Source: a virus. From it: a DNA stretch of 64,000 nt. Where the stretch lies: the IMG/VR virus record IMGVR_UViG_3300045282_000112, positions 20,384 through 84,383 of that record, one strand, 5' to 3'. The position numbers and the translations under genes are program-made. The stretch's first letter is position 1, and the number at the start of each line of letters is the position of its first letter. The notes under the pieces are model-generated. The model was not told the DNA's origin, did no database searches, and was given only the letters and a program-made list of their open reading frames with translations. Positions 1 to 64,000 of the stretch are shown here, in pieces.

Positions 1-3000
1 CGGAAGCGCCTGCATCTCGCGCATCTTGGTGATGAATTTCTTCGGGTCGCGCGGGTCGACGCCCTGCTTCAAGAGCTTGGCAAAATGATGCGCGGCCTCG
101 TGCTGCTTGCCGTTGCCCGCGACCGCGATCTTGTCCCACTTGTCCAGATCGACGCCGATGGCACCTGAGAGGAACTCGCTTTGCATCGCCATGCACGTCA
201 ACGCCACGCCGCTGTCATAGACGGCGACCTGTGCGTTGAGCGTGCCTCCCCCCTTGTCGGTGCCAACGGGGTTGCCAACCTGCACGCCAAGCCCGAGCGT
301 CATCACGTTGGTCGCAACCCCAGCGTTGAAGGTGCGCAAATACATCTTGCTGGCGTGCGCGCCGCTGGTGAGGTTGGTGGTGTAGATCATGATCTCGCCG
401 AAGGTGACGTTGGCTTTCGCCGCGTTGTTGCCTTGGAAGCTGATGTAGCCAAGGTTGCCAAGGACGGGCGTCGCCATAGTGCGGCGGATGACGTAGGCGG
501 GGCTTGCACCAGTGCCAGCGGCTGTCGAGAGGGCCAAAAACCAGTTGGTCTGTATCGAATTGACAGCGGTGATGACCGACGGGTTGTTGAGCATGCAGTC
601 GAGCCAGCCGATAACCTGACCCTTCGACACCACGACCGGGGGAGCGGTCGCCGTCGTGAAGTTGCCGATCATGCGGTCGGCGAGGACAGGCTCCAGCCGC
701 GCCAGCTTGAGGCTGCCGGTGGCGTGCACCATGTCGGTTGAGGTGGCGAACGCCTTCAGGCCGCCAAGCATGGTTGACAGTTGCGCGGCGGTGATCTGGA
801 TCGGCGACGCGTTGCCTGCAGCGACGTTGCCGAGCACGTGGTTGGGGGCGATGGGCACCAGCCTGTCCAGCGTAACCCCGGCGAGCGGGAGGCGGGCATT
901 GGCGAGTGTGCCGGTCCCATACTGGAGATCGGTCGAGCGCGCGAACTGCTTCAAAGCCATCGCCGCGTGCAGTTGGTCCATGCTGACCGTTTGGGCATAG
1001 TCGGTGGCGGTGCCGACGTTGCCGATGACGCGCGCGGCGGCGATCTTCACCATGCGCGCGAACGGGATCGAGGCATCGGCGTAGCGCGCCACGGGGATGT
1101 AGCCGGTGATCAGGTCGGTGGCACTGCCTGACGAAGCGATGGCTGCCAGCGGCGCGCCGGTCGCGCCGCCGATGCCGAGCATGATCCGCACCTCTGCGGC
1201 GGTCAGTTGATACGGCGACTTGGTGGTGCCGCTGACGTTGCCGAGGATGTGGGCGGTGGTGATGGCCGCCAGCTTGTTCAACATGACGCCTGCATCGGGC
1301 AGGCGTTGGTTGTTGATGGTGCCGGTGACCAGATCGGTGGCACTGCCCGAGGTAGCGATCTTGGCCAGCCCGCTGCCCGCCGTGTCGAGGCCGAGCATGG
1401 TCTTCACTTCGGCGGCGGTCAGTTGGTAAGGCGACTTGCTGGTGCCGCTGACGTTGCCGAGGATGTGGGCAGTGGCGATAGCCTGCAGCTTGTTCAGCAT
1501 GACACCAGCGTCGGGGAGGCGCTGATTGTTCAGCGTGCCGGTGATGATATCGGTGGCACTGCCCGAGGTGGCGATCTTGGCCAGCGTCGCGGTGCCGCCG
1601 CCACCTGACAGGTCGAGCATCGCGCGCACCTGTGCAACGGTGAGGGCGATAGGCGCTATTGCGCCTGCGGTGTTGTTGCCAAGGATGGTGTTGGCAGCCT
1701 GCACCGCGAGCTTGCCGAGCACCAGCGAATGGTCGGCGATGCGCGTCACTGGGATGTAGCCTGTGATCAGATCAGCGGCGCTGCCCGACGTGGCAATGGC
1801 CGCCAGTGTGCCAGTCGAGCCACCAAGGTTGAGCATCGCCCGCACCTCAGTCACCGTTAGCGGGACCGGCACCGCGTTGACCGTCAACGTATTGCCGACG
1901 AGGGTGTCAGGCGGGATCAGCGCCAGCTTGGCGAGCAGGATCGTGTGATCGGCGAAGCGCGCTCCGGGGATGTAGCCCGCAATCAAGTCGGTGGCGCTGC
2001 CTGAGGTGGCGATGAGTGACAGCGTCCCGCTCGACCCGCCGAGGTTCAGCATCGTCCTGACCTGTGCAACGGTCAGCGCGGCAGGTGAAGCGTTCGCGGC
2101 TCCTGCGTTGCCAAGCAGCATGTTGGGCGCGATTACCGACAGCCTGCTCAACGCAATGGTGCCTGCGGCGTAGCGCCCTGCGGGGATGGTGCCTACCACC
2201 AGATCGTCGGCGCTGCCTGACGAAGCGATGGCGGCCAGATTGCTGCCCAGCGTGGCGATGCCGAGCATCGTCTTGACCTCAGCCACCGTCAACGCCTGCG
2301 GCTCAGCCGCCGTCGCCCCATCATTGCCGATGATGGTGTGGGTCGGGATCACCACCAGCCGCGCCAGCGCTATCGTGCCGTTGGCGTAGCGCGCGGCCGG
2401 AATGGAGCCTGCGATCAGGTCGGCGGCGCTGCCGGAAGTGGCGATGGCGGCCATCACGGTGCCCGCCGTGACGCCGAGCATTGCCTTCACCTCAGACACG
2501 GTGAGCGCCTTCGGCGAGGCAGCGGCTGCACCGTTGTTGCCGAGGATGGTGGCTGCCGAGATCACCGTCAGCTTGTTCAGCGCGATCTCGCCGACAGCGA
2601 TGCGCGCCGCAGGGATGGTGCCAGTGATCAGGTCAGCGGCGCTGCCCGAAGAGGCGATAGCAGCCAGATTGCTGCCGAGGCTGGCGATGCCGAGCATCAA
2701 CTTGACATCAGCCACGGTCAGCGCGACCGGCGCGGCAGGCGAGGAGGCAGTGTTGCCGAGCAGCGTATCGACCGGCATGATCGCCAGCTTGGCCCACGTG
2801 ATGGTGCCCGTGCCGTAGCGCGCCGCCGGGATGATGCCCGCGATGAGATCGGCGGCACTGCCCGACGCAGCGATGTCGGCCAGCCCCGGACCTCCGGTGA
2901 TGCCGAGCATCGCCTTGATCTCACCCACGGTCAGCGCGACGGGTGGGCCGAGGTTGACGAGCGTGTTGCCGAGGATGGTATCAGGCGGGATCAGCGCCAG

Positions 3001-4848
3001 CTTGCTGTAGGCAATCGAGGCCGAGCCGTAGCGTGACGTGGGGATGATGCCGGTCACCAGATCGGCGGCGCTGCCAGACGTGGCGATAGCCGCGAGAGGA
3101 CCGGTCGAGCCGCCGAGGTTGAGCATCGCGCGCACCTGCGCGACGGTCAGCGGGTAGGCCGTCAGGTTGCCGCCGCTGACGTTGCCGATGATGGTGTCGG
3201 TGGGGATCACCACCATCTTGCTCAATGGGATGGTGCCGGTGCCGTAGCGGGCTTGTGGGATGGTGCCGGTCACCAGATCGGCGGCGCTGCCCGTGACAGC
3301 AATGGTCGCCAAGCCTGCACCCGGCGTGGCGATGCCGAGCATCGTCTTCACCTGTGAGGGGGTGAGCGGATAGGGCGACAAATTGTTGCCGCTGACGTTG
3401 CCGAGGATGTGGTCGGTGGAGATCACCACCAGCTTGTTCAGCGGTATCGTGGCTGCGCCGTAGCGGTTGACGGGGATGAGGCCGACGATCAGGTCAGCGG
3501 CGCTGCCCGACGAAGCAATGGCTGCCAACTGCCCACCCAGCGTGTCGAGGCCGAGCATCGCCTTGACCTGTGCAACGGTCAACGCTACCGGCGCGAGAGG
3601 GGTGGTGCCGGTGTTGCCGAGGATGGTGTCGATTGGAATGATGTGCAGCGCGGCCAGCGGCACCGTGCCTGCCTGATAGCGTGCCGCTGGGATGTAGCCG
3701 CTTGTCAAGTGCGCGGCACTGCCCGAGGTGGCGATAGGAGCCAGCGTGCCGGTGCCGTCGCCGGTCCCGCCACCCGACAGGTCGAGCATGTCCCTGACTT
3801 GTGCGGCAGTGAGCGCGACCGGTGAAGCGTTGGCACCGCTGACATTGCCGAGGATGCGGTCGTGGGCGATCACCGCGAGCTTGGCATAGGGCAGCGAGTG
3901 GTCGGCGATGATGTTGACCGGCAGCGTGCCGGTCAGGTTGGCAGCGTTGGTGCTGGTTGCGAGCGGACCCACCGCCACGCCGTTGAGCATGATCTGCGCA
4001 CCAGCATTGGCACCGCTGCGCAGCACGAGATCGCCCGCCGCCGTCGCGTGCGTCGAGCCGTAAGCGACGATGTAGGCACCCCGCGAACTGTCAAAGCCGC
4101 CGGGTGCCGCCGACAGGCCAATGTAGCCGGTCGTGGCCGCGCCGCTCTTGATCGTCATCAGGACGACGGGAATGCCGGTGGTGTTGGAGGTTACCTGCCC
4201 GCCGTTGAAGACCAGTGGTTGGGCACCCAGCAGGGAGAGCGTGGTGAAGTCGAGGTAGGGGCCGACCAGCCCCAGCGTCGCGCGCATCGCGGGGAAGGTA
4301 GCGTCGTCGAGCAATTGCCGCGCGCTCGGCGTGAACGGCGTCAGCGCCATCGTGCCGGGGCCGGTGAAGTAGCCGAGCGTGTTGGCAGCCGAGACGAGGT
4401 TGCCGAAGGCGATGACATTCGGCTTGCCTGCGGCGGTGATGCCGAGCGCCGTCTGCCATGTCGCGAGGTTGGCGTGCGCCATCAGGCCGCGCGAGAAGGC
4501 GGTGGCCACGAACGTCGTCAGCGAGGCGGTCGAGGTGCTCGACCAGAACGGCACCTTGTCGGCACCCGGGATGATGGCTTGCAGCGCCGCGAGGTTGCCG
4601 GTGAGAGCTGTCGTGCCCTTGACGATGGCTTGCCGCAACAGCGTGTCGTCGCCCTCCACGTCGGGGATGGCGAAGTGATCGATGACGTGCCTGATCTGTG
4701 CAATGATGCCGTTGAAGTCGTGGTCCCGGACCTCAGTGTTCAAAGGGTCGGAATACCAGCGGCGCTGCGCAGCACCGCCTACCGGCGCGACAGGACGCGT
4801 TGCCGTAGAATGGTCTTTGTCGGCAGGATTGAGAACGCCGATTGGCAT
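1..4848 (-). CDS. Long tail fibre protein (>1616 aa, runs off the left edge) with about 14 tandem ~72-aa repeats
   Basis: Not in the ORF track. ATG at 4848 after AAGGGA gives MPIGVLNPADKDH...; LAALQAIIPGADKVPFW-type fibre motif; SGSA(T/A)DL repeats every ~216 nt; near the edge GDKGGGTLNAQVAVYD...LTC in the same frame. Lies directly after the baseplate genes. Confidence 0.88.
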   Translation of the reverse strand, partial: MPIGVLNPADKDHSTATRPVAPVGGAAQRRWYSDPLNTEVRDHDFNGIIAQIRHVIDHFAIPDVEGDDTLLRQAIVKGTTALTGNLAALQAIIPGADKVPFWSSTSTASLTTFVATAFSRGLMAHANLATWQTALGITAAGKPNVIAFGNLVSAANTLGYFTGPGTMALTPFTPSARQLLDDATFPAMRATLGLVGPYLDFTTLSLLGAQPLVFNGGQVTSNTTGIPVVLMTIKSGAATTGYIGLSAAPGGFDSSRGAYIVAYGSTHATAAGDLVLRSGANAGAQIMLNGVAVGPLATSTNAANLTGTLPVNIIADHSLPYAKLAVIAHDRILGNVSGANASPVALTAAQVRDMLDLSGGGTGDGTGTLAPIATSGSAAHLTSGYIPAARYQAGTVPLAALHIIPIDTILGNTGTTPLAPVALTVAQVKAMLGLDTLGGQLAAIASSGSAADLIVGLIPVNRYGAATIPLNKLVVISTDHILGNVSGNNLSPYPLTPSQVKTMLGIATPGAGLATIAVTGSAADLVTGTIPQARYGTGTIPLSKMVVIPTDTIIGNVSGGNLTAYPLTVAQVRAMLNLGGSTGPLAAIATSGSAADLVTGIIPTSRYGSASIAYSKLALIPPDTILGNTLVNLGPPVALTVGEIKAMLGITGGPGLADIAASGSAADLIAGIIPAARYGTGTITWAKLAIMPVDTLLGNTASSPAAPVALTVADVKLMLGIASLGSNLAAIASSGSAADLITGTIPAARIAVGEIALNKLTVISAATILGNNGAAAASPKALTVSEVKAMLGVTAGTVMAAIATSGSAADLIAGSIPAARYANGTIALARLVVIPTHTIIGNDGATAAEPQALTVAEVKTMLGIATLGSNLAAIASSGSADDLVVGTIPAGRYAAGTIALSRLSVIAPNMLLGNAGAANASPAALTVAQVRTMLNLGGSSGTLSLIATSGSATDLIAGYIPGARFADHTILLAKLALIPPDTLVGNTLTVNAVPVPLTVTEVRAMLNLGGSTGTLAAIATSGSAADLITGYIPVTRIADHSLVLGKLAVQAANTILGNNTAGAIAPIALTVAQVRAMLDLSGGGGTATLAKIATSGSATDIITGTLNNQRLPDAGVMLNKLQAIATAHILGNVSGTSKSPYQLTAAEVKTMLGLDTAGSGLAKIATSGSATDLVTGTINNQRLPDAGVMLNKLAAITTAHILGNVSGTTKSPYQLTAAEVRIMLGIGGATGAPLAAIASSGSATDLITGYIPVARYADASIPFARMVKIAAARVIGNVGTATDYAQTVSMDQLHAAMALKQFARSTDLQYGTGTLANARLPLAGVTLDRLVPIAPNHVLGNVAAGNASPIQITAAQLSTMLGGLKAFATSTDMVHATGSLKLARLEPVLADRMIGNFTTATAPPVVVSKGQVIGWLDCMLNNPSVITAVNSIQTNWFLALSTAAGTGASPAYVIRRTMATPVLGNLGYISFQGNNAAKANVTFGEIMIYTTNLTSGAHASKMYLRTFNAGVATNVMTLGLGVQVGNPVGTDKGGGTLNAQVAVYDSGVALTCMAMQSEFLSGAIGVDLDKWDKIAVAGNGKQHEAAHHFAKLLKQGVDPRDPKKFITKMREMQALP
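900..3960 (-). repeat. Tandem coding repeat, ~216 nt / 72 aa unit, about 14 copies
   Basis: ggc(a/g)ctgcc (reverse of G-S-A) recurs near 1120, 1339, 1555, 1777, 1993, 2209, 2425, 2638, 2854, 3067, 3283, 3499, 3715, with a degenerate copy near 3943. Confidence 0.9.
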
Positions 4849-4861
4849 CGCTGGTCCCTTT

Positions 4862-5548
4862 CTAGGTCGTTACCGCCATGTCCACCTTGCAGTGCGCGGG
4901 GACGTAGCGTTCGAGCATGCAGTCGATCTCTTCCAGCGTGGCGAGGCCCAGCTTGACGTTGTGCCCGAGCTTGAAGTTGAGCACCGCCCCCTGCTTGAAT
5001 GCAGGTGACATACCGGTGTTGATCACCACGTGGAAGGTGGAATAGACGTTAGGATATTGAGTATCGTGGCCAGTCAGCCAGCGACCCGTCGCCGTGTAAC
5101 CATTGGCAGCCAACAGGTCTAACAGATATTTGGCCGTCGGTATTGCACCCACACTGTGCTGCACCTTGGCGCACAGCGACATATTGTATATGTCGCACTC
5201 GTCAGGGATGCCGAAGTCGGCGGCCCACGCATCGAGGTCCTCGTCCGACGTGGAGCAAATCCACTCGTCGAGGCTGATGCACATCGCGTCTTCGTAGTTC
5301 AGCCATGACAGCGCGAGCCCCGACATGAACTGCCGGATGATGCTGCCCCGCTCGTAGCTCGTCTCGGTGTTGTCCCACGCCGTGCCGCGTGGCAGCAGGT
5401 TCATGAACGCGAGGAAGCATGCGTCATGGTCGGGGCAGTAGGTGTAGTCGGACGGGACCGGCTCGCCTTCCAGCTCCGCTGGCGCAGGCTCCCAGTCGGC
5501 CACGTAGGTGTCTGGACCAGCAGGCACTAGGACAAGGTCGTTGCTCAT
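4862..5548 (-). CDS. Baseplate wedge protein (Mu gp48/YmfQ, DUF2313-like)
   Basis: FMNLLPRGTAWD motif; ATGA overlap with the baseplate J stop places the start at 5548 (MSNDLVL). Confidence 0.75.
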   Translation of the reverse strand: MSNDLVLVPAGPDTYVADWEPAPAELEGEPVPSDYTYCPDHDACFLAFMNLLPRGTAWDNTETSYERGSIIRQFMSGLALSWLNYEDAMCISLDEWICSTSDEDLDAWAADFGIPDECDIYNMSLCAKVQHSVGAIPTAKYLLDLLAANGYTATGRWLTGHDTQYPNVYSTFHVVINTGMSPAFKQGAVLNFKLGHNVKLGLATLEEIDCMLERYVPAHCKVDMAVTT

Positions 5549-6636
5549 GCGATGAACCGCACGGTGCCGAGCGTCGGCAAGCCGCCCGGTGAAGTGATCG
5601 GGATCACGATGTTGGCGCTGCTCGGGTAGTCGGTGAAGTAGTTGTGGCTGCGCACCCACTTCGGTGCCATCGCCACTGCCTCGTTGATCCACGCGAGGCT
5701 GAAGTGCGAAGGCTCGATGGTGCTCGCGGGCTCGGCGCGGCGCATGAACATCGCCTTCAGTTCTTTCACCACGTCGTCACGCACTGCGCTGGTGTCGGGC
5801 ACCAGTGCCTGCACTGTGACGTTGACCACTGACGGCACGGGCTTCGCGACGATGACGTTGGCGTCGCTGGGTGCCAACGTCTGCAGGATGACCTTCAGCT
5901 GTTCAACGTCGTTGTCGGCGGGGATGCCGTTGCCGACGCTGTCCATCATGAAGTAGATCGTCACGCTGCCCGGCTGTGGAGTAGCGCGCTTGACGAACAC
6001 GCGCGTGATGCCCGCCTTGGTCTGGCACCACTCAACATATTCGGCAGGCGTTCCGCCGTGCGGCGGGTTCTGTTTGCGATACAGAATGCGCTGCCGAAAG
6101 CTGTCATCACTCTCGGCAGCGCGCCCCCCGATGAGGCCGCCGGTCGCGACAGTGAAGCCTGTCACCCCAGCAATTGGCGTCAACGGCGTGAGCGTAGCGC
6201 CTGCATCGGTGTTGGCAAGCTCACCCGCCGAGTAGGCGCGCATGAACAGCGTGAGCGTCGAGGTGGTGGCAGTGACGGTGCCGACGGTGATGAACGTCTC
6301 GCCGTCGGAGCGCATGAACGCGGTGCCGTCGTAGACCACGACGCCGAGCACCGATGGCGAGGAGACCGAGCCCTGCGCAAAGCCGGGTGGATTGCGTGAC
6401 AGGCCGCCCGCTTGGATGCCGTGCCAGTCGAGGTAGTCGCCGGTCGCGGTGGTGACAAACGCCTGTTGATGAATGAACTCCAAGCGCAGGTAGCCCATGC
6501 GCAGCGCCTGCCCGAAAGCTTTCAACACGGGCACGAGGTTGTTTGGCCAAATCCAAGGATCGGTGCCAGCAACTTCGGACTGCACAGAATTGCGCAGGTC
6601 CTGAATGATCTCTTCTGTGCTTGGAGCGGTATACAT
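5545..6636 (-). CDS. Baseplate J/gp47-like protein
   Basis: TATGDYLDWHG, GGRAAESDDSFRQRIL...PPHGGTPAEYVEW motifs. Confidence 0.92.
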   Translation of the reverse strand: MYTAPSTEEIIQDLRNSVQSEVAGTDPWIWPNNLVPVLKAFGQALRMGYLRLEFIHQQAFVTTATGDYLDWHGIQAGGLSRNPPGFAQGSVSSPSVLGVVVYDGTAFMRSDGETFITVGTVTATTSTLTLFMRAYSAGELANTDAGATLTPLTPIAGVTGFTVATGGLIGGRAAESDDSFRQRILYRKQNPPHGGTPAEYVEWCQTKAGITRVFVKRATPQPGSVTIYFMMDSVGNGIPADNDVEQLKVILQTLAPSDANVIVAKPVPSVVNVTVQALVPDTSAVRDDVVKELKAMFMRRAEPASTIEPSHFSLAWINEAVAMAPKWVRSHNYFTDYPSSANIVIPITSPGGLPTLGTVRFIA

Positions 6637-6644
6637 GCTGGTGC

Positions 6645-7229
6645 CTATTGCATAGCGTAGAGATCATGTCGGAAGGCGCGTTCGTATTTCTTGGCATAGA
6701 CCTTGATATAGATGGAGATCATGCCACGGGTCCTGTCGATCTCAGCCTTCACCTCGACATTGTTGATGACACCAGCGCGGATCATCACTTGCAGGGCTTC
6801 GGCGCAAAAGTGCTCGGCCATCTTGCAGGTGTAGTCGGTGAGCGGTGCGCGGCGCAGCGTCCACAGCAGCGAGCCGAGCGGCTCTTCGCCCGGTGCAATG
6901 CCCTCCGTATTGCCGTGCCACTCGTGTTGATCGGCGACGGTGAAGCCCATGCGTCCGATCATCCAGTCAGGCAGCCGTGCATCAGAGGCGATGCACAGCA
7001 GCACGGCGGTGCCGACCGGGTCGACGTTGGCGAGGCCGCCCGAGTTGAGCACCCGCTGCACCGTCGTAACCTCCCCAGTGCGCGGATCGACCACCTCATA
7101 AGGCGAAGCTATCGGCTCCCCCGGTATTCCTTCCGGCTCCGGTGGCGGCTGGAGTTGCCAGTTGCCGACCGTGCCGAGCGCCGGATCGGTTGACCAGATG
7201 GTGTCCCAGAGAGCACTGCTGCTGCTCAT
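6645..7229 (-). CDS. Mu gp46-like baseplate protein
   Basis: AVLLCIASDAR...WHGN...LGSLLWTLRRAPLT...AEALQ. Confidence 0.85.
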   Translation of the reverse strand: MSSSSALWDTIWSTDPALGTVGNWQLQPPPEPEGIPGEPIASPYEVVDPRTGEVTTVQRVLNSGGLANVDPVGTAVLLCIASDARLPDWMIGRMGFTVADQHEWHGNTEGIAPGEEPLGSLLWTLRRAPLTDYTCKMAEHFCAEALQVMIRAGVINNVEVKAEIDRTRGMISIYIKVYAKKYERAFRHDLYAMQ

Positions 7230-7675
7230 GACACAGCTCCCACGAATGTCCGATACGTTGCCCCCACGGTGCCCGAGACGATGATCGGTGGCGTCCCGGT
7301 GCCGGGTTGCGCGCCGGGGATGGCGATCTCGAAAGCGGTCAGCGTGAAGGCGTTGCCCGCCGCCACGTCGAGCGGGTTACCGAGCGAGCCTGCAGCCAAC
7401 AGCCGCACCGCCCCTTCGCGGTCATCGACGAGCGACCAGAAGGCGGCGTGCCCGTCGTGGAAGACCATGCCGTAGATGATCTCCAGCACGATCACCTTGC
7501 GGCCGACCGGCAGGTAGTTCGACGGGCCGACGACGCTGGGCACGACCCAGCCGAGCGCACCGTGCATCGCGCTGCCGTAGTCAGTCGGCTCAGCAGGCCC
7601 GATGAGCAGGCGCGTTGTCTCGCGCACCAGCACCTCCAGTCCACGGTCGAGCACGCGTGCATCAAGGTAGCTCAT
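7226..7675 (-). CDS. Conserved phage virion/baseplate-associated protein
   Basis: VLDRGL...EPTDY...GRKV...RLLAAGSL...GNAFTL pattern seen in phage structural proteins; position in the baseplate operon. Confidence 0.55.
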   Translation of the reverse strand: MSYLDARVLDRGLEVLVRETTRLLIGPAEPTDYGSAMHGALGWVVPSVVGPSNYLPVGRKVIVLEIIYGMVFHDGHAAFWSLVDDREGAVRLLAAGSLGNPLDVAAGNAFTLTAFEIAIPGAQPGTGTPPIIVSGTVGATYRTFVGAVS

Positions 7676-7679
7676 GCGA

Positions 7680-7940
7680 TCAGTCCTCGACGTAGGTGCG
7701 GACGGCTGTTGCGGTGAGCGTTGCGCCGCACGTCGCCATGCTGCCGTTGAAGGCGACCAGCTTGTCTTCGACGTAGGTGCGGATGCAGCCGGTCGCGATT
7801 GGATTGGGACCGTGGATCGGGCAGCAATAGATGTCGCCGATGCGGGCGATCAGGATGTCCTCTGCGTAGGTGCGCGTGGCAGACGTGCAGACCACGTCGC
7901 CGTGCGAGCCGGGATCACCGAGACGCAGGATCAGCGGCAC
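7680..7940 (-). CDS. PAAR-domain spike tip protein
   Basis: RLGDPGSHG, IARIGD, CPIHG, CGATL; adjacent to the spike gene. Confidence 0.88.
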   Translation of the reverse strand: MPLILRLGDPGSHGDVVCTSATRTYAEDILIARIGDIYCCPIHGPNPIATGCIRTYVEDKLVAFNGSMATCGATLTATAVRTYVED

Positions 7941-8351
7941 TCACGCGCCCGACCGGTTGATGTGAACTTTTCCATCGCGGAAGCACTCGATGGTGGCCTT
8001 GCCGACCTTGCGCTTCCATACGTCTTTGGTGCCGTGGTCGAAGCCGCCCCACATCTCGTAGAGTTTGAACTCGCCCTCTTTTAGGTCTTTCGGCCTATAC
8101 TTCGGGTGCTCCATGCCAATCACCATTGCGGCGTCGTTGTTGCCGCCAAGGTTCATGTTGACGCCCTGTGAGCCCACGGGTGCGTGGTTGGTGAAGCCGT
8201 AGCTCTGCACACGTGGGATCGCGAACTTGCCGCTGGTGCCGCCGTAGCGTTCACCCTGACGACCGTCAGCCTCCACCCGCTGCTGCTCCTTGTCGTCGTG
8301 TGTTTTGACCAACTGATTGCGGTGGATCATGTTGTCCATCTGCGTGGCCAT
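7941..8351 (-). CDS. Baseplate spike (Mu gp45-like)
   Basis: QSYGFTNHAP.G, HPKYRPKDLKEGE. Confidence 0.85.
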   Translation of the reverse strand: MATQMDNMIHRNQLVKTHDDKEQQRVEADGRQGERYGGTSGKFAIPRVQSYGFTNHAPVGSQGVNMNLGGNNDAAMVIGMEHPKYRPKDLKEGEFKLYEMWGGFDHGTKDVWKRKVGKATIECFRDGKVHINRSGA

Positions 8352-8362
8352 AGCTCACCTCC

Positions 8363-9562
8363 TTATCCGGGGAAGCCCCCACCTCTGAGGAAGTCCGTAT
8401 CGACGATGGTGCCGAGCGTGTTGATATCGAAACGCCGGTTCCACATGCTGCCGCTATTGCATGGCGTTGCACCCGCAGGATCGATGCTGGTCGGTGCCTC
8501 CAGCGAGGTCGGATCGACCAGCGTCAACTCGGTGACCGAGCCTTCAGCCAGCGACTGCTTGAACACGATGCGCGAGGTGCGCAGCGTGCAGTTGACCTTC
8601 AGCCATGGTGCGAACACGTAGACATCGGCGAGCAACACCCAGATCGGCCCGCCCGACGATGCCTCACGGCCATACGGGACGTTCTTCGGCACGAAGCTCT
8701 CACCTGCGGGCGAGTGCCAACCGGGCACCGTCACGGTGCACTGCAAGCTGGCCCCGCTTGACCGCTGCGCCTCCCATGCGGCGCGTGTCTGTGCACGTTG
8801 CACATCGACCACCGCTGGCTCCAGAATGATCTTGGTGCGGTTGCGGGCGAGGAAGGACTGTGCCATCGCACCCGGCTGGAGGTTCTGCTTCAAGTCGGTG
8901 CCGTAAGGGGTCTGCCCGAGAACCTTCGTGACGGCATCCTCGTCGGTCAGGCGTGCCGACATCTTGAGGATGTTCTCGCCCTGCACGATTGGGCCCTGCA
9001 CGCCCAAAGCTTTGCCTGCGCTGACCGAGATGCCGCCGTCCATCATGCCGTGCAGGAGGTGGCCGTAGTTCTTGAGCATTCGCATGCTCTCTGCGTAGAT
9101 CGTCGCCCCCTGCCGTATCTGCCAAACCGGCACAATCGAGTTGTCGCTATCGTTCGTCACGGTGAGGCCAAGCGGCTGCGCCCACGCCTGCACCAACTCC
9201 CAAATCCCCTTGTTCTCGTAGTAGCCACCAGTGTCGGAGACGATTGAACTCAGGTTGATGCTCGACCCCTCGTTCTTGGCGGTGATCGTGATCGAGTGCT
9301 GTTCAGCGTCGGCGCTAGGTGCGTATTGCCAGACGGCGGCGCGTGCCACGAAGTCACCGTTGGCGAACACCTCGATGATCGTCCCGGGAGGAAAATTCCA
9401 CTTGTCGAAAGCCGCCACTGTGCTCGCCCCGACCGGCGTGATCTCAGTGGTGGAAAGCATGATGTTGACGATGTCGGTCGCGGTATCCTGCTCGATGACG
9501 ACTGTCTCCCAATCGGAATAGACGCCGCTGTCAGCCACCACTGTTATCTGCTCGAAAGGCAT
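8363..9562 (-). CDS. Baseplate hub (Mu gp44/P-like)
   Basis: YSDWETVVI, QGENIL, AQTRAAWE, VTVPGW; gene order. Confidence 0.8.
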   Translation of the reverse strand: MPFEQITVVADSGVYSDWETVVIEQDTATDIVNIMLSTTEITPVGASTVAAFDKWNFPPGTIIEVFANGDFVARAAVWQYAPSADAEQHSITITAKNEGSSINLSSIVSDTGGYYENKGIWELVQAWAQPLGLTVTNDSDNSIVPVWQIRQGATIYAESMRMLKNYGHLLHGMMDGGISVSAGKALGVQGPIVQGENILKMSARLTDEDAVTKVLGQTPYGTDLKQNLQPGAMAQSFLARNRTKIILEPAVVDVQRAQTRAAWEAQRSSGASLQCTVTVPGWHSPAGESFVPKNVPYGREASSGGPIWVLLADVYVFAPWLKVNCTLRTSRIVFKQSLAEGSVTELTLVDPTSLEAPTSIDPAGATPCNSGSMWNRRFDINTLGTIVDTDFLRGGGFPG

Positions 9563-9565
9563 CGC

Positions 9566-11179
9566 TTATATTCCGGTCACCAAGCTCATGCCGTGCTCGG
9601 TCAACGCCACCATCTGCTGCGGCGCGAACATCGGGTGGGTGATCCCATTGAAGCGCATCAGGTCGACATCCCTGCCCGCCGCGTTGCGGCCGTAGACAGA
9701 GGCGGCGATGGCCGCGAGGGGCTTGCCCGCCCAGCTCGTGGGCAGCCGCACCGAACCGTTGCCGCCCGCTGAATAGTGGGCGACGAAGTCGGGCACGGTC
9801 CTGCGCAGCTTGCGCAAGTTATCCTGCAAGTCAGTGTCCGATGGCAGCAGCGCAATCTCCTCGTCGAGCTGTTCGAGCAGCCGCCTACGCGTCAGCGATG
9901 CGTCGGGCTGTCGCGCGGGCGCGACATCGATGCCTGCCCGGATCGAGTAAGCGAGAGCCAAGCGGCGCGTCAGCGAGCACACCGTCTCGGCGAGAGCCAG
10001 TTCAGCCTTCACCGACGCCGTCGATAGCTGGGCGGCGCTGAGCGCGCGCTGGATGCGTGGCTTGATGTTGGTCATCGGGATGAGCGCCATCGCGAGGTCG
10101 GAGGCGTTGCTGGTCGTGCCGGTCTGCAAGGCTGCGAAGCCGTTCACCAGCATGCCGCCGAAGCCCTCGCCCATCTTGCCCTGCGCTGGCAGCACCTCGC
10201 CAGTCGAGGCGCGGACGGCGACACCACGCAGCGCCTCCGAATAGGCCGACAGGCCGGATGCCTGTTGTGCCTGCACGGCAGCGGTCTTGGTCATGGTGTT
10301 GGCTGCCGTGCGCTGCACAGTGGCGAAAGCGGAAGCGTTGTCGATGAAGCGTTGCGAGATGAACTTCACAATCGCGCCCGCCTTCTCGTTGAGGCGCACC
10401 GCTCCTGCCGCCTTGAGCAGGTTCTGCCCAATGCCGCGAATGTAATTGGCGGCGGTGGTGCGCGCGACCGATGGCTGCGTGCCGGTGAACACCTCATTGA
10501 AGCGTGCGAGCGCACTGCTTACGACATTGCCCGAGGCGCGGTGCACCGAGTAGGCCAATTGCAGGGGCGACGGATGGTTGCCCGCCGTCGGAACAGAGCC
10601 TGCTTCACCACGTGGCTCGACCGAGAACGACATGGAAAAGTCGATGCGGCCCATACGCTCGGCATGGAAGCTGCTTTCAACCGTCTGGCACACGGCCCAC
10701 ATCGGCACGCGCATCGGCAAGTAGAGCAGGCCCGCGCCGGTCACGTTGGTATTCTTCAGTGGATCGGTGCACGCGGCAAACAACAGCTCGGCCCACAGGT
10801 CGCACTGATCACCAAAGACGTAGCCCTCTATCTGTATCTGTTGGCGCAGCCTTCCCAAGTCTTCATTGTCCCACCACTCTTTACTCGGATATTCATGCAC
10901 ATGGATGCGTCGCCCACCCGAGCGGCTATCGGTATCGACCGCGAACGGCACGTCCTTGAACGATGCCTCCCACTGCACCTTCTGCCAAGGCTGGCAGCCG
11001 ACCGAAGCGTTCCACGGGTCCGACCCCGCCGACGAATGACGAAAGTTGTTCTGCGCGCCGATCTCGTTGCAGACCATGCCGCCCAGCGGCTTGAGCACCT
11101 CGAACGGGTGACGCTGACCGACGCCGCCACCTTGGTTGAGGAACTCCCATCCGGGCTTGGTGATCAGTTCATTGGACAT
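9566..11179 (-). CDS. DNA circularisation protein N-terminal domain protein (Mu gp43/N-like)
   Basis: ASFKDVPFAV...GGRRIHVHEYP...EDLGR; C-terminal NGITHPMFAP. Confidence 0.88.
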   Translation of the reverse strand: MSNELITKPGWEFLNQGGGVGQRHPFEVLKPLGGMVCNEIGAQNNFRHSSAGSDPWNASVGCQPWQKVQWEASFKDVPFAVDTDSRSGGRRIHVHEYPSKEWWDNEDLGRLRQQIQIEGYVFGDQCDLWAELLFAACTDPLKNTNVTGAGLLYLPMRVPMWAVCQTVESSFHAERMGRIDFSMSFSVEPRGEAGSVPTAGNHPSPLQLAYSVHRASGNVVSSALARFNEVFTGTQPSVARTTAANYIRGIGQNLLKAAGAVRLNEKAGAIVKFISQRFIDNASAFATVQRTAANTMTKTAAVQAQQASGLSAYSEALRGVAVRASTGEVLPAQGKMGEGFGGMLVNGFAALQTGTTSNASDLAMALIPMTNIKPRIQRALSAAQLSTASVKAELALAETVCSLTRRLALAYSIRAGIDVAPARQPDASLTRRRLLEQLDEEIALLPSDTDLQDNLRKLRRTVPDFVAHYSAGGNGSVRLPTSWAGKPLAAIAASVYGRNAAGRDVDLMRFNGITHPMFAPQQMVALTEHGMSLVTGI

Positions 11180-11188
11180 CGCGCACCA

Positions 11189-14100
11189 TCATCTGCTCAT
11201 GGCTGGAGGGAAGGCGGGATCGCCGGGGCGTGAGAAGGAACTACCCGTGCGGTCAACATCGACGCCGAGATCAAAGTGGCTGGCGGGCAGCACGCTCGGC
11301 ACCGCCGCCTGCAATTGCTTCGCCAGCTTGACATTGATGTCCACCGCACCGCGCCCGAGTTGCAGCGAATTTGCACCCGCCAGCCCTGCAATCGGATCGC
11401 GCTGCTGATCCACCTGCAGCAAGTCGATTGGCTTGCGTCCGCCTCTTACACTCGCAGCGTTGTCGTCCACTTGCAGCAAGCTGACTGGCTTGCGTATTAC
11501 GGCGCTGCCAGTCCCCATCACAGGCTCACGCGTCAGGCGGTCTTCTGTCAGCGAGTTGTTGCCGCGCGCTCGCGACATCGCCTGTGACTGTGCCTGCAGC
11601 TGCTTTGCCATCGACATGTTGCGGGCAGGCGCGCTGGGAGTGTTGGTTACCGCTGCAAAGCCAGAACCGGACGCAGCCTGCTGCGTGCCAGACAATGCCA
11701 ACCATGCTTCGTCGGGCGACATTCCTGCAGCAAGGTTCTTCTGATACTGCGCGCGCTCCGCTTCCATTGCGCCGCCCATCTTCTGCGCCGATATCGACGC
11801 ACGGTTACCACCCGTGCCACCGTAGACGCTGCGCCCCGTGCGCGGGTCGGCAACCGAAGCGAACTCTTGCGCCGCTGCAAGTTGGGCAGCGCCTAGATTG
11901 CCGCTCTGTCCAGTGATGTAGCTCTTGATCTGTGGACGCTTCTCGTCGATCAAGTAATCACGGAAGATGCGCTCCTGCAATTCTGGCGTCAGCTTTGAAT
12001 TAGGGTCAATACCCATTGATCGCACGGCTTCACGCATCGTGCCGGGGATCACCTGATACTTGCCGACAGCGAACAGACGGTTGGGATCGCCTCTGCGCAG
12101 CGCCTGCCGCTGCATGACCTCACCGATGGTCATCTTTGAGAAGTCGATCTTGCCGCGACTGTCGCCCGCCACACCGCGATTGTAGGAGCCATAGCCCCCT
12201 TCGCCTGACGATATCGTCCTGCCTACCGATCCACCCGCACCTGAAATTCCAGCAGTTGCTGCCGCCGTGTTTTTGAGGAACTCCGAACCGGGCTTGCCAG
12301 CGGGGCCGAAGCCTGTGCCACCACCTGCGCCCGCGCCACCTGACATGCCGACGCCGGTCTGTTGCCAGCCGGGAGCACCAACACCAGCCTTTGCACCGCC
12401 GAGCCCAGTGCCCGCTGCGCCGCCCGGTGCACCGACGCCCGCCGTGCCACCGCTAATCCCGCCCGCGCCGCTGCCGGGAATGCCGTAACCAGAACCGCTG
12501 CCTGAATAGCCGCCACTGCCGAGAGCACCACCCGGTGCACCGACGCCCGCCGTGGCATCGCCACCCATGCCGATGCCGCGCGTGCCACCAAGCGTCATGG
12601 TGGCCAGCCGCAACGCGTCATTGAAATCTTTCGTGGTCTTCGTCGCGTTTTTCACGATGGCGGTGAAATAGGAGAGCTGTGGATCGCCGCCCGTCATGTC
12701 GTCGTGCGTGCCAATGGTGCTCTGTGGGATTTCACCAGCAGGGTAGGACCACTTGCTGCGCGGGATGCCGCCGTGCATGCCGGGGTCGCCTTGACCGCGC
12801 CAGTAGTCACCTGTCTGTTCTGACGTGCTGCCCATCCCGCTGCTGTAGGCGGGCACGTATCCACCTACAGACGGTCGCCGCGACAGCATCAGCAGCTCGT
12901 GCGTGCGTCTGGCACGACCGACCTCTTCCTCCGTCATGCGGTCCATTTCCCTTGGACCCTTGCCCGCGAGGAGCCGTCGCTGATCGAAGCTGACGGCGTC
13001 GGAGGTTCCCTGCTTGAACTTCTGCCACGTGCTCTTGCTGGGCAGATACTCATCCACACGGCCCGCAGGGTCGTCGTCGGAGAATATGTCGTATACCTCC
13101 CAAGCCGCGAACGCCGGTCCCAGCGCTTTGCCCAGTCCCAACGGGAGGCGTGGGCCCCTTGGCACACGCGCGCCGGGGACACGTGGCATGCGCGGGCCGC
13201 CGCCGGGGATACGTAGACCGCCGCCGAGCCCAATAGCACTCCCGATGAGACGCAACGCCCGCACGGCACCCCACGTCCCGATAACAATGGCTCCTAGCGC
13301 AAGACCAAAAGCGGCAAGCCCCTTGTTCGCCTCACTCAGGCTGTCGTAGAAGGGGATGAACTGCGCAGTCATGTCGTTCATGACCTTCAGGAACGCTTCG
13401 CGTCCCTCGTTGAACTGCTTGCCGCCGCGCTCGATAATATCGTCCTGATAGCGCAGGCGACGGTTCTCCTCGACGGCGTCCTTGTTGACATCTCGTGTAG
13501 ATGTCAGTGTTCCCGCCTTCCTTTCCCTATCCGCCTCGGCAACAAGCGCGGACAGCAGCATCTTGTAAGCTGCCTCGGGGCCCTCCCGCTCGAACACGCG
13601 TTCATAGCCCTTCACCGCCCGCTCGCGCGCATGCGGGCCCACGTAGAGCTTATCATTAAGGGCAGCGAGCAGCCTTACCGCAGCAGCCGCGCCGCGCGGC
13701 GTGCGCATCAAATTCAGCGTGCCCATGATATCAACGTCGGGCCCGCCTACATTAGCACCCATCTTGGTTTGCAGATCGATTACCGCCTCGGTGCGCCTGC
13801 GGATAAGCGCCGTGTCGTTGCCCGCACCGCGCGCGGTCGCCGTCATAACGCGGCGCGCATCCCAAGTGCTCGGCAGCCGCATGAACTCGGCGATGTCCTT
13901 CGCCATATCGTCCATCACCTTGGACGAGAGCTTGGTGCTGTCTTTCAGCCGGTCATGCCAGATCGTCATGTTCTTGACTTCGTCGCGGTAAGCCGTCGCC
14001 ATGTTGCCCATGACGATGCCGACAGAGGTGGCGGCGGCGGTAACCCCAGTGACGAAGCTGGCGAACATGGACCCTGCCATGTTCGTCGTCTTCTCGATGT

Positions 14101-14299
14101 CGCGCTGACCCTGCTCGTGCATGCGGTGCTGGTTCTTCTGCCCGCGCACGAACTCCTGCTGCATCTTGTTGGCTTGCGTGGTGTAGCGCTGAAGATCACG
14201 CAAAGCTTCCGCAAAACCCTGACCCGTCCGGTTCTCGGCGGTCAGGATTATGCGGCCTTCAATGGTGGAGGCTGTGCTGGCTGAGAAGGCCGCGTTCAT
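11189..14299 (-). CDS. Tape measure protein with lysozyme-like (transglycosylase) domain
   Basis: Long helical N-terminus after the chaperones; Gly-rich linker; GEGGYGSYNRG...AVGKYQVIPGT...QEFAS muralytic motif. Confidence 0.85.
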   Translation of the reverse strand: MNAAFSASTASTIEGRIILTAENRTGQGFAEALRDLQRYTTQANKMQQEFVRGQKNQHRMHEQGQRDIEKTTNMAGSMFASFVTGVTAAATSVGIVMGNMATAYRDEVKNMTIWHDRLKDSTKLSSKVMDDMAKDIAEFMRLPSTWDARRVMTATARGAGNDTALIRRRTEAVIDLQTKMGANVGGPDVDIMGTLNLMRTPRGAAAAVRLLAALNDKLYVGPHARERAVKGYERVFEREGPEAAYKMLLSALVAEADRERKAGTLTSTRDVNKDAVEENRRLRYQDDIIERGGKQFNEGREAFLKVMNDMTAQFIPFYDSLSEANKGLAAFGLALGAIVIGTWGAVRALRLIGSAIGLGGGLRIPGGGPRMPRVPGARVPRGPRLPLGLGKALGPAFAAWEVYDIFSDDDPAGRVDEYLPSKSTWQKFKQGTSDAVSFDQRRLLAGKGPREMDRMTEEEVGRARRTHELLMLSRRPSVGGYVPAYSSGMGSTSEQTGDYWRGQGDPGMHGGIPRSKWSYPAGEIPQSTIGTHDDMTGGDPQLSYFTAIVKNATKTTKDFNDALRLATMTLGGTRGIGMGGDATAGVGAPGGALGSGGYSGSGSGYGIPGSGAGGISGGTAGVGAPGGAAGTGLGGAKAGVGAPGWQQTGVGMSGGAGAGGGTGFGPAGKPGSEFLKNTAAATAGISGAGGSVGRTISSGEGGYGSYNRGVAGDSRGKIDFSKMTIGEVMQRQALRRGDPNRLFAVGKYQVIPGTMREAVRSMGIDPNSKLTPELQERIFRDYLIDEKRPQIKSYITGQSGNLGAAQLAAAQEFASVADPRTGRSVYGGTGGNRASISAQKMGGAMEAERAQYQKNLAAGMSPDEAWLALSGTQQAASGSGFAAVTNTPSAPARNMSMAKQLQAQSQAMSRARGNNSLTEDRLTREPVMGTGSAVIRKPVSLLQVDDNAASVRGGRKPIDLLQVDQQRDPIAGLAGANSLQLGRGAVDINVKLAKQLQAAVPSVLPASHFDLGVDVDRTGSSFSRPGDPAFPPAMSR

Positions 14300-14502
14300 C
14301 GGAGGGGCCTCGTCACGGCTTGCGCCCGCTGTTGCGTTTGCTCCTGCCGCTTGTTTGCCTTGGCCATTTCACTGCGCCACGCGACGCAGAGGTCATACCA
14401 AAACAATAGTTGGCGGACGGGATAGGTCAGGAGGCGGTTGGGATCATCGCGGCAGACGCCTGCCTCGAACACGAGGCCCGCGATGACCATGGTCAGTTTC
14501 CC
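14296..14502 (-). CDS. Tail assembly chaperone frameshift extension (gpT-like)
   Basis: -1 frame ORF entered at GGGAAAC; reads GKLTMVIAGLVFEAG... Confidence 0.7.
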   Translation of the reverse strand, partial: GKLTMVIAGLVFEAGVCRDDPNRLLTYPVRQLLFWYDLCVAWRSEMAKANKRQEQTQQRAQAVTRPLR

Positions 14503-15011
14503 GCTTGGTTCAGCTCCGTGTTCAGCCATTCAAAAATGCTGCGGATGTCGCGCGCCGGGACACGGTTGAGGGTGCCCAGATCAACGTTGGAGAGCCGCGT
14601 CAGCCATTTCCTGAAGCGGTCGATATCCATCTCGACAGACATGCCGGTCGATGTCCAATTCGTCTTGGTCGGCATGCCACCCACCTCGAACACGTCGAGA
14701 CCCTGCGGTGCGCGCATCTTGATCTGGGTGACGGTGCTGCCGTTGTTGGACTGCACTGGAGCGGAGAGAATGAACAGGCGCTCGGCTTCCCACTTGGGCA
14801 GCGCGTCGAGCGGTGCAGCCAGTGTCGCTTCGGGATCGGGCGGACGCTCAGGCTCAGGCGGCGGCTTGTTGATCTGCGCCTCCATCGCGCGCTGCATGGC
14901 TTGATTGCGCTCAGGAGGCCGAGCATTGACAACTGGCGCTTGGCTCTGCCCATCGCGCCTTGGCACACGGCTGGTATCAGGCTCAGGAGCCTGTGAGAAA
15001 GCTTCGCTCAT
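14493..15011 (-). CDS. Tail assembly chaperone (gpG-like)
   Basis: Between tube and tape measure genes; ends GCG GGA AAC TGA. Confidence 0.8.
   Translation of the reverse strand: MSEAFSQAPEPDTSRVPRRDGQSQAPVVNARPPERNQAMQRAMEAQINKPPPEPERPPDPEATLAAPLDALPKWEAERLFILSAPVQSNNGSTVTQIKMRAPQGLDVFEVGGMPTKTNWTSTGMSVEMDIDRFRKWLTRLSNVDLGTLNRVPARDIRSIFEWLNTELNQAGN
14496..14502 (-). promoter_or_regulatory. -1 ribosomal frameshift slippery heptamer G GGA AAC
   Basis: X XXY YYZ heptamer in frame immediately before the chaperone stop; the -1 frame is open to the tape measure start. Confidence 0.8.
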
Positions 15012-15033
15012 TGAACACCCCTATGTTGAGAGA

Positions 15034-15531
15034 TCAGGCGGTCGGTCCACCTCGACCAAGCGGCCCTGCGTCAGGCGTCGCGATGTCGTCGTATTGCGGG
15101 CAGAAGCGGCCGAGCACCTCGGTGGTTTGCTGCGCCGTGTAATCATCGGTCACCAGCTCGATGCCGCTGATCTCACCTGTGCTGAGGTTGACCTCGGGTG
15201 CGCCCACCACGAGACATTGCGTCAGGCTGTGCGTGAAGCCTCGGCTCTTCTCCACCACCACGATGTCCACCAGACAGCGCGAGCAGTAGAGCCGGATCGG
15301 GTTCTGGTCGCACCTGTTGATGAACGACATGACGACGCGAATGGGCCTCGACGCCTCGGTGACCCAGACGCGACCGGCGGACGAAGCGCCCGCCGTGCGT
15401 TCGATGCGCGCTGGCTGGATACGCACGTCACCCAGCGCTTCGTAATACTCGCTCGTGTTGTCGAAGTTGGCGATGATGTATACTTCACCGCCAATGATTT
15501 CAGAACAGCAAGCTGAAAGATCATTTGCCAT
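15034..15531 (-). CDS. Tail tube protein
   Basis: Directly downstream of the sheath; IIGGEVYI...GAPEVNLSTGEI. Confidence 0.75.
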   Translation of the reverse strand: MANDLSACCSEIIGGEVYIIANFDNTSEYYEALGDVRIQPARIERTAGASSAGRVWVTEASRPIRVVMSFINRCDQNPIRLYCSRCLVDIVVVEKSRGFTHSLTQCLVVGAPEVNLSTGEISGIELVTDDYTAQQTTEVLGRFCPQYDDIATPDAGPLGRGGPTA

Positions 15532-15561
15532 TGGGATAGACCCCTTTCTCGAATGTCAGGA

Positions 15562-17148
15562 TCAAGCGGCTTGCTGCATCAGTGTTGGGTCGGTTGCATC
15601 AAGCTCAAGGTGCGTCTCGACCAGCGCAGCGACGACCCTCAACTGGTTGACGAAGTCAGGCCGCATCAAAGCGTCCACCCTGTTGCGGTCGGTCGGGTTG
15701 CGTTCGCAGACCAGATAGCGAGTGAACAGGTCGGCGTTCTCCACCAAGCCCATTGACGCCATGCGCTTGTATTCGTGGATGATGAGGTTCCTGATCTCGA
15801 TGGGGCTGGTGAAGCCGTTGATGCCCTTCGGCAGCGTGGAGAGCGCCGCGCGCGGGTAGGCACCTGTGATGCGCGCCCGCATCTGGCGCACGAAATACTG
15901 TGCTTGGAACATCGTGATCGCGTCGGCCCAAGAGGGGTCCGGGTCGCCGAACACGTTATATTTGCGGCAGGTTCTCACGCGGTCGATGCGGCAGGTATGG
16001 TTGTCGTCGACCGTGATCGTCGAGCCGCCTTGGTTGAGCAGCGTCTGCTTCTCGATGCGCGTGAAGCTCTCGTCGTCGTCGCTGCCTGCGCAGCAGTTGC
16101 GCAGCTCCAGCGTCTGCAATGGACGTGACAGTTCAGGAGGTGCCGCCCAGTGCGTTGTCGCGAGACCGCCGAGAGCCGATGCCCACAGCCAATATGGGAT
16201 CACCGTATTTTTCACCGTGATGATCGACATGTGTGGGTCTTGCTGCGGGGCAAGGTAGTCGTAGGTCGCCTGCCAAGAGGCGTTGTTGAGGCCAGTGAAG
16301 ACGTGGCCATAGAGTTGCCGGTTAGGTGCCCAGCGACCGGCTGCGTGGTCCATGAAGTCCTCGCATTGGGCGAGGAAGTGGGCGCTCTGGTAGCCCATCA
16401 CGAACACGTCGAATGGCCGGTCCTGTATCGTCGAGAAACAGGCTGTCGGATTGTGCTCACCTGAGCCGTCGCTGGTCTGCTTGGTGATTTGCAGGCAGTG
16501 GCGCGCGATGATGATGTTCTTGGCACTGAGGTCGGCGCGACCGAAGCAGCCGACGTAGCTGACCTTCAGCCAATTGCCGACGGTGCCCGGGTAGCGTGCC
16601 GTGAGCAGCACCGTCTGGTGGCTGGTGTCCTTCGGGTCGATGGTCGCGAGCACACCGATCTCGCGGGCGTTGACCGAGTTACGGATCGACGCTGCGATGG
16701 TCGCGGCAGACCAATTCTTCTGCACGTTGAAGTGCACCGGGACGCCTTCGATGTGGAAGGTGCCAGTGCCGAAGAAGTTTTGGGTGCCGCCCCGGATCAC
16801 GCGCACCTTGGCAGTGGCGCGAAATGCATTGTTGAGCGGGTCTGGGTCGTCGAGCGTCGAGGGAATGGCGATGCCCCAGATTTCCGCGAACGGTGCGTTG
16901 GAGCGGGCGAAGTCATACATGCGCGCCAACATCGAGCCGCGCCCGAACAACTCCTTCGCGAGCGTGCCTGAGAGCAGGTAGGGTTGGTTGGGGACGTGCG
17001 TGCCCTCGCCGTAGCCCGCGCCCTGATTGGCTGAGCCGACAAGGCACATCCTGAGAGCGGGCGACCATGGCTCGGCGGCGGACGTGACCTCCGCATAGAA
17101 CAGCGGCAAAAGCACGTCGGGAGGGATTTGACCAAAGGCGACTGGCAT
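15562..17148 (-). CDS. Contractile tail sheath protein (Mu gpL-like)
   Basis: PLFYAEV, LFGRGSMLARM, RWAPNRQLYGH, SRPLQTL, RNPTDRNRVD...PDFVNQLRV. Confidence 0.95.
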   Translation of the reverse strand: MPVAFGQIPPDVLLPLFYAEVTSAAEPWSPALRMCLVGSANQGAGYGEGTHVPNQPYLLSGTLAKELFGRGSMLARMYDFARSNAPFAEIWGIAIPSTLDDPDPLNNAFRATAKVRVIRGGTQNFFGTGTFHIEGVPVHFNVQKNWSAATIAASIRNSVNAREIGVLATIDPKDTSHQTVLLTARYPGTVGNWLKVSYVGCFGRADLSAKNIIIARHCLQITKQTSDGSGEHNPTACFSTIQDRPFDVFVMGYQSAHFLAQCEDFMDHAAGRWAPNRQLYGHVFTGLNNASWQATYDYLAPQQDPHMSIITVKNTVIPYWLWASALGGLATTHWAAPPELSRPLQTLELRNCCAGSDDDESFTRIEKQTLLNQGGSTITVDDNHTCRIDRVRTCRKYNVFGDPDPSWADAITMFQAQYFVRQMRARITGAYPRAALSTLPKGINGFTSPIEIRNLIIHEYKRMASMGLVENADLFTRYLVCERNPTDRNRVDALMRPDFVNQLRVVAALVETHLELDATDPTLMQQAA

Positions 17149-17182
17149 GGGGGCTTCCTTTCAAAAGCTGGTGTGACGCCGC

Positions 17183-17560
17183 TCAGCGCGAGATCGCGTT
17201 GGGCTCGGGCTCAGGCTCCGGCTGTGGCTCTGGCTCGGGCTCTGGCTCGGGCTCTTCCTGCGGCTCGGGCAATGGGGTGGGCGCATCGGGCTGCATGAGC
17301 ACCAGATCACCGTCGCGCATGCGGCCACTGATCCACAGATCGTCGGCGCGCACTTCAACGGGGCCAGTGATCTCCGACATGTCGGAAGCCATCACCCGCT
17401 TCATGTGCGGTGCGGGTGTCACCCAGATCATCTTGGGTGCGGGCTTGCGGGGGCGCAGGCCAAGCGCCTCCTCGTCCCTGATCCGCTCCTCGTTGCGGTC
17501 GATGACCTTCTGCGTGGCCTCAAATTCTTGATCTGCGACGCTCTTTGTGGGCATGGGCAT
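17183..17560 (-). CDS. DUF2635-like protein with C-terminal Pro-Glu repeat
   Basis: WVTPAP...W..GRMRDGDLV; (PE)n tail. Confidence 0.6.
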   Translation of the reverse strand: MPMPTKSVADQEFEATQKVIDRNEERIRDEEALGLRPRKPAPKMIWVTPAPHMKRVMASDMSEITGPVEVRADDLWISGRMRDGDLVLMQPDAPTPLPEPQEEPEPEPEPEPQPEPEPEPNAISR

Positions 17561-17578
17561 TGGTGTTCCTTTCGAAGT

Positions 17579-17959
17579 TCACTCGGTGGCGACGGTCGCC
17601 GTGATGACGCAGATGTCCGCGCCGCTCTCCTGTGCCGCCATCAACATCCAGTCGGGCACTGGCTCACTCAGCAGCAGCGAGCCGTCGCGTAGGCGGCGGT
17701 GGGCGTAGGTGTCGTCGCGGGGCACCGCCATTCCCGCGACCGGGTAGGGGAGGCCATCGATGTCGAGGATCGTGCGCCCCTCGGCAGGCTTGACCCACAT
17801 GGTCGTCGCCGCAGGCTCGCTCTTCGGTGCCGCACGCATCGCCACGGCGCGGCGCTCGGCTGCCATCTCGCCCAGCGATGCCATCGACAGGCCGCCGGGA
17901 ATGCCCGCCGTCAGTGCGTCGGTCGGCGGGTCCGAGTTGGGATCGACCTCACCCGGCAT
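17579..17959 (-). CDS. DUF2635-like protein
   Basis: MWVKPAEGRTI...VPRDDTYAHRRLRDGSL; likely start MPGEVDP at 17959. Confidence 0.65.
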   Translation of the reverse strand: MPGEVDPNSDPPTDALTAGIPGGLSMASLGEMAAERRAVAMRAAPKSEPAATTMWVKPAEGRTILDIDGLPYPVAGMAVPRDDTYAHRRLRDGSLLLSEPVPDWMLMAAQESGADICVITATVATE

Positions 17960-18785
17960 GGTCGACGGTCGGCGTGCCCGTTTCCGGGGGAACCATAACG
18001 TTCGCAGTCTCAACGAACGGAGCCTCCTGCTCGATGGGCCACATCGCCTCGATCTCAAGGCTCGGGATGGAAGCCCACACGCGTTGCAGCGGCGGGTAGG
18101 TCGGGCGTGGCAGGTAGCCGTGCGCCTCGATGATGGCTGCCAGCTGCTCGATGCTCTTCTTGAAGTCGCCAGTCGCGGTGCAGATCAGGTCGTTGACGAC
18201 GCGCACCCAGCCCTCGGGCAAAACGTCGGGCACGGGATGTGCAAACTCTTTGACCGGGCTCGGCGGGCACTCAGGTGGCAGGTTGACGACGATTGACAGC
18301 GTGCGCACTGCGAGGCGGACTGCACCGCGCTCGGGCGCGGAGAAGCGTGGCACCGATGAGTAGCCGCTGATCGAGCCGTAGTGCCAGCGGTCCTGATACA
18401 GGCTCGCCCAGTAGCCATGGCCACGCAGCGCCGCCCATATCTGCCACTCCAGCAGGTCGAGGAAAGCTTCCAGCGAACTGTCGGTGCGCGGCCAGTCGAT
18501 GCGTGGCTCTTCCTTGCCGTTGATCATCGTGGTGGCGGCAGTGAGCACGCCGAACTCGATCAGCAGCCGCGCCTGCCTGCCGATGATCTGGAAGCGGTTG
18601 AACGCGAGGTTGTCGTCATCGACACGGATGATGATGACCGGGCGTCGCTTCGACGGCACCACATCGACGACGCTGTCGATCATGCTGTCGTAGACAAACT
18701 CGCCCGCCACCGTCGGCCAAGGCGGACCATGCCCGCCATTGATCAGCGTCGCGACCGTTGCCAGTCTGAGCGCCGTCCGTTCCAT
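17949..18785 (-). CDS. Putative tail completion/terminator protein
   Basis: Position upstream of DUF2635/sheath; RLATVATL...VYDS...LDLLEWQI. Confidence 0.5.
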   Translation of the reverse strand: MERTALRLATVATLINGGHGPPWPTVAGEFVYDSMIDSVVDVVPSKRRPVIIIRVDDDNLAFNRFQIIGRQARLLIEFGVLTAATTMINGKEEPRIDWPRTDSSLEAFLDLLEWQIWAALRGHGYWASLYQDRWHYGSISGYSSVPRFSAPERGAVRLAVRTLSIVVNLPPECPPSPVKEFAHPVPDVLPEGWVRVVNDLICTATGDFKKSIEQLAAIIEAHGYLPRPTYPPLQRVWASIPSLEIEAMWPIEQEAPFVETANVMVPPETGTPTVDHAG

Positions 18786-18813
18786 CTATAACCTTCCAGA
18801 ATGTAAAGTTTGC

Positions 18814-18996
18814 TCACCCGTGGATCGGCGCGCCGAACACCTGCCAGCCAAGAATGCCCAGCAGGATGAACAGCAGAATGCTGTGCCCCCACAGGCCGTA
18901 GGAAGTAGGGACATTCGCTGGCCAGCCCCAATTGATGACGAAGCCGAAGATCAACCAGATCAGCATCAGTATCCAAAACAGCAGACCACTGGTCAT
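18814..18996 (-). CDS. Small two-TM membrane protein
   Basis: LLFWILMLIWLIFG...LLFILLGILGWQVFG. Confidence 0.75.
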   Translation of the reverse strand: MTSGLLFWILMLIWLIFGFVINWGWPANVPTSYGLWGHSILLFILLGILGWQVFGAPIHG

Positions 18997-19002
18997 CTGA
19001 GT

Positions 19003-19161
19003 TCAAAGCCTCCCTAGCAGGAGCAAAACAACGACAATGACGAGGATGGCCCCAATGATGCCTGATGGTCCGTAACCCCAGTTGGCGCTGTATCCCCAAG
19101 TCGGCACAGCGCCGATAAGGATCAGGATCAGCAGGATGAGCAGGATTGTTCCAACTGACAT
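19003..19161 (-). CDS. DUF3309-family small membrane protein (52 aa)
   Basis: Hand translation MSVGTILLILLILILIGAVPTWGYSANWGYGPSGIIGAILVIVVVLLLLGRL matches the PxWxxSxxWGYGPSG signature; not in the ORF track. Confidence 0.85.
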   Translation of the reverse strand: MSVGTILLILLILILIGAVPTWGYSANWGYGPSGIIGAILVIVVVLLLLGRL

Positions 19162-19172
19162 GGCATCCCCTT

Positions 19173-28984: not shown

Positions 28985-29268
28985 GCGTGCCCGGCCGTGA
29001 ACGATTGACCTTCCAAGCGTGCGACTTGCAGCTTCAGCATCGCCAGCAGGTCGTCCCTGTCCATGTTGGTGACGACGCTGCAGCGTTCCTCGCCTGCGAG
29101 CGGGTAAGCGACCAGCAGCATGAAGCCAGTGTGCGCGGGACCCCCACGTGGGACCTCGCCGTTGAACATGTCGTCGAGGCTCTCAGCGACGCGCATCAGC
29201 GCATACTGCGCCTTCTCGTCGTCATTGATCCACTGTGATTGGGTTGGGCAATCGTCCATCAAACCCAC
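28981..29268 (-). CDS. Hypothetical phage protein
   Basis: LDDMFNG...GFMLLV...NMDRDD...ARLEG. Confidence 0.65.
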   Translation of the reverse strand: MGLMDDCPTQSQWINDDEKAQYALMRVAESLDDMFNGEVPRGGPAHTGFMLLVAYPLAGEERCSVVTNMDRDDLLAMLKLQVARLEGQSFTAGHA

Positions 29269-29570
29269 CGCCCATCGAGACCTCGCGCCCGCCCGCGAGC
29301 CAAAGACCTGTGCTGACCTTCACTAACGTTCTGGCCGCACGTCGTGATGTAAACATTGCCAAGCGCGTAGGGGCCACTGTCACCTTTCCTTGCCATGACC
29401 AGTTGACCCTTCTTGCAACCGCGCTGGGTGATACCGTCACCCCACACCAACAACCATTCAGCAAAGCTCAGGACGAAGACGATACCTCGCTTCTTCGCGT
29501 TGCGCCGCTGCTCTTTGAACAGGGCGAGCAGCCTGTAGTGCTCGTTCGAGGGAGGGTATCGTTTAGGCAT
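29259..29570 (-). CDS. Putative HNH-like endonuclease
   Basis: NAKKRGI.F.LSF.EW...MARKGDSGPY..GNV.I.T..QN. Confidence 0.6.
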   Translation of the reverse strand: MPKRYPPSNEHYRLLALFKEQRRNAKKRGIVFVLSFAEWLLVWGDGITQRGCKKGQLVMARKGDSGPYALGNVYITTCGQNVSEGQHRSLARGRARGLDGRWV

Positions 29571-29579
29571 AGCTACCGC

Positions 29580-30470
29580 TCACGTCAGGGGGACGATGGA
29601 GCACCGACAATTGGGATGGGCGGGGATCAGGTCCCTCGCTTCTGCCAGCGTATAGCTGTTGCCTTCGTAGTTTTCGCATATGTCGCAGACCTTGTCATCC
29701 CCAACCGTCTCGACCGTGTAAGCCTCGGGCGGGCGGTCACGCTCCTCGGGGAACGATACTGCCTCCGGGTTCTCCTCGGGCAACATGCTTTCCGGCACAC
29801 GATGGTCGGGGTGCGTCTCGGCTTCGACGCCCACCGTCTGGATGCCCAGCTCCTCGTAAGCGTCGAGCTTGCCCGCGTTGTATGCCCGGGTAACGTTGGT
29901 AGATGACAACGCGTTGAGGCGGCTCACCAGCGGGCGGATGACGAAGGGCAGGACCGCCATCGTGTAGAGCAGATGGCGTGAGCGGGTGGCCGCCGCCGCC
30001 AGCGTGTCGTCCTCCTCCAGCTGCTGCTTCATCTCGTCGATCTGGTCGAGGAGCATTGCCTCCAGCTCGGTGCGCGCCTTCAGGATCAGGTCAGTGGTGC
30101 TGTTGGTGAGCGGCAGCACTGGGGCGACTTCCTGCCCCGCCTTGCGCACGCCGCGCGCGTAGGCGGTGCGCAACAGCGTTTCCATGTTGTCGGTGGCGGG
30201 CGTGAACGCGAACTCTGCCTGCCTGAGCAACAGGGTATCTAGCCGTTCGAGCAGTGCCTCGATGTCGCCGGGGTCCACGTCGCCGTAGGAATAGCCGAAC
30301 TGATCCGCTTCCACCAAGGCGGCGTAGGCTTGGCTGCGCCACAGCGCGAGGCTCTGCCGCATGCCGGTCGCCATCCTGCGCCGGATGTCGTTCGACTGCG
30401 TCGGGTCACGCTTCTTCGCCGCATCGCTGAAGGCGTGCGGGTGCACATGCGGGGCCGACGCAGGGAACAA
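29580..30470 (-). CDS. Head morphogenesis protein (MuF/SPP1 gp7-like), no toxin extension; start uncertain
   Basis: RDPT, AYARG, TRAYN.GKLD.Y..LG, TVGDDKVCDIC...IPAHPNCRC. Confidence 0.85.
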   Translation of the reverse strand: MFPASAPHVHPHAFSDAAKKRDPTQSNDIRRRMATGMRQSLALWRSQAYAALVEADQFGYSYGDVDPGDIEALLERLDTLLLRQAEFAFTPATDNMETLLRTAYARGVRKAGQEVAPVLPLTNSTTDLILKARTELEAMLLDQIDEMKQQLEEDDTLAAAATRSRHLLYTMAVLPFVIRPLVSRLNALSSTNVTRAYNAGKLDAYEELGIQTVGVEAETHPDHRVPESMLPEENPEAVSFPEERDRPPEAYTVETVGDDKVCDICENYEGNSYTLAEARDLIPAHPNCRCSIVPLT

Positions 30471-30471
30471 C

Positions 30472-30933
30472 TCAGACCCAATCGTCGGGCATGCGCGCGG
30501 CGGGCGTCTTGTTGTCGATGCGCGGCTCGATGCCGTTGGCAATCTGGATCGGCGGCACCAGCTTGCCCGACGCGATGAGCTTGCCAGCCCCGCTGGCCGC
30601 TCCCCCGATGGCGAAGTGCGTGGCGTAGAACGGTTGCACGATGTCGGTCGGGATGGTGAAGGCAATGACGTTGACCGCTGTCACCATGCCGCCGCCCACC
30701 TTCCAGCCGAGCGGATTGCGCGGCACCAGCACGCGCGCGTAGCCAGTGTAGAAGACCTCGCTGGTCAACTGGTCCTGCACCTGATTGGTGGGCAGGATCG
30801 GGTCGGCCTTGCACAGCGACACGTAGAAGCTGGTGAGCGGCGTGGTCGTGTGGTTGATGGCGATGCCTTGGATGGCGACAGCTTGGAAGAGGAGCTTCAA
30901 GATGTCGTCTTCGAACGGAATGGTCGTGGGCAT
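30472..30933 (-). CDS. Virion structural protein
   Basis: FEDDILKLLF...YVSL..ADP...TSEV.YTGYARV...ATHF.IG. Confidence 0.7.
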   Translation of the reverse strand: MPTTIPFEDDILKLLFQAVAIQGIAINHTTTPLTSFYVSLCKADPILPTNQVQDQLTSEVFYTGYARVLVPRNPLGWKVGGGMVTAVNVIAFTIPTDIVQPFYATHFAIGGAASGAGKLIASGKLVPPIQIANGIEPRIDNKTPAARMPDDWV

Positions 30934-31049
30934 TAGTTCAATCCTTTCAGTTGGATAGTGGGTGGGGACCGCTGGGTTGAGGAGGCAAAAGCGGTCCCCC
31001 GCCGCCACACCGCCCAGTGGGCTGGTGAGGTCCGGCAGCACGGCGGCGT

Positions 31050-31262
31050 TTAGTCGATGGGCGGGCCGACGTAGGTCAACACGTTGTTGCGCATTTCGAA
31101 CAGGGTCCAGTCCTGCAGGTGCTCGGGCAGTTCGCTCTCGTATTCCGGGGTCCACTCCTGCGGCAGGTTACCGACCCAGTTGAAGGCGATGTAGTTCTCG
31201 CGATCCACTGGCAAGCCTGCCTTGACCAGCCACCTCTCGATCCCGTCAGGACTTCCTTGCAT
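31050..31262 (-). CDS. Small acidic protein, candidate antidote/partner of the upstream effector
   Basis: 70 aa, overlaps the stop of the 574-aa gene; GLPVDRENYI...EYESELP. Confidence 0.65.
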   Translation of the reverse strand: MQGSPDGIERWLVKAGLPVDRENYIAFNWVGNLPQEWTPEYESELPEHLQDWTLFEMRNNVLTYVGPPID

Positions 31263-32970
31263 TTGCCCGTTCCCCTATCGCCCACACTGCGTCCAGCACC
31301 TTGTCGTGCGTGATCTTGTCGGCGTTGTAATCCTTCCACAACGCTGCGATCTCCGCATCGTCGGCCTTGTTGAGATTGGCGAACAGGTCGCGCTTCACCA
31401 CCCAGATCACTGCCTGCATCTGGTTGGGCAGCAGCGGCGGCTTCTGCTCGGCGGCCAATTGCCGATACGCCTCGGCGTATATGCCGTAGGTGCCGAAAGC
31501 ACCGTAGCGGTTGCTGTCCTTGGCGGGCTCCCAGCCCTCGGGCTTCACCGACGGGTTGTTGGCGAGACCCTGCGAGACGGCGGGCGCGCCACCCGGGTAG
31601 GGCTGCATCCACGCTGCGCCGATAGCGTGCGTATCCATGGTCACGTCACCGTCGAGCCCGTCGGGGTCGAGGATGTTGTTGTAGAAATTGCGCACCTTGT
31701 GGACTTGGCTGAGCGCCTCGCTGATCTGGATGCGGTCGCCGTTCGCCATCAGCGCCGCCACTGCCGCGCCCGTCGCCTTGGTGTTGTTCCAGCCCGCCTT
31801 CGACTTCGCGCCGACTTCCTCGCCCGTATCCGGGGCGTTGGTGTGGAAGTCGCCGAAGGTGCCGTCGGGATTGTAGATGCGGAAGCCATGCCCGCCGTTC
31901 TGCGCGGGGTCGCCATGCGCCTCCTCGTAGGCGCGTATCCACAGGCCCTTCTCTTCGGCGCTCTCGCACTCAGCCAGCGTCTTGCCCACAATGGACGGCA
32001 GCATCTTCACCATCGGCGGCGTCTTCTTGACCTTGCCGGTCTCCCGCAGCTTCTTCTCGGCGGACTTCGCCTCGTCGCTGACCAGCTTGTCGGCGAACGC
32101 CTGCATGCCGTCGTCCCAAGCATGCTCCTGCTTGGTCATGTAGATGTCGATCAGCTGGTCGCCGAGATATATGTTCTGATCCCAGTCCTTCTGCGGCGAA
32201 AGTGCGGCGTAGACGGCGGCGACACTGGCGTCGTTCAGGCCATACTGCTTGACCTTGTGATCGACGATCTGGCGCGCGCCGCGATACCAGTTGACCGCCG
32301 TAAGCTGCGCTGCCGTGGCCTTGCCGAGCAGGTAGTTCATGTTGGTCTTCATGATGCGGATGGCGTTGTGCGCGATGTCGTTGGCGCTGCCCGTCAGCAT
32401 CTCGGGCCGCATGCCCGGGTAGAAGTCGGGGTTCTTCATCAAGTCCATGTTGGCGCTGAAGCGGCCCTTCGTCGTGCCGTCGGGCAGCTTTACCGGGTCG
32501 TCCTCGGTGCGCTGCATCTGCGCGAGGTCGTTCTGGACGTAGGTGTTGTCGCTGTTCTGCGTCTTGAACTTGGTCGAGGTGACGCTGGGGCTGATCTTGG
32601 CCGGGTGCGACGTGGGCTTGGTGCCGCTGATCCGCTCCTTCGGATAGGAGTGCGTGCCGGTCGCCGTTGCCGTCTTCTTGACCGCCTCGGCCTTTGGTGT
32701 GGCTGCCTTGCGCTCGCTGCCCGCCTTCTCGCTGCTGCCGCCGCTGCTGCCGCCACCCGTCGTCCACTCACCCTGCTCGTTGCGCGGCTCGTCGGGATCG
32801 TAGTCGGCGATGACGTGCTTCGGATGCTCGGCGGGCACGAGGAACAACACCTGACCGTCGGCGAAAGTCACCTTGGCGAGCGCATGGTTCTCACGGCTCG
32901 CGGGGCTCCAATCCGACTTGACGTAGGCAACGGTAGCGCGCCGTCCGTTGATCTCCAGCTGCTCGATCAT
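31246..32970 (-). CDS. 574-aa effector-like protein: small N-domain, tag motif, HhH-GPD glycosylase-like domain
   Basis: ATGA overlap at 32970; NWY.GA...AALSPQKDW..N, KVRNFYNNI, VTMDTHA, AEAYR...QMQAVIW. Confidence 0.7.
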   Translation of the reverse strand: MIEQLEINGRRATVAYVKSDWSPASRENHALAKVTFADGQVLFLVPAEHPKHVIADYDPDEPRNEQGEWTTGGGSSGGSSEKAGSERKAATPKAEAVKKTATATGTHSYPKERISGTKPTSHPAKISPSVTSTKFKTQNSDNTYVQNDLAQMQRTEDDPVKLPDGTTKGRFSANMDLMKNPDFYPGMRPEMLTGSANDIAHNAIRIMKTNMNYLLGKATAAQLTAVNWYRGARQIVDHKVKQYGLNDASVAAVYAALSPQKDWDQNIYLGDQLIDIYMTKQEHAWDDGMQAFADKLVSDEAKSAEKKLRETGKVKKTPPMVKMLPSIVGKTLAECESAEEKGLWIRAYEEAHGDPAQNGGHGFRIYNPDGTFGDFHTNAPDTGEEVGAKSKAGWNNTKATGAAVAALMANGDRIQISEALSQVHKVRNFYNNILDPDGLDGDVTMDTHAIGAAWMQPYPGGAPAVSQGLANNPSVKPEGWEPAKDSNRYGAFGTYGIYAEAYRQLAAEQKPPLLPNQMQAVIWVVKRDLFANLNKADDAEIAALWKDYNADKITHDKVLDAVWAIGERANARKS

Positions 32971-35405
32971 CTCAGGCGGCCTTGCTTTACCAGCTCCTTG
33001 TAGGTCTTCTTCACGTCCCGGTAGTAGCTGTTCCAGCTCGGCGTATGCTTGACGCTGCCCAGCTCGTATTCGAGGCGCGCCATCTCGGCCATGGTCTCGT
33101 GCATGCCCTGCCGTGTGGATGCGCCACTGTGCTTGACGGCGTTCCACCACTCGGTCGAGTAGTCGGTGAGCCCGTCCTCGTCGGCCAGCTTCTGCCAGTT
33201 CAGGTTATGCTTCACGAAGCGTTCGTAGATCGGGAACTGCTTGTCGTAGGGCGGGGCGAGGCTGCCGTCGGGGTGCATCCATCCCTTCCACGGTTTGTCG
33301 GGGTCGGGGCCCGGCTCGTTGACGCCCGGCAGCGCCTTCTGCATGGCCTCGCTCTCTGCCTGCAGCGCGTCCAGCACCTGCTGATACTGGATGTGCATCA
33401 CCTCGTGCGAGGTGACGCCCGCGATGGTGCCCGAGTTCAGCTGGTCGGGGAACATCAGCACGGTGCCACGCTTGTGGCCGCCGGGTGGCTGATCCATCGA
33501 GTAGGCCATGCCCGCCGCCATGTATTCCCGCCCGCCCAGCACGAAGCGCGCGTCGGAAGGCTTGCCGATCATCACCGTCTTCGGGTCTGCCCCCAGCTCC
33601 TCGGCGACGTTGCGCGCCTCGTTCAGCGTGTGGTGCACGCCCATCAGGGTTTCGCGGGATGCCCAGACGTAGGGGTCCTCGCTCATCGGCGGGTTGACGA
33701 CGTAGGCGCGCTGCAGCTTCTCGGCCTCCGACCATGAGGTGACGCGCTCGCCATCTGTCCGCGCGTAGCGCTCGCCGCGCTTGGCGTAGAGGGTGGTGAC
33801 GTGCTCCGGGTCGTAGCTCATCAGCACGATGTCGGGCTCGCCCTTGTTGAATTTGGCGAAGGTCTCCTTATTCCAGCCGTCGGGCTTGAAGGTCTCGTTC
33901 CACGGCAGGCGTGCGGCGGCGCGGAAGCCCGCCTCGGCGTAAGCCTGCGGCAGCACGGTGTCGAAGCAGTCGAGGCGTCGGCCGCCTTGATCGACCGCCA
34001 GCTGCAGCGCCGACAGGGCGAAGTTGTCCACCTTGCTGTCGTGGTGCTTGAACACCGAGACGATGTTGTCGCCGTCGAGCGCGAAGCCAGCCTTGCCGTC
34101 GAGCGTCGTGAACAGCCGCAGCTTGCGATAGTCGTCGGGGTCCTTGATCTCCACCGCCGTGCCGTATTTGGTCGAGGCGGCAGCCGCTGCGATGGCGTCT
34201 TGCAGATCGCGGAAGTCGGTGCCCGAGCGGATCATGCGGGTGTTCAGCTCTTCGAAGTGAGCTGGCGTCGCCTTGTTGGTCTTCAGGTAAGCCTTAAATC
34301 CCGGCGTCGGCCGGAAGATCATGCGCCCACCGCTAGTAATTGCTCTAAAGCTTCTTCCTTTGTAAGGCTTGGATGAGCTGACAGGACTTCGCGGAGGAGC
34401 TGGTGCATACGGGGGGTTAGACCCTGCTCCAGCATGCGCCGTGCCTGTTCCTCCAGTGGCGGCCGATGCTCCTCCTCCTGATCCTGCAGCCGAAGGTGAG
34501 CCCCCGCCGCCCCCGCCGCCTTCTCCGGTCCATTGTCCGCCGCCCTCTTCCCCTGCGGGAACTCGCGGTTGGTCTGGGTCATACGCGTCAATCCTCCTGC
34601 TGTCGCTGCTCGCGGCGGCGACACGCTTTTTCAACTCGGTCCAGTGCAAAGTGACACTGGGCGCGACGCGTATGCCGCGCCCCTGTATAAGTGGGGTGCG
34701 GGCGATCACATCGCCACGGTATACGTTAACAATATCGTCGATTGATACACCGCCGATGACCCCTACCTCGTTTTCTGAGGTGCCCTGCACACGGCGCAGG
34801 CGCTCGTCGACGGGTTGCCGGATGGCGATCACGTAGGCGGGCCGGTCCCAATCGGCCTTCTGCTGCTGCGGCGCGAAGCTGCTGGCGTAGGACGCTGCCA
34901 CGCTCGGGTCAGTGGCGTAGTAGGTCAGGCCCTTCTGCGCCTCGCCGATGTTGTATTCGCCCTTGCTGCGCACCTCCCCCGTCGCTTGGATGGCTTCGAA
35001 CTCGGCCGCCGCCATGCCCCGGTAGATGATACCGGCAGAGCGTGCGCCCGGAAGGTCGCCCTGATGCGGGGCAGTCGGGATCAGCTGGTCATGTTCCATG
35101 TCGACCGGCTTGCCCTCATACTCCAGCACCATCCGCTCGTGGCGGTAGAAGCGTGGGTCGTAGTGACCTATCGTGTCGCGGTTGGCTTGGTAGGGCACCC
35201 GCTTCTCGGGTCCTGCAGGCGTGAAGCCTCCCTCGCCCGAGGTCCACTGCCCCGACGGGTCGCGTGGCTGGTCGGGATCGAAGTCCTGCCACCGCTGCAG
35301 CCGCTGGGGCGGGCTGTAGGGCTCGCAATCGAAATGCGCTACCCAAGCGTCCCGAAAGCGGCTGGCGCGCTCCAGCAGGGCTGCAGGGGGCAGGAAAAGG
35401 CTCAC
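32967..35405 (-). CDS. 812-aa polyvalent protein: ART-like, GNAT-like and zincin metallopeptidase domains
   Basis: GTGA overlap start at 35405; YRGM...TYYATD...ENEVGV; DNIVSVF...GGRRLDCFDT.LP..Y...GF; HEVMH...TDYS...HETMAE. Confidence 0.72.
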   Translation of the reverse strand: MSLFLPPAALLERASRFRDAWVAHFDCEPYSPPQRLQRWQDFDPDQPRDPSGQWTSGEGGFTPAGPEKRVPYQANRDTIGHYDPRFYRHERMVLEYEGKPVDMEHDQLIPTAPHQGDLPGARSAGIIYRGMAAAEFEAIQATGEVRSKGEYNIGEAQKGLTYYATDPSVAASYASSFAPQQQKADWDRPAYVIAIRQPVDERLRRVQGTSENEVGVIGGVSIDDIVNVYRGDVIARTPLIQGRGIRVAPSVTLHWTELKKRVAAASSDSRRIDAYDPDQPRVPAGEEGGGQWTGEGGGGGGGSPSAAGSGGGASAATGGTGTAHAGAGSNPPYAPAPPRSPVSSSKPYKGRSFRAITSGGRMIFRPTPGFKAYLKTNKATPAHFEELNTRMIRSGTDFRDLQDAIAAAAASTKYGTAVEIKDPDDYRKLRLFTTLDGKAGFALDGDNIVSVFKHHDSKVDNFALSALQLAVDQGGRRLDCFDTVLPQAYAEAGFRAAARLPWNETFKPDGWNKETFAKFNKGEPDIVLMSYDPEHVTTLYAKRGERYARTDGERVTSWSEAEKLQRAYVVNPPMSEDPYVWASRETLMGVHHTLNEARNVAEELGADPKTVMIGKPSDARFVLGGREYMAAGMAYSMDQPPGGHKRGTVLMFPDQLNSGTIAGVTSHEVMHIQYQQVLDALQAESEAMQKALPGVNEPGPDPDKPWKGWMHPDGSLAPPYDKQFPIYERFVKHNLNWQKLADEDGLTDYSTEWWNAVKHSGASTRQGMHETMAEMARLEYELGSVKHTPSWNSYYRDVKKTYKELVKQGRLR
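34319..34582 (-). CDS. Nested out-of-frame small gene (87 aa) inside the polyvalent-protein linker
   Basis: AGGAGG 10 nt before ATG; helical C-terminus LLREVLSAHPSLTKEEALEQLLAVGA; stop overlaps an in-frame ATG of the host gene. Confidence 0.6.
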   Translation of the reverse strand: MTQTNREFPQGKRAADNGPEKAAGAAGAHLRLQDQEEEHRPPLEEQARRMLEQGLTPRMHQLLREVLSAHPSLTKEEALEQLLAVGA

Positions 35406-36166
35406 AGAGCGAACAGCTCCTCCCACATCGCCTGCGCGTTGGCGAGCGCTTGCGTGGCAGTAGGCCCGCTGCCGAGGCACCTGCCAGTGTGCATGGCCAC
35501 GAAGCTCTCGGCTTCGAACTGCTCGCGGCTGTCCATGGCGTAGGGTGAAACGGCGTCCTTGTCGGCGTAGCGGGCGACGATGGCGTCAACCACATCGGGC
35601 CCGTGCGCGGTGCGCAGCTCCTGCATGAGGATGTGCCCGAACTGGTGCAGGAGCGTGCCGTCGGCGCTGCTGTCGACCATCAGGCCCTTCCACTCACGCT
35701 CGTGTGCAGCGAGCTGGTCGGGGTGCCACTGGCGGGCGTTGAGGATAAGCTTGCCGTCGCCCGCCAGAACGAACTCGCGGTCGCCGAGGTCGCGCATCTC
35801 GACCTTGATGGGGCTGTCGATCAACGGGGAATAGTCCTCCGCGAGCTGGTCCATGGCGTCCTTGGCGTTGAGCTTGGCCTCGGTCTGCTTCATGCGGTAG
35901 CTGTAGCTCGGGCTGCCGTCCGGTCGCACGTCCTCCTCTTCGCCTGCGTCGTCGGGTTCCACGTCCCATTCGAGCAGGTTGTGCATGGGCATGGCGAGGT
36001 CGGAGGCGTTGAACGCGCTCTCCGGGCCCCATGTGCCCGTGCGGTTCGACCATGCGCTGATGACAGTGGTCTCTGGATTGCGCACCTCGGCGGCGCGGAA
36101 CTGCTCGCCCTGCGGGGAGGTGACGTTGTAAACCCGCCGTGCGTTGGGCGGTCTGTCGGCGGCCAT
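35402..36166 (-). CDS. Protein with N-terminal acidic domain and degenerate zincin (HQFGH)
   Basis: AAGGA RBS; LILN, TLLHQFGH, VSPYA...QFEAESF. Confidence 0.7.
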   Translation of the reverse strand: MAADRPPNARRVYNVTSPQGEQFRAAEVRNPETTVISAWSNRTGTWGPESAFNASDLAMPMHNLLEWDVEPDDAGEEEDVRPDGSPSYSYRMKQTEAKLNAKDAMDQLAEDYSPLIDSPIKVEMRDLGDREFVLAGDGKLILNARQWHPDQLAAHEREWKGLMVDSSADGTLLHQFGHILMQELRTAHGPDVVDAIVARYADKDAVSPYAMDSREQFEAESFVAMHTGRCLGSGPTATQALANAQAMWEELFAL

Positions 36167-36200
36167 TAGTTGTCCTTACAAATCGTTTGTATATGGTGCC

Positions 36201-38594
36201 TCAGCAGTCCTTCTGCCAGCCGCAGCCGTCACCGGAGCGGTTGTAACCCTCGACGTATCCGCGCTCCGAGGTCTTCTCGATCTCGTCGATGCGCGCCTCC
36301 TCCTCGGGGCTCTTGTTCTCCTTCGCCACGAGCACGCGGCGCTCCTCGTAGAGCTGGTGACCCTCGCCGAACTTGTATTCGAGCAGCGCGTGGGTGTTGA
36401 ACTGCAGCTCGGTGACGATGCCGTCCTTGGTGCGGAAGTTGAGCATCAGGTCACGGTAGCCTGCCATGGGGGTGAGGAAGCGGTCCTTGACGCGGATCAC
36501 GTCGTTGTTTTCGACGAAGTCCGCCACCGCCTGACGCACGGTCACGCAGTCGTCGAAGGCGACGGTAGCGCGCAGCACATCCTTCAATCCCTCGGGTGGC
36601 ACCTTCTCGTCGCGCATCTTGCGCTCGGCCGACGAGCGCGCCTTCATGGTGCGGGTGCCGGGCTCGGCACTGGTAGCGGGCGGGTAGGTGACCTTGCCGC
36701 CGAACTTCTGTGCAAACTCCTCGACCGTGCTCATGAACTCAGGCTCGGCGGTCTTGCAGGCCGCATACAGCTCGTCGATGTCGTTGGTCGGCTGTATCTG
36801 CTGATCCGGCGGCTGGTAATCCGCGCCCATGTTCTGCGCGATGTCGGTCTTCTTCGCGACCGTGGCCGTGCCCTTCGACTGCGGCGCGGTCTGGGTCTTG
36901 GTGCTGCCGGTAACCTTGGTCTCGCTGCTGGAGCTGCCGCCACCGCCGGGGCCGAACTTGCCCTTGTTGTCGGGCTGGCCGCGCGGGTGCTTGCTCTCTT
37001 CCCACTCGTCGCGCGAGCGCACGCCGAGTAGCTGCCGCACATGATCAGGATCGTAGTCGCGCGTGTGCCGGTAGCGGCGCAGGTTGAGGCGACCGGCGCT
37101 GACCGGCTTGGCGTCACGGGTTGGCTTGCCGCCACCCTTCTGGAACGGGCTACCACCACCGGGCTTCTGCTGCCCCTGCTGGCTCGGGTGCTGGTTGCCC
37201 ATGGCGTTGCCCGCCAGCATCTCCTTGCGCTTCTCGGCCTCGGCTTGCGCTGCCTGCTCCTCGGGGCTCTGCATGCTTTCGAGCGCGAGCTGTTCCTGAT
37301 CCTCAAGCGCCTGCTCAAGGCCCGGGTAGACGCCATCCTCGATCAGCTGGTTCTGCCGCCCGATGCGCAACGCCTCGGCGTCGACCAGCCCCATCATGAC
37401 ATCAAGGTTGGTGACATCGGCCTTCAACTTGGAGACCGCCGCCTTCTCGGTGGCGGGCATCTGCCACAGCGGGTTCCAGATGTAGTAGATCGACGGGTCG
37501 CGCTTGCCCAGTGCAGAGCGGATCAGTGCATCGTCAAGAGAAGCAAGGGCGGGAGACAATACATTGGTCTGATCTGAGTTAACTCGGTCGTAGTAGTTAC
37601 GGACATCACTCTCTCCAGTAGACTGTAGTCCAGCAGGGGACTGTCCCAGCATACGTGTAGCGGGGATGTCTGCTGCACCGGAGGCGATGAGGAGATACAT
37701 CTGCAGGACATCGGGGAGTTGCGTGAAATTCGCATTGATGCGCTCCCACTCCTCCTCCTTGTCGAGGAGCAGCGTGTTGATCACCGACTTCACCGAGTTG
37801 GCATACATGAAGCGTGCGGTGAGCCGGTTCTGATACTCGGCGGTGGCGATGTTCTGCGACAAATCGGGGATTTTAATGATGTCGAACTTGCTTTCGGTGA
37901 CCAACGTCGCGATGGACTGTGTCACCAGCGTCGCCGACATCACGGCGTCCTGCACGTTCTGCAGCACGGGATCGCCCCAGATTTCCCCCATCATCACGGG
38001 GTCGGGCAGCTGCATGCCCTTCAGCACGATGACCCGCGACGGGTGTATCTGGAACTCGTCGCGCGACAGCTCGGTGCCAACGTCCATGTTGCGCGTGAAG
38101 TAGAGCGGCTTGCCGTAGAGCGGGTCCATCACGTCCTTGATGAGCGGACCCGTGCCCAGCGCCCAGCGTGAGACGGGAATGATGAACTCCAGATCGCCCT
38201 TGCCGACCTTCTCGAAATTCAGCGGCTGGCTGGCGCGTCCCTGCTTGATGCCCATGATGATCGCCGCGCCGCCGTAGAGGCGCGCCAAGATCAGCGCCTC
38301 CTTCAGCACGCACTGCACATCGAGGCGCGTCTCTTCGGCCTCCAGCTTCTCGATGACGTTGGTGTCAGCCTGCCACGCACGCCACGCGCGGGTGGCATCC
38401 TGTGCCGGGATGTCGATCAGCTTGCGGGCCAGCCAATTGGCGCGGTAAGCGCTCTCCAGCTCATACTGTGACAGCGGGTTGAACTGGAAAAACGACGCGC
38501 CCGAGGCGGCCTTGTCGCGCCCCGGCACGCCGAAGCCTGCCATGAGGTTGATCAGGCTGTCCTTGAACTCGGCAGTCACCCCTTGATAAGTCAT
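36201..38594 (-). CDS. Portal protein (DUF1073 family) fused to a C-terminal RelA/SpoT-like nucleotidyltransferase
   Basis: WLARKLIDIPAQDATR, ARLYGG, IHPSR, GAADIPATRMLGQSPAGL..TGESD, WNPLWQ; C-term K..SSAERK, KDVLRAT, GYRD, ELQFNT, GHQLYE. Confidence 0.9.
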   Translation of the reverse strand: MTYQGVTAEFKDSLINLMAGFGVPGRDKAASGASFFQFNPLSQYELESAYRANWLARKLIDIPAQDATRAWRAWQADTNVIEKLEAEETRLDVQCVLKEALILARLYGGAAIIMGIKQGRASQPLNFEKVGKGDLEFIIPVSRWALGTGPLIKDVMDPLYGKPLYFTRNMDVGTELSRDEFQIHPSRVIVLKGMQLPDPVMMGEIWGDPVLQNVQDAVMSATLVTQSIATLVTESKFDIIKIPDLSQNIATAEYQNRLTARFMYANSVKSVINTLLLDKEEEWERINANFTQLPDVLQMYLLIASGAADIPATRMLGQSPAGLQSTGESDVRNYYDRVNSDQTNVLSPALASLDDALIRSALGKRDPSIYYIWNPLWQMPATEKAAVSKLKADVTNLDVMMGLVDAEALRIGRQNQLIEDGVYPGLEQALEDQEQLALESMQSPEEQAAQAEAEKRKEMLAGNAMGNQHPSQQGQQKPGGGSPFQKGGGKPTRDAKPVSAGRLNLRRYRHTRDYDPDHVRQLLGVRSRDEWEESKHPRGQPDNKGKFGPGGGGSSSSETKVTGSTKTQTAPQSKGTATVAKKTDIAQNMGADYQPPDQQIQPTNDIDELYAACKTAEPEFMSTVEEFAQKFGGKVTYPPATSAEPGTRTMKARSSAERKMRDEKVPPEGLKDVLRATVAFDDCVTVRQAVADFVENNDVIRVKDRFLTPMAGYRDLMLNFRTKDGIVTELQFNTHALLEYKFGEGHQLYEERRVLVAKENKSPEEEARIDEIEKTSERGYVEGYNRSGDGCGWQKDC

Positions 38595-38639
38595 GTCAGT
38601 TACTTACCGTCGAAAGGTCGGTTGCAAACTGCATATCCA

Positions 38640-38735
38640 TCACGTCCCTTCATCGGGCTGGTCACCGCAGCGCCACGCCAGCGAGACGAGGAAGCCGACG
38701 AGCGCACCAGCCAAGAAGATCAGGGTCTCAAACAC
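38640..38735 (-). CDS. Small TM peptide in the lysis cassette
   Basis: GTG start; FETLIFLAGALVGFLVSLAW. Confidence 0.4.
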   Translation of the reverse strand: MFETLIFLAGALVGFLVSLAWRCGDQPDEGT

Positions 38736-38838
38736 CGTAGTGCTGTTGTGCCCACATGATGCCGACGACCACGCCGATCACCATGCCGCCGAACATCGCG
38801 AGCACGGCAAACAGCGTGCACAGCGCGGCGGTCGTCAC
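38728..38838 (-). CDS. Small TM peptide in the lysis cassette
   Basis: GTGA overlap with the endolysin stop; LFAVLAMFGGMVIGVVVGIMW. Confidence 0.45.
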   Translation of the reverse strand: MTTAALCTLFAVLAMFGGMVIGVVVGIMWAQQHYGV

Positions 38839-39527
38839 ACCATCACCTGCACTTCACGCCGCAGCTTGTCGCCGCACTCCCTCGCGCCCTGCTCAGTGCT
38901 GTCGAAGGCGAGGCGCGTGTAGTCCCACTTGCCTTCCTGTGCGACGCCGCAATTGGCCTGCACCTCGGCGTGGCTGAGCACGGTCTGCGGCGTGACCGGG
39001 ATGCCGTAGAAGACGCAGAGGTCGGCGACGACCGCGATCAGCACTTCCCATTGGTCCTCGGTCATCGGGTAGTCGCCTGCGTCGAACGGGCTTTCCTTCG
39101 CGCCCGACATGCAGCACAGCGAGACGCCGATGGACCCTGTGTTGAAATTCTTGGTGTGCGCCGCGTAGGTGCCGTCGCTGGTGCTGACGTTGTCCTTGAT
39201 CGAGTAGGAGCCACGCACCAGCTTGCCGTCGCCCTCGATCAGGATGTGGTAGTGTGGTGTGTCACCACCGCCCGCCTTGTGCGTGCCAGCGGTCCAGTGG
39301 CAGATGACACGCTCCATGTCGCAGTCTGGCATCCACGACGGCGGCACAATGCCGGGGACGGGGCCTTCACCACCCTCCTCGACCTCGGGCGGCGCAGGCA
39401 GCGGTGCGAACTCGTCGAGCGCATCGAAGATCGCCTCCTCGGTGAGCGGCCCATACATGCCGTCGCTCGGACCCGGGTCGAAGCCCAGCGAGCGCAAGCG
39501 GTCCTGCAGTTCGTCGGTTCGCATCAT
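38835..39527 (-). CDS. Endolysin: peptidoglycan-binding domain + N-acetylmuramoyl-L-alanine amidase
   Basis: LQDRLRSLGFDPGPSDGMYGPLT; ICHWTAG, YHILI, AHT...NTGSIGV, LSHAEV. Confidence 0.92.
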   Translation of the reverse strand: MMRTDELQDRLRSLGFDPGPSDGMYGPLTEEAIFDALDEFAPLPAPPEVEEGGEGPVPGIVPPSWMPDCDMERVICHWTAGTHKAGGGDTPHYHILIEGDGKLVRGSYSIKDNVSTSDGTYAAHTKNFNTGSIGVSLCCMSGAKESPFDAGDYPMTEDQWEVLIAVVADLCVFYGIPVTPQTVLSHAEVQANCGVAQEGKWDYTRLAFDSTEQGARECGDKLRREVQVMV

Positions 39528-39666
39528 GTCCTCCCGGTATGTCTAACTTGCACGGCTACTTGCCCAACTCGCCCCATGAGTTGGGCAAGTAGCCTCCACC
39601 CGAAGGGTCCAGTGAACCATCAGACCGGGCTGGGGGCGATGGGAAGGAACACCCTCGGGTGAAGCT

Positions 39667-39945
39667 TCAGTGTGGCAGTGTCGTCGGTCGCTGCGCGTCC
39701 TGCGTGACGCACACCTTGACGATGTCGAGCACGTTCGTGACCAGCCCAACGCGGCTCGTCTCCAGCGTGGCGAGGAAGTAGGCAGCAGCCACGACGAAGG
39801 CGAGGTTGAGCAGCACGATCAGCAACAACACCGGCTGCGCGCCAAGCGAGCCTATGGCATCATGTGCAACGGCAATGCCTGCCTGCACCGCACCGGGCGG
39901 GTGCGCCGCGAGGATGACCTGACCGTTGGTGGGGGGCTTGCCCAC
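39667..39945 (-). CDS. Membrane protein, possible holin
   Basis: PVLLLIVLLNLAFVVAAAYFL; next to the endolysin. Confidence 0.55.
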   Translation of the reverse strand: MGKPPTNGQVILAAHPPGAVQAGIAVAHDAIGSLGAQPVLLLIVLLNLAFVVAAAYFLATLETSRVGLVTNVLDIVKVCVTQDAQRPTTLPH

Positions 39946-39958
39946 TGCATGCAGGCGC

Positions 39959-40285
39959 TCAGCCGCCGTATGAAAAGCTGACGCTGGCGCTGCCGCGCAT
40001 CACGGTCACCTCGGTGTCGCCGCTCTCCGACTTGACCCACAGGCGTTCGCCCTCGACCGGGTCGAAGCCCTGCACAGTCATGGCGCTGCCGCGCGCCGAC
40101 GAGCCGCTCGGCCCGGTCACGCGCACGTATTTCGGCGTGTCGGTATTGGGCACGCCGGGGCCGCCGATGCTGACGCGCAGCGTCTGCCCGCTGCTCACCA
40201 CCAGCGTGCAGTTGAGGTTGCCCTCGCCGCTCACGTCGGTGTAGCCGTCGGCGTTGACCGGAATGCGGTGCGTGGTGGTGCCCAT
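39959..40285 (-). CDS. Hypothetical protein
   Basis: AGGAGA RBS, beta-rich 108 aa. Confidence 0.6.
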   Translation of the reverse strand: MGTTTHRIPVNADGYTDVSGEGNLNCTLVVSSGQTLRVSIGGPGVPNTDTPKYVRVTGPSGSSARGSAMTVQGFDPVEGERLWVKSESGDTEVTVMRGSASVSFSYGG

Positions 40286-40294
40286 GCTGATCTC

Positions 40295-40651
40295 CTATGC
40301 CTTGGCCTCGGCTCGGCTATCCAGTGCGGCAGAGTTCTCACGCATCACTTGTTTTAGAGCCTCGGATGGCGAGCCGCTAACGTCACTCACGCCGACGGTC
40401 GCGGCCTCGGTCTTCGCCGCCTGACCAAGCTGGTAGGGCATCCACGCGCACCAGAACGCACCGCCTTGCGGCTTGTCGTCGTCCTGTAGAAGCTGCACGG
40501 AGGTCTGGCCGTAGGGGATACCCTCTTCCGCGATCACCATGAGGTTGACCATCTTGTCGCTGTGCACATGCGCAACGATGGCGGCTTGCGCCTTCTCCGG
40601 GGCCTTGCTGCTGTAAAACCAGACGACGCGTCCGACAGTTGGCTTGATCAA
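40295..40651 (-). CDS. Conserved phage hypothetical protein
   Basis: AGGAGA then TTG; IKPTVGRVVW...AAIVAHV...VNL.V...WMPYQ. Confidence 0.7.
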   Translation of the reverse strand: MIKPTVGRVVWFYSSKAPEKAQAAIVAHVHSDKMVNLMVIAEEGIPYGQTSVQLLQDDDKPQGGAFWCAWMPYQLGQAAKTEAATVGVSDVSGSPSEALKQVMRENSAALDSRAEAKA

Positions 40652-40670
40652 TGCTTTATCTCCTGTCAAA

Positions 40671-40857
40671 GGGCGGCGACCTACACACGCTCTCGCGGTC
40701 CAGTCTCAGGGTAATCCTGAACCAAATGTGTGCAGGCCGCCTAGTCCGGTAAGCGCTATGCGGGGATGCTGGGAGGTGAGCAGTCCCCAAAACGCAAACC
40801 GGGATCAGGTTGGGGCCGGGATTGCAACTCCCGGCCCCATTACGCCAGCGCTTGCTT
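40671..40857 (-). ncRNA. Candidate structured RNA (two multi-stem domains)
   Basis: 14-bp and 11-bp stems, GAGA tetraloop, G-U pairs on the minus strand; no convincing ORF. Confidence 0.45.
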
Positions 40858-40879
40858 TTGCCGAGCCACGCGGGCGCGA

Positions 40880-41152
40880 TCAGGTGTCTTCGTCGTAGCC
40901 GTAAAAGGCTATCTCCCCCCAGTCAGGGTCGTCGACATCTCCGCGTTGCCACGGCGGCTCAGTGGTGATGCGGTAGCCGAAGTTGGGGATTAACTCGACG
41001 AACCAAGCGGTGGGCTCGTGCGCGTTGGCTACGCCCCGCTGCCGCCACTTCAACTCGCAATACGAGCGCAGCTCGTAGGGGTGGACCGCAAGTGGGACGA
41101 TGCGCGGTTCATCGCGCGCGATGACCATCCTCGGGTCGTCCCACTCGGTCAA
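40880..41152 (-). CDS. Hypothetical protein
   Basis: Coupled ORF after terminase. Confidence 0.55.
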   Translation of the reverse strand: MTEWDDPRMVIARDEPRIVPLAVHPYELRSYCELKWRQRGVANAHEPTAWFVELIPNFGYRITTEPPWQRGDVDDPDWGEIAFYGYDEDT

Positions 41153-41361
41153 TTCTTGAACTTCGGCATACCGGGACGGTCAAGCCCGACATCGGGCAGC
41201 GGCTGCTCTGGCCTCGGCTGCGGGCGCACCGAGCGGGCCGCCTTCATGCGTGTCGCCATCTCGCGGATGAACTCGTGGCGCGTGATGCCCATTGCGTCCC
41301 ACGGCGTCTGCTTCTTGTCGCCGGTCGCGGGCTTCGCGGCGGTCTTCGCTGCTGCTACCAT
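41149..41361 (-). CDS. Hypothetical protein
   Basis: GGAG RBS; overlaps the terminase stop. Confidence 0.55.
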   Translation of the reverse strand: MVAAAKTAAKPATGDKKQTPWDAMGITRHEFIREMATRMKAARSVRPQPRPEQPLPDVGLDRPGMPKFKN

Positions 41362-42905
41362 AGCCTTGCTCCTCCGAACACCTTCTGTGCCAGAATGTTG
41401 CTGGGAACGTCGCCGACCCAGCTCATGTCGCTGCGGTAAGTAGAGCCCAGCGTGAGCTTGGAGAACGCGCCTGCGGCTGCATCCACCATGTCAACGTAGG
41501 CTCCGTTGGGGAAGGTCTCGTGCTCGCCGATGAACTCCTTGTTCCACTCGGCGGCGAGGATCGACACGTTGCCTGCCTGAACTTGGGCGGCGTAGGGATC
41601 GGCGCGGATGTGCTTGGCATCGGTGACCTTGTCGGCCTCCACCTTGTAGCCCGACAGCATGCGCACCGTGGCCTCGGCGCTGTCCTTGCCACCTGAGCCG
41701 GGCTCTTGCTCTACCACGGTCAGCACGTTGTTGCCCACGTCCTGCCGGTCGAGCTGTGCTGTCTGCAGGATCATCTTCTCGCGGTCGAGCGCCGAGAGCT
41801 GCTTGCGGCGCACGTCGGTGACGATGAAGCGCCCGTCATTCAGCTTCGACATGCGCACGCCCGCAGTATAAGCACCACCCATTTCTGTGGCTGCTTTGTC
41901 CCAGTAACGGACAGTCTTGGCGATGTCCTTGGGTGCTGCTTGCACAACACGAAATTGCTCGATGGGGAACATACCCCCGCCAGCAATGATCGGGTTCTGC
42001 TGGTATAAGCTCACCCATGAGGCTTGGCTCAGGCCACGGCGGCGTTCCTCTAGGAACTCCAGCGACTTGAACTCGGGGAACAGCGCCTCGCCCTTCTTGC
42101 GGTGCGCCTCGTCCTTGATGGCGATGGCCGGGTAGTCGAGCACCACGGTCTCGGGGAATTTTTCGAGGAAGCGACCGGCCGGATCGTCGAGGTGCCAGCG
42201 GGTCAGCGTCATCAGCAGCGCGGCGTGATCCGAGAAGCGGGTGAAGAAGTCGTCGGTGAGCCAGCTCCACGTCGCGTCGCGCACGGTCTTGGAATTGGCC
42301 TCGCGCCTGCCCTTGATCGGATCGTCGATGAAGCCGAAATCAAGGCCCTTGCCCGTGACCTGTCCCGACACCGTCGTGTTGCGGAAACTGCCCTTGAATG
42401 CGCCCTGCACGGTCGGGTTAGTCGGCGTGTGCTCGCCCATGTATTCGAGCAGGTTGTTGTTGCGCATGCCCCCGACAGAGCGGCCGAAGGTGGGGAGGCG
42501 AGCACCGAACACTGACTTGAAGCGGTCGCCGTCCATCATGCGCTGCAGTGAGACGTTGACGCCCTGCCCGAGGTCGTCGGAATAGCTGGTGAACAGGCAC
42601 TTGAGATTTGGATTGCGGCCCGCCACCCATGCGATGAAGTCGGTGACCACGGTCGTCTTGCCGTGCTGTGGTGGTGCCATCAACACAAGCTTTGGCCGCT
42701 CACCGTTCATGAAGCGGTAGTAGAACGCCTCAAGATGGTCGCATACTTCCTTGATCCACCAGCCGCGAACCAAGTCTTTCTCACGGATGTGACAACGGAA
42801 ATTGTAGAAGAACTGTCGCGCCTCGCAGCGCGCCAACTCCTCTACCAATGCTACATCACGGCTGTTCTTGACCTTCGGCAGGAGGTCAGTGGTAAATCCG
42901 GTCAA
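41355..42905 (-). CDS. terL: Terminase large subunit
   Basis: APPQHGKT Walker A, IDDPIK Walker B, TRWHLDD, LYQQNP, YWDKA, EQEPGSGGK, DMVDA. Confidence 0.96.
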   Translation of the reverse strand: MTGFTTDLLPKVKNSRDVALVEELARCEARQFFYNFRCHIREKDLVRGWWIKEVCDHLEAFYYRFMNGERPKLVLMAPPQHGKTTVVTDFIAWVAGRNPNLKCLFTSYSDDLGQGVNVSLQRMMDGDRFKSVFGARLPTFGRSVGGMRNNNLLEYMGEHTPTNPTVQGAFKGSFRNTTVSGQVTGKGLDFGFIDDPIKGRREANSKTVRDATWSWLTDDFFTRFSDHAALLMTLTRWHLDDPAGRFLEKFPETVVLDYPAIAIKDEAHRKKGEALFPEFKSLEFLEERRRGLSQASWVSLYQQNPIIAGGGMFPIEQFRVVQAAPKDIAKTVRYWDKAATEMGGAYTAGVRMSKLNDGRFIVTDVRRKQLSALDREKMILQTAQLDRQDVGNNVLTVVEQEPGSGGKDSAEATVRMLSGYKVEADKVTDAKHIRADPYAAQVQAGNVSILAAEWNKEFIGEHETFPNGAYVDMVDAAAGAFSKLTLGSTYRSDMSWVGDVPSNILAQKVFGGARLW

Positions 42906-43263
42906 TAGGGATACCCCGTGCGGCCAGCTCGGCGCGCACCTCGTCGATGCTGCGGTAGGTCACCTCCTGCGTGGTGGTCGAGGTAACCTGCAGCGGGATG
43001 ACGCGTGCCAGCAGGCTGGCGTAGGTGCGCGGGTCAGTGCGGGCGATCTGCTTCAGGTAGCCAACCAGCCCGTCGAGCCCCTTGCCGTCCTCGCCCACGC
43101 ATTGCGCGGCGTAGAGGATGGCGTCCTTCAGGACCACTGAGGTGCGGGATTGGCCGCCCCTGCGTCGGCCTCGGCTGTCGTAGGGGCGGTTTTCGTCGCC
43201 GGGCAGCGGTGCACCGAGCATGTTCAATTCGGCGCGCGGCACCTTCAGAACGGCTCGTTTCAT
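42886..43263 (-). CDS. Putative terminase small subunit
   Basis: LKDAIL.AA...GLVGYL...LLARVIPLQV; immediately upstream of terL. Confidence 0.7.
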   Translation of the reverse strand: MKRAVLKVPRAELNMLGAPLPGDENRPYDSRGRRRGGQSRTSVVLKDAILYAAQCVGEDGKGLDGLVGYLKQIARTDPRTYASLLARVIPLQVTSTTTQEVTYRSIDEVRAELAARGIPIDRIYH

Positions 43264-43331
43264 TGCTACCGCAGCGGCACGGGAATGCCGCCGTCCTCTC
43301 GCTAGAACAGACAACACCCCGAACACCTATA

Positions 43332-43820
43332 TCAGACTGCAGCCACCAATGTCACGGGGCAATGCACGCGGCTTTCGCGACCGAGGATTGACAGGAGGAT
43401 AGCGACGCGCTGCTGCGCGTCCATCCCCTCCACGATCCCGACATGATTGACAAACGGTCCATCGGTGATGCGCACCGACTGTCCCTCGCGGAAGGTGTTG
43501 GTGGCATCGGGCAGGCACACGACGCCGACCTCGTCGGCCAGCACCTGATAGCTCTCTACGATCTGCGGAGACACTTCACACGCCCTCGCTCCCATGGCCA
43601 AGACACGCAGCACGCCCATGGTGTTCTGCAGCCACGAGGCAGTGCCCTCGATATGCACAAACAGATAGCCGGGGAACAATCGCAGCGTCTTGCCCCAGCG
43701 GTCGTAGAAGAGAGGCGAGAACACCTCGCCGCCCTGTCGCACAATATGACGCGTGGCGCGGTTCTCGCACAGCGGCTGTGTCTGGGCAACTACCCAGCGC
43801 GGATGTGAGATGGCTCCCAC
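43332..43820 (-). CDS. NusG/RfaH-family transcription antiterminator
   Basis: WVVAQT.P..E, LFPGYLFV (NGN); GQSVRITDGPF...G (KOW). Confidence 0.9.
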   Translation of the reverse strand: MGAISHPRWVVAQTQPLCENRATRHIVRQGGEVFSPLFYDRWGKTLRLFPGYLFVHIEGTASWLQNTMGVLRVLAMGARACEVSPQIVESYQVLADEVGVVCLPDATNTFREGQSVRITDGPFVNHVGIVEGMDAQQRVAILLSILGRESRVHCPVTLVAAV

Positions 43821-44060
43821 CTACCAGCCATCCTCGGACTTGACGCTGGGATCGCTGTCCCTGAACGTCACGTCCTTGAAGTGCTGGCCGTCCTTGGTCT
43901 TGACGATGTCGCCGATCTCCAGCCCGCCTTGGGGCTGCTCGATCACCTCGACGCACTCGTAGGTGTCGCGCTCGATGTCGTCGATGGGGATCGGCGCATC
44001 GCTGGTCTGCTGAACAGCGCCGTCCTTCAGCGCGATCTTGGCGTAGAGCTTGTCGCCCAT
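43821..44060 (-). CDS. Hypothetical protein
   Basis: GGAGGGAG RBS before MGDKLY. Confidence 0.6.
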   Translation of the reverse strand: MGDKLYAKIALKDGAVQQTSDAPIPIDDIERDTYECVEVIEQPQGGLEIGDIVKTKDGQHFKDVTFRDSDPSVKSEDGW

Positions 44061-44135
44061 GTGCTCCCTCCCAGTGGGTTGCATGGGCGGATGGCTTATG
44101 TTCGAAAACGAACAAAGGCAACCCCGTAGGTATAC

Positions 44136-44411
44136 CTAGGCGGCGGCGGGGCCGTCGTCCCTCGGGTTGTTGCGCAGCCACTCGTCGAAGTCCTCGAACG
44201 TGCCTCCCTTGAACGTGCCGCCCCGCTCCAGCCGGTCGAAGGTGGCGCGCACCTCCAGCTTGGTGCGGAACAGGTCCAGCTCGCGCTGCATCCTCGGCCA
44301 GCTCTTGGTCTCGGGCACCAAGCCCATCTGCACCAGCTTGGCGTATTCGTGCTTGATCGCGAAGATGATGCCCTCGCGCGTGCGCGGCATCAAGCGGACA
44401 ATCTCGCCCAT
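44136..44411 (-). CDS. Hypothetical protein
   Basis: AGGAGG RBS before MGEIVRL. Confidence 0.6.
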   Translation of the reverse strand: MGEIVRLMPRTREGIIFAIKHEYAKLVQMGLVPETKSWPRMQRELDLFRTKLEVRATFDRLERGGTFKGGTFEDFDEWLRNNPRDDGPAAA

Positions 44412-44716
44412 CAGGTGTCCTCCTGCTTGCGGCGGTCGGAGAGCAGCCGCACCCGCGCCACGACGCTGCTGTTGAGCGCCTGCGTCGTGTGGGTCGGGTT
44501 GCGCCATGCTGTCGCCCCAAGCCACCCCGCCAGCCCCCTGATGTCGACGCTGAGAGTGCATTCGGCGGGACGCGGCTCATCCTCACCCTTTACCCAGACA
44601 CTGATGCGCTGGGTGATGACGACGCGCGGATGGCTTTCAACGTCGTTCTCCCCAAGCGGCTCGCCGCTCTCGGCGTCGCGCAGCTTCGGCTCAGGGATGC
44701 TGATGGTCGTGGTCAT
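44411..44716 (-). CDS. Hypothetical protein
   Basis: Coupled ORF. Confidence 0.55.
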   Translation of the reverse strand: MTTTISIPEPKLRDAESGEPLGENDVESHPRVVITQRISVWVKGEDEPRPAECTLSVDIRGLAGWLGATAWRNPTHTTQALNSSVVARVRLLSDRRKQEDT

Positions 44717-44913
44717 GCACTCACCTTGGCGCGGTAGAGCAGCAACAGCACACGCAGCTCGTCGGCGGTGCGGATCGTCTCGCGGTTGAGCAGCCCGCCG
44801 TGCATGCTGTCGGCGTTCTGCACAGCCTGCACCAACTTCTCGGCGGCGCGCACCAACTCCAACACACGGAAGCGCGCGAGCAGCTCGATCTCGGTGGGTT
44901 CAAGCAAGGGCAT
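44713..44913 (-). CDS. Hypothetical protein
   Basis: MPLLEPT..., HGGLL.RETIR.ADELR. Confidence 0.55.
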   Translation of the reverse strand: MPLLEPTEIELLARFRVLELVRAAEKLVQAVQNADSMHGGLLNRETIRTADELRVLLLLYRAKVSA

Positions 44914-45241
44914 GGTCGGTGCCCAGCACGTGGTAGTCGCCATCGTCGTCGACCCACTGCCCTAGCACTGTCGGCTGCGTGAAGCCGAACGCCTCCGCAA
45001 TGGTGACGACGGCGGCAGCGTCCTTGAGCAGCGATGCCTCCTTGCCACGTGGCGCATGTGGCACCCGCACGGTGAGGTGTCGCGCGAGACCAAATTCCTT
45101 CTGTTCGAAGGCGATGGTGCAACCATACTTGGGCGGGATGGTGACGGTCACCACGTCGGGGTGGCGGCGCTTGCGTGCCTTGCCCAAGGCCAGCGCGATG
45201 GCCGCGCGCTCATCGGGTCCGATCTCAGGAAGACGTGCCAT
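44900..45241 (-). CDS. Hypothetical protein
   Basis: MARLPEIG..., FEQ...RHLTV. Confidence 0.55.
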   Translation of the reverse strand: MARLPEIGPDERAAIALALGKARKRRHPDVVTVTIPPKYGCTIAFEQKEFGLARHLTVRVPHAPRGKEASLLKDAAAVVTIAEAFGFTQPTVLGQWVDDDGDYHVLGTDHALA

Positions 45242-45697
45242 CGCGCCTTCTCCGGTTGCGCCGCCTCTCCCACGTGAGCCACGCAAGGCGTGCGCACGCG
45301 ATCCCGGCGAGGATCAGCATGCTGGCAGAGAACAACTGCAGGAACGCATCAACCACGCTGTTGCCACCACACCCATGCTGCCAGCGCGGCGAACGCAATC
45401 AGCGCCAGCCCCAGCGTCACGCTCCACCACTCAGTCACCATACCGGCCACCTAAGAAAGCCTCGGCCTCATAGTCGCTGAGACGTGCACGCAGCGTCAGG
45501 TAGTCGATGAGCATCGACACCGCCTCGCTGGCTCTGCCGTGCTCTGGATGCGCATGTGCCAGCGTCTCGATCTGCAGCGCCAGATCGCGTAGGCCGTCGC
45601 CGGGAAGGCTTGCGCGGTCGATCCTTACGGCAGCATCCACAACAGCCCTCCACGACAGAACAACACAACCAGTTGCAATCACTGAAGCTGACGACGG

Positions 45698-45943
45698 TCA
45701 CGGCTCACCAAAGTCCTCTGGCCAGCGGTCGAACAGGTAGCTGAACACGCGACGGCGCTGATCGCCGTTCATGTCCGCCACCCAACCGATGGCGTGCGAC
45801 AGGAACGCCATCTCCGGGTCGCGTATCTTGCCCCAGCGCTTGTTGGCTGCCTCGCTGGCAATGGCGCTGCGCTCCTCGGGCGAGAGCACGGCGGCACGTG
45901 TGAGGCCGCCTTTCACGCCACGCTGGTGCGGGCTGTCAGTCAC
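45698..45943 (-). CDS. Small basic protein with GG..RA..LSPEERSAIA..AA..RW motif
   Basis: GTG start (VTDSPHQRG); paralog of 47225..47410. Confidence 0.6.
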   Translation of the reverse strand: MTDSPHQRGVKGGLTRAAVLSPEERSAIASEAANKRWGKIRDPEMAFLSHAIGWVADMNGDQRRRVFSYLFDRWPEDFGEP

Positions 45944-46136
45944 GCGTGGCCTCGATCTCGGCCAGTGCATTGCGCAACGCCACCACGTAAGCGGGACCGG
46001 GGTCGCCGGATACACCTGTGAAGATGTCTGCCGGGTAGTAGGCGTTGAGCAATTCTGTTCCGATCAGCACGACGGCATCCCACGACTTGTCTTGCGCCAG
46101 CAGGGCGATCAGCTCAAGGCGACGATCTTGATCCAT
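45936..46136 (-). CDS. Hypothetical protein
   Basis: YPADIFTGVSGDPG motif. Confidence 0.6.
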   Translation of the reverse strand: MDQDRRLELIALLAQDKSWDAVVLIGTELLNAYYPADIFTGVSGDPGPAYVVALRNALAEIEATRD

Positions 46137-46137
46137 A

Positions 46138-47214
46138 TCAGGCTGTCGATAGCTCCGGGTAGTAGAGATTGTCGATCAACTCGTAGCCCTCCATGTCGCC
46201 CTCAAAGTGCGGTGCACCCGTGTTGGAGACGAAGATGCTGTCGCGTATCGTGTTGCCGCTGGCACCGCCCCGCTCGATCCACATGCCCGCCGCCACGCTG
46301 TTGGCGATCAGGTTGCGGTTGAAGTTGGCACCCACCAGCCCGCTGTCGCGCTTCTGGATGAAGAAGCTGATGCCGTAGTGGCAGCCCAACAGGCTGTTGT
46401 CCTCGCAGACGATGCCCTCGATATGCCCGGAGCCTGTCTCGCGCGCGAGGGTGATGCCAGTGGACTTGAGCTTCTCGCCGTAGGTCAGGTATTTCTCATT
46501 GCCCGTGCAGTAGCAGAGGTTCTTCTTGATCCACGCGCCGTCTACTGGGCTGTCGATGTATATGTTGATCTTGTAGTTGTCGAAGGAGACGTTCTCCAGC
46601 ACTGAGCCACCGACGTGGCCCTTCATTATGCCAAGGCCCTCGCCCATGTTATTGAAGATGTAGTTGCGGCGCGCCATCCCGCCCTTGCCTTTGCTGAGGG
46701 AGATGCCCTGCCCGTAGCCCGGTTCTCCGGTTAAGTTGTGATTGGTGTTGCGGTGGACCGTGCAGCCCTCGATCAGCGTGCCGACATTGCTGTCAACGGT
46801 CGGCCCCTCGTTGATGATGCCCGTCTCCCAGCAATCGTGCACATCGCAGCCCAGCACCTCGACGTATTTCGCGGCGTAGATGGCGATGCCTTGGCGCGCG
46901 GAACGGGCAACCTCGATGCCCTTGAACGTGACGTAGTTGCCGTCGAGCATGACGAGCGGGGTAGCACCACCCGAGCCGCCACCACCATCGATCACCACCT
47001 GTGCGCCGGGGGCGGGGCACACCGTGATGCGCTCGCCCTCATTACCGGAGCGCGTGATCGTCTGTTGCGTCACATGCTGGTGCACACCGCTGGTGTAGAG
47101 GATCGAGCCACCAGCTCGCACCAACTCCGAGGCACGGTTGAGCGTGTGCACTGGATGCAGTTCATTGCCGGAAGCGATGTCCTCGCCATCCGGGGATACA
47201 TAGACATCACTCAT
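46138..47214 (-). CDS. Right-handed beta-helix (pectin lyase-like) protein
   Basis: YVSPDGED...G...P..TL; repeated N-x-I/V-x-x-N beta-helix rungs; AAGGAG RBS. Confidence 0.85.
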   Translation of the reverse strand: MSDVYVSPDGEDIASGNELHPVHTLNRASELVRAGGSILYTSGVHQHVTQQTITRSGNEGERITVCPAPGAQVVIDGGGGSGGATPLVMLDGNYVTFKGIEVARSARQGIAIYAAKYVEVLGCDVHDCWETGIINEGPTVDSNVGTLIEGCTVHRNTNHNLTGEPGYGQGISLSKGKGGMARRNYIFNNMGEGLGIMKGHVGGSVLENVSFDNYKINIYIDSPVDGAWIKKNLCYCTGNEKYLTYGEKLKSTGITLARETGSGHIEGIVCEDNSLLGCHYGISFFIQKRDSGLVGANFNRNLIANSVAAGMWIERGGASGNTIRDSIFVSNTGAPHFEGDMEGYELIDNLYYPELSTA

Positions 47215-47224
47215 GGCTGCTCCT

Positions 47225-47410
47225 TCACGTGGGCCAGTCCCCTGCCCAATTGGCCTTCAGGTAAGCCAACACGCGACGCCGCCCAGCGGCATCCATGTTG
47301 AGGTGAACCAGTGCGGTGGCGAGAAAGTGTGCCTTGCCAGCGATGGCGCTGCGCTCCTCAGGCGTGAGGTTGGCACCCTTCACACCGCGCTGGTGCGGGG
47401 TATCGGTCAC
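47225..47410 (-). CDS. Paralog of 45698..45943
   Basis: VTDTPHQRGVKG..LTPEERSAIA...RRRV..YL...W. Confidence 0.55.
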   Translation of the reverse strand: MTDTPHQRGVKGANLTPEERSAIAGKAHFLATALVHLNMDAAGRRRVLAYLKANWAGDWPT

Positions 47411-47414
47411 TTGA

Positions 47415-48080
47415 TCATGGCTCCGCATATTTTCCAACCCAAGGAAATTTTCCAGCTGCCTTCAGCTCCATGCTCAGTGCGCCGACAGCCTGCGGGTCGG
47501 TCTGATCGATGCTCTTGTCGGGATCATACCAGACCATGAAGCATGGCTCGCAGATCGGTGTGTCGTGCCACACAGATTTGCGCAGCCATCGTGTCTCTCC
47601 GCACGCTGAGCATTTCGTTTCTACTTGTTGCTCCTCTTCTAGCTTGCGGGAGATGGCGGCGAGGGCTTCCTTTAATTTCTGCTCAGCCTCGGTCCATGTG
47701 GCGGTGAGATCATTGTCCGCGACGTAGTTGTATAGATACTCTAGCGCCGCCTTCACCTGTTCGAGGTAGGTCATGGGCGGCCTCCTTCCAGCGCGACGCG
47801 TGAGGCGGGTGAGGAGCTTGTCAGCGGCTACCCAAGGGGCAAGCGGGGCCTTGGTGTCGCCGTGCGCGACATACCACGCGCTAAGGGCCTCCAACGCCTT
47901 CACCGCCTCCGCGAGCAGGGCGGCTTGGTCGGTCGCCGCCCCCTCCAGCGCGTTGGCACGGATCAGCGGTGTCACGGCGGCGAGAATGGTTTTGGCAGCG
48001 GCAAAGCTCCCTCGATTGTAGAAGCCACCTTCTGCCAGCGCACGCACCGCAGCTTCGATGATGGCTGGATCGTCGGTCAT
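47415..48080 (-). CDS. Hypothetical protein with C-terminal CxxC...CxxC
   Basis: CSACG...ICEPC; N-terminus paralogous to 48672..49058. Confidence 0.55.
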   Translation of the reverse strand: MTDDPAIIEAAVRALAEGGFYNRGSFAAAKTILAAVTPLIRANALEGAATDQAALLAEAVKALEALSAWYVAHGDTKAPLAPWVAADKLLTRLTRRAGRRPPMTYLEQVKAALEYLYNYVADNDLTATWTEAEQKLKEALAAISRKLEEEQQVETKCSACGETRWLRKSVWHDTPICEPCFMVWYDPDKSIDQTDPQAVGALSMELKAAGKFPWVGKYAEP

Positions 48081-48364
48081 GGAAAATTTACCCCAACGCC
48101 TATGCCGTGCTTTTGGGGCGGCTCCTTCAGGGCGCGGAGATACTCAGCGGCTCGACTGAGCGTCGCCCCGTCGAGGTTGCGCTCCTCGCGCGCTAGTTCG
48201 AGCAGCCTCGTCGCCGCCTCCTCCAGCACTTGCTCGCGGATCATCTCGGCGGCGATCCGGGCATAGTCACGATAGCAGTTGCGCGTCGCGTCTGTGTGAT
48301 CGCACCACAGGATAGGGTCGGCGTCATGTGCGAACATCGCCCGCGCCACTGGTTCGAGCTTCAT
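48077..48364 (-). CDS. Hypothetical protein
   Basis: VARAM...YRDYARIA...LEEAA...LRALK. Confidence 0.55.
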   Translation of the reverse strand: MKLEPVARAMFAHDADPILWCDHTDATRNCYRDYARIAAEMIREQVLEEAATRLLELAREERNLDGATLSRAAEYLRALKEPPQKHGIGVGVNFP

Positions 48365-48669
48365 GGTAGCGTCCCGTCTCGCACATACAGCCCTTGCATG
48401 ACGGCTCCGGTTCTCTGGGCCTCGTAGTCCGCCGTCTCTTCATCTTGGAAAATGATCCAGCCGTCAGCATAGTCCTTGACGCGCCATGCGACAGGGCGCT
48501 TCGCCAGCGCCCCGGACGGCTCCATCCGGGCAAGGGTGGCAGCGGCGCGCTTTTGCTGGGCCAAGAATAGAGGCAACAACAACAGATTATTACTGTTGCT
48601 GCAGTCAATCAGATCAACGAGTTTGCCAATCTCCTCCAGCGCAGCACGGACCTGTTCGATGTCGGCCAT
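48361..48669 (-). CDS. Hypothetical protein
   Basis: PVAWRVKDYADGWI motif. Confidence 0.55.
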   Translation of the reverse strand: MADIEQVRAALEEIGKLVDLIDCSNSNNLLLLPLFLAQQKRAAATLARMEPSGALAKRPVAWRVKDYADGWIIFQDEETADYEAQRTGAVMQGLYVRDGTLP

Positions 48670-48671
48670 GT

Positions 48672-49058
48672 TCATTCGCCATATACCCGCCGCTTCCGCC
48701 ATATGTATTCCTCGGCGCTGCGCTCGCCCGGCTGCACCTTCAAGGCACGGATGGCGGCGGCTGTGCCTCGTATGTGCTGTGCAAAATAACCGACACCCCA
48801 AACAGGACTGTTCTGTGCGGCAACATCTCGGTCAACGTCCTCCACCACCACTGCCGCCTCCTCCAGCGTGGCGGTGCGGACATAAGCAAGATCATGGTGC
48901 CATCTCTTTAGGGCAGCCTCTTCAATCAGTGGCGTGACGGCGGCGAGAACGGCTTCAGCGGCTACATGGACTTCAAGTAGTCTCGTCTCAGTAGCGGGAG
49001 GTCCAAAGTAGGGATTGAGTGCCCGTTCCGCAGCTTCAAGGATGGCGGGATCGCTCAT
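48672..49058 (-). CDS. Hypothetical protein
   Basis: MSDPAILEAA...LEEAA...AAAIRALK. Confidence 0.55.
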   Translation of the reverse strand: MSDPAILEAAERALNPYFGPPATETRLLEVHVAAEAVLAAVTPLIEEAALKRWHHDLAYVRTATLEEAAVVVEDVDRDVAAQNSPVWGVGYFAQHIRGTAAAIRALKVQPGERSAEEYIWRKRRVYGE

Positions 49059-49064
49059 GGCTGG

Positions 49065-49140
49065 TGGTGCTCCCGCGAGGATTTGAACCCCGGAATGTCG
49101 GTATGTAAAACCGATGCCTTAACCACTTGGCGACGGGAGC
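49065..49140 (-). tRNA. tRNA-Val(UAC)
   Basis: GCTCCCG/CGGGAGC acceptor + ACCA; D arm GCC AAGTGGTTAA GGC; anticodon stem TCGGT/ACCGA with loop TTTACAT; T loop TTCAAAT; 76 nt. Confidence 0.9.
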
Positions 49141-49171
49141 CTCTCCCCAGTAAGTATGCGCCGCCCATCCG

Positions 49172-49408
49172 TCAACCACCGCTCGGCGCATTCGGGATCG
49201 GCATCCATAACGTCGGCACACTCTCGGCGACGGCGCTGTCTTGCATCTCGCGCCACGCAAAGCGCCCAAACGGTCCTGCCGGGGTTGGGTTATCAACCCA
49301 GCGCACAACGGTCGGCTCATCACGCCCGTTCGCAAATTGGCACAGCACTAGGATGCGTGTGCCGTCCTTTGGCGCTGTCGCGATGGGCCGCCACGGGCTA
49401 TCTCTCAT
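49172..49408 (-). CDS. DUF551-like protein
   Basis: WRPIATAPKDGTRIL...PTLWMPIP. Confidence 0.7.
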   Translation of the reverse strand: MRDSPWRPIATAPKDGTRILVLCQFANGRDEPTVVRWVDNPTPAGPFGRFAWREMQDSAVAESVPTLWMPIPNAPSGG

Positions 49409-50003
49409 TGTCGCTCCACAGGTGTTCACGCAGCGCGTAGCCCATGAGCGGCCACAACTGGCGCACGGCGTCCTCGTAGGCAAACTTCCTGCCAAGATCG
49501 GCGTCGTAGTTCTCCGACGATGCAGGTGCGCTCTTGCCGATGACGGTGAAGCCGTTCTGCATCACCAGCAGGCAGATGCTTAGCACCTCCAGCGAACGCA
49601 TGTCGGCAGGCTTGGGGGGATCAGCCGACGCACCATCGACTGGTGGCTCATTCCAAGGAACACACGTCGCGATCTCGCCGCCAGTCGTGTCGAGGCGCAG
49701 CGAAATGGATCGCTCGATGTCGGCGAGCGTGACACGTGGTGCCTTGGCGACGGCGGCGGCGGATGCGTCGGTGTCTTGCAGGCTCATTGGTCCTCCTCGG
49801 AGCAGTTCGTGGTTGTAGCCGATGCAGTTGCTGAACCAGCCTGCCACCCATAGCTCTGGCAGGTCAACGTCGTGGTTCTTCTTGACGAACTGGCAGAAGG
49901 CGCGCCCCCACTGGCCGCCATCATCCCCCAGCATGGCGAGGAACACGCCGGGTTGCTCCCGCAGCATGGCGACGTAGTCTATCCCCCCGCCGTTTGTCGA
50001 CAA
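49398..50003 (-). CDS. Gp49/gp66-family protein (possible internal start at 49787)
   Basis: APRVT..DI...ICLLVMQNGFTVIGKSA.AS.ENYD..LG...LWPLMGY. Confidence 0.75.
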   Translation of the reverse strand: MSTNGGGIDYVAMLREQPGVFLAMLGDDGGQWGRAFCQFVKKNHDVDLPELWVAGWFSNCIGYNHELLRGGPMSLQDTDASAAAVAKAPRVTLADIERSISLRLDTTGGEIATCVPWNEPPVDGASADPPKPADMRSLEVLSICLLVMQNGFTVIGKSAPASSENYDADLGRKFAYEDAVRQLWPLMGYALREHLWSDNER

Positions 50004-50021
50004 CTGACCTACCCCTACATC

Positions 50022-50231
50022 TCAGTCGTCGGAGAGCATGACGCGCAGCACGTTAAGCAATTTGGCTGGCCCTTCGATCACCACTGTGCCGTCTGCGCGC
50101 TCCTCCATCGTGAGCTTCTCCCCGAGACACTCCTCGGCAGACGCTATCGCACCCGCCTCCACAAGCTTCTTGTATTTCGCCCGGATGGCGTCCTCGTCCA
50201 GATTGCGCATTTCAATGTGCTCCCAGCGCAC
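50022..50231 (-). CDS. Hypothetical protein
   Basis: ORF in the early gene run. Confidence 0.45.
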   Translation of the reverse strand: MRWEHIEMRNLDEDAIRAKYKKLVEAGAIASAEECLGEKLTMEERADGTVVIEGPAKLLNVLRVMLSDD

Positions 50232-50496
50232 GGTAGCCCTTCTCGGTCACGATCCAGCACAGGTCCCCCATGGTGAGGTCCTGCAGATCGAGCGCTTGCA
50301 TCGCGTCGGCGGTGAGCGGGATCACTGCGCTGGTCCTCGGATGACGCAGCTCCAGCAGCCCCTTGCTGACCGCTGAGAAGAGATGCTCGGCGTTGCCCTC
50401 CAGCAGGCTCGCCACCATCTCGCGGTCGCTGGCGATGGTGTGCGCCTTGTTGCCGAAGATGGCGTCGAGCAGCCGGTTCTCCGGGCTGCGGTTCAT
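50212..50496 (-). CDS. Hypothetical protein
   Basis: Coupled ORF. Confidence 0.55.
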   Translation of the reverse strand: MNRSPENRLLDAIFGNKAHTIASDREMVASLLEGNAEHLFSAVSKGLLELRHPRTSAVIPLTADAMQALDLQDLTMGDLCWIVTEKGYRALGAH

Positions 50497-50777
50497 GGCT
50501 TGTCAGGCGTCCAGCCGTAGTAGAAGCGCGGGTGGTGCTGAAATTCGAGCGTGCCCAGCTTGTGGTCGAGGCGTCGCTCGACGACCACGAACGGGGCGAG
50601 GAAGGACTTGATCTGGTAGTGCTTGCCCACCTCCTCGGCGCTGAGCACCTCGCCATGCACGGCGGCGAGCTGTTCGCGCGTCAGTGGGCCGACAGCCTGC
50701 TGACCGGCGATCATCGCGCGGCGCGTGGCCTCAGTGGGGTCGGTGTAGTGCGTGTCGTGTCCGTTGCTCATGGTCAT
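50493..50777 (-). CDS. Hypothetical phage protein
   Basis: FLAPFVVVER...GTLEFQHHPRFYY; AAGGAG RBS. Confidence 0.65.
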   Translation of the reverse strand: MTMSNGHDTHYTDPTEATRRAMIAGQQAVGPLTREQLAAVHGEVLSAEEVGKHYQIKSFLAPFVVVERRLDHKLGTLEFQHHPRFYYGWTPDKP

Positions 50778-50798
50778 TCTCCTTTGGCTGAATATAAG

Positions 50799-50832
50799 TG
50801 CGGGCGTGATGGATGTTCACATCACGCCCGCA
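50799..50832. terminator. 13-bp perfect hairpin, terminator/processing-like
   Basis: tgcgggcgtgatg-N8-catcacgcccgca in an intergenic gap. Confidence 0.5.
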
Positions 50833-50878
50833 TCACACAACATCGCGCCTTGGAATGGCGGAGTGGTTGCGTGAACTC

Positions 50879-51064
50879 TTACTGACGTTGGCTTTGGCCT
50901 TGGCCGCTCTTGCCACCAGCAGAGGTGTCCTCTGCAATGTGACCCGACGCAAGCTGCTGCTGCACCTCGGCCTCGGAACCGGTGTAGGTCTGACCTGCAC
51001 GCCAGTTCTTGCCACCTGCATCGTTGAAGTCAGAGACTACCTTGTAGCTCTTTTCCTGTGCCAT
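50879..51064 (-). CDS. Small hydrophilic protein
   Basis: GAGGA RBS before MAQEKSYK. Confidence 0.55.
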   Translation of the reverse strand: MAQEKSYKVVSDFNDAGGKNWRAGQTYTGSEAEVQQQLASGHIAEDTSAGGKSGQGQSQRQ

Positions 51065-51263
51065 TGGTGTATCCTCTAGTGTGATTAACACCCCGCGCAA
51101 GAACAAGCGGTGGGCTCATCGGTTCCATATCACATATACCACAGTGAGCCAGAAGCCAAGCACAAAGACAACAAAGACAGCAAAGGTAACACAGCCAATC
51201 ACCTCGCCGCGCGTGATCGGTGTGATCGGTGGCTCGCGCTCTGGCAGGTTGGTTGGCACGGCA

Positions 51264-51554
51264 TCAGTGTTTCTTCTCGTGCGCGGGTGCATCTTCCATG
51301 CGCATGTCGGGGCGCTTGCCGGTCTGCTGTTCGATCATGTCGGCGACGAAGCTCGACATCAGGTCCATGAAGGCCCGCTTGCGCTTCTCGTCGACCACCA
51401 CTGACATGTGTATCTTGGCGAGGCGTGCGGCCTTGGCCATGCTGTCGGGCTGCGCGTAGTAGGCGCACCACCACTGTCCCTCGACGCGCAGCGCGAGGCG
51501 TCCGACTTGCTGCATGCCGGTCTTCGTCATGGGCTTCGGGTCAGTCATGATCAT
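51264..51554 (-). CDS. Hypothetical phage protein
   Basis: VGRLALRVEG.WW.AYYA..DSM...APAHE. Confidence 0.65.
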   Translation of the reverse strand: MIMTDPKPMTKTGMQQVGRLALRVEGQWWCAYYAQPDSMAKAARLAKIHMSVVVDEKRKRAFMDLMSSFVADMIEQQTGKRPDMRMEDAPAHEKKH

Positions 51555-52521
51555 CCTCGACAGGCTCGGCCAGAAGGAAGCTCAGGTCCTGCAGCTCGGC
51601 AGGGTCCTTGAAGCCACCCGGCATCGTAGCGACTGTAGCGCGCGCTGGGAAGTTCTGTGCGAGGCGGTAGGCGTTGGGCTCGTTGCCCCGGTCGAACAGC
51701 ACCACGGTGCGGCGGAAGCGCGGCATGAGGCTGTAGAGGTGGGCACGCTGCGTGGCTGAGAACGAGCTGGTCATGCAGCACGTGGCCCAGATGGATTGAT
51801 GGTTGCCGAGCAGGTTGACCTTCAGTGCATCGAACGGGCCTTCACAGAGCACGAGGGTATCAGCGCTTTTGGGGAAGCGGTCGGCCCAGATCAGGTGCTG
51901 ATCGATGGGGCCCTCGGCGAGGTAGCGTGGCTGCATGCGGGTGCTGATGGCTCTGCCGGTCATGGCCACCAGCTTGGTCGCATGGCGCACGGGGAAGATG
52001 ATGCGGCCATGCCAGCGTGCGTCATGATGGTTGAAGACGATATCGAACCGGTCGAGCGCCTTCATGTCGGTGAAGCCACGGTTGCGCAGGTAGAGCGTGT
52101 AAGGGGTGGCTGAGTAAGACGGTGCGGAGAGTGGGCGGGTTGATTTGGGGAACTCGATGGCGGTGATGGCTTGGGTTGGCACAGGTTTTTCCATTAAATC
52201 CTTGACCTTCTGTGCAAGATTATAAGCTGGAACAGGGGCCTCGGACTGGTAGCCCTTGGAGGTGCCAGTGATGTCTGCGGCGGACGACCAGTCGATGTCG
52301 AGGATGGCGGCGACGAGGCGGGTGGGGCTGATGCCTGCGTGTGAGCCATCGCGCCAGCAGTGCCAGCCCTTGTTGTTGAGGCTGATGGACATATGCATGC
52401 CCGGGTCATGGCTGGCGCAGAAGGGGCAGCGGATGACGACGTGGTCTGCGCCGACGTTGGGTCCACGGTCGCGGTGGTCGATGCGGTAGCGTTCGAGGAA
52501 AGTCTGCCAGTCAAACGCCAT
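51541..52521 (-). CDS. DNA primase (Zn-binding + TOPRIM)
   Basis: CPFC...WHCWR; YLRNRG; GRIIFP; LCEGPFDA; VLFD. Confidence 0.88.
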   Translation of the reverse strand: MAFDWQTFLERYRIDHRDRGPNVGADHVVIRCPFCASHDPGMHMSISLNNKGWHCWRDGSHAGISPTRLVAAILDIDWSSAADITGTSKGYQSEAPVPAYNLAQKVKDLMEKPVPTQAITAIEFPKSTRPLSAPSYSATPYTLYLRNRGFTDMKALDRFDIVFNHHDARWHGRIIFPVRHATKLVAMTGRAISTRMQPRYLAEGPIDQHLIWADRFPKSADTLVLCEGPFDALKVNLLGNHQSIWATCCMTSSFSATQRAHLYSLMPRFRRTVVLFDRGNEPNAYRLAQNFPARATVATMPGGFKDPAELQDLSFLLAEPVEDDHD

Positions 52522-52637
52522 GGGGTAGTGCCTTTTTCGTGGGGCACCAAGCAGCGGTCAGGCTCAGGCTTTGCTGCCGCTGCTTGGCCCACACGGTTCC
52601 GATACTGGTTTGCGCAAGGATCGGGTGCGCTGGCAGC

Positions 52638-53015
52638 CTAGCGCCGTGGAATGGGGATGGCTACCGCATTGTCCTTGGGGTTGCTCTGCGGCAGGTTGAG
52701 ATCGGCCTCAGTGAGGCTGACGAGGTTCTTCAGGTCATCCTCGACACGGTCGGCGAGTTGGTTGGTGGGGACGGCCTTGATCGGGGTGGGGGCACGGTCG
52801 GGACGCTCATGCTTGATCAGCGCCTCGACCAGTTGTGTTTCCATGATGATCAGGCCGCCCTGCCGGTCGAGGCGGTCGTGACAGTCGCGCAAGGCTTTCT
52901 CGATGCGCTGCAGGGCGACGATCTCGCCGTTGAGTTCATTGATCAGGCCGTCGATGCGCTTCAGGTGGACGGTGAGACCCTCCTTGATCGGTGGCCTGTC
53001 GGTGGGCGTGTTCAT
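52638..53015 (-). CDS. Hypothetical coiled-coil protein
   Basis: Heptad pattern. Confidence 0.5.
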   Translation of the reverse strand: MNTPTDRPPIKEGLTVHLKRIDGLINELNGEIVALQRIEKALRDCHDRLDRQGGLIIMETQLVEALIKHERPDRAPTPIKAVPTNQLADRVEDDLKNLVSLTEADLNLPQSNPKDNAVAIPIPRR

Positions 53016-53332
53016 GCTGCTGCATTCTCCTCGGGAAGCGGGTCGCCCGTGTCAGGGTCGACCTCGTAGGTATCGGCGATGTAGTTGTGGGCATCCTCTT
53101 CGCTGTCGAAGGGGCCTGCCCACTCGGTGCAGTCAAGGTAGCCGTTGGCTGACAGGCGAGCGAACCAACCGCGCTCACAGGTGACGGTATAGCTCTCGCC
53201 GTGGCTGAACTCCTTGTCGTCGTCGATGGCGCAGGTAGCACAAGGCAACTCGTCGAACAATTCGGTATCGCCGTTGGGCTTGGTGAGCGTCCACTTGGTG
53301 CTCAGCTCGTAGTGCGGCTTCATGTGTGCCAT
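53012..53332 (-). CDS. Hypothetical phage protein
   Basis: GWFARLSANGYLDCTEW.GPF.SEE.A; start MAHMKPH. Confidence 0.65.
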   Translation of the reverse strand: MAHMKPHYELSTKWTLTKPNGDTELFDELPCATCAIDDDKEFSHGESYTVTCERGWFARLSANGYLDCTEWAGPFDSEEDAHNYIADTYEVDPDTGDPLPEENAAA

Positions 53333-53646
53333 CAGTCGAGCCTCGCCACTTCGAAGCTGCCGTCGAGCTGCAGGATCATCAGCATGGCGCAATCGTAGAA
53401 GATGATGATCTCGTCGCGCATGCGGGTCATGGCGAGCGGACGGTAGGGCGGGTCCTCCGGGTAGGTCAAGGTCGCGCCGTTCTGGATGTTGAACTTGAAG
53501 CCCTCGATGGGACGCCAGCCGCCGCCGTGCTGATAGTTGGCGTCGATCTGCTGCTTGGCGGGGCGTGGGTCGGTCTCGTCGAGAAAGCTGGGGATAAGTC
53601 CCAGCGTCTCGGGTGAAAACTTCGGGTGGCATCCTGTCCAGATCAT
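53332..53646 (-). CDS. Hypothetical phage protein
   Basis: LGLIPSFL...DPRPA..Q...Y.HGGGW...YPEDPP...FEVARLD. Confidence 0.7.
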   Translation of the reverse strand: MIWTGCHPKFSPETLGLIPSFLDETDPRPAKQQIDANYQHGGGWRPIEGFKFNIQNGATLTYPEDPPYRPLAMTRMRDEIIIFYDCAMLMILQLDGSFEVARLD

Positions 53647-53858
53647 GTGTTCTCCTCCTTGGTGACGCTGTTGAGCAATGCAGCGAGACCCTCGGGGGTC
53701 TTCGGCATGCGGAATTGCTGGCGGATTGCCGTGGCCTTCTCGCCCCGGCTGGATGCGAAGCTGTCGGCGTCGGCTTGGCTGCTGAAATAGTAGCGCGTCG
53801 TGACGTTGCCCCGGCGCACTGCTACCTCATAAACGAACGGGTTGTCGTTGTGATACAT
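53643..53858 (-). CDS. Hypothetical protein
   Basis: GAGGAG RBS before MYHNDNP. Confidence 0.55.
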   Translation of the reverse strand: MYHNDNPFVYEVAVRRGNVTTRYYFSSQADADSFASSRGEKATAIRQQFRMPKTPEGLAALLNSVTKEENT

Positions 53859-53862
53859 CTCC

Positions 53863-54837
53863 TCATCCCTCACTGTAAGCGGTGGCGAAGCCCATGCGGT
53901 CAGCTGCCCGGGCGTAGTCGCCAAGGGTCATCCGGGCATCCTCGCCGCCCTTCAGGTCAGCCATCACATCCTCGGCCTCGGGCGCGGAGGTGATCCGCGC
54001 CTTGGTGGGCCTTGAGAAGAAACCGAACTTCGGGTCATCCTTGCTCGGTGAGACAACGGCGTAGAACTCTACCTCGTCGCCCTTGACCGCGTCAGCGACC
54101 GCGCTCGGCCTTGCCCCGAAGAGCTTGTAACCGGCCTCGGTCTTGACCAGCATCCGCATCCCGAACATGCCCTCCTTGAAGGACAGGATGGTGCCCCGCA
54201 CCAGCATCCGGGCACCCTCGGTGGGGACCGGTGCCGCCGCCTCATGCTCGGCAGCCCGCTTGGCTACCCGCTCGGCGGCGATCTCGACCGCACGGTCGAC
54301 CTTATCGACCAGCACCCGCAGGTAGCTCATGGCCTTCTCGGACATGCTGCCATACTTGACCAGCTTGCCGACCATGTCCTCGATGGTGCGGACCTCGTAA
54401 GTGGTCGGCTCCTCGTAGGGGCGGGGCGTGGTGTAGACCGTCCAAGCCTTGCTCAGGCCCTCCTTCTCAAGGATGGCGATGGCCTTGCGCTTTCCGGCGT
54501 AGGCTTCGATGGCCCGCTCGATCTTGGTGCGGAACATCTCGGCGTCGCCGCAGTCCAGCTTGTCAGCGCAGTCGAGGCCCGTCCTGATGTAGGACCGGCT
54601 CTTGGCGTGGTAGAACAGGGCGGTGTAGCTCGCGCTCGCGCCACAGATGTGGCAGGAGCCGCCGTGAGCGTGGCGGGAGTAGGTGTCCCCAGTGCGTGCC
54701 ATGTGGGCCCGGATGACCTCACGCTCGCCGAGGATGGTGGCGGGGTCAACCCGGGAGCCGAGATACTCGAACGCGACGAACTCGTAGTCGTCGGGCTCGA
54801 TGACGCTCGGGCGGTGGATGTCAGTGCGTTCACTCAT
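53863..54837 (-). CDS. Early protein with Cys motif and OB-fold-like C-terminus
   Basis: CHICG...GLDCA; FGFFSRPTKA; first gene after a promoter. Confidence 0.65.
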   Translation of the reverse strand: MSERTDIHRPSVIEPDDYEFVAFEYLGSRVDPATILGEREVIRAHMARTGDTYSRHAHGGSCHICGASASYTALFYHAKSRSYIRTGLDCADKLDCGDAEMFRTKIERAIEAYAGKRKAIAILEKEGLSKAWTVYTTPRPYEEPTTYEVRTIEDMVGKLVKYGSMSEKAMSYLRVLVDKVDRAVEIAAERVAKRAAEHEAAAPVPTEGARMLVRGTILSFKEGMFGMRMLVKTEAGYKLFGARPSAVADAVKGDEVEFYAVVSPSKDDPKFGFFSRPTKARITSAPEAEDVMADLKGGEDARMTLGDYARAADRMGFATAYSEG

Positions 54838-54843
54838 GATGTT

Positions 54844-54890
54844 CTCCTCTTGCCCAACTTATATAAGCAGGTGGGCGGCACCTTCAAGGG
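54844..54890 (-). promoter_or_regulatory. sigma70-type early promoter + RBS (repeat copy 1)
   Basis: TTGAAG-N16-TATATA AGTTGGGCAAGAGGAGA. Confidence 0.7.
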
Positions 54891-54905
54891 GGACCGCCCA
54901 CTTTT

Positions 54906-55127
54906 TCATCCGATGGTCTTGAAGCCCTTGCAGGCAAACAGTCCGAGGTAGCCGCAACCGTTGGGTCCGGTGATCTCGGAGACGGGGAAGATCGCGGTCC
55001 AGCGACCGGCCCGGTTCCTCACCACGACGTGGCGGTATTCGGCGAAGCCGAACTTCCCCAGAGCCTTCACGAGGTTTGCCTCGGTGGCGTAGCTCTTGGC
55101 GGTGTCGATGTTCATGATCTCAAGCAT
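54906..55127 (-). CDS. Hypothetical protein
   Basis: KSYATEANL.KAL...GRWTAIF. Confidence 0.65.
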   Translation of the reverse strand: MLEIMNIDTAKSYATEANLVKALGKFGFAEYRHVVVRNRAGRWTAIFPVSEITGPNGCGYLGLFACKGFKTIG

Positions 55128-55130
55128 GGC

Positions 55131-55205
55131 TTATGTGAAGCTCCACAGGGTGGCGATGACCATCAGCATGGTCATCAGGATGGTCAGGGCTAAGAAAGTG
55201 AACAC
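55131..55205 (-). CDS. 24-aa hydrophobic peptide
   Basis: AAGGAGA RBS, GTG start, FTFLALTILMTMLMVIATLWSFT. Confidence 0.45.
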   Translation of the reverse strand: MFTFLALTILMTMLMVIATLWSFT

Positions 55206-55211
55206 GGTATG

Positions 55212-55258
55212 TCTCCTTGCCCAACTTATATAAGCTCGATGCCACGAGGTTCAAGGGG
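55212..55258 (-). promoter_or_regulatory. sigma70-type early promoter + RBS (repeat copy 2)
   Basis: TTGAAC-N16-TATATA AGTTGGGCAAGGAGA. Confidence 0.7.
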
Positions 55259-55266
55259 AAATCGGA

Positions 55267-56973
55267 TCACGCAAGGCTGACGTTGGCACCTTCCCGGGTC
55301 AGGGTGACGGTGCTGTCGGCGTTGAGCCTGCGCTGGTCGGTGAAGAAAATGCGCCTGCCCTCGGCCTCGGCGTGCTGGGCAAGGAAGGCGGTCAGCTCGT
55401 TGAGCCCCTCGGCTGACAGGTGGGCGGACGGCTCGTCGAGCGCGAGGAGGTCGATGTTGAGCCCCGCCTCGACCAGCAGGCTCGCAGAGAGCGCTAGGGA
55501 GGCTGCCAGACGCAGGCGCTGCGCTTCCCCTCCCGACCATGCCTCGATCTTCTCAATCGCGTCCACGGTCATCTGGATGCCGCTGACGGTGGTGCCCGCT
55601 TTCGTGGTGCGCTCGATGCCGAAGTGGACGTTGCACGGCAGGCCCAGCTCGTTGGCGTAGGACGTGGTCAGGACACTGAGCGTCGACAGCACGTCGTCGA
55701 GCACCACGAGGCGGATGTTGCGGAAGCCGTCGACCCATGGCTCGATGTGCTGGCGCGAGGTCTCCAGCACCGCACGGCGGGCGTCGATCTCGGTGGCGCG
55801 CTCGTGCAGCTTCTGCTGCCGTGCCTGCAGCTTTTCGAGCTGGTGGGTGAACGGGTTGACGCGCACCTGCAGCTCGTCGAGCGCGGTCTTGAGGTTGGCG
55901 AGGTTGACGCTGGCGCTGCGCTCCACCTCGATCAGCTGCCCGTAGTCGCGATCCACCTCGCGGTAGGTGATCACCAGCTTGCCGTGCTTCTCCATCAGCG
56001 CCGCGTGGTTGCTTCCCGTGATCAGCTTCTCGGCCTCGTCGGCAATGCGGGCGCGCGCCTCCTTGGTGACCGGCTGTCCGCACTGCGGGCAATCGGAGCC
56101 GACGGTCATGCGCCCGGCCTTGATGCGCAGTGCCATGCCGTTGCTGTGATCGACCGCAGCCTCGCTCATGGCGGCGTTGGCATCCAGCAGTTCGAGGTGG
56201 GCGGCGTCACGGTCGACCTTGGCAGCCATGACCGCAGTCTCAGCTGTGCCAAGGCTGCTCGCGGCCTCGGCGACACGCTGCTTGAACAGCTTGATGGAAG
56301 CTGCGTTGGCGGTCTTGAACTCAGCGGCGCGCGCCTGCATCTCGTCGATGCCGCGCTCCACCTCGGCGAGCTGTCCCTCGACGGTGGCACGGGCGATCTG
56401 CAGCGTGCTGTCCTCCAGCTTGATGGTGGAGAGCTTGCCCTTGGCGGTGGTGGCATAGCCTTCGAACCGGTCGAGGTTGAGCACGCTGGACAGCAGGCTG
56501 AGCTTGTCGCGCGGTGCGAGATCGAGGAACAACGGTGCACCCTGCGTCAGCACGACGGTATGCATGAACGTCTCCATGTCCATGCCGAGCAGCTGCTCGA
56601 TGTGCTCCTGTGAACTTTGCGCCACGGCGTGGTCGCCCTTGTGCAGGGTCAACGCATGCGGCCACGCGCGGCGGATGATGCGATGCGGCGCGCCGTCGAC
56701 CGTGAAGTCGAGCGTCACCTTGGGATTGAAGTTCGTGCCGTAGGGCACCACGTCCCCGGCGCGCAGCTTCTTGGCGGTCTTGCCGAACAGGGCGAAGAGC
56801 AGCGCGTCCCACAGCGTGGACTTGCCGGTCCCGTTGGAGCCGAGGCGCGGCGTGACCTTGTTGACGCCCCGGATGGAATGACAGCCGGGTCCGAACTGCG
56901 TGAAGTTGAAGGTGAAGTCGGTGTAGACCTTGAAGTTCTCGGCGTGCAATCGCTGGAAGCTGATTGTCTTCAT
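55267..56973 (-). CDS. SbcC/Rad50 (gp46-like) ATPase
   Basis: GSNGTGKST, CPQCGQ zinc hook, WSGGE, LALDEP. Confidence 0.93.
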   Translation of the reverse strand: MKTISFQRLHAENFKVYTDFTFNFTQFGPGCHSIRGVNKVTPRLGSNGTGKSTLWDALLFALFGKTAKKLRAGDVVPYGTNFNPKVTLDFTVDGAPHRIIRRAWPHALTLHKGDHAVAQSSQEHIEQLLGMDMETFMHTVVLTQGAPLFLDLAPRDKLSLLSSVLNLDRFEGYATTAKGKLSTIKLEDSTLQIARATVEGQLAEVERGIDEMQARAAEFKTANAASIKLFKQRVAEAASSLGTAETAVMAAKVDRDAAHLELLDANAAMSEAAVDHSNGMALRIKAGRMTVGSDCPQCGQPVTKEARARIADEAEKLITGSNHAALMEKHGKLVITYREVDRDYGQLIEVERSASVNLANLKTALDELQVRVNPFTHQLEKLQARQQKLHERATEIDARRAVLETSRQHIEPWVDGFRNIRLVVLDDVLSTLSVLTTSYANELGLPCNVHFGIERTTKAGTTVSGIQMTVDAIEKIEAWSGGEAQRLRLAASLALSASLLVEAGLNIDLLALDEPSAHLSAEGLNELTAFLAQHAEAEGRRIFFTDQRRLNADSTVTLTREGANVSLA

Positions 56974-57392
56974 GTGAACAGTCGGCCCGTCTGTGGCTTC
57001 TTCTTTGGTGGCGGCGTCCAGATCACGTCCTTGTCTGGTGCCTTCCAGTAGTTGATCAGCTGCCGACCGTGGCTGTAGAGGGCCGGGCGCGTCTTGTAGC
57101 GTATCGATGTGGCACGGTGCACCGCGTCACCCACGATGATGGCGATCTCGTTGCCGAGGCTGTCCAACTCGATGCGATAGCAGTAGCCGCGCTCGATCAG
57201 CGTGACGAAGCGGTTGCTGATGCTGTCAGGCTTGACGTAAGAAAGCTCCCGCTTCATCTCGTCCCACGTCGAGCTGCGACCGGCCATGAAGAACATCGTC
57301 CGCCATATCAACAGCAGCAGTCCCTCGATGTCGACACCAGCCGCTGCCTCTGCGGAGGTCAACGGATCGTTCTTGCGGTATCTGCCTCCCAT
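56970..57392 (-). CDS. Putative winged-helix DNA-binding protein
   Basis: R..DP.TS..AA motif; SISNRF.TLIERG. Confidence 0.55.
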   Translation of the reverse strand: MGGRYRKNDPLTSAEAAAGVDIEGLLLLIWRTMFFMAGRSSTWDEMKRELSYVKPDSISNRFVTLIERGYCYRIELDSLGNEIAIIVGDAVHRATSIRYKTRPALYSHGRQLINYWKAPDKDVIWTPPPKKKPQTGRLFT

Positions 57393-57393
57393 G

Positions 57394-58389
57394 TCACTTT
57401 CCTCCCTGCACAATACCAAGCCCAGCCTTCACCACAGGCTGATCGAAGCGGTTGGCGGTCGCATACTGACGCACGAGGTCAGCGTCGGAGCGTGAGACTG
57501 GATTGCGTGGTGTGGATGTGATCTTGGCGGTGCTGCCCATGTCGACAGCGTGCAGCGTGCCACCCGGCTTGCCAACACACTCAGCAATGTCGGCACGCAG
57601 ATGGGCGAGGCTCGGCAGCGCACCTTGAAATGTCACGCGCACCTTCACAAGGTCACCCTTCTGCACGTTCTCGATGTTGATCCAGTCAAGCGAGCCATCG
57701 GGGAAAGCGCGCACCTCGACCAGCCGCTTGGTGGGCCCAGTGATGGGGATCGTGCGCACGATTGGGTCAGTGGCGAAGGAGAGGTCCATCAGCAATACGC
57801 GCGGCTTGTAGGTGTCGCCGAAGCGCATGAGCGTCGGGGCCCCAATGTAGGTCACCATGCCCTGCCGTTGTGGCACATGCACGTCACCACTAAATATCAG
57901 CCCGCTGACGAGAGGCAGCCGCAGACCGTTGAGGATGGTGCCATGTTCCGCCTTAGCTCCTGCAAATGTTTGATGTGCGAACACCATGTCGAAGCCGTCA
58001 GGGAATGGCTGTGGCCAAGCGCCGTTGGGCACCACCAACACGCGGTGGCCTTCGGCCTCCCAGCCCATCACCTCGGTGACGTAGCGACAGCTTTCGACGC
58101 AGTTGATGAAGCGGAAGAACGGCACCGAAGGATCGGAGGCGTCATGGTTGCCGCGCACGATGTGCACACAAGCCCCAGCGGTGGCGATACCCGCCAATAG
58201 CTCGACGATGCGGTTGGTAAAGCTGGCGCTGTGATGGTCTGGGAAATCGGTGAAGTCGCCGAGGATGAACAGATCATCGACGCTGTGCTGCTTGATCAGC
58301 TTCCTGATCTCCTGCACCGCGCCGAAGCGGTAGGCGTCGCGTGGATTATCGGAAAGGTGCCAATCGCCGGTCAGCAGCAATCTACGCAT
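57394..58389 (-). CDS. SbcD/Mre11-like nuclease
   Basis: GDWH, LGD, GNHD, AHQ, SGDVH. Confidence 0.92.
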   Translation of the reverse strand: MRRLLLTGDWHLSDNPRDAYRFGAVQEIRKLIKQHSVDDLFILGDFTDFPDHHSASFTNRIVELLAGIATAGACVHIVRGNHDASDPSVPFFRFINCVESCRYVTEVMGWEAEGHRVLVVPNGAWPQPFPDGFDMVFAHQTFAGAKAEHGTILNGLRLPLVSGLIFSGDVHVPQRQGMVTYIGAPTLMRFGDTYKPRVLLMDLSFATDPIVRTIPITGPTKRLVEVRAFPDGSLDWINIENVQKGDLVKVRVTFQGALPSLAHLRADIAECVGKPGGTLHAVDMGSTAKITSTPRNPVSRSDADLVRQYATANRFDQPVVKAGLGIVQGGK

Positions 58390-58897
58390 CGGGCATCCTC
58401 GCACGTGGAATGCTGAAGGGTATCTCAAGCAGGTGCCACAGCAGGAAGACAGAGCAGCCCAGCTCGTGCATGTGCACGATGGCCGACGGTCGCCAGCTCG
58501 CCTCCACCAGAACAATGGCGGGCATGTTGTTCTCACGCACGATCATCATCGGCAGCTTCTTGTGGCTCTTCGCCTGCCGCACGCAACGCTTCCACTCAGT
58601 GGCGAGGAAGCCCGAGGCTTTCAGCACGAAGCCGGTCAGGTTCATGTTCTTCACGTGCTTGCATTCGATGTGCCAGTGGTCAGTCAACACGTGCCCGCCG
58701 GGAGCTACAGCACAGATGTCGCCACTCACACGCTGCGCTCCATGCTTAGTCTCCCGGCGGGTGCCACGCCCTCCCGACATGGCCGACCTCCACAGGAGGT
58801 CGTCGTGTTGTCCTTTGCTAATCCAGAGTGAGAGTGAAGTGCAAACGCTGCGCTCGAACGCGCTGCCCTTACGCTTGCTGCTTGCCCCGCCGGTCAT
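58382..58897 (-). CDS. Holliday junction resolvase-like PD-(D/E)xK nuclease
   Basis: KGSAFER, GDI, IECK. Confidence 0.8.
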   Translation of the reverse strand: MTGGASSKRKGSAFERSVCTSLSLWISKGQHDDLLWRSAMSGGRGTRRETKHGAQRVSGDICAVAPGGHVLTDHWHIECKHVKNMNLTGFVLKASGFLATEWKRCVRQAKSHKKLPMMIVRENNMPAIVLVEASWRPSAIVHMHELGCSVFLLWHLLEIPFSIPRARMPDA

Positions 58898-60423
58898 AGT
58901 TTGAATGAACCGTCGAGGATGGCTTTGAACAGGTCGGCACCTTCGACATGGAATTGCAAGATCGCCTCGTCGACCGTGCCGCTCACGACGAGGTCCACCT
59001 TCACCACCTTCTGATGTTCAGAGCCGGGGCGGATGAAGCGCAGCTCGGTCTGCTTGCGGATGATCACAGGCACAGGGCTCTCATAATAAATACCGTAGCG
59101 AGCCATCTGCAGGTTGACGCCGTAAGCCCCGGCTGCGCTGTTGAGCAGCAGCACCTGTTTGCGACCGCGCGTGAAATCATCATAAGCCTTGTCCATCTCC
59201 TTGCCAGTGATCTGACCGTTGATGATGCAGTTGCTCACCGCCATCTCGTCGAGCGTGCGCTTCAGCATAGTGCCAGAGTAAATGAAATCATGAAACAAAA
59301 TAATCTGTCCATCCATCGCGCCGAGTTGTGACCTGATCCACTCCAGCTTGGGATTGTCCTTGAACTCGATCTGCTCGCGTGCACCAGTCTCCGGGTCCTT
59401 CAGGTTGACGAAGCCGCTGCTGATCTGCCTGAGCCTGATGAAAGCATTCTTGCACAGTTCATAGTTGCCGCGTGCGGCACGCATCTGCGCCAGCGCGGCA
59501 TCGTAAAGCTCCGACGCCTCGGCGGCGAGGTTGAGATCAATCCTGACCGGAGTGACGGCAGGCAAGTCGGCTTGGTCGAGTGCGAAGCGGATGGATCGGT
59601 GCGCGATGCAGCGGTGCAGCAGCTTGGTCTGCTTCTGCTTGAACTCGTATTCGTAGCCGCCCCAGTTGTTGATCGTCGTGTTGAAGAACGTCGCCCGGAA
59701 GATGCCGAGCGTCTTGCCCAACGTCCAACCGCCGTCGAGGATGTGCATCTGTGGCCAGAGCAGATGCGGGTCGCGGCCGAACGGCGTGCCCGAGAGCAAG
59801 AACACGCAGAGGTCTTCATTCTGCTCGGCGAGGCGGCGGACCACCTCGGTCTGCAGGCTCTTGTAGTTGCCGATGGCACTGCTCTCGTCGACTATCAGCC
59901 CGCCGATCTGCTGCCCGACCGCAAGCATCGTGGTGGAGTTGGGGATCAGCTTCTTGCCAATCTTCTCGGAACACATGCGGCTGAAGCCCGCGTAGGTCTC
60001 GATGACCAGCAGCGCGTCAGTGGTCGCCAGCAGCTCGCGCTTGTCGGCCATGTTCGACGGCATGGCGACAGCCTTGATCTCGGGCGCGTGCTTGCGGACC
60101 TGATCGAGCCAGCCCCGGATGTTGACCCGGTTGGGGACCAGCACAATGAAAGGCCCGGCATCCTCGGCTGCAGCGAAATAGGCAGCGAGCGCCATGCCGA
60201 TGAGGCTCTTGCCTGTGCCCATGTCGTTGTAGAAAGCAAAGCGCCGCTTATGCGCGCCGATGACCACGCATATCTGCTGCGAGCGCCTGAGCCGGTCGTG
60301 GAAGATGGGCGGTGGCACAGGCAGGCTGGCGACGGCGTCCTCGATCTCCGCTGTGTCCCACGTCAGGGCTTGGCGGTAGTCGAGGCGCGCACGCGCAATG
60401 AAAGCGTCGACGGCTTGCGTCAT
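58894..60423 (-). CDS. SNF2-family helicase
   Basis: DMGTGKS, VDESS, LSGTP, LRQISSG, GVNLQ, R..R.G. Confidence 0.9.
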   Translation of the reverse strand: MTQAVDAFIARARLDYRQALTWDTAEIEDAVASLPVPPPIFHDRLRRSQQICVVIGAHKRRFAFYNDMGTGKSLIGMALAAYFAAAEDAGPFIVLVPNRVNIRGWLDQVRKHAPEIKAVAMPSNMADKRELLATTDALLVIETYAGFSRMCSEKIGKKLIPNSTTMLAVGQQIGGLIVDESSAIGNYKSLQTEVVRRLAEQNEDLCVFLLSGTPFGRDPHLLWPQMHILDGGWTLGKTLGIFRATFFNTTINNWGGYEYEFKQKQTKLLHRCIAHRSIRFALDQADLPAVTPVRIDLNLAAEASELYDAALAQMRAARGNYELCKNAFIRLRQISSGFVNLKDPETGAREQIEFKDNPKLEWIRSQLGAMDGQIILFHDFIYSGTMLKRTLDEMAVSNCIINGQITGKEMDKAYDDFTRGRKQVLLLNSAAGAYGVNLQMARYGIYYESPVPVIIRKQTELRFIRPGSEHQKVVKVDLVVSGTVDEAILQFHVEGADLFKAILDGSFKL

Positions 60424-60632
60424 CCGGGGACTGTAAGCCCCGCGCTCTTCAACACCTCAAGGGTGTTGCGCCAGCGGGCGCGGGTCGAGCGCACGTAGTC
60501 CTTGGACACGTCGATGCCATACTCGGCACAGACCAGCACCAGCGTGTCGAGGTCGCGCTCAGGGAAGTCGATCAGCTGCCGCCACACCGTGGCACGGCGC
60601 GCCAGATACTCGTCGTCGTCGCCAATCATCAT
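60420..60632 (-). CDS. Hypothetical protein
   Basis: Coupled between the two helicases. Confidence 0.55.
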   Translation of the reverse strand: MMIGDDDEYLARRATVWRQLIDFPERDLDTLVLVCAEYGIDVSKDYVRSTRARWRNTLEVLKSAGLTVPG

Positions 60633-62083
60633 TCACCTTCCTCCTCCACGCCGTCCTCTTCGTCGTCGTGCTCTGGTGGCATGGCGCGCTCCATGTAGTC
60701 GAGGTAGTTGTCAGGGATCAATACGCTGCTCAGGCAATACTGCCCGATGTCGTAGTTCTGACTGAGGATCATGGTGCGGCCCACGGCACCCGGGGCGCGG
60801 GCCTTATCGATGTGCAAGCGTGCGAGACCCAAGCGTCGCTCCGATGAAGTGGCGCTGTAGCTAAGCACGAAGTCAGAGGTTTGCACAACTGACCAATCCT
60901 CGGCCACGTGCGTCATGCCGACCGACTTGCTCTTGGCTCCTTCGCGGCTCGACTGGTGGACAATGCACACGGCACAGTTTCGCTCGATGGCGAGGCGTCG
61001 GAGGTGCTCAACGTTCTGTCCCAGCTCCAACCGAAAATTCTTCACGCTCGCCTTCATCAGCTGCGGGTAGTCGACGATGATGAGGTCGGGCTCGAAATGC
61101 TGCGTGTCGGAGAGCGTGTCGAGGTAAGCCTCGATGCTGTCGATGCTGGTGACGCGCGGTGGCCACGCCCGGATGCGGAGGTTCTCGACGATGCCGCCAA
61201 GGCGCACGAGGCGCACTGTCAGCTCCGTCTCCAGCGACGGGTTGATGCCGCCGTCACCATTGCGAAAGGCAAACGTGGGGGAGGTGTCCTTCTGGACCAT
61301 GTTGGTCACGCGCCCGCTGTTGGGGTCGGTGACAAGCCTCGTGACCAGATGCTTCACGTCATGCTCGGAAACGGAGAACAGGCTCTGGTAATATCGCTGC
61401 AGCACGGCGGCGGCGTCGATCTCCAGCGAGAAGTGCACGACCTTCAGCTTCTGCTGCAGAGCCTGTGCACCGATGTGGACCAACCACCATGTCTTGCCCT
61501 GCCCCGTGACGGCGAGCACGGTGAAGAGGGTCTTGCGTGTCGGTGCCACGCCGATCTTGTCGAGCGGCGCGATGCCCGTGCGCATGCCGCGCTCGGCGTT
61601 CAGATACGCGAGGAACTCCTCGTAGCTCTCTAGGCTCAGGCCCGGGTCGAACTCGATCTCACGACTGCGCAGCAGCTGCCCCAGCATGCCCTCGGCCTCG
61701 GCGACCGTTGTCGCGTGATCGTTCTGCAGCGTCTTGGCTACGTCGAGAACAGCCTGCCGCATCCTCGAGAGGCGGCGGAAGTTCGACATCTTGCCCAGCA
61801 CGAACTCGGGGTTGATGCCGTCCTTGATCTGCTGCATCGACGACAGGATGTAACTGATGCCAGCGGTGCGCGCGTCGGTCGGGGGGATGTCGTCGAACAG
61901 ATCGACGAGGTGCACGCCCGGCGGCTGCTTGTGGTCGCGCCAGTAATCTATGCAACGCTGGCTGACCAGCGCGTAGTCGTCGGGCAGCTCGATGCCGTCC
62001 AGCATGCGCGCGATGGTTCCACCCTGCGTGCTCCAGCCGAGCATGGTTACCACGTTCTCAAGCATTGGATCGCTGAGCTTCAT
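60629..62083 (-). CDS. Replicative helicase (DnaB/gp41-like)
   Basis: TGIAPLD, TGQGKT, FSLE, IVDY, Q..R, AED; start MKLSDP after GGAGG. Confidence 0.92.
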   Translation of the reverse strand: MKLSDPMLENVVTMLGWSTQGGTIARMLDGIELPDDYALVSQRCIDYWRDHKQPPGVHLVDLFDDIPPTDARTAGISYILSSMQQIKDGINPEFVLGKMSNFRRLSRMRQAVLDVAKTLQNDHATTVAEAEGMLGQLLRSREIEFDPGLSLESYEEFLAYLNAERGMRTGIAPLDKIGVAPTRKTLFTVLAVTGQGKTWWLVHIGAQALQQKLKVVHFSLEIDAAAVLQRYYQSLFSVSEHDVKHLVTRLVTDPNSGRVTNMVQKDTSPTFAFRNGDGGINPSLETELTVRLVRLGGIVENLRIRAWPPRVTSIDSIEAYLDTLSDTQHFEPDLIIVDYPQLMKASVKNFRLELGQNVEHLRRLAIERNCAVCIVHQSSREGAKSKSVGMTHVAEDWSVVQTSDFVLSYSATSSERRLGLARLHIDKARAPGAVGRTMILSQNYDIGQYCLSSVLIPDNYLDYMERAMPPEHDDEEDGVEEEGE

Positions 62084-62233
62084 TTTATCCTCCCCGGGGT
62101 GTGCATAGGTAATGTGCTTCGGGTTTGCATACAAGCCCGAAAATGACAGATTGTCGCAGAGGTAACCTACTGGAAAGTAACGACCCAGTCTGTGCAAAAC
62201 AACCTGTTTTCAGTCGTAAGTCATTGGGCCGAT

Positions 62234-62262
62234 TTGACTTTCGGTGTGGTCGTGCTTATATA
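62234..62262 (+). promoter_or_regulatory. sigma70-type promoter for the two + strand genes
   Basis: TTGACT-N17-TATATA; shares GCTTATATA with the two minus-strand promoters. Confidence 0.7.
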
Positions 62263-62314
62263 TGTATTGTCGGCATCGGAGCTGACTGTTCTTTGACAAC
62301 TTGGAGAATGACCA

Positions 62315-62509
62315 ATGGCTAAAAGGAAGCCACGCTCAGACGCGTGGATTTACCTGCAGGACCAATGCCCCCGCATTGGCTCTGGCACGCGCGGGGTGCA
62401 GATCATCTCGCGCGGGCGGAAGTGGGTTCGCTTCCGCGAGACGGCGACAGGGACGCCCGGCAAGCTGCCGCTGCGCGACTGGGACCGGCTCACCTCGGGG
62501 AGGCGCTGA
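62315..62509 (+). CDS. Small basic protein
   Basis: GGAGA RBS; PRIGSG.R.V...GRKWV. Confidence 0.65.
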   Translation: MAKRKPRSDAWIYLQDQCPRIGSGTRGVQIISRGRKWVRFRETATGTPGKLPLRDWDRLTSGRR

Positions 62510-62991
62510 TGGCTTACATCGGCAAGATCGAGAAGGGCTCGGCGATGTCGTTTCATGGCGACATCAAAATCCACAACATGCTCAGCTACAACGTGGTGTG
62601 GAGGAACGAGGTCGACGGCAAGGAGGCGCTCGCCTGCAACGTCGCGCGCCTTGAAGAAAACGTCAGCGCCGCGACCAAGGCCAAGGCCAAGAAGAAGCTT
62701 GACGACTACGTCCAGCGATACGCCTCCTACGCGGAGCGCAAGGGCGTGCGGTTCGAGGTTCTGCAACGTGAGAAGCAGGAGCGCAAGCGGCGCATCAGGA
62801 TGGCACCGACCGACGCAACGTCGGCCATCGTCCACGATGCGGTGTCGCGCTTCCGCAAGGGAGAACAGGTTGACGGGCTGGTGCTCGGGCAGGAACTGCG
62901 CAAGCTACCGCAGGCCGAGCTTGAAGCAGCGGCGGCCAATCTGTTGATCGAAGTGTCGAGGAGAGCAGAAGCATCGGCTCGGCGCAGTTAA
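62509..62991 (+). CDS. Hypothetical protein
   Basis: TGATG coupling, GGAGG RBS, MAYIGKIEK. Confidence 0.65.
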   Translation: MAYIGKIEKGSAMSFHGDIKIHNMLSYNVVWRNEVDGKEALACNVARLEENVSAATKAKAKKKLDDYVQRYASYAERKGVRFEVLQREKQERKRRIRMAPTDATSAIVHDAVSRFRKGEQVDGLVLGQELRKLPQAELEAAAANLLIEVSRRAEASARRS

Positions 62992-62994
62992 ACC

Positions 62995-63029
62995 AACCCC
63001 GCCGGGGGTCAAACCTCGGCGGGGTTTTC
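62995..63029. terminator. Intrinsic terminator between convergent genes
   Basis: aaccccgccgggg-loop-cctcggcggggtt followed by a T run. Confidence 0.75.
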
Positions 63030-63030
63030 C

Positions 63031-63999
63031 TTACGGTGAGACGGCGTCGACGAGGTGCAATTTCGACCGGGCTGCAGGCTTCTTGCGATCCACTGATCCG
63101 AGCATCGCCTTCAACTTGGACAGCAGCACCTCGTGTTCCTCAATACGGCGCGTCCAATGTGCCTTGCGGTCGTCCTTGGGGCCTTCAGCGTGCACCCACA
63201 CGGTGAGGTCCTCGATGGACGGCAGCTTGACGTTTGCCATGCTACGCAGCGCGTTGAACGTAGCGTCGACCGCCTCCAGCCGTTTACGCAGCTCACGCCC
63301 TGATTGGGTCTCCACGGTGACGTGCCCCATCTGATGCGAGTAGGCAGCGGCAAAGCCGCCCTTGTCATACTTGTCGGTGCCGTAGCCAAACTTCTTAGCC
63401 AGTTCAGGTGCCCACTCTTCCGGCTTCTTGACGCGCCAGCCCTCGGGATCATCGACCCATTCCTTGAGCTTGGCTCGATGCCGCTGCGTCGCCAGCGCAG
63501 TCGGATCACGATCTTCGGGCAATGGCTCAGCGCCAGCATTGGCGCGCTGCAGTGACGCCAGAAAAGCCGCTGCCTCATCCTTACTGTAGTTGCGGTCGAA
63601 CTCGGGTGCGATGGCTCCGGGTGGGAAGCCCTGTCCCACCGTGATGTATTCCGAATTTGGGGCGTGTGGCTTGAAGTAACGTTTGGCAAAACCGTCGAGC
63701 CACGCTGACCACGCAGTGGCATGCTCAGACTTTACGGCCGCCTTGCTGACGGCGATGAGCACGGCCCGGGTTCTGCTGCAGGATGTCTTATCTGGACGCG
63801 TCGTCGCAGTGATGACAGCTGGGGGCAGAATGGCTGATGATCCGCGCCGCGCACCGCCACTGAAGTTGGACTTCCTTGGCTTCGCAGCCTTCGCCTTCTT
63901 CACGTCGCCCACCGTCACCTTCTTGCCCCCCTTTGCCTGTTCGACCACCTCCTCAACTGCTTCATCAGAAGTCGAGGGTGATGCTAACTCATAGAGAAC
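63031..63999 (-). CDS. Partial gene (5' end beyond the window), DUF3102-type protein
   Basis: Frame open to the edge: VLYELASPSTSDEAVEEVVEQAKGGKKVTV. Confidence 0.55.
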   Translation of the reverse strand, partial: VLYELASPSTSDEAVEEVVEQAKGGKKVTVGDVKKAKAAKPRKSNFSGGARRGSSAILPPAVITATTRPDKTSCSRTRAVLIAVSKAAVKSEHATAWSAWLDGFAKRYFKPHAPNSEYITVGQGFPPGAIAPEFDRNYSKDEAAAFLASLQRANAGAEPLPEDRDPTALATQRHRAKLKEWVDDPEGWRVKKPEEWAPELAKKFGYGTDKYDKGGFAAAYSHQMGHVTVETQSGRELRKRLEAVDATFNALRSMANVKLPSIEDLTVWVHAEGPKDDRKAHWTRRIEEHEVLLSKLKAMLGSVDRKKPAARSKLHLVDAVSP

Positions 64000-64000
64000 A

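Follow-up and report, generated by a model that had tools for sequence, protein, structure and literature searches.

Gene organization of the locus

The locus lies on a soil phage contig of 84,383 bp, of which a window of 64,000 nt (IMGVR_UViG_3300045282_000112:20384-84383) was analyzed; coordinates are counted from the first letter of this whole stretch. The portal, the cargo genes, the Gp80-like open reading frame (ORF), and MuF are every one on the minus strand, and the interval from the portal start to MuF holds four overlapping or adjacent cargo-associated ORFs (254, 812, 574, and 70 aa). The GTG start of the 812-aa ORF overlaps the stop of the 254-aa ORF (GTGA), the 574-aa ORF overlaps the 812-aa ORF by ATGA, and the 70-aa and 574-aa ORFs overlap by 17 nt, which confirms the overlaps noted for the last four genes. 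The enzyme domains do follow one another in series as predicted, but not as separate genes: the ADP-ribosyltransferase (ART), GNAT, and zincin units are three domains of one 812-aa ORF. The features are as follows.

27351..28823, minus strand: ChaB + DUF2213 protein, annotated as head maturation protease (Pfam, PHROG 530)
29580..30470, minus strand: MuF-like minor head protein, no C-terminal extension (Pfam PF04233, PHROGs)
30472..30933, minus strand: small protein resembling Gp80, located between MuF and the cargo genes (Pfam PF23140 Gp80, E=1.1e-6)
31050..31262, minus strand: p70, 70-aa acidic partner gene of DUF7178 (conserved neighbor)
31246-32970, minus strand: 574-aa ORF
31249..32613, minus strand: DUF7178 core, residues ~120-574, all-alpha (Pfam PF23802, AF2)
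32764..32802, minus strand: tag of the 574-aa protein, YDPDEPRNEQGEW, then a Gly/Ser linker (pattern search)
32806..32970, minus strand: ~55-residue beta-rich leader of the 574-aa protein (AF2)
32967-35405, minus strand: 812-aa polyprotein ORF
32970..33674, minus strand: gluzincin-type metallopeptidase domain, residues 578-812, no preceding tag (conserved ligands, Atlas, AF2)
33690..34208, minus strand: GNAT-like acetyltransferase domain, residues ~400-572 (PHROG 2563, Foldseek)
34530..34583, minus strand: polyprotein tag 2, YDPDQPRVPAGEEGGGQW, then a ~65-residue Gly/Ser/Ala linker (pattern search)
34626..35213, minus strand: ART-like domain, residues ~65-260 (AF2, Foldseek, invariant triad)
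35244..35282, minus strand: polyprotein tag 1, FDPDQPRDPSGQW (pattern search)
35286..35405, minus strand: N-terminal leader of the polyprotein, residues 1-40, one helix (AF2)
35402..36166, minus strand: 254-aa protein, zincin-like, HQFGH replacing HExxH, untagged (Atlas structure model comparison)
36201-38594, minus strand: portal, 797 aa
36204..36812, minus strand: Tas1-like RelA/SpoT-homologue (RSH) domain, portal C terminus, residues ~595-797 (phmmer against PDB)
36954..37055, minus strand: portal junction with degenerate tag, complete HPR-type tag, and Gly/Ser linker (six-frame pattern search)
37185..38594, minus strand: portal core, residues 1-470 (Pfam PF06381 Phage_portal_3, PHROG 146)

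Portal and its fused RSH domain

The portal core matches Pfam PF06381 at residues 44-395 (E=7.5e-99) and PHROG 146 (portal) at residues 11-470 (E=9.6e-119). The RelA/SpoT-like domain expected on the portal was found at its C terminus, where residues 603-742 match Tas1 (PDB 6ox6) over ~140 residues (phmmer, E=1.6e-5) with the GY and E-[LI]-Q-x-N motifs aligned; the Pfam RelA_SpoT model stays below threshold (13.7 bits, cut-off 27, E=0.078). Homologous domains occur in relatives P0004 (58% identity), P0005, and P0006. Because the RSH domain is covalently fused to the portal, it is in the capsid by construction. The junction between core and RSH domain carries a degenerate tag, YDPDHVR (37035-37055), a complete tag of the WEESKHPR..GKF form, WEESKHPRGQPDNKGKF (36954-37001), and then the linker. 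The first copy lacks the G-x-W half, indicating that the HPR form is the working portal tag.

The 254-aa protein and the polyprotein

The 254-aa protein matches no Pfam or PHROG family. Its HQFGH motif is that of the putative pseudo-zincin, and in a BLASTP comparison that was not significant (E=0.70) this motif aligned onto HEVMH of the polyprotein zincin. The fold of a degenerate zincin is a lead only, with an Atlas model at TM 0.49-0.54 to the Peptidase_M90, Peptidase_Mx, and MuF-toxin clusters (about 0.50-0.54 to M90/Mx peptidases).

No Pfam model matched the 812-aa polyprotein at E<=10, ART-PolyVal and MPTase-PolyVal included. Its leader is modeled as a helix at residues 7-24 (pLDDT 54-63), and tag 1 lies in a segment of pLDDT <50 (residues 25-62). 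The predicted ART-like domain is well modeled (pLDDT 83-97, about 90) and resembles pertussis toxin S1 in Foldseek (E 0.066-0.086, prob 0.90-0.98), with CARDS toxin also matched; residues R129, T161, and E213 are each conserved in 36 of 36 homologues. This domain is 41.8% identical to a segment of the "large polyvalent protein" from Planktothrix phage Pag-Yong1. Residues 261-366, around tag 2, again fall below pLDDT 50. The predicted GNAT-like domain was recovered by PHROG 2563 and by Foldseek similarity to GCN5, RimI, and a Salmonella phage acetyltransferase (E 0.013-0.03, prob ~0.98); 121 of the stored proteins are homologous to it, and G474 is conserved in 122 of 122 rows. For both the ART and the GNAT domain the Foldseek similarity is weak, with E values of 0.007-0.09 and nothing at E<=0.001. 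The zincin domain, also as predicted, has its HEVMH motif at 33393-33407; H667, E668, and H671 are conserved in 29 of 29 homologues and E770 and E774 in 31 of 31, Atlas features assign "Zincin-like metallopeptidase" at 0.94 (Wss1-like, ATLF, and M90 at 0.91-0.93), and pLDDT is mostly 84-98. Only seven isolated phages carry any polyprotein homologue, and the tag was absent from the two such homologues examined, Pag-Yong1 and UtzChips gp4.

The 574-aa DUF7178 protein and its 70-aa partner

The leader of the 574-aa protein is modeled with strands at residues 2-7, 10-17, 31-36, and 41-44 and is shared with P0035, P0164, P0163, P0006, and P0159 (34-50% identity, E 2e-16 to 8e-9), which carry different cargo behind it. 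The tag region (residues 56-106) has pLDDT <50, and the DUF7178 core (PF23802, E=3.2e-20) has pLDDT 91-98. DUF7178 has at least 567 relatives in IMG/VR and 16 invariant residues, K425, D446, T447, and H448 among them. Its proposed identity as an HhH-type glycosylase was a motif resemblance that the searches did not confirm; the core has no fold match in PDB (best E 0.54). By tblastn (E<=1e-4), 47 of 80 IMG/VR loci have a p70-like ORF 3' of DUF7178 and on its strand. Of the interspersed immunity modules that had been proposed, only this partner was retained; the N-terminal piece of the 574-aa protein was rejected, as it is the leader common to proteins with different cargo. No partner gene was evident for the ART, GNAT, or RSH modules.

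Neighboring head genes

The Gp80-like ORF has a probable ATG start at 30933 with a ribosome-binding site. MuF, named minor head protein or head morphogenesis in PHROGs, scores 29.4 bits against PF04233 (cut-off 29.6) at its extreme C terminus, where profile positions 64-111 of 112 match residues 313-357 of 361. The protein stops where its domain stops, and so MuF has no toxin extension, as first noted. In relative P0019 the C-terminal HPNCRC motif found in MuF here is followed by the tag and cargo. The ChaB + DUF2213 protein (Pfam E=9.2e-19 and E=1.9e-50, respectively; PHROG 530 "head maturation protease," 6.8e-90) corresponds, by annotation only, to the processing enzyme that had been proposed for the array.

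A shared peptide tag

A six-frame search of the whole 84,383-bp contig with the pattern [YFW][DN]P[DNES][QEH][PAV]R gave four matches, starting at window positions 37055, 35282, 34583, and 32802, all in frame inside the portal and cargo genes and none elsewhere in the contig. Four modules start with a shared tag, as originally noted: the portal RSH domain, the two polyprotein modules behind tags 1 and 2, and the DUF7178 module of the 574-aa protein. The zincin domain and the 254-aa protein are untagged. The tag takes the form aromatic-D-P-D-Q/E-P-R...G-x-W-GGG or WEESKHPR...GKF. The copies in the window share 16 to 24 of 33 bases, indicating conservation at the peptide rather than the DNA level, and those of the polyprotein and the 574-aa protein are disordered in the AF2 models (pLDDT <50) just before folded domains.

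Among 153 stored relatives, 57 carry a total of 105 tags, compared to 1 to 6 tags per shuffle in 20 shuffles. The consensus again has two forms, with spacers of 3 or 8 residues, and the HPR form, which is without the Asp-Pro pair, is the commoner. Internal tags lie between domains. We also collected 81 ORFs from IMG/VR solely by a DNA pattern for WDESKHPR. Portal families were found in up to 19 of them, as one ORF may carry two: PF06381 (11), PF05136 (4), PF06074 (2), PF04860 (1), and PF21919 (1). The same ORFs include 5 DUF2213 and 4 MuF matches and, among the domains of polyvalent proteins, 12 LPD3, 6 PBECR1, and 4 ART-PolyVal matches. Many ORFs begin just 4 to 30 residues before the tag (e.g., L040, L075, L026, and L010). 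The WEESKHPR tag also ends portals of only 21 to 25% identity, and in other phages diverse small cargo lies behind the portal tag. The tag is frequent but not obligatory on homologues of the modules studied here: a tag precedes 14 of 35 ART, 42 of 122 GNAT, and 7 of 31 zincin homologues at a distance of no more than 150 residues and occurs in 9 of 116 DUF7178 homologues. Bacterial genome contigs from many phyla contain the pattern as well, probably as part of prophages. We found no published description of this header tag.

When the cargo behind the tag was compared across relatives, the locus proved not to be invariant. L001, whose portal is 77% identical, and P0004, with its related RSH domain, carry other modules behind the same tag, and P0005 and P0006 likewise show module exchange, in line with the expected domain swapping. 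The swapped-in modules include a flavin oxidoreductase-like domain, ART plus DUF7178, and a putative ParB-like domain, the last read from a DGHHRW motif with no family match. Portals at 45 to 46% identity have no array at all. The comparison therefore supports a variable cargo set tied to head-interior proteins.

Comparison with known systems

The array belongs to an established group, the phage-type polyvalent proteins. Iyer, Burroughs, Anand, de Souza, and Aravind (2017; PMC5512222) describe such proteins with ART beside GNAT, processing by an MPTase, and fusions to portal or MuF, with RelA/SpoT restricted to the phage type, and predict delivery with the DNA; of the repertoire noted originally, ART, GNAT, a zincin MPTase, and RelA/SpoT appear there. 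Unrelated conflict enzymes in one polypeptide, encoded among head genes, are common to both. However, the domains here match no Pfam PolyVal model, and the cargo is divided between a portal fusion and three further genes. The main text of that paper was searched for a recurring header tag, and none was found.

MuF polymorphic toxins similarly place RelA-like/Apk, ART, and metallopeptidase domains, as variable C-terminal domains, on a head-interior protein encoded beside the portal; MuF-Apk2 toxins make (p)ppApp (Paulet 2025; PMC12226406) and immunity partners exist (Jamet 2017, PMC5576092; Paulet 2025, PMC12226406). Here, in contrast, MuF is unextended, and it is the portal that bears the Tas1/Apk-like domain. 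No integrase (PF00589) was seen in this contig, which is 84% complete. The portions of Jamet 2017 (PMC5576092) at hand make no mention of a conserved motif, linker, or cleavage. The portal C-terminal domain has direct sequence similarity to Tas1, a Pseudomonas aeruginosa T6SS (p)ppApp synthetase toxin, but delivery here would be by the phage head rather than a T6SS, and (p)ppApp synthesis is predicted.

In T4, the internal proteins and Alt bear a capsid-targeting sequence that is cut by the gp21 prohead protease; it is an N-terminal peptide of ~10 residues and is specific to heads of the T4 type. The likeness lies in a short N-terminal signal on packed, injected proteins and in an injected ART, but the tag studied here is also found between domains, behind portals, and across at least five portal families. 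Polymorphic toxins have demarcating motifs, such as the VENN peptide of CdiA, which separates an invariant portion for delivery from toxin domains that can be exchanged. The tag likewise demarcates exchangeable domains, but with another sequence, another delivery machine, and several copies per protein. The large polyvalent protein gp47 of phi24B, which has a metallopeptidase domain as the array does, was identified by proteomics as a virion component and is a proposed ejection protein (bioRxiv 10.64898/2026.04.10.717836); it differs in being one giant protein with LPD domains.

Proposed function and alternative explanations

We interpret the region as an accessory cargo section of the head module of a tailed phage, encoding phage-type polyvalent proteins whose tagged cargo would be loaded, released, and injected (probability about 0.6). 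Cell-poisoning or reprogramming enzymes would be attached to, or encoded beside, procapsid-interior proteins. A Tas1-like (p)ppApp synthetase would sit on the inward-facing C terminus of every portal subunit, the polyprotein would contribute both an ADP-ribosyltransferase and an acetyltransferase, together with an intact zincin peptidase, and a DUF7178 enzyme would come from the leader-bearing protein, probably restrained or escorted by its 70-aa partner. Each exchangeable module would begin with a disordered ~20-residue header (aromatic, acidic, (H/Q/E)PR, 3 or 8 residues, G-x-W/F) and a Gly-rich linker. The header may be the conserved junction of a cassette system, marking the cargo start, and most likely would serve cargo handling in the head, by cleavage release nearby and/or by loading; there are two candidate cutters, the zincin of the array itself and the head protease. 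During infection, the domains set free would accompany the DNA into the cell, where ATP pools, proteins, and perhaps DNA would be their targets, and they may counter host defense. The proposal that the head protease cuts at Asp sites gained no support: the Asp-Pro pair is missing from the commoner tag form, and the occurrence of the tag with at least five portal families argues against its being read by one protease family. The original observation was largely upheld and is partly confirmed, and its interpretation is partly supported.

A possible, though tentative, alternative is that the zincin of the array itself recognizes the tag or cuts there, which would free the enzymes in the head or after injection and make the head protease and any addressing role irrelevant. 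An intact gluzincin does lie within the same polyprotein, Iyer 2017 (PMC5512222) proposes MPTase autoprocessing in polyvalent proteins, and a cargo-borne protease would explain one tag across five portal families. Tag ORFs show a roughly four-fold enrichment of HExxH (10 of 83, against 1 to 5 in shuffles), but so low a share also means that a zincin in cis is not required; the motif is present in an ORF of at least 150 aa in only 26 of 80 loci, which are mostly partial and have no control. P0006 has three tags and no HExxH seen on reading, and many proteins begin with the tag, leaving nothing upstream to remove. These same early tags lend some support to an address role, as does the presence of the tag on proteins encoded in head modules, with T4 as a precedent. 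That the tag is a true capsid-addressing signal, sufficient for procapsid loading and removed by the head protease, is nevertheless rather unlikely, given that portal, MuF, and DUF2213 fusions keep it though they need no address, that internal tags lie between domains, that at least five portal families probably mean different scaffolds and proteases, and that the HPR form does not conserve Asp-Pro. An address is superfluous for cargo fused to the portal, and tag-first ORFs need no junction, so that a single function does not explain all tag positions.

We consider it improbable that the array is a polymorphic toxin/immunity set of the MuF/Apk2 kind known from temperate phages, used in bacterial competition rather than infection, with small partners protecting the lysogen. 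No integrase was seen in the incomplete contig, MuF itself has no toxin, and the ART, GNAT, and RSH modules have no evident partner gene, although the family of the Tas1-like domain is one of bactericidal toxins (PMC12226406), the 70-aa gene recurs behind DUF7178, a conserved motif before variable C-terminal domains resembles polymorphic-toxin design, and the pattern also occurs in bacterial contigs, probably those of prophages. This explanation and the cargo interpretation are not mutually exclusive. Least probable is that these are ordinary cytoplasmic late proteins of the head module, the tag being a flexible linker or recombination boundary with no virion role. Packaging of the cargo is something we infer, the tags are disordered, and conserved boundaries could merely favor cassette exchange; however, the conservation of the tag is that of a peptide, its copies differing at synonymous positions, and it extends across phyla, which a mere linker would not need, and the portal fusion places the RSH domain in the capsid. 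Under the preferred interpretation of an injected, exchangeable head cargo, the tag is a widespread and apparently undescribed marker on proteins that are probably carried in phage heads.

Gene order of the array and sequencing support

The array of cargo genes is embedded in the head and packaging region, which reads as follows in the window:

41355-42905, minus strand, large terminase (Terminase_6N/6C)
38835-39527, minus strand, endolysin-like gene between terminase and portal (Amidase_2 and PG_binding_1)
36201-38594, minus strand, portal with RSH domain
35402-36166, minus strand, 254-aa ORF
32967-35405, minus strand, 812-aa ORF (polyprotein)
31246-32970, minus strand, 574-aa ORF (DUF7178 protein)
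31050-31262, minus strand, 70-aa ORF (p70)
30472-30933, minus strand, Gp80-like ORF (Pfam Gp80, "podophage GP4 fiber I protein," E = 1.1e-6)
29580-30470, minus strand, MuF
27351-28823, minus strand, ChaB and DUF2213 protein (PHROG "head maturation protease")
transcriptionally downstream of the DUF2213 gene, minus strand, cement protein, then PF09950 capsid protein

The original prediction described the last four genes as joined by overlaps. The overlaps are present (GTGA where the 254-aa ORF meets the 812-aa ORF, ATGA where the latter meets the 574-aa ORF, and 17 nt shared by the 574-aa ORF and p70), but the ART-like, GNAT-like, and zincin units are three domains of one 812-aa ORF and not separate genes. 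MuF was said to have no toxin extension, and this holds, as the MuF match stops 4 residues short of the stop codon and the toxin-like domains sit on other proteins.

The window spans bases 20384-84383 of one 84,383-bp IMG/VR virus record, which is classed as linear, with an estimated completeness of 84% (CheckV) and a G+C content of 60 to 67%. A Pfam search of the 84,383-bp contig found no integrase of family PF00589. In addition to the likely source sample, short contigs 95 to 100% identical to the window were present in soil metagenomes from two more studies (X2 and X3), covering 28 of 30 bins each; the bin at 31338-31671 was without cover in the sequencing-run comparison. Four mismatch-free contigs of 151 to 191 bases (30081-30240, 34347-34497, 34485-34635, and 38318-38508) came from two RNA-library rows that probably represent a single data set deposited twice; they are no proof of transcription.

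Several other features of the region were recorded. The small Gp80-like protein is placed within the head module, between the cargo genes and MuF. The first ~130 residues of the DUF2213 protein comprise ChaB followed by two Cys-containing acidic repeats (C-x-E-x-S-x-x-Y-D-E-E-K-C-A-A). An out-of-frame 101-aa ORF on the same strand (34319-34624), possibly a nested gene, lies within the Gly-rich linker of the polyprotein. A tail-spike-like protein of 1,193 aa (21582-25163) has internal repeats (..H[LF][IV]P..DN..D[IV]G....R[VL]R..[HY]A..) and weakly matches an endosialidase domain.

Domains of the portal, polyprotein, and 254-aa protein

The RelA/SpoT-like (RSH) domain proposed for the portal was supported by sequence similarity. 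The last 209 residues match the (p)ppApp synthetase toxin Tas1 (6ox6; E = 1.6e-5), with the motifs D..R.T, GY, and E-[LI]-Q-x-N aligned, and the Pfam RelA_SpoT model scored the portal tail under its gathering cutoff (13.7 bits against 27; E = 0.078). Covalent fusion to the portal places this domain in the head by construction, and it is the sole array domain so placed.

The polyprotein was modeled on a 60-sequence alignment (mean pLDDT, 74). Three domains were well modeled (residues 65 to 260, ~430 to 570, and 580 to 812), with the tag-containing segments between them at a pLDDT of <50. Foldseek found no match to this model in the PDB at an E value of ≤0.001, and no Pfam GNAT match was found on the polyprotein. 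The weak Foldseek hits to the model nevertheless form a consistent list of GNATs and ART toxins. The GNAT list (E values of 0.013 to 0.8) contained GCN5, RimI, a Salmonella phage acetyltransferase, and the TacT/AtaT toxins; GCN5, RimI, PaiA, and phage acetyltransferases reached probabilities of 0.93 to 0.99 but E values of only 0.013 to 0.03. The ART list (0.066 to 0.83) contained pertussis S1, CARDS, and mosquitocidal toxin, the first two at 0.066 to 0.37. Residue conservation was counted on per-domain alignments of stored homologues. The R-S/T-E type ART triad (R129, T161, and E213) was present in 36 of 36 rows. In the zincin motif HEVMH, H667, E668, and H671 were present in 29 of 29 rows and the downstream E770 and E774 in 31 of 31, the arrangement of a gluzincin. 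By language-model features, the nearest clusters to residues 578 to 812 were zincin-like, Wss1-like, ATLF, and M90 (0.91 to 0.94 in the Atlas).

For the 254-aa protein, the pseudo-zincin label is only a reasonable lead. Its Atlas model aligns with M90 and Mx peptidases and MuF-toxin clusters at TM scores of 0.49 to 0.54, and its HQFGH is aligned with the zincin HEVMH, but the protein has no family match and the BLASTP alignment that pairs these motifs is insignificant (E = 0.70). The same E value led to rejection of this protein as a demonstrated copy of the polyprotein zincin.

DUF7178 and its 70-aa partner

The 574-aa protein begins with a beta-rich leader of ~55 residues. A disordered segment with the tag and linker (residues 56 to 106) follows, and then an all-alpha core (pLDDT of 91 to 98) that corresponds to Pfam DUF7178. 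With 16 invariant residues and at least 567 relatives in IMG/VR, the core is a widespread phage enzyme-like domain. It had been labeled HhH-glycosylase-like, and this label was not confirmed. Whole-chain Foldseek against the PDB gave no glycosylase (best E value, 0.54), nor did a profile of 63 sequences searched against PDB sequences. PF00730 (HhH-GPD) had no match in the contig, with matches in 14 of 14 control genomes, and hhalign against E. coli Nth (endonuclease III) gave a probability of 0.13%. All 16 matches in BFVD at an E value of ≤0.001 were phage proteins without a functional name. What is left is a likeness of motif. The model shows a helix, a 4-residue turn, a helix, and a 12-residue D/P/G loop, followed by the invariant D446-T447-H448, with the invariant K425 21 residues upstream; this layout resembles ..LPGVGRKTANVV..VDTHIFR of E. 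coli Nth, in which K120 and D138 have catalytic roles.

In 47 of 80 IMG/VR loci (L112 to L191; 48 when either strand is counted), DUF7178 was followed by a same-strand p70 homologue, while the upstream neighbors varied (zincin in 5, ART in 3, and leader in 3). On this gene order, the acidic 70-aa ORF is a true partner of DUF7178 in a conserved two-gene cassette, and its role may be that of inhibitor, immunity protein, or chaperone. Of the small interspersed modules in the original prediction, p70 alone holds up; what precedes the first tag in the 812-aa protein and in the 574-aa protein is a leader and not an immunity module. The ~50-residue beta-rich leader of the 574-aa protein (32806-32970; consensus roughly M-I-x-x-x-V-x-G-R-x-A-T-V-A-Y...L-x-K-V-x-F-D-D-G) also heads five stored relatives with differing cargo (P0035, P0164, P0163, P0006, and P0159), always before the first tag. 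It begins directly after the zincin domain both in the window and in locus L006. The leader may be a head anchor where no fusion exists.

Tag copies in the window and beyond

The tag is a peptide of ~20 residues that precedes cargo modules. Four modules had been predicted to carry it, and RSH, ART, GNAT, and DUF7178 each indeed lie behind a complete tag; the zincin domain and the 254-aa protein are without one. The first copy on the portal (YDPDHVR) has no second half, and 11 residues further on the other common form is present in full as WEESKHPRGQPDNKGKF-GPGGGG. A loose tag pattern matched four times in six frames of the 84-kb contig, always in frame in array genes. Only 16 to 24 of 33 bases agree between the four tag copies, indicating that the peptide is the conserved level and that the copies do not stem from a recent duplication.

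Outside the window, we searched 153 stored relatives (149 from a phmmer search with the polyprotein and four others). The pattern [HQ][PS]R-x(2-9)-G-x-[WF] occurred 105 times in 57 of them, compared to 1 to 6 times in each of 20 shuffles. Aligned copies read either [WFY]-[DN]-E-x-x-HPR or [FY]-[DNS]-P-[DNS]-QPR; after either form, a spacer that is 3 residues long in 57 copies and 8 residues long in 41 leads to G-[RKQ]-[WF]-T-[DS]-G-G-G. A sample free of homology bias was obtained by scanning IMG/VR for a degenerate DNA pattern of WDESKHPR, which gave at least 102 stretches, with 80 loci examined. These 80 loci contained 83 ORFs with the pattern in frame, and 81 of the 83 had the whole tag. Pfam was run on the 81 tag ORFs of at least 100 aa. 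Among the 25 of 32 families listed, portals were represented by Phage_portal_3 (11 ORFs), Phage_portal_2 (4), Portal_Mu (2), Phage_portal (1), and the P23-45 portal (1), and other families included LPD3 (12), PBECR1 (6), DUF2213 (5), ART-PolyVal (4), and Phage_Mu_F (4). The cargo that follows portal tags consists of small, unrelated domains, and WEESKHPR is kept at the same place in portals only 21 to 25% identical to the window portal.

The DNA pattern was also found in bacterial genome contigs of many phyla (at least 120 stretches, with 80 loci examined). Its carriers include cultured strains of Neisseria, Microbacterium, Nitratidesulfovibrio, Beijerinckia, and Bifidobacterium, probably in prophages. 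Of 77 in-frame hits, 49 were strict tags and ~7 more, judged by eye, were tags with a longer spacer. Another ~11 were rejected as tags because they belong to an unrelated cellular protein of Balneolaceae/Bacteroidota, WWCDVKDSWDESKHPR...VITG. This protein reads WWCDV(K/Q)(D/E)SWDE(S/T)KHPR and then ...VITG (L193, L194, L208, L221, L231, L232, L244, L251, L252, L258, and L263).

The tag is common but not obligatory. It was located at most 150 residues upstream in 14 of 35 ART, 42 of 122 GNAT, and 7 of 31 zincin homologues, and it was present in 9 of 116 DUF7178 homologues. Separately, a family of 115-residue ORFs with a hydrophobic stretch of ~15 residues and then the tag (..LLLAARVWDGWDESKHPRKSNGQF..; L031, L068, L073, L077 to L079, L222, and L246) recurs in several viral contigs, one Bacteroidaceae contig, and one E. 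coli isolate contig.

Module exchange among relatives

Domain exchange behind the tag among relatives had been set in advance as a condition on the original prediction, and such exchange was found: the related locus L001 and the stored proteins P0002 to P0006 carry other module sets. The L001 portal is 77.7% identical to the window portal over 511 residues, and its ORF of 1,451 residues runs from the portal through a tag, a flavin/pyridine-nucleotide oxidoreductase-like domain, a coiled coil, and a second tag to a terminal domain that is putatively ParB-like, as judged by eye from a DGHHRW motif. The next ORF of L001 opens with the tag and continues as P0002, with ART-like and DUF7178 domains. 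P0004 combines a portal and Pyr_redox with an RSH domain 58% identical to that of the window. RSH domains like the window's end the nonportal proteins P0005 and P0006, which have two and three tags, respectively, and P0003 has a GNAT-like module behind a lambda-family portal. Behind the portals of L002 to L004 (45 to 46% identical), the DUF2213 gene follows within 1.3 to 2.2 kb with no tag; the corresponding interval in the window is 7.4 kb.

A word-based search for close relatives of the whole array turned up P0002 and P0003 alone. Patterns made from the polyprotein and the 254-aa protein had no relatives in IMG/VR, and the 84.7-kb contig that carries P0002 was missed by a portal-based metagenome scan. 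Among isolated phages (a collection of 50,697 records), the portal extension had no match, the best hit covering 54% of the query in the portal part only. The side-by-side comparison therefore rests on L001, which ends after 3.6 kb, and on single proteins.

The polyprotein itself has many partial relatives. When it was compared by phmmer with 1.84 billion representatives, 3,396 proteins matched at an E value of ≤0.001 and 287 at ≤1e-30. Among the 150 matches listed, lengths ranged from 167 to 4,209 residues and the matched stretch lay at almost any position, a pattern typical of shuffled modules. Domains present in tag-rich relatives are ART-PolyVal, GNAT, topoisomerase IB, MuF, ADPrib_exo_Tox, and DUF7178, and the fusion partners in DUF7178 relatives are ART-PolyVal, PF18823, GNAT, or a CwlJ-like hydrolase.

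Relationship to phage-type polyvalent proteins

The class of polyvalent proteins dates from 2017 (PMC5512222). As described in the text of that paper, the phage type has ART beside GNAT, fusions to portal and MuF, and RelA/SpoT, which is limited to the phage type; a zincin "MPTase" was proposed there to cut the polyvalent protein into units. The array matches this description and is thus a member of the known class. Unrelated catalytic domains share one polypeptide (ART-like, GNAT-like, and zincin on the 812-aa ORF, and RSH on the portal), and the array is flanked by terminase, portal, MuF, DUF2213, cement protein, and capsid genes. The array's own domains lie outside the Pfam PolyVal models, since ART-PolyVal, MPTase-PolyVal, and LPD, like every other Pfam family, had no match on the polyprotein even at an E value of ≤10. 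Relatives and tag-bearing ORFs do carry ART-PolyVal, LPD3, LPD1, and PBECR1.

MuF toxins with RelA-like, ART, and metallopeptidase domains are likewise known from the text of Jamet 2017 (PMC5576092). In those polymorphic toxins the toxin domain is on MuF, whereas here MuF is bare and the toxin-like domains are on other proteins. Apk2 toxins are described as making (p)ppApp (PMC12226406). Accordingly, the polyvalent class, MuF toxins, and Apk2 are already established, and it is the tag for which we found no description in the literature searched, that is, in full-text searches and in the main texts of Iyer 2017 and Jamet 2017. Among the papers listed by a literature search on DUF2213, DUF1073, and DUF2184, none dealt with cleavage specificity.

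Possible role of the tag

In the models the tag is disordered and is placed before a Gly-rich linker and a folded module. It joins cargo to procapsid-resident proteins, namely, portals of five families, MuF, and DUF2213 proteins. Portal-fused cargo could leave the head only if it were cut off, so a cut at or near the tag is the simplest reading for such fusions. The original prediction assigned this cut to the head protease at Asp sites. The wider sample speaks against that, as the Asp-Pro pair of the QPR-type copies in the window is missing from the commoner HPR form and five portal families use the tag; a single head protease reading the tag is unlikely for phages with so many portal families. 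A zincin traveling with the cargo could make the cut instead and would get round the problem of the five portal families, but HExxH was found in only 10 of 83 tag ORFs (1 to 5 in shuffles). Many ORFs start only 4 to 30 residues ahead of the tag, where a signal fits better than a junction, and these short starts lend some support to the alternative that the tag is a capsid address.

We commit only to the tag being a conserved header of exchangeable capsid cargo that serves its handling, by release and/or loading. Beyond this, the header may be a portable, lineage-independent signal for capsid-cargo handling, made up of an aromatic residue, an acidic residue, (H/Q)PR, 3 or 8 residues, G-x-W/F, and a Gly run. 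We hold this only tentatively, with a probability of about 0.3. A protein placed behind the header on a portal, MuF, scaffold/protease, or short leader would then be loaded into and/or released from tailed-phage heads. Such a portable signal would account for the persistence of the header in phages that come from many bacterial phyla and have portals of at least five families.

Implications

The locus adds a compact, clean case to the known class: its DUF1073 portal bears a Tas1-like domain, an intact zincin adjoins a degenerate one, and DUF7178 is paired with p70. It offers clean pairs for testing in DUF7178 with p70 and in the Tas1-like domain with the adjoining degenerate zincin. A (p)ppApp synthetase present in twelve copies on the portal would be a further route to host shutdown at DNA entry. 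If the header is a marker of capsid cargo, sequence alone would suffice to list phage-injected effectors, including toxins, anti-defense enzymes, and folds such as DUF7178, and in laboratory strains the header could serve to bring proteins of choice into phage heads. If the reading as a portable signal is true, the header would represent a general, so far undescribed grammar for phage-delivered effectors.

Follow-up and report, generated by a model that had tools for sequence, protein, structure and literature searches.

A short peptide tag fronting head-protein-linked effector modules in phages

We found that a peptide of 14-20 residues, here called the tag and usually followed by a Gly-rich linker, fronts effector modules that are linked to phage head proteins. 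It was analysed in a window of 64,000 nucleotides from an uncultured phage (IMGVR_UViG_3300045282_000112:20384-84383; whole contig 84,383 bp), where four full copies and one half copy sit on three proteins, the portal, g837 and g634; in hundreds of other phages, too, it stands where modules begin. The tag is real, under protein-level selection, downstream-facing, associated with head modules, optional, and coincident with a cassette breakpoint. Tentatively, we regard it as a module header, an exposed linear peptide in a Gly-rich linker that would mark the N-terminal edge of swappable modules and be read in trans. No record of the tag was found in Pfam, NCBIfam, the PDB or the literature, and it seems to be undescribed so far.

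All genes discussed here lie on the minus strand. g837 and g634 are flanked by genes for the large terminase (41355..42905; Pfam and PHROG), the portal (36201..38594; 797 aa, Phage_portal_3 domain, Pfam 7.5e-99, PHROG portal, NCBIfam HI1409 family), a MuF-like minor head protein (29580..30665; Pfam Phage_Mu_F 1.4e-6, just under threshold, PHROG minor head / head morphogenesis), a protein combining ChaB, a DUF2213 prohead protease and a scaffold-like tail (27351..28823; Pfam, PHROG head maturation protease 6.8e-90) and the major capsid protein (25867..26805; E 9.8e-20 with a local HMM from 7 Major_capside proteins of the fetched loci). Between the portal gene and g837 lies g254, a 254-aa ORF (35402..36166) with HQFGH at 35633-35647; it had no family match in Pfam, PHROG or NCBIfam, no relative among the fetched sequences and no significant BLASTP match to g837.

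Two interchangeable forms of the tag were distinguished, aromatic-[DE]-E-x-K-H-P-R...G-x-F and aromatic-D-P-x-[QE]-P-R...G-x-W; both were found inside single proteins, and they therefore make up one tag family. The earlier note had placed four copies of one motif in the window, and its coordinates gave exact minus-strand translations for all of them. Copy 1, in the portal (36954..37010), has the KHPR form, DEWEESKHPRGQPDNKGKF; copies 2 (35244..35285) and 3 (34530..34589), both in g837, have the QPR form, DFDPDQPRDPSGQW and, with a long loop, DAYDPDQPRVPAGEEGGGQW; copy 4, in g634 (32764..32805), has the EPR form, DYDPDEPRNEQGEW. When an HMM was built from 99 foreign tags without any window sequence, the portal copy ranked first (38.2 bits, E 7e-11), followed by the g634 copy (12.9 bits) and the first g837 copy (9.8 bits), against a best background match of 4.1 bits; the long-loop second g837 copy reached only 2.6 bits, at rank 7. 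Across a six-frame translation of the whole contig, [DE]P[DE].PR matched three times, each time in g837 or g634. The window copies thus exceed chance, and the reported observation of one protein-level motif in front of modules of different fold is borne out. The Gly/Ser-rich stretch said to follow every copy was found behind copies 1 (GPGGGGSSSS, 36924..36953), 3 (34419..34529) and 4 (TTGGGSSGGSS, 32731..32763), with 12, 19 and 11 Gly or Ser among the 30 residues after the tag, but is weak behind copy 2 (6 of 30).

In the portal, tags coincide with a cassette breakpoint. The portal consists of its Phage_portal_3 domain (aa 44-395, 37410-38465; Pfam), a low-complexity spacer, a half tag, the full tag, the linker and a C-terminal cargo domain with a RelA/SpoT-like nucleotide pyrophosphokinase fold (aa 590-797, 36204..36827), the last assigned from a Pfam RelA_SpoT match below threshold (E 0.053) and from a RelA_SpoT cluster matched by structure in the Atlas (TM 0.78). 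This is the layout of a head-protein-fused polymorphic toxin in which the anchor is the portal and not MuF. The RelA/SpoT-like domain also stands behind tags in the homologues P0044-P0046, and it follows different tag forms in different architectures. The window portal and its relative P0044 stay collinear as far as the first half of a tag; collinearity resumes at the tag that follows, and between these points P0044 has one extra 535-residue cassette bounded by tags. The first BLASTP block stops at TRDYDPD / TRDFNPD, where the sequence of P0044 runs on into a complete variant tag plus an additional oxidoreductase cassette. The half tag DYDPDHVR (37035..37058), which the earlier note had listed as a partial copy, is thus explained as a first-half remnant at the cassette breakpoint.

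That a recombination anchor had been proposed is in keeping with this indel and with the sharing of tag and domain as a unit, and the tag does mark swappable cassettes. It is barely plausible, however, that the tag is kept only as DNA homology for cassette exchange with no role for the peptide. The DNA of the three DPDxPR cores in the window shares just 16-21 of 27 bases, the differences being synonymous, as the claim of diverged DNA with conservation at the protein level had it; across the tags, conserved residues use all synonymous codons (four Pro codons, six Arg codons and both Ser codon classes). This freedom largely refutes the anchor-only reading and indicates that selection acts on the protein.

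The g837 ORF encodes 837 aa and is open from 35480 (32967-35480); a GTG start overlaps the g254 stop (GTGA), and the gene is called in databases as 812 aa (32967..35405; P0047 is 100% identical over aa 26-837). It had no Pfam match; 3371 relatives were found at E<=0.001, and giant multidomain proteins are frequent among them. Many homologues align tag, linker and domain as a single unit, and by tabulated count about 29 of 149 begin their best aligned stretch at query 289-315, which is tag copy 3. Structure comparison of the AF2 model pointed to three effector domains. Model residues 66-260 (34626..35210; pLDDT mostly at least 86) resemble ADP-ribosyltransferases (ARTs) in Foldseek, VIA and Atlas leads: the top Foldseek rows were CC0527, the Rhs toxins TreX/TreTu, Tpt1/KptA and the pertussis, cholera and LT A chains (E 4e-3 to 8e-2, prob about 1), and VIA returned KptA (Z 10.1, rmsd 2.4, 85 aa) and TreX (Z 7.7). 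Residues about 402-573 (33687..34202) have a GNAT acetyltransferase-like fold (VIA Z 8.2-6 to many GNATs; Foldseek GNAT rows) and resemble the domain found C-terminally in MuF-like minor capsid proteins from Microbacterium phages. Residues 582-812 (32970..33662) form a zincin-like metallopeptidase domain with HEVMH at 33393-33407, similar in VIA to the Certhrax N-terminal domain and anthrax lethal factor (Z 7.8 and 7.6); a zincin-type peptidase of polyvalent proteins is described in the available text of Iyer et al. (PMC5512222). The 812-aa protein thus holds, at fold level only, more than the minimum of two effector domains that defines a polyvalent protein. In addition, aa 104-283 match a protein annotated as 'large polyvalent protein' in Planktothrix phage Pag-Yong1 (6e-31), and both g837 and g634 have domain homology to such proteins and lie among the virion genes of a phage with portal and terminase. 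By predicted domain count, location and homology, g837 is a phage-type polyvalent protein, with packaging and injection presumed.

The g634 ORF (634 aa, open from 33150; 31246-33150) is called as 574 aa in databases (31246..32970; P0001; Pfam DUF7178 4.7e-20). Its first 45 residues in the shorter form (32836..32970) are predicted as a four-stranded mini-domain (AF2 pLDDT >=90), which jackhmmer also placed at the N-terminus of P0003, P0004, P0006, P0011, P0012 and P0046 and in L014, L027, L062 and L080, in every case followed by a tag. The mini-domain is therefore a conserved start of stand-alone polyvalent proteins and a candidate anchor. Behind the tag lies a large helical cargo domain that includes DUF7178 (31249..32637; AF2 pLDDT >90). 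Foldseek returned nothing at E<=1e-3 for it, and the top 21 VIA rows all belonged to the HhH-GPD DNA glycosylase / queuine-salvage-like superfamily (Z 9.0-4.9), a fold that we take only as a lead from a helical model; the homologue P0033 carries ART-PolyVal PF18760 together with DUF7178. The claim that a different catalytic domain follows each copy accordingly stands at fold level for three of them (RelA/SpoT-like; ART; GNAT plus zincin), whereas an enzyme in g634 is unproven.

In the AF2 models of both g837 and g634, the tags fall in low-confidence linkers between confident domains. Copy 2 has a pLDDT of about 50-63, copy 3 lies within a disordered segment (261-371, pLDDT 27-40), and copy 4 within another (48-111, pLDDT <50); copies 2 and 4 show a lone beta-bridge from the invariant R to the final W (R63-W69 in g634). 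Low AF2 confidence is no proof of disorder, and the bridge could mean a folded hairpin. The tag might then be a passive, partnerless element, a tiny autonomous hairpin with an aromatic clamp and Pro and Gly turns that caps the linker and insulates module folding. The pairing of R with the final aromatic in both models, the preference of the H form for F (50/66) and of the Q/E form for W (67/75), and a bimodal loop of 3 or 8 residues all fit such a hairpin, which would explain, with no need of a reader, why the tag is conserved in unrelated head lineages, and also its optional use and its presence before any module type. We nevertheless consider it unlikely: besides the low pLDDT at the tags, a unit of this size with strongly conserved charged residues at its surface (E, K, H, R) looks more like a recognition site, the link of H with F and of Q with W could simply mirror two lineages, and most homologues manage with plain Gly/Ser linkers.

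The motif recurs widely. Two unbiased DNA-pattern scans of viral contigs gave 107 distinct matches to W[DE]ExKHP[RS], 103 of which have G-x-[FWY], outside the pattern, within 14 residues, and 134 matches to DPxQPRDxxGxW, 132 of them immediately preceded by F, Y or W, again outside the pattern. Across 103 aligned tags, P, R and G do not vary, and a loose regex found 141 tags in 194 related proteins, compared with 8.9 +/- 2.9 in shuffles. None of the four window peptides matched a Pfam family at E<=10 (including RHS_repeat and any LPD model), and the portal and g634 copies matched no NCBIfam family at E<=0.01. We also considered a YD/RHS repeat and rejected it, there being no RHS_repeat/YD_repeat match and a likeness (aromatic-D-P...G-R-F/W) by eye only. 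The tag always faces a downstream module, the distance to the C-terminus being at least 83 aa over 70 tags, and the first tag lies within 30 aa of the N-terminus in 21 of 65 ORFs. It is carried by effectors fused to a portal, MuF or protease and by phage-type polyvalent proteins, with ART, GNAT, RNase, NUDIX, kinase, topoisomerase and Acb1 domains among the cargo; a portal, MuF or protease domain is present in 24/66 KHPR-tag ORFs and 18/64 variant-tag ORFs. As a raw count uncorrected for chance, 34 of 43 other loci have a head marker within 4.5 kb, and a crude tblastn found nine phage records and no plasmid record. The loci span seven portal families (Phage_portal_3, Portal_Mu, Phage_portal, SPP1_portal, Phage_portal_2, DUF4055 and P23-45_portal_barrel).

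Among loci of at least 11 kb, 35/81 have two or more tagged ORFs, as does the window with its three. Such numbers would suit tags that act as homotypic stickers, binding one another weakly through aromatic and Arg residues with Gly/Ser spacers so that multi-tag cargo condenses round the twelve tags of a tagged portal. This would require no external reader and would fit tags on anchors and cargo alike and their high copy numbers. The other 42/81 loci with a single tagged ORF in 12 kb, the net acidic charge of many tags and the lack of direct evidence make it quite improbable.

A doubtful but more serious alternative is that the tag is a processing site, at which a prohead protease or polyvalent zincin cuts the polyprotein into individual enzymes and releases the cargo from portal or MuF; the zincin was proposed as a processing protease by Iyer et al. 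(PMC5512222). Tags stand exposed in linkers at every junction of multi-module proteins, portal-fused cargo would have to be freed to exit the head, and g837 itself has the lethal-factor-like HEVMH zincin. A few Rhs toxins also have the tag, starting 2 to 10 residues past their known self-cleavage motif. Cutting would gain nothing, however, where tags lie 3-30 residues from N-termini, and in tag-LPD3-protease fusions the tag is far N-terminal rather than between cargo and protease. Moreover, the tag co-occurs with four protease families unrelated in sequence, and with P22-like modules in which no protease was seen; the g837-type zincin is found in only 7 of the viral loci, and the Rhs cut is made by another motif. 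The idea that the tag becomes a new N-terminus after cleavage is hence consistent with its position in Rhs proteins, but no cleavage was observed in phage proteins. Overall, the interpretation offered by the earlier note is partly supported, the capsid-targeting, DNA-binding or ejection role that it proposed being putative.

The reading that we prefer is the module header. An effector carried in the head of a tailed phage would have an anchor at its start (a portal, MuF or prohead protease, or else the 45-residue beta mini-domain), behind which one or more tag-linker-module cassettes would follow. As an exposed peptide that makes no packing contact with the parts next to it, the tag probably serves as a handling signal recognised in trans. 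Its task would be to retain the module in the procapsid or to load it there, by analogy with the capsid targeting sequence of T4 or the cargo-loading peptide of an encapsulin, and it would remain at the free N-terminus after module release, as its Rhs position suggests, while the tag-linker unit would be a boundary for cassette gain and loss. Several observations weigh against a header. No conserved candidate reader was seen across the seven portal and four protease families; the tag is kept even where a module is fused to a portal, MuF or protease, which speaks against a loading or simple targeting signal; and the tag sometimes precedes MuF itself and occurs in up to 7 copies per protein. Only ~10-40% of homologous modules are tagged (from 5/52 to 42/121 within 200 aa upstream), with no tag in the phage Mu, Pag-Yong1 and UtzChips fusions. 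Finally, 9/43 loci have no head marker seen nearby, and the Rhs cases have no capsid.

Tagged proteins resemble several known systems. Like the phage-type polyvalent proteins, they are multi-domain effectors beside portal and terminase that are presumed to be packaged and injected, and the repertoire given in the available text matches theirs (ART, GNAT, zincin peptidase, PBECR, 2H, NUDIX, InPase, kinases and MuF/portal fusions); no conserved module-start peptide was found in that text, and its FTP supplements, outside this search, might show one (Iyer, Burroughs, Anand, de Souza, Aravind 2017, PMC5512222). In MuF polymorphic toxins, according to the available texts, an N-terminal head protein, presumed to target the capsid, is followed by a C-terminal toxin that varies, for example an ART or a (p)ppApp synthetase of the RelA/SpoT-like type (Jamet et al. 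2017, PMC5576092; Bxa, Apk2, PMC11699363); these texts name MuF as the targeting domain and do not mention a junction motif. The RelA/SpoT-like fusion in the window has the same layout, but on the portal. No immunity gene was identified beside it, the neighbour being g254 without a family.

The T4 capsid targeting sequence is known only from T4-like phages and only at the N-terminus, and is removed by the prohead protease. This short peptide directs unrelated proteins, GFP included, into the prohead (PMC10893049). The tag differs in being internal as well as N-terminal, repeated and common to many head lineages, with a putative role in packaging. Encapsulin cargo-loading peptides, as the available sources describe them, likewise combine a short conserved peptide with a flexible linker on diverse cargo enzymes; they are read by an HK97-fold shell with a known receptor pocket, are usually C-terminal and differ from the tag in sequence. 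The Rhs boundary PxxxxDPxG[WLF] fronts the hypervariable C-terminal toxin and is a site of cassette exchange in the available text of PMC8765631, and in some Desulfovibrio-type Rhs proteins the tag sits directly behind it. There, the Rhs motif belongs to the aspartyl autoprotease of the shell (PMC8765631), whereas the tag belongs to the cargo side.

The 64 kb of the window form the end of a single, phage-like contig with 84,383 bp and about 63% G+C; the head module runs from terminase and portal through cargo ORFs to MuF, protease-scaffold and capsid. In window positions, all on the minus strand, the large terminase (41355-42905) is followed by the portal (36201-38594), an ORF of 254 aa with an HQFGH motif and no family (g254, 35402-36166), two large ORFs of 837 aa (g837, 32967-35480) and 634 aa (g634, 31246-33150), a gp80-like ORF (30472-31155), MuF (29580-30665), a ChaB-DUF2213 protease-scaffold (27351-28823) and the major capsid protein (25867-26805). 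Public gene calls give later starts for both large ORFs (812 aa for g837 and 574 aa for g634), and the called GTG start of g837 shares bases with the stop codon of the gene upstream (GTGA). The gp80-like ORF has a weak Pfam match (1.1e-6) to the podophage GP4 fibre protein gp80, and its place between the cargo genes and MuF is odd for a fibre-like protein. The ChaB domain forms the N-terminus of the prohead protease-scaffold, and a ChaB-like DUF6496 was seen at the start of one tagged protein in another locus (L028). The position of g254 next to the portal is that expected of an immunity or hydrolase gene; its candidature as a zincin paralogue was rejected (BLASTP E 0.84).

The window is a clear example of the tag, a peptide of 14-20 residues that stands before effector modules: four copies occur in three proteins, one of the KHPR form in the portal and three of the QPR/EPR form, two in g837 and one in g634. 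All the peptides quoted in the earlier note were found where it had placed them. The strict core [DE]P[DE].PR occurred three times in the six frames of the whole contig, only in g837 and g634. When the window was scored with a profile of 99 tags from other phages, from which its own sequence was excluded, the portal copy ranked first (38.2 bits), the g634 copy second (12.9 bits) and the first g837 copy third (9.8 bits), with the best background at 4.1 bits; the second, long-loop g837 copy scored just 2.6 bits. The Gly/Ser-rich stretch said to follow each copy was strong behind three copies but weak behind the first in g837. The conservation at protein level over diverged DNA was borne out, as synonymous codons were used freely at conserved residues, indicating that the constraint acts on the peptide. 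This codon use contradicts the proposal that the tag is a recombination anchor at the DNA level only, which we find barely credible.

At the equivalent place, g634 homologues carried either W-[DE]-E-x-K-H-P-R...G-x-F or [FY]-D-P-x-[EQ]-P-R...G-x-W. Intermediates of the form W-D-P-x-E-H-P-R occurred, a single protein could hold both forms, and the same mixture was found in polyproteins fetched for the KHPR form and in g837 homologues. A search expression that itself fixes P and R matched 141 tags, spread over 76 of the 194 related proteins, against 8.9 ± 2.9 matches in shuffled sequences. In these 141 tags, G stood two residues ahead of the final aromatic in 99%, the final aromatic was followed by T or A, any residue and then G-G-G (53-72% G), and the loop from R to G was bimodal, with 3 residues in 84 tags and 8 residues in 40. 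Furthermore, the residue before P-R covaried with the final aromatic (H with F in 50 of 66, Q or E with W in 67 of 75). The pairing and the bimodal loop would point either to two lineages or to residues that touch inside a hairpin. When 103 tags were aligned, including the window's four, P, R and G proved invariant, and W, E, K and H were at least 90% conserved.

When W[DE]ExKHP[RS] was written as a degenerate DNA pattern, about 610 stretches of the viral collection matched, with at least 115 loci listed, and 103 of the 107 distinct matches had G-x-[FWY] within 14 residues, a feature absent from the pattern. In 596 Gb of prokaryotic genomes the same pattern matched about 310 stretches; since about 270 chance matches are expected there at equal base frequencies, this set serves as a negative control. 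G-x-[FWY] was present in 62 of its 124 distinct matches, 54 were judged true, and the remainder comprised an unrelated radical-SAM-like family and chance matches. That family is a conserved Balneolaceae/Bacteroidota protein (genome contigs L122, L123, L125, L146, L153, L161 and others) with WWCDVKxSWDExKHPR...VITGGEPLLH; it is radical-SAM-like by eye, has the eight-residue core but not the rest in common with the tag, and is itself a useful negative control. A second pattern, DPxQPRDxxGxW, written for the window's own form, matched about 250 viral stretches, and the unspecified residue before it was F, Y or W in 132 of 134 distinct matches. Chance or low-complexity artefact is ruled out by the core count in the contig, the profile of foreign tags, the shuffles and both DNA-pattern censuses. 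Full tags were also seen on genome contigs binned as Heimdallarchaeota (L141) and Methanomethylophilaceae (L169) archaea, which could represent tailed archaeal viruses or mis-binned phage DNA.

The tag, a peptide under protein-level constraint, always stood on the N-terminal side of a module: among ORFs with a complete right end (n=70 tags) it was never closer than 83 residues to the C-terminus. A head-protein domain was present in 24 of 66 ORFs with the KHPR tag, namely 18 N-terminal portals from three Pfam families, 3 MuF, 2 tag-LPD3-DUF2213 proteases and 1 tag...S78 protease-capsid; the 64 ORFs with variant tags included 10 portal fusions (four families), 6 MuF fusions and 2 S78 fusions. 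For 43 viral loci without a head domain in the tagged ORF, a raw count gave 34 in which a head marker (portal, terminase, MuF, protease or capsid gene) lay no more than 4.5 kb away, 4 of them with marginal scores, and 9 with none, two ORFs of L080 being left out. Stand-alone tagged ORFs often started a few bases from where a portal or MuF gene ended, and the MuF domain itself can stand behind a tag. The tag is strongly tied to head-associated multi-module effectors. Among cultured phages it is carried by Xanthomonas phage PhiXhv-5, in a portal of 698 aa with the PR at aa 528, and by gp4 of Pseudomonas phage Orimi01, a protein of 703 aa with an ART-like end. No tag was found in the Pag-Yong1 polyvalent protein or the UtzChips MuF fusion, and phage Mu was rejected as a model, its portal (H), F and I proteins lacking the tag.

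The cargo behind tags included LPD3, PBECR1/3, ART-PolyVal, ADPrib_exo_Tox, NUDIX, InPase, PI3/PI4-kinase-like, Zeta toxin, topoisomerase IB, ParB-like, 2H, Pyr_redox, Acb1, Tox-REase-5, CDI EC869-like nuclease, lethal-factor-like zincin, SNF2 helicase and DUF7178 domains, and multi-tag proteins such as those of L247 and L264 had an own tag upstream of each annotated domain. Carriage of the tag was optional, with one lying within 200 residues upstream of 13 of 34 ART-like, 42 of 121 GNAT-like, 9 of 29 zincin, 5 of 52 DUF7178-region and 3 of 7 RelA/SpoT-like homologous modules. In one viral locus (L303:5608-7674) the portal includes Acb1, an anti-CBASS phosphodiesterase domain (Pfam 9e-41), with a tag downstream of Acb1; the portal apparently carries an anti-defence enzyme. 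We also found that the N-terminus of stand-alone polyvalent proteins is a conserved mini-domain (about 45 residues) with the first tag behind it, in g634 (32836-32970) as in P0003, P0004, P0006, P0011, P0012, P0046, L014, L027, L062 and L080. Its confident AlphaFold model has four strands, it matched no family and only weakly small-barrel folds, and it may be the capsid anchor of these proteins.

The placement of tags bears on the proposal that the tag is a protease site. In 21 of 65 left-complete ORFs the first tag was no more than 30 residues, and once just 3 residues, from the N-terminus of the longest possible reading, and such extreme N-terminal tags argue against a cleavage role, as do the tag placement in the tag-LPD3-protease fusions, the diversity of the proteases in tag-bearing loci and the rarity of the zincin. 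We therefore consider a protease site unlikely. A zincin peptidase as universal reader of the tag was rejected, the g837-type domain being found in just 7 viral loci.

Comparison of homologues showed that the tag coincides with cassette boundaries. The portal and its homologue P0044 were 66% identical as far as the first half of a tag (TRDYDPD / TRDFNPD) and 48% identical from the KHPR tag onward; between these blocks P0044 has 535 extra residues, comprising the rest of that tag and a pyridine-nucleotide oxidoreductase module. As collinearity is broken at the half tag, the partial copy reported in the earlier note is the scar of cassette gain or loss at tags. The RelA/SpoT-like module occurred in portal and non-portal proteins, and the tag before it was of the KHPR form in P0045, of the QPR form in P0046 and degenerate in P0044. 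In about 29 of 149 g837 homologues the best aligned stretch started at the second tag (query 289-315). Outside phages, we examined 24 genome loci and scanned 116 of 120 selected ORFs; head genes were present in 15 loci and a tail sheath gene only in one more. Rhs toxins were found in L147 (4872-7565) and L186 (2021-3403), together with an Rhs relative in L129 (1-2007) and an orphan Rhs cassette in L177 (5902-6615); the match of L197 was limited to its 44-residue tag context. The Rhs-associated core ended at residues 505 (L147) and 256 (L186), with the tag W at 515 and 258. The Rhs tag lay 2-10 residues behind PxxxxD(P/A)xGL, the aspartyl self-cleavage motif, in Desulfovibrio-type genomes, and was followed by Pesticin-like or NlpC/P60 domains, suggesting that Rhs toxins and phage cargo exchange cassettes. 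A plasmid or conjugative context was rejected: a crude, insensitive tblastn with one 36-aa tag matched 9 phage records and none of 72,556 plasmids, and none of the scanned ORFs of the 24 loci was a conjugation gene.

The modules of the window were analysed at the level of structure. The C-terminal domain of the portal (36204-36827) is RelA/SpoT-like (Pfam E 0.053, below threshold), and its structural matches in the Atlas were a RelA_SpoT cluster and the C-terminal domains of MuF and protease fusions. The AF2 model of g837 (67-sequence alignment, pLDDT 74.7) had three confident domains. The first has an ART fold (KptA Z 10.1, rmsd 2.4 over 85 aa; TreX Z 7.7), with Foldseek matches that reach a probability of about 1 at E values no better than 4e-3; the second has a GNAT fold (best Z 8.2), and the third is a lethal-factor-like zincin with HEVMH (Z 7.8). 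The g634 model (pLDDT 87.2) contained a large helical domain including DUF7178 (31249-32637), for which the 21 best VIA matches all fell among HhH-GPD DNA glycosylases and DUF2419 queuine-salvage enzymes; the resemblance is weak (Z 9.0-4.9), though consistent, and offers a functional lead for DUF7178. Pfam gave no match for the fold-assigned modules or their homologues, PDB sequences included no relatives of g634 or g837, and Foldseek returned nothing at E≤1e-3 for either model. The tags are predicted to be exposed in flexible linkers of low confidence (pLDDT below 50 for g634 residues 48-111, about 50-63 for g837 tag 1 and 27-40 for tag 2) and contacted no domain in either model. The sole structure modelled at the tags, in g634 and g837 alike, was a single bridge from the invariant Arg to the final Trp. 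This bridge, the pairing of H with F and of Q with W, and the lack of a conserved reader among tag-bearing loci favour a structural hairpin or linker cap that needs no partner, an explanation that we nevertheless hold to be distinctly unlikely.

We favour, with somewhat less than even confidence, the reading that the tag is a module-handling signal recognised in trans. Such a signal would load the module into the procapsid or hold it there, or alternatively serve a later step of release or ejection, and after release of the module the tag would remain at the free N-terminus. We doubt the broader version, in which tailed phages would share a near-universal signal, recognised through some conserved feature of the head or ejection path and selecting the proteins that travel with the DNA. 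Tag-bearing loci had seven portal families (Phage_portal_3, Portal_Mu, Phage_portal, SPP1_portal, Phage_portal_2, DUF4055 and P23-45_portal_barrel) and four protease families, and this diversity is the main difficulty for any model with a reader. That the tags act instead as homotypic stickers seems very improbable. If the near-universal signal were real, some 20 added residues would be enough to load any protein into the capsids of many unrelated phages, and a list of the sequences behind tags would reveal which anti-defence proteins uncultured phages inject; a peptide sufficient for loading would by itself provide a general means of packaging proteins in phage particles.

The four window tag peptides matched no Pfam family at E≤10, nothing in NCBIfam covered the tag in the portal and g634 copies and the tagged proteins, and a profile of 103 tags had no match at E≤10 among PDB sequences. 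Full-text searches of the literature and term searches within the main text of PMC5512222, PMC5576092, PMC11699363 and PMC7824862 yielded no description of it. The tag is thus a real and widespread junction motif of capsid-borne effector modules that is apparently undescribed. Phage-injected proteins are the first weapons to meet host defences and are hard to recognise from sequence; the tag gives a sequence handle for such modules, already pointing to portal-borne Acb1, ARTs, RNases, kinases, topoisomerases and alarmone-synthetase-like domains. It also offers a concrete peptide for asking about cargo loading, release and ejection, the processing of polyvalent proteins having been a question since 2017, and defines a unit of modular exchange among phage head proteins, polyvalent proteins and even Rhs toxins. 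The carriers are of known kinds, namely phage-type polyvalent proteins and polymorphic toxins fused to head proteins, and the portal with its RelA/SpoT-like domain has the layout of the MuF-Apk2 (p)ppApp-synthetase toxins, with the portal as the anchor here.

Follow-up and report, generated by a model that had tools for sequence, protein, structure and literature searches.

Can the DNA that specifies a low-complexity linker in one reading frame also specify a folded protein in another, and if so, what might that protein do for the polypeptide in whose gene it is hidden? This question is raised by a window of viral DNA (the whole stretch analysed, 64,000 nucleotides) in which an 812-aa gene carries an out-of-frame open reading frame (ORF) across the linker between two of its modules (Table 1). 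A preliminary description had proposed that this ORF is a gene missed by annotation, that it is served by its own Shine-Dalgarno sequence, and that its product is an antidote for an adjacent effector domain.

The host protein is organized as a leader, a tag, an ART-like module, another tag, a linker, a GNAT-like module, and a zincin-like module, the last labelled from an HEVMH motif alone. Tags of the YDPDQPR...GGGQW type also stand ahead of modules in homologous polyvalent proteins, and the linker that separates tag and GNAT-like module has counterparts in homologues that resemble it in length and in composition. Planktothrix phage Pag-Yong1 has a 'large polyvalent protein' that the ART-like part matches, and a portal gene (PF06381) lies two genes upstream; the host gene thus combines several effector domains in one polypeptide with a virion context, as polyvalent proteins do. 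Pfam assigns no family to the whole host protein at E ≤ 0.1, and 'GNAT-like' is used here as a statement about fold only, not about membership of a Pfam family. At the level of fold, every PDB match listed by Foldseek is an acetyltransferase entry, nearly all of them single-domain GNAT enzymes, with two N-acetylglutamate synthases and one SAGA acetyltransferase module among them; the best E-value is 1.6e-3 (probability 1.00), none is ≤1e-3, probabilities are mostly 0.9-1.0 (range 0.60-1.00), and TM-scores span 0.32-0.56.

The sequence features from which the nested gene was proposed are borne out in their particulars. AGGAGG (34598-34593, minus strand) is followed, after a 10-nt spacer, by an ATG (34582-34580) in the +1 frame; the ORF that it opens runs for 87 codons to a TGA (34321-34319), which overlaps a main-frame ATG (34322-34320) as ATGA. 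In the main frame the start region reads AGC AGG AGG ATT GAC GCG TAT GAC, and its pair of AGG Arg codons is as unusual as had been supposed, since 0 of the 50 in-frame Arg-Arg pairs of the reference genes are written AGGAGG. The TAT that gives rise to the nested ATG is likewise a minority Tyr codon (72 TAT vs 240 TAC in the reference genes). AGGAGG is in use in this phage: an ATG lies 4-12 nt downstream of 11 of its 36 copies on the gene strand versus 1 of 11 on the other strand. The nested frame is open from stop to stop for 103 codons, with a GTG at 34624, and the reported turn to AT-rich DNA is seen as a GC content of 0.51-0.54 (90-nt windows, 34280-34429) against 0.63 for the whole window. 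A search for an internal promoter for the nested gene found none, and RNA structure around the nested start is not significant (z = -0.88).

The region is also represented in independent data. An independent soil study yielded a 620-nt contig that spans 33960-34579 with 4 substitutions and no gap, and a third study yielded one that spans 34430-34660 with zero differences. A sequencing or assembly indel behind the frame offset is ruled out by these gap-free independent contigs together with the same offset in six other loci. Among RNA data, two 151-nt contigs of run X7 are identical to 34347-34635, the only identical cover in the stretch examined; this amounts to a handful of reads in contigs, may reflect DNA carry-over, and carries no weight as expression evidence. 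X3 has no cover over 34292-34378 and is counted as no finding.

Table 1. Positions of the host gene, the nested gene, and their parts; all features of the window lie on the minus strand
Feature	Position	Strand	Basis or remark
Host gene, 812-aa polyvalent-type effector as called	32967..35405	-	ORF open back to GTG 35480, 837 aa
Shine-Dalgarno-like AGGAGG of the nested gene	34593..34598	-	Main frame: two AGG Arg codons
Nested gene, 87 codons + TGA, +1 frame of the 812-aa gene	34319..34582	-	phmmer and hhalign matches
Main-frame tag motif (YDPDQPR...GGGQW)	34530..34583	-	Overlapped by the first nested codons
Nested product, N-terminal ~40 residues, predicted disordered, protein not conserved	34463..34582	-	pLDDT about 50; overlaps main-frame tag motif and Gly run
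Main-frame Gly/Ala/Ser/Pro-rich linker, dual-coding partner of the nested gene	34323..34529	-	Main-frame GC3
Nested product, C-terminal three-helix domain (HPSLTKEEALE)	34322..34459	-	AlphaFold2, family alignment, core conservation
ATGA, nested stop overlapping a main-frame Met codon	34319..34322	-	1/7 nested loci; not conserved
GNAT-like module, residues 387-601 of P0001	33678..34322	-	AlphaFold2 pLDDT 75.9; Foldseek; predicted partner of the nested product
Nested ORF of phage DC33	complement(27566..27781) of PQ492659.1		

A small-protein family nested ahead of a GNAT-like module

As judged from sequence comparison, the last ~45 residues of the nested product belong to a small-protein family without annotation, marked by an HPxLTREEALE motif. 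A phmmer search of the window ORF against 1.84 billion representatives returned P0018 (E 8.5e-14) and P0019 (E 2.4e-4), both matched at their C-termini; a profile search gathered 25 proteins, 29-117 aa in length, of which 7 reached E ≤ 1e-3; and hhalign aligned the window ORF with a profile of only six free-standing members at E 1.7e-6 (probability 90%). The family's C-terminal motif, hydrophobic-L..(V/I/M)(L/M)..(H/N)P.LT(R/K)EEALE.(L/I/M)...G, is present in the window as LLREVLSAHPSLTKEEALEQLLAVG. Across an alignment of 28 sequences, P, E, and E are invariant and L, T, R, A, L, E, and G nearly so; most members end one or two residues past the conserved Gly and five have short tails, and the window ORF ends in the same place as the majority (G-A-stop) behind a variable, disordered N-terminal part. 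One further candidate, P0020 (E 8.9e-4), was dropped from the family as a repetitive protein that matches the low-complexity spacer only.

The C-terminal segment over the main-frame linker had been described as protein-like, and AlphaFold2 indeed predicts three helices there (residues 42-53, 57-69, and 75-84), with pLDDT of 82-92 over residues 42-84 (10-residue blocks). Comparisons with known folds and families gave no significant relatives: for the small domain, the best E-value was 3.3 with Foldseek against the PDB (UBA, CUE, and RuvA-III bundles among the weak rows) and 0.11 with a PDB sequence profile, and the ESM Atlas gave no usable match. PHROG and NCBIfam held no match for the family, and Pfam gave only a sub-threshold PF01984 for the window ORF and none for L004, L006, P0018, and P0019. 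When nested, members of the family go without annotation because standard gene callers forbid nested genes on the same strand.

In P0018, a small N-terminal domain is in frame with the tail, yet the spacer is the off-frame reading of a tag, an arrangement that is not fully explained. A search of longer proteins with the tail profile found only P0018 among the matches listed, from a candidate set capped at 8000, and no DNA encoding P0018 or P0019 was found in viral contigs, metagenome contigs, or a first genome scan. A feasibility scan for hidden tails in the equivalent linker of homologues scored 29/41 for P0010 and 28/41 for P0008; DNA bore out such a tail in just one of the two cases, the P0008 lineage (L004), and P0010 stands as a lead.

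A motif scan of IMG/VR located eight loci, two of which (L016 and L017) are one sequence filed twice and are free-standing, not nested. The remaining six, L005, L012, L013, L014, L015, and L018, represent five lineages, and in each the small ORF is nested in a giant ORF of 1,132 to >2,034 codons whose frame lies one base behind, as in the window. The whole ORF lies inside a longer same-strand ORF, always in the +1 frame, in the window, in these six loci, and in L021. Such nesting is seen in a cultured virus, Limnohabitans phage DC33 (GenBank), where the small ORF is nested in an annotated 3,125-aa 'hypothetical protein' CDS without separate annotation; tblastn of the window ORF against GenBank phages gave no match, and DC33 was reached only with the L015 ORF.

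Recurrence of homologues beside the same domain had been named as a check, and it is observed: in tblastn, the window's GNAT-like module has a downstream match, with E from 1.85e-42 to 6.2e-25, in each of the 6 other nested loci that were tested. These matches start 21 to 183 nt past the nested stop (93-165 nt in L012, L013, and L014), the module probably starts at or before the nested stop in L012 and L018, and overall it starts within about 60 codons of that stop. Comparison of these loci shows that the nested +1 layout just ahead of a GNAT-like module is conserved in seven phage lineages with GC contents of 0.45 to 0.68.

Two more specific proposals fared unevenly in this comparison. The ART-like and GNAT-like domains had both been offered as targets of the putative antidote; the 6/6 other nested loci and one complex model speak for the GNAT-like domain, and the ART-like domain gave no tblastn match in the 7 loci searched, a set that excludes L021. 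Likewise, the ATGA that was thought to re-couple translation of the downstream half is present in the window, and an in-frame start at the nested stop occurs in only 1/7 loci. The GNAT-like module has no start of its own in 6/7 loci, and the main frame must therefore be read through the nested gene there.

A predicted partner and its possible role

The three-helix domain is predicted to bind the GNAT-like module. Modelled as a complex, the nested product and the module score 0.85 in three runs, with the best of 3 controls at 0.04; the 0.85 mark is reached by 58/80 solved complexes and 2/110 mismatched pairs, a rough calibration with self-made alignments, and the alignments behind the model are shallow (5 and 8 rows). 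At least 96% of contacts are common to the three runs, and partner pLDDT is at least 88. On the module, the predicted contacts fall on the loop after strand 86-92, the start of helix 101-111, and helix 124-130. The interface includes the family-invariant residues H70, E77, A78, E80, L82, and G86 of the small protein and D121, L124, and P125 of the module. In the GNAT fold, elements like those contacted line the acetyl-CoA groove and hold acetyl-CoA.

The best explanation of the locus as a whole is probably that a real nested +1 gene lies in the linker by which a virion-associated polyvalent effector joins its ART-like module to its GNAT-like module; its product may act as a built-in inhibitor. 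One DNA would have two readings, with the main frame giving a tag and a disordered linker and AGGAGG-N10-ATG giving a small protein whose N-terminal half is disordered and whose C-terminal domain is compact and made of three helices, such that the constrained part of each frame would sit over the disordered part of the other. The three-helix domain would bind the GNAT-like module at elements that presumably line its acetyl-CoA groove and, as a safety catch, may keep the acetyltransferase silent in the virion-making cell. The inhibitor would then be lost once the effector is threaded out of the capsid.

A tentative alternative is that a genuine small protein binds the GNAT-like module, or accompanies it, in a different capacity, as a folding or packaging helper, a substrate adaptor, an activator, or with a separate role such as docking to part of the capsid. 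The complex model is silent on activity, and the domain also occurs fused to unrelated proteins or free-standing without a GNAT-like gene (L006; L016/L017; P0018). The occurrences at L006 and L016/L017 also count against the best explanation: the DNA examined there has no GNAT-like neighbour, and the L016/L017 domain is fused to an endonuclease-like protein (phrog_2340 N-terminus). Against a helper role stands the predicted footprint, which, if the contacted elements do hold acetyl-CoA here, would fit blocking better than helping.

If the product does control the acetyltransferase-like domain, the locus shows how phages keep injected enzymes harmless in the producing cell. Independent of that function, it offers a clean natural case of dual coding, in which the folded part of each frame lies over the disordered part of the other. 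A broader proposition can be offered only as a speculative possibility, namely that phage polyvalent effectors have a safety catch in a second frame. A formerly free-standing gene, overrun by read-through, would serve as the linker; its product would plug the acetyl-CoA groove of the neighbouring GNAT-like domain during virion assembly and be stripped off in the tail, so that the enzyme is armed only in the next host. Should this safety-catch reading be true, linker-embedded partner genes would form a layer of phage effector biology that is general and goes unannotated. Both DC33 and its host, Limnohabitans sp. DCL3, are reported to be in culture (PMC12195039), which makes the idea directly testable.

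Start signals, selection, and codon usage in the nested frame

Purine runs resembling a Shine-Dalgarno sequence precede the nested ATG in other loci as well: L014 has AAGGAGG-N6-ATG and DC33 has AAGGAG-N7-ATG at the homologous position, each heading a 71-codon ORF from a conserved ATG. In 5/7 loci the first ATG lies 3-7 codons downstream of the preceding nested-frame stop. These signals bear on the idea of a programmed +1 ribosomal frameshift in the Gly-rich linker, whereby some copies of the ART-like part would end in the three-helix tail at the TGA and translation would re-start at the ATG. Such an event is hinted at by two GGGGG runs between tag and tail, by a AGGAGGAGGAG run within the linker, by the likeness of the window's ATGA to the GTGA and ATGA junctions of neighbouring genes, and by P0018, in which the tail stands in frame behind another domain. 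It is nevertheless unlikely: a purine run and ATG head the ORF at each locus, at a position conserved between L014 and DC33; the upstream stops just described close the nested frame before the ATG; no slippery motif common to the window and L004 is apparent by eye; and the ATGA is confined to 1/7 loci.

Substitutions were compared in a core of 27 codons shared by 7 loci, which give 21 pairs. Mean identity there reaches 0.50 for the nested reading, against 0.28 for the main and 0.275 for the third, and nested-frame identity exceeds main-frame identity in 21/21 pairs. Nucleotide differences by nested-frame codon position number 233/163/320 in the 21 pairs, so that the main-frame wobble position is the least variable. 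These comparisons show the nested frame to be under purifying selection. As a point on the other side, the margin is modest over the whole 71-codon ORF of L014 versus DC33 (34 identical residues nested, 28 main).

The N-terminal stretch has a different signature: between the window and P0018, 7/9 differences are single changes at nested codon position 2 (P = 2.5e-4), and they fall at the main-frame wobble and keep the tag residues. A second soil strain shows 16 differences in the host gene, of which 14 leave the main-frame residue unchanged. Of the other two, the one at 34442, where the nested folded domain starts, leaves the nested-frame residue unchanged. For a synonymous-site test, a search for close full-length relatives of the host gene found none, its 15 matches being domain-wise only. 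On the strength of a conserved family, a recurrent layout, and substitutions that follow the nested frame, the proposal of a genuine overprinted gene missed by annotation is very probably right.

Codon usage adds a suggestion about the age of the two readings. Over the 86 overlapped codons, the main frame has a CAI of 0.343 and a GC3 of 0.44, below all 225 true-frame windows of the same length, versus a CAI of 0.63-0.87 in three other tag-plus-linker stretches of the same phage; main-frame GC3 over the linker is 0.30-0.50 vs 0.81 for the gene. In 7/7 loci the nested stretch has a higher GC3 when read in the nested frame than when read in the main frame, for instance 0.78 vs 0.48 in L014 (gene 0.86) and 0.61 vs 0.36 in DC33 (CDS 0.61). 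The pattern points to the small gene as the older of the two readings, with the linker formed when read-through extended across it. Several features of the window copy count against the nested frame: its CAI is 0.49 overall, below 224/225 true-frame windows, and 0.40 over the last ~20 codons, with rare codons such as TTA and CTA, and the copy is the most divergent nested member, with S and K where others have G and R.

The same codon usage, with its hint of an older small gene and its poor codons at the end of the window copy, might be read as the mark of a relic, that is, a separate small gene overrun after the upstream gene lost its stop, still recognisable and no longer translated. This is quite improbable, given an intact ORF and start signal in seven lineages across GC 0.45 to 0.68 and substitutions filtered in the nested frame (233/163/320; 21/21 pairs), whereas a relic would decay.

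Length carries no weight here, as it stands at chance level: 8 ATG-initiated ORFs of at least 87 aa occur among the 11,069 codons of 22 reference genes when these are read in the +1 frame, the nested open stretch is only 2nd of 29 by length in its own gene, and across the host genes of the nested loci it ranks 2nd to 9th among +1 stretches. A chance ORF, opened in a linker rich in GC and in Gly/Ala codons and furnished by accident with AGGAGG and an ATG, would accord with that abundance (8 in 11,069 codons) and with an off-frame GC3 inflated by the linker's amino-acid composition, and is made most improbable by significant protein-level homologues, a nested arrangement conserved even in AT-richer phages, and a confidently predicted folded domain.

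Comparison with known systems

In phage lambda, Rz1 lies in the +1 frame of Rz. Embedded two-component spanin genes of this kind, as outlined in the available portions of PMC6139136 and PMC5295617, likewise place a small gene inside a larger phage gene on the same strand and in another frame, with products that are partners. At the present locus, in contrast, the host gene encodes a multi-enzyme virion effector and the overlap falls on a disordered inter-domain linker. Furthermore, the nested product would be soluble and built of three helices, its predicted binding target is an enzyme domain of its own host protein, and it would have no membrane or lysis role.

The GNAT toxin-antitoxin systems TacAT, AtaRT, and KacAT likewise encode a small protein directly upstream of a GNAT-fold enzyme. 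The nested product, unlike their antitoxins, belongs to no Pfam family and has no ribbon-helix-helix/DUF1778 domain, and its gene is nested out of frame in a polyprotein rather than standing separately in an operon, the enzyme being a module of a virion protein. A further point of likeness is that, in the window, the nested gene overlaps the start of the module, and its product is proposed to block the cofactor site.

The host gene fits the polyvalent proteins as portrayed in the main text of Iyer et al. (2017; PMC5512222), as a string of conflict-type domains (ART-like, GNAT-like, metallopeptidase-like) beside a portal gene, and according to the same text a phage GNAT family typically shares its polypeptide with an ART neighbour. 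The words linker, overlapping, and frameshift are absent from that main text, which thus gives no account of nested genes (Iyer et al., 2017; PMC5512222), and a literature search found no published description of this nested arrangement. Finally, polymorphic toxin-immunity pairs, in the account given by the accessible part of PMC3482391, likewise couple an effector domain with a small cognate binding protein encoded adjacent to it; their immunity genes are separate and follow the toxin, whereas here the small gene precedes the domain and shares the DNA of its linker.

The effector gene and the frame nested in its linker

The window belongs to an 84,383-base IMG/VR virus record whose genes lie mainly on the minus strand. 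Downstream of the portal gene comes a series of effector-type genes, among them the host of the nested reading frame. The 812-aa host effector is without a Pfam match. Planktothrix phage Pag-Yong1 has a counterpart of its residues 104–283 in a 'large polyvalent protein' (41.8% identity, E 6e-31); residues 389–586 match 'minor capsid proteins' in Microbacterium phages and, in Limnohabitans phage DC33, a giant protein annotated as hypothetical. Metagenome homologues have single modules in common with it, and in them, too, Gly-rich linkers and this protein's short tag motif join the modules. The C-terminal half of the portal protein is an additional fused module behind another tag and linker, and neighbouring effector genes are coupled by 4-base stop/start overlaps. 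Elsewhere in the window, a 336-aa ORF with a GC3 of only 0.47, compared to 0.71–0.89 in other long minus-strand ORFs, may represent a wrong frame or foreign DNA.

Features of the nested gene, its host gene and their surroundings (window positions)
Feature	Position	Strand	Remarks
Portal gene	36201-38594	-	PF06381 match, residues 44-395 of 797-aa protein
Upstream 254-aa gene	35402-36166		
GTGA overlap	35402-35405		couples 254-aa and 812-aa genes
Host effector gene	32967-35405	-	called at 812 aa (P0003); open back to GTG 35480 (837 aa)
Inverted repeat	34601-34623		10 pairs, counted on + strand; ends 3 nt upstream of AGGAGG
AGGAGG	34598-34593		10-nt spacer to nested ATG
Nested ORF	34319-34582	-	87 codons; ATG at 34582
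Nested stop (TGA)	34321-34319		overlaps main-frame ATG
Main-frame ATG	34322-34320		
GNAT-like module	33678-34322	-	215 residues
ATGA overlap	32967-32970		couples 812-aa and next gene, provided start is ATG 32970, not upstream GTG 33150
336-aa ORF	43576-44586	-	

The preliminary description had proposed a hidden out-of-frame gene in the effector linker, preceded by a Shine-Dalgarno sequence, and its statements about the sequence were all correct on re-inspection: the AGGAGG, its spacing, the length of the ORF and the overlap of its stop with a main-frame ATG are present, in an AT-richer stretch where local GC drops to 0.51–0.54. The length of the ORF is at chance level: 22 reference genes, read in the +1 frame over 11,069 codons, contain eight ATG-ORFs of at least 87 aa, and among the 29 open stretches of its own gene this one is only second in length. 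Its signals and codons are unusual. None of the 50 Arg–Arg pairs in the reference genes is spelled AGGAGG, and the nested ATG arises from a TAT, the rarer of the two Tyr codons (72 vs. 240). Of the 36 AGGAGG copies on the gene strand, 11 have an ATG 4–12 nt downstream, so the phage does employ this signal. Where the two frames overlap (86 codons), main-frame CAI is 0.343 and GC3 0.44, below all 225 equal-length true-frame windows; the phage's three other stretches of tag plus linker reach CAI 0.63–0.87 and GC3 0.77–0.92. The nested frame, at CAI 0.493, stands above 210 of 225 off-frame windows and below 224 of 225 true-frame windows. Taken with the comparative evidence below, we consider it very probable that the nested ORF is a real gene.

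That the frame layout stems from an assembly error is ruled out by gap-free Logan contigs from independent soil studies, aligned to the host gene: a 620-nt contig of run X2 spans 33960–34579 with four substitutions and zero gaps, and a 231-nt contig of run X3 spans 34430–34660 with zero differences. Across the host gene, 14 of the 16 differences between X2 and the window are main-frame synonymous. One of the two exceptions, at 34442, a Thr-to-Ala change in the main-frame linker, is synonymous in the nested frame, where the folded part begins, and that at 34518 is main-frame synonymous and alters the spacer of the nested ORF; each difference is weak singly, as these are single contigs at a depth of 3.4–8.1. 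In a 2017 soil metatranscriptome run, two 151-nt contigs match the window without a difference over 34347–34635, with no other identical cover of the gene, which is too little to interpret.

A small-protein family encoded within giant effector genes

Searching 1.84 billion cluster representatives with the 101-aa open frame (phmmer) yielded three matches. Two, P0018 (166 aa, E 8.5e-14) and P0019 (66 aa, E 2.4e-4), match the nested frame with their C-termini; the third, P0020, is a repetitive protein whose match is confined to the low-complexity spacer, and was dropped. P0018, encoded on a 3,739-base JGI metagenome contig, carries the tail in frame behind a known N-domain and a spacer that is an off-frame reading of a tag motif; its first 64 residues match the beginning of the 254-aa protein encoded upstream of the host gene (45% identity, E 3e-16). 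A profile built from five tails retrieved 25 proteins of 29–117 aa, seven of them at E ≤ 1e-3. In an alignment of 28 sequences, P, E and E are invariant and L, T, R, A, L, E and G nearly so, and most aligned members, the window ORF included, terminate one or two residues past the Gly. A profile of six free-standing members, from which the window was excluded, recovers the window ORF at E 1.7e-6, and in L006, a Propionibacteriaceae MAG contig, the motif forms the C-terminus of an ordinary 145-aa protein without an overlapping frame. By this conservation the nested tail is a real protein family. AlphaFold2 predicts residues 1–40 of the nested product to be disordered and residues 42–84 to form three helices (pLDDT 82–92). 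The domain had no match among Pfam, PHROG and NCBIfam models, and fold and sequence searches of the PDB gave no name.

The nested layout recurs in other viruses. In the P0008 lineage (IMG/VR contigs L004 and L005), three tail queries converge on a single site, which lies shortly before the GNAT-like module of a 1,127-aa polyvalent ORF and is read in that ORF's +1 frame. When IMG/VR was scanned for the motif using the family alignment, eight loci came back. Six of them (L005, L013, L014, L015, L018 and L012, the last being the same record as L004) carry an ORF of 63–115 codons, stop to stop, inside a giant ORF whose frame lies one base behind the small ORF, as in the window, and whose length ranges from 1,132 codons to over 2,034. 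In L016/L017, one sequence of GC 0.35 filed twice, the domain ends a free-standing endonuclease-like protein of about 146–150 aa, encoded at L016 2743–3183; its N-terminus is Cys-rich and endonuclease-like (phrog_2340, E 1.3e-6), and a GNAT-like module is absent within 3 kb. A tblastn search of GenBank phages added Limnohabitans phage DC33 (L021, PQ492659.1), where the ORF, at complement(27566..27781), is nested in a 9,378-nt CDS, again in its +1 frame; the CDS is annotated and the small ORF is not. DC33 appears as Inoviridae in the GenBank taxonomy line; it is described with an icosahedral head and a 32-nm tail and placed in Caudoviricetes (PMC12195039). The nested loci range in GC from 0.45 to 0.68. 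The linker ahead of the GNAT-like module of P0010 is probably another nested copy, judging from the protein: its +1 frame could spell out 29 of the 41 tail columns, more than for any protein except the window's own. Its residues ~608–650 have a main-frame island, SGAY..GSP.D, in common with P0008. Between L004 and L005, the domain inserted upstream of the nested gene (L004 2730–3113) differs at dozens of sites and by several indels, and the following stretch (3114–3526), nested gene included, is identical until a single difference at 3527, a mosaic boundary that suggests recombination.

To see where selection acts, seven loci were compared over a 27-codon core (21 pairs). Averaged over the pairs, amino-acid identity amounts to 0.50 for the nested frame, against 0.28 for the main and 0.275 for the third frame, and nested identity exceeds main-frame identity in every pair. 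Nucleotide differences at nested codon positions 1, 2 and 3 number 233, 163 and 320. The least variable position of the core, nested position 2, is the main-frame wobble position; selection on the main frame would give the opposite pattern. Across the nested stretch, every locus has a greater GC3 in the nested frame than in the main one, and in most loci the nested value is close to the genome's own level. Over the tag motif, the window and P0018 show nine nested-frame differences, seven of them single changes at nested position 2 by which the tag residues are unaltered (P = 2.5e-4). Since the core favours the nested frame and the tag region the main frame, the substitution patterns indicate that the two are constrained in complementary regions: the main frame over the disordered part of the nested product, and the nested frame over the main-frame linker.

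Translation and a candidate partner

The nested frame could be reached by a +1 frameshift or by ordinary initiation within the host gene. By eye, no +1 shift site common to the window and L004 was seen. L014 and DC33 each have a 71-codon ORF starting at an aligned ATG after AAGGAGG-N6 or AAGGAG-N7, and their products already resemble each other at the N-terminus (34 of 71 residues identical; BLOSUM 169 vs. 107–108 in other frames), and in five of seven loci the first ATG lies 3–7 codons past an upstream nested-frame stop. These aligned Shine-Dalgarno-like runs and ATGs, together with the nearby stops, favour ordinary initiation. Around the nested start of the window no promoter-like site and no significant RNA structure was found; the minus-strand fold of the inverted repeat is no better than shuffles. 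The proposed re-coupling of the main frame through ATGA holds in the window as an overlap and fails as a general feature: of the seven loci, the window alone has a start codon of the main frame where the nested gene stops, so the re-coupling is local. In the other loci the GNAT-like module must then come from read-through of the nested gene, and if the small protein is made, the stretch is truly dual-coding.

Either the upstream ART-like or the downstream GNAT-like domain had been suggested as the partner, with recurrence beside the same domain as a check. With the GNAT-like module as tblastn query, a downstream match was obtained in six of six nested loci tested (L012, L013, L014, L015, L018 and L021; E 1.85e-42 to 6.2e-25) and in neither of two free-standing loci; ART-like and zincin-like queries matched none of seven loci, a set without L021. 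The neighbour that is conserved is thus the GNAT-like module rather than the ART-like one. Alignments start 21–183 nt past the nested stop (93–165 nt in L012, L013 and L014), and the inferred module start in L012 and L018 lies at or ahead of that stop.

The AlphaFold2 model of the GNAT-like module (pLDDT 75.9) has, among the Foldseek PDB matches listed, exclusively acetyltransferase entries, nearly all single-domain GNAT enzymes; the best of those listed has E 1.6e-3, and none reaches 1e-3. In a complex prediction with custom alignments, the highest of three controls scored 0.04, and small-protein residues 38–87 with the 215-residue module scored 0.85 in three of three runs. Among solved complexes 58 of 80 attained that mark, and among mismatched pairs 2 of 110; these counts apply only approximately to custom alignments. 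Contacts coincide between the runs to at least 96%, with a partner pLDDT of at least 88. Predicted contacts on the module (residues 92, 94–103, 121–127 and 129–130, including invariant D121, L124 and P125) fall on the loop after strand 86–92, the start of helix 101–111 and helix 124–130; those on the small protein include the family-invariant H70, E77, A78, E80, L82 and G86. This one complex model supports binding of the small protein to the GNAT-like module, as a prediction that is more likely than not. In the GNAT fold, the equivalents of the three contacted elements line the acetyl-CoA groove, and for this reason the small protein might be a built-in inhibitor of the module, a reading we offer tentatively. 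Alternatively, it may be a helper or adaptor.

Relation to known nested genes and polyvalent proteins

Nested same-strand genes are familiar in phages, embedded spanins being the standard case (PMC6139136, PMC5295617). Polyvalent proteins and the ART–GNAT pairing were described by Iyer et al. 2017 (PMC5512222), in the main text of which the words "linker", "overlapping" and "frameshift" have zero occurrences; the DC33 paper (PMC12195039) makes no mention of polyvalent proteins or overlapping genes. Literature searches on phage overprinting, nested genes and embedded immunity genes turned up no paper on this arrangement. In the case described here, the product of the nested phage gene would partner a domain of its own host protein.

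Follow-up and report, generated by a model that had tools for sequence, protein, structure and literature searches.

Toxic Alarmone Synthetases and Enzymes on Phage Head Proteins

Toxic alarmone synthetases are known as type VI effectors, in toxin-antitoxin defence, and as MuF toxins of temperate phages. The role that phage-borne members play during infection has been stated to be an open question (PMC10083569). In Apk2, as described in the available passages of two papers, (p)ppApp synthetase toxins fused to MuF are encoded by temperate phages together with a Tis1-like immunity protein and an Aph1 hydrolase (PMC10083569, PMC12226406). A sequence-only reading of the DNA analyzed here had asserted that RelA/SpoT-homolog (RSH) domains occur on MuF toxins, and the same passages attest to it. 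In Tas1–Tis1 (Apk1; 6OX6), a Pseudomonas aeruginosa type VI effector system using PAAR and the T6SS for delivery, Tis1 is reported to inhibit Tas1 by blocking the acceptor site (PMC11782079).

In polyvalent proteins, effector enzymes are attached to head proteins in a string, and their genes lie among those of the virion; RelA/SpoT domains are mentioned in such proteins and on MuF, and so are fusions of portals to PBECR, 2H, and InPase domains (PMC5512222). The available passages of Iyer et al. 2017 name no portal-RelA/SpoT fusion; they treat polyvalent proteins as a theme distinct from toxin systems and mention no cognate inhibitor, whereas the present locus has a dedicated partner domain (PMC5512222).

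Another comparison is offered by a cultured phage, Bordetella phage vB_BbrM_PHB04 (NC_047861.1), in which gp035–gp032 encode, one after another, a portal, an RSH protein, a 69-aa protein, and an HD_4 hydrolase. Its RSH gene belongs to the same clade as the domain described below (profile E 1.8e-48; motifs DIVRAT, GYRDLM, ELQ, and GHEHY). However, this gene immediately follows the portal gene without being fused to it, the portal is of another family (PF04860), the 69-aa gene is not recognizable as the partner domain found here (E 0.21), and no hydrolase gene like its HD_4 gene was found in the record of our phage. Alt and the internal proteins of phage T4, a case also cited in PMC5512222, enter the head, undergo trimming by its protease, and are injected along with the DNA, after which they modify the host. 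They are directed to the head by a short N-terminal peptide, in contrast to the covalent portal fusion here, and no inhibitor partner is known for them.

The locus described here, in which a portal is continued into an RSH domain and a small post-RSH domain (PRD) opens the next gene, is a variation of the known polyvalent and MuF-toxin themes. As far as Apk2 is described in the passages cited above, the two have in common that a phage head-assembly protein ends C-terminally in a Tas1-like RSH toxin domain and that syn2 is of the R-x-T kind; directly downstream, Apk2 encodes a small neutralising protein, where our locus encodes the PRD, a predicted guard. On the other hand, the carrier is a PF06381 portal, neither MuF as in Apk2 nor PAAR as in Apk1. 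Apk2 phages are temperate, whereas we found no integrase in the phage record and no prophage relatives in a pattern scan. The partner of Apk2 is Tis1-like, whereas the PRD resembles neither Tis1 nor any solved fold as far as could be detected, and Apk2 comes with an HD hydrolase that our phage record lacks. Apk2 has GxN in syn3 where our protein reads Y-R-D-L, and the header tag ahead of the RSH module sets the fusion apart from Apk2 as described there. Compared with Tas1, the closest solved relative by sequence, GYSGVN is replaced by GYRD(I/L)(L/M)xN in the family, and Tis1 and the PRD are unrelated as far as our tools detect; Tis1 blocks the active site of Tas1, and the PRD is predicted to lie over that of the RSH domain. 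Neither a portal-RSH fusion nor the PRD was described in any paper returned by full-text word searches, which cannot prove absence.

A Portal Gene Continued into an RSH Domain

The fusion gene of this uncultured soil phage is a 797-aa uninterrupted open reading frame (ORF) in a 64,000-nt stretch (the window) of an 84-kb record. Its features are as follows.

36201..38594, minus strand: portal-linker-tag-RSH fusion gene, 797 aa, single ORF; stop codon 36201-36203
37185..38564, minus strand: portal domain, aa 11-470 (Pfam PF06381 and phrog_146)
37011..37184, minus strand: Q/G/E-rich linker, aa 471-528 (read from the translation)
36936..37010, minus strand: module header tag DEWEESKHPRGQPDNKGKFGPGGGG, aa 529-553 (six-frame regex scan)
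36204..36794, minus strand: RSH (toxSYNTH) domain, aa 601-797 (alignment, profile, AF2, Foldseek, VIA-align)

Phage_portal_3 (PF06381) was matched on aa 44-395 (E 7.5e-99) over profile positions 1-355 of 357, a full-length portal match, and the PHROG portal family phrog_146 on aa 11-470 (E 9.6e-119). These results agree with the sequence-only reading, which had proposed a complete portal of the DUF1073 type (which we take to be the former name of PF06381) followed by a Q/G-rich linker and a tag; both of the latter were found in the translation, the linker being rich in Q, G, and E. No family in Pfam or PHROGs matched the linker, which contains a degenerate DYDPDHVR half-tag (aa 513-520, nt 37035-37058). 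Between the linker and the C-terminal domain the tag has the form "EWEESKHPRGQPDNKGKFGPGGGG", and such a tag also precedes the RSH modules of relatives.

The third-position GC of the ORF is 0.85, and one 62,493-nt contig spans it entirely. Three other soil studies contributed contigs that run across nt 37185, 37010, 36936, and 36794, positions that take in the end of the portal, the tag, and the point where the RSH domain starts. These independent contigs, which in runs X2–X4 covered part of the ORF bins, contained no indels in the ORF; among contigs, 30 substitutions were seen, just 2 of which alter an amino acid (multi-hit codons combined, partly hand-read). A stop codon or frameshift separating portal and domain, which had been raised as a way in which the reading could fail, was sought in the same contigs and not found. 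In addition, portal and RSH domain lie in one ORF in the relative P0003 (1322 aa) and the fragment P0006. Because contigs of other studies bridge each junction and two relatives are fused alike, the portal-RSH fusion is real and not an assembly artefact, a point on which the earlier reading had asked for a check. Two "joints" of run X3, which skip 447 and 228 nt and come from a single contig whose sides measure 30 and 21 nt, and a CCT insertion in run X1, from a 192-nt contig matching over 31 nt only, were taken as portal genes of other organisms and not as variation within this phage.

Identity of the C-Terminal Domain

All five motif strings that had been claimed to follow the RSH synthetase order were located in that order within aa 651-750: KARSSAERK (aa 651-659), KDVLRAT (aa 671-677), GYRD (aa 712-715), ELQFNT (aa 729-734), and GHQLYE (aa 745-750). 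An alignment of 32 sequences, whose numbering plus 567 gives that of the fusion gene, showed K84, K92, D105, R108, K136, Y146, R147, D148, E162, Q164, and Y182 to be invariant in 32/32. In the gene these are K651 and K659 (syn1), D672 and R675 (syn2), K703, Y713/R714/D715 (syn3), E729 and Q731 (syn4), and Y749 (syn5), so that all five catalytic motifs are kept in the family, which comprises more than 1000 cluster representatives. H746 (syn5) is nearly invariant, and R653 within syn1 is not conserved. The invariant residues fit the donor-triphosphate, Mg-Asp, acceptor-Tyr, and E-x-Q positions of FaRel2 as given in the available passages of PMC11782079, and, judging from spacing, D672 is probably equivalent to D121 of SaEAS.

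The profile search against RelA_SpoT that had been suggested for the last ~200 aa gave a mixed outcome. The Pfam model (PF04607) stayed below its gathering score (13.7 vs 27 bits, E 0.078), and relatives scored 22-23 bits and PHB04 gp034 30.6 bits; the model under-reaches for the Tas1-like branch. On the C-terminal 299 aa, Pfam gave nothing beyond sub-threshold RelA_SpoT and GAT matches, and PHROGs nothing beyond weak matches to phrog_7625 and phrog_5802. By contrast, the 32-sequence family profile matched Tas1 (6OX6) in the PDB at 2.8e-24, far ahead of the next best, SaSAS (2.8e-7), and of YwaC (6.6e-6), with RelP and RelA weak (E 0.03-0.5) and no CapRel or FaRel2 chain named among the 15 matches at E<=1. 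Tas1 was also the sole PDB match of a single-sequence phmmer search (E 2.7e-5).

The AF2 model of the domain (pLDDT 91.1, pTM 0.86) has the nucleotidyltransferase-type alpha/beta SAS fold by both structural comparisons. Foldseek returned 59 matches at E<=0.001, and all among the matches listed are RSH synthetases, with Tas1 best (3.2e-8), then SaEAS, SAS1, RelP, and Rel. VIA-align, whose top matches were likewise all RSH synthetases, gave SAS1 at Z 15.2 (rmsd 3.7, 169 aligned), Tas1 at Z 12.9 (rmsd 3.5, 164 aligned; highest identity, 26%), and CapRel at Z 12.5. The profile, the predicted fold, and the conserved catalytic motifs agree on the small alarmone synthetase that the earlier reading had seen here, and the assignment of the C-terminal ~200 aa to the RelA/SpoT-homolog synthetases is supported by all three, the resemblance being much stronger than chance would give.

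Judged by sequence, the fusion enzyme appears to belong to the toxSYNTH kind; its nearest known relative is Tas1, a (p)ppApp synthetase, and by the family profile it stands closer to Tas1 than to (p)ppGpp synthetases or tRNA-targeting toxSAS. Its syn2, RAT, fits the R-x-T signature of Apk proteins, and the FN of syn4 resembles the VN of Tas1. Proven (p)ppApp synthetases are described with GxN in syn3 and (p)ppGpp synthetases with SxH (PMC12226406); the Y-R-D-L of our protein is neither, which counts against the (p)ppApp reading. A further reading, which we consider rather unlikely, takes the RSH-PRD pair for a capsid-borne toxin with a safety catch. The PRD, in trans or fused in cis, would silence an enzyme of the ~10^5-turnover-per-minute class during DNA packaging, and head-protease processing or ejection would then take the catch away and leave ~12 molecules per virion to act in the first seconds of infection. 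In this reading the acceptor may be something other than ATP, as suggested by the Y-R-D motif, which is unlike that of the proven (p)ppApp or (p)ppGpp makers, and by the sister portals that carry Acb1 and NUDIX next to the same module. It could be an immune-signalling nucleotide of the host or the end of a tRNA, and the protein would then be a new enzymatic counter-defence.

A New Domain Linked to the RSH Module

The gene behind the fusion begins 35 nt past the stop codon of the portal gene.

35402..36166, minus strand: downstream 254-aa gene: PRD, acidic linker, C-terminal domain (ORF list)
35918..36145, minus strand: PRD, N-terminal ~75 aa of the 254-aa gene (profile E 1.6e-28)

The 254-aa protein had no Pfam, PHROG, or PDB sequence match. 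Its PRD is a small beta domain of ~70-75 aa. Profile scans of 27 places (the window and 26 fetched RSH loci) revealed a PRD adjoining or fused to the RSH domain in 22, and in 18/18 testable loci after four exact duplicates were dropped. Counted from ORF bounds, it is a separate gene of 64-95 aa in 11 of these 18 loci, is cis-fused to the toxin in 3/18, and heads a protein of ~250-290 aa in another 3 (the window, L010, and L021). Of the viral loci examined closely, four have the PRD as a small separate gene, which in one case lies on the opposite strand, and the domain lies directly behind the RSH module, with a gap of 1-27 aa, in P0076, P0154, P0155, P0020, P0030, P0053, L004, and L007. The PRD is thus a previously unnamed domain obligately linked to the RSH toxin (18/18 testable loci).

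No PDB sequence matched the PRD at E<=10. Structural comparisons gave a Foldseek best of E 0.23 and a VIA-align best of Z 5.2 (rmsd 3.2, 59 aligned), which is within noise, and the protein atlas yielded no usable feature match and TM 0.5-0.6 over short stretches only. Tis1 was absent among the structural matches listed, although a distant likeness to it may nevertheless exist.

Modelling of the RSH-PRD complex (one job, custom alignments) gave ipSAE values of 0.78, 0.77, and 0.78, compared with 0.00 for the best of three controls; the mark is attained by 58 of 80 solved complexes against 2 of 110 mismatched pairs. The runs had >=96% of contacts in common, and the partner pLDDT was >=81. The modelled interface includes D105, K136, Y146, D148, E162, Q164, H179, and Y182 (alignment numbering), so that the prediction places the PRD over the active site. 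Considering both the gene linkage and the model, we propose that the PRD is a new immunity-like guard of the RSH domain. Its presence at the start of the next gene shifts the picture from a bare portal enzyme to a guarded toxin-immunity pair.

Alternatively, the PRD might be a docking adaptor rather than an inhibitor, which grips the portal-borne RSH domain and piggy-backs the 254-aa protein into the capsid in a kind of daisy chain. The N-terminal position of the PRD on the ~250-290-aa proteins would suit this idea, and so would the predicted binding itself. Nevertheless, a stand-alone PRD of 64-95 aa means that no cargo is carried at 11/18 loci, and the predicted footprint falls on catalytic residues, not on a neutral surface. 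As a replacement for inhibition the adaptor is therefore most improbable, although the two roles are not exclusive.

Head Module, Cargo Tags, and Possible Mode of Action

The fusion gene lies in a head module that comprises TerL, this portal, cargo genes, a MuF-like gene, a DUF2213 protease, and the major capsid protein, the portal-RSH ORF being an effector fused to a head-assembly protein inside this virion module.

35223-35282, 34530-34583, and 32764-32802, minus strand: three more header tags (six-frame regex scan)
29580-30665: MuF-like gene, separate from the portal
27351..28823, minus strand: head maturation protease gene, ChaB + DUF2213 (Pfam, PHROG)

The three further tags sit in cargo genes of 837 and 634 aa between portal and MuF, and in the six-frame regex scan of the window, header tags within predicted genes were confined to this block. 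The tag regex is loose and matched 31 of 153 hits; five plus-strand matches in the scan, three of them beside stop codons, were taken as chance matches. Upstream of the four tags of the window, no obvious common residue pattern was found beyond the tag itself. At the header tag of the fusion, phrog_113, a long-portal family, was weakly matched (E 0.0014). The protease gene matched DUF2213 (E 1.9e-50) and ChaB in Pfam and phrog_530 (E 6.8e-90), and its product is a candidate cargo-processing enzyme.

Carriers of the RSH module include two portal families and the DUF2213 protease. Relatives are found in which a DUF2213 head-protease family protein carries the RSH-PRD pair at its N-terminus, and in sister portals NUDIX and Acb1 (anti-CBASS) are placed ahead of the same RSH module. 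Portals were found on at least 5 of the 150 representative RSH matches listed (four by phmmer with the window portal over all 150, and one Mu-type portal by Pfam over 10 of the 150), with another in locus L006; the counts are lower bounds because the Pfam census covered 10 of the 150 representatives and seven locus ORFs.

In solved portals, the C-terminal end faces the capsid interior. We think it likely, although some doubt is in order, that the locus encodes a portal-borne toxSYNTH RSH enzyme of the Tas1-like kind, which is guarded by the PRD, loaded into the capsid, and delivered to the newly infected cell. To judge from its sequence, the portal end would bear a catalytically competent RSH pyrophosphokinase. 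In the producing cell, where DNA packaging requires ATP, the PRD over the active site is predicted to keep the enzyme off. Twelve RSH copies would enter each procapsid with the portal ring, and the DUF2213-family head protease may release the module near the header tag. The freed module would then leave with the DNA into the newly infected cell and pyrophosphorylate adenine nucleotides, most likely yielding (p)ppApp, and the effect there might be an arrest of host metabolism or defence.

Portals are known to stay in the capsid after ejection, which counts against delivery and speaks for an alternative in which the enzyme acts late, in the producing cell only, and is never injected. The portal fusion would then provide late timing and a fixed dosage, and the PRD would time the turn-on, for example for shutting host metabolism or blocking superinfecting phages just before lysis. 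Such a role would fit the origin of the PRD from the same late operon and the unfused RSH gene beside the portal gene of PHB04. Against it, the RSH module is fused to three different head-interior proteins and carries a header tag common to other cargo modules, two facts that point to the capsid interior as the shared destination, and a late enzyme would probably compete with ATP-driven packaging. We regard exclusively late activity as unlikely. Other points count against the preferred reading, capsid loading and delivery: an ATP-draining enzyme looks costly to the phage, and the T7 portal is described as suppressing alarmone synthesis rather than making alarmone (10.64898/2026.01.27.700999, 2026 preprint).

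Compared with the known settings of toxic alarmone synthetases, it is new that the toxin is attached to the portal, the sole head protein that has both a fixed copy number and a set position where the DNA exits, and that it comes with a previously unnamed partner domain predicted to lie over its active site. The three layouts of the PRD (a separate gene, the head of the next protein, and a cis-fusion ahead of the head protease) suggest ways in which phages may arm and disarm dangerous cargo.

Lifestyle and Distribution

Also new is a carrier phage without sign of lysogeny, in a record that is 84% complete. The 84-kb record gave no match to tyrosine integrase (PF00589) or serine recombinase (PF00239) at E<=0.01, or to the HD_4 (PF13328) hydrolase at E<=1; since CheckV estimated 84% completeness, such genes could sit in the missing part. 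A scan of 185,579 species genomes with two peptide patterns only, which is weak evidence, confirmed none of 29 pattern matches as RSH relatives.

These results bear on another explanation, a polymorphic toxin like the MuF toxins that serves interbacterial competition, with lysogens releasing the toxin and the PRD as a classical immunity protein. For MuF toxins and Tas1–Tis1, a small immunity-like gene is described as following the toxin (PMC10083569, PMC12226406), and the PRD is indeed a small separate gene in most of the 18 loci. However, neither integrase was found in the record, no prophage copy was seen in the pattern scan, and in the loci where the PRD is cis-fused or heads a larger virion-module protein it would be ill-suited as free cytoplasmic immunity in a lysogen. 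We consider this explanation very unlikely.

No loci related to P0002 were found in viral contigs. When the RSH domain was searched by tblastn in 50,697 phage records, one phage (filed twice) was identified, with 36% identity over 39% of the query. Word-index searches for protein homologues returned only 3, 6, and 2 matches, which we put down to limited index reach because an exhaustive search gave 1164.

A portal gene with a C-terminal RSH domain

The parent IMG/VR virus record is linear, 84,383 bp long and 84% complete (CheckV), and the sequencing runs containing it are soil metagenomes. Along the minus strand come TerL, amidase, portal–RSH, a 254-aa gene, an 837-aa gene, a 634-aa gene (DUF7178), MuF-like, ChaB+DUF2213 and major capsid protein. 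The third of these encodes a portal protein that continues into a RelA/SpoT-homolog (RSH) domain.

Features of the portal–RSH fusion (minus strand; aa, residues of its product)
36201..38594, minus strand: portal–RSH fusion gene, a single ORF of 797 aa
aa 11-470: portal, phrog_146 (PHROG match)
aa 44-395: Phage_portal_3 (PF06381; Pfam, E 7.5e-99)
After the portal domain: Q/G/E-rich linker, holding a degenerate DYDPDHVR element (aa 513-520)
aa 529-553, after the linker: header tag DEWEESKHPRGQPDNKGKFGPGGGG, a short motif ahead of cargo modules
End of the protein: C-terminal domain of ~200 residues, assigned as RSH synthetase

A sequence-only reading had described a complete portal followed by a Q/G-rich linker. 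PF06381 is indeed matched over 355/357 profile positions, and the translation runs into the Q/G/E-rich stretch and then the tag. The motifs KARSSAERK, KDVLRAT, GYRD, ELQFNT and GHQLYE are likewise all present, in the order claimed. GC3 of the ORF (0.85) is in line with that of genuine genes of the phage, whose genome has 63% GC.

The fusion is real. A 62,493-nt contig from the likely source run (X1) is identical across the whole stretch and is not independent evidence. In runs X2–X4, from three other studies, short contigs bridge the junctions with at least 31 nt on either side: the portal end (nt 37185) in X2 record 7 and X3 record 16, the tag start (nt 37010) in X4 record 23 with zero differences, and both the tag end (nt 36936) and the RSH start (nt 36794) in X3 record 15 and X4 record 22. 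No indels in the ORF were found in these bridging contigs. Across the contigs compared, the ORF carries 30 substitutions, 25 of which are synonymous when taken singly; codons 340 and 245, hit more than once, proved synonymous by hand reading when their substitutions were combined, leaving two amino-acid changes (T395A and V338I). The three substitutions past the portal (aa 640, 744 and 794) are all synonymous.

Two relatives are fused alike. P0003 (1322 aa, on an 85-kb contig) comprises a portal close to that of the window (phmmer E 3.7e-221 over aa 1-480), a pyridine-nucleotide-disulphide oxidoreductase and an RSH domain at 59% identity, and P0006, a 407-aa fragment, keeps the end of the portal, the linker, the tag and an RSH domain at 63% identity. 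Together with the bridged junctions, these proteins answer the concern, raised earlier, that the fusion was made by assembly. The module between portal and RSH domain in P0003 is a thioredoxin-reductase-like Pyr_redox_2 domain, an insertion that shows how cargo modules are gained and exchanged.

Identity and active site of the RSH domain

The earlier assignment to a RelA/SpoT-like fold stands by phmmer, profile and fold similarity to Tas1, a type VI effector and (p)ppApp synthetase; the Pfam check it had proposed fell short, RelA_SpoT reaching 13.7 bits where the cut-off is 27. When the last 249 aa were compared with all PDB chains by phmmer, the sole match was Tas1 (6OX6, E 2.7e-5). An exhaustive phmmer search of 1.84 billion cluster representatives with the last 230 aa yielded 1164 relatives at E<=0.001, of which 250 reached E<=1e-10 and 28 reached E<=1e-30. 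A profile built from 32 of the 1164 (alignment A1) matched Tas1 (2.8e-24), the exported Streptomyces SaSAS (2.8e-7) and Bacillus subtilis YwaC (6.6e-6) in PDB, with RelP and RelA as weaker matches; no chain named CapRel or FaRel2 was among its 15 matches at E<=1.

The AlphaFold2 model made with A1 (pLDDT 91.1, pTM 0.86) was compared with known structures. Foldseek against PDB placed Tas1 first (3.2e-8), and all matches listed were RSH synthetases. VIA-align gave SAS1 (Z 15.2, rmsd 3.7, 169 aligned), Tas1 (Z 12.9, rmsd 3.5, 164 aligned, with the highest identity, 26%) and CapRel (Z 12.5). Judged by sequence and predicted structure, the C-terminal domain belongs with the toxic, Tas1-like RSH synthetases; apart from the low Pfam score, the evidence is strong.

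Eleven columns are invariant in all 32 A1 sequences: K84, K92, D105, R108, K136, Y146, R147, D148, E162, Q164 and Y182, or, in gene numbering (+567), K651, K659, D672, R675, K703, Y713, R714, D715, E729, Q731 and Y749. In FaRel2, basic residues grip the triphosphate of the donor and E-x-Q its adenine, a catalytic Asp holds Mg2+, and the acceptor base stacks on a Tyr (PMC11782079). Measured against these roles, the invariant residues make up a complete active site. From the D-x-x-R-x-T spacing we infer that D672 is equivalent to D121 of SaEAS, whose substitution by Ala abolishes activity (PMC12691689).

A candidate guard domain next to RSH

The 254-aa protein begins with a ~70-aa domain, here called the post-RSH domain (PRD), which phmmer and jackhmmer searches (query, its first 100 aa) also placed directly behind RSH in other proteins. 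The gap between the two domains is 1–27 residues in P0076, P0154, P0155, P0020, P0030, P0053, L004 and L007 (PRD alignment, A3). RSH and PRD profiles were then run over six-frame translations of the window and of the 26 RSH loci retrieved. PRD adjoins or is fused to RSH in 22 of these 27 places, or 18 non-redundant loci once four exact duplicates were dropped (L008 and L019 of L007, L018 of L006, L022 of L021). PRD is missing from five loci: two contigs stop at RSH (L015 and L016), and the other three loci are distant (L009, L026 and L027; 25–32% identity). PRD is thus present in 18/18 testable close relatives, and by this co-occurrence it is a predicted obligate partner of the RSH clade.

ORF bounds at the 18 loci place PRD in a small separate gene in 11 (64–95 aa where start codons could be read), at the head of a ~250–290-aa protein in three (the window, L010 and L021), as a cis fusion following RSH in three (L004, L007 and L017) and cut by the contig end in one (L024). 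In L005, a 75-aa PRD gene (8642-8938, minus strand) and the RSH gene converge from opposite strands; the GAGAGGA ~4 nt before the ATG of the PRD gene looks like a Shine-Dalgarno site of its own.

The PRD model is small and beta-rich (pLDDT 82.4 overall, above 90 for residues 10–70), and PDB sequence search and structural comparison gave no convincing solved relative. Predicted complexes of RSH (A1, residues 30–230) with PRD (A3, residues 1–85) reached ipSAE 0.78, 0.77 and 0.78, and the best of three controls 0.00. In a benchmark the same mark was reached by 58/80 solved complexes and 2/110 mismatched pairs, counts which are only a rough guide with custom alignments. At least 96% of contacts recur between the runs, and partner pLDDT is at least 81. 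The predicted interface is the active site itself (D105, K136, Y146, D148, E162, Q164, H179 and Y182 in A1 numbering), which supports a model in which PRD binds over it. That the predictor reproduced a memorised structure is unlikely, because no like complex seems to have been solved.

Possible product

Adenosine 3'-pyrophosphokinases (Apk) are described as carrying RYT in syn2, GxN in syn3 and YH in syn4, and guanosine-specific RSH enzymes AVR, SxH and IR (PMC12226406). The window domain has an Apk-like RAT in syn2 (RNT in Tas1) and FN in syn4 (VN in Tas1); its syn3, Y-R-D-L, matches neither signature. Going by the nearest relative, our best guess for the product is (p)ppApp.

The GYRD motif is common to the window domain and gp034 of the cultured Bordetella phage PHB04, whose neighbour gene encodes an HD_4 hydrolase (E 3.3e-21). 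Small alarmone hydrolases of this family neutralise the products of toxSAS enzymes (PMC11782079, PMC10083569). By analogy, this neighbour speaks for a product that is a pyrophosphorylated nucleotide or tRNA end. The PHB04 locus (NC_047861.1, 3263-7273) has four consecutive genes: portal, a 493-aa RSH protein annotated as 'hypothetical', a 69-aa gene and the HD_4 gene, annotated as 'metal-dependent phosphohydrolase'. In sequence, this row looks like a toxin, small protein and alarmone-hydrolase set next to a portal.

Carriers of the RSH module

A phmmer search with the window portal detected a portal in 4 of the 150 matches listed (P0003, P0006, P0025 and P0042), and Pfam, run on 10 of these 150, added a Mu-type portal in P0034, so that portal carriers number at least five. 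P0042 and the IMG/VR locus L006 combine portal, (NUDIX), Acb1 anti-CBASS and RSH. In these sister portals (L006 2382-8618, plus strand, and P0042), NUDIX, the Acb1 phosphodiesterase and RSH lie on a single 1585–2079-aa polypeptide, and the L006 reading frame holds three HPR tags. RSH also occurs on the DUF2213 head-protease family (P0154, P0155, L004 and L007), on a MuF protein (L009) and in tag-punctuated multi-enzyme proteins, such as L005 with an ART-PolyVal domain. In 98/153 matches no more than 40 residues separate it from the C-terminus, and a loose regular expression found a header tag within ~70 residues upstream in 31/153.

The protease of the window is as follows.

27351-28823, minus strand: head maturation protease gene, ChaB+DUF2213 (phrog_530, E 6.8e-90; N-terminal ChaB, E 9.2e-19)

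Its N-terminal ChaB occupies the position held by tag-RSH-PRD in relatives, and the N-terminus of this protease thus seems, from domain order, to be another cargo slot.

Proposed mechanism and relation to known systems

In solved portals, the C-terminal crown points into the capsid. The RSH extension would therefore lie inside the head, in twelve copies. PRD may silence the enzyme in the producing cell, in which ATP is needed by the terminase, and a DUF2213-family protease could split the modules near the header tag; the freed enzyme would then exit with the DNA and become active immediately on entering the next host. Given the ~10^5 turnovers per minute of this enzyme class (PMC12691689), even a dozen molecules could matter. 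A 2026 preprint speaks against the proposal, reporting inhibition of RelA and SpoT by the T7 portal and restriction of T7 by alarmones (10.64898/2026.01.27.700999). Acb1 and NUDIX on the sister portals hint at a counter-defence role for the RSH module.

Iyer et al. 2017 (PMC5512222) already reported RelA/SpoT domains in polyvalent proteins and attached to MuF, as well as portal fusions with other effectors (PBECR, 2H and InPase); no portal–RSH fusion was found among those named there. MuF-fused (p)ppApp synthetases of temperate phages are known as Apk2, with Tis1-like and HD-hydrolase immunities (PMC10083569, PMC12226406). In contrast, no integrase was found in the 84,383-bp record, and a pattern scan of species genomes confirmed 0 relatives, which weakly sets the record apart. 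Our literature search of article text found no published description of a portal–RSH fusion or PRD. What is new is the portal as carrier of an RSH effector, and the guard domain also appears to be new.

Other genes of the region

Predicted genes of the window contain four header tags, all within the portal-to-MuF gene block. The 837-aa protein (32967-35480, minus strand), directly after the 254-aa gene in the cargo block, has two of them and a weak phrog_2563 match; some of its modules recur in the ORF that bears RSH in locus L002. In the 634-aa protein (31246-33150, minus strand), a single tag accompanies a DUF7178 domain (E 4.7e-20). An endolysin-like gene with Amidase_2 and PG_binding_1 (38835-39527, minus strand) lies between the terminase and portal genes, an odd site for a lysis gene. 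Just upstream of the terminase region is a gene for a NusG/KOW-like phage protein (43332-43820, minus strand; Pfam NusG, E 8.5e-9).
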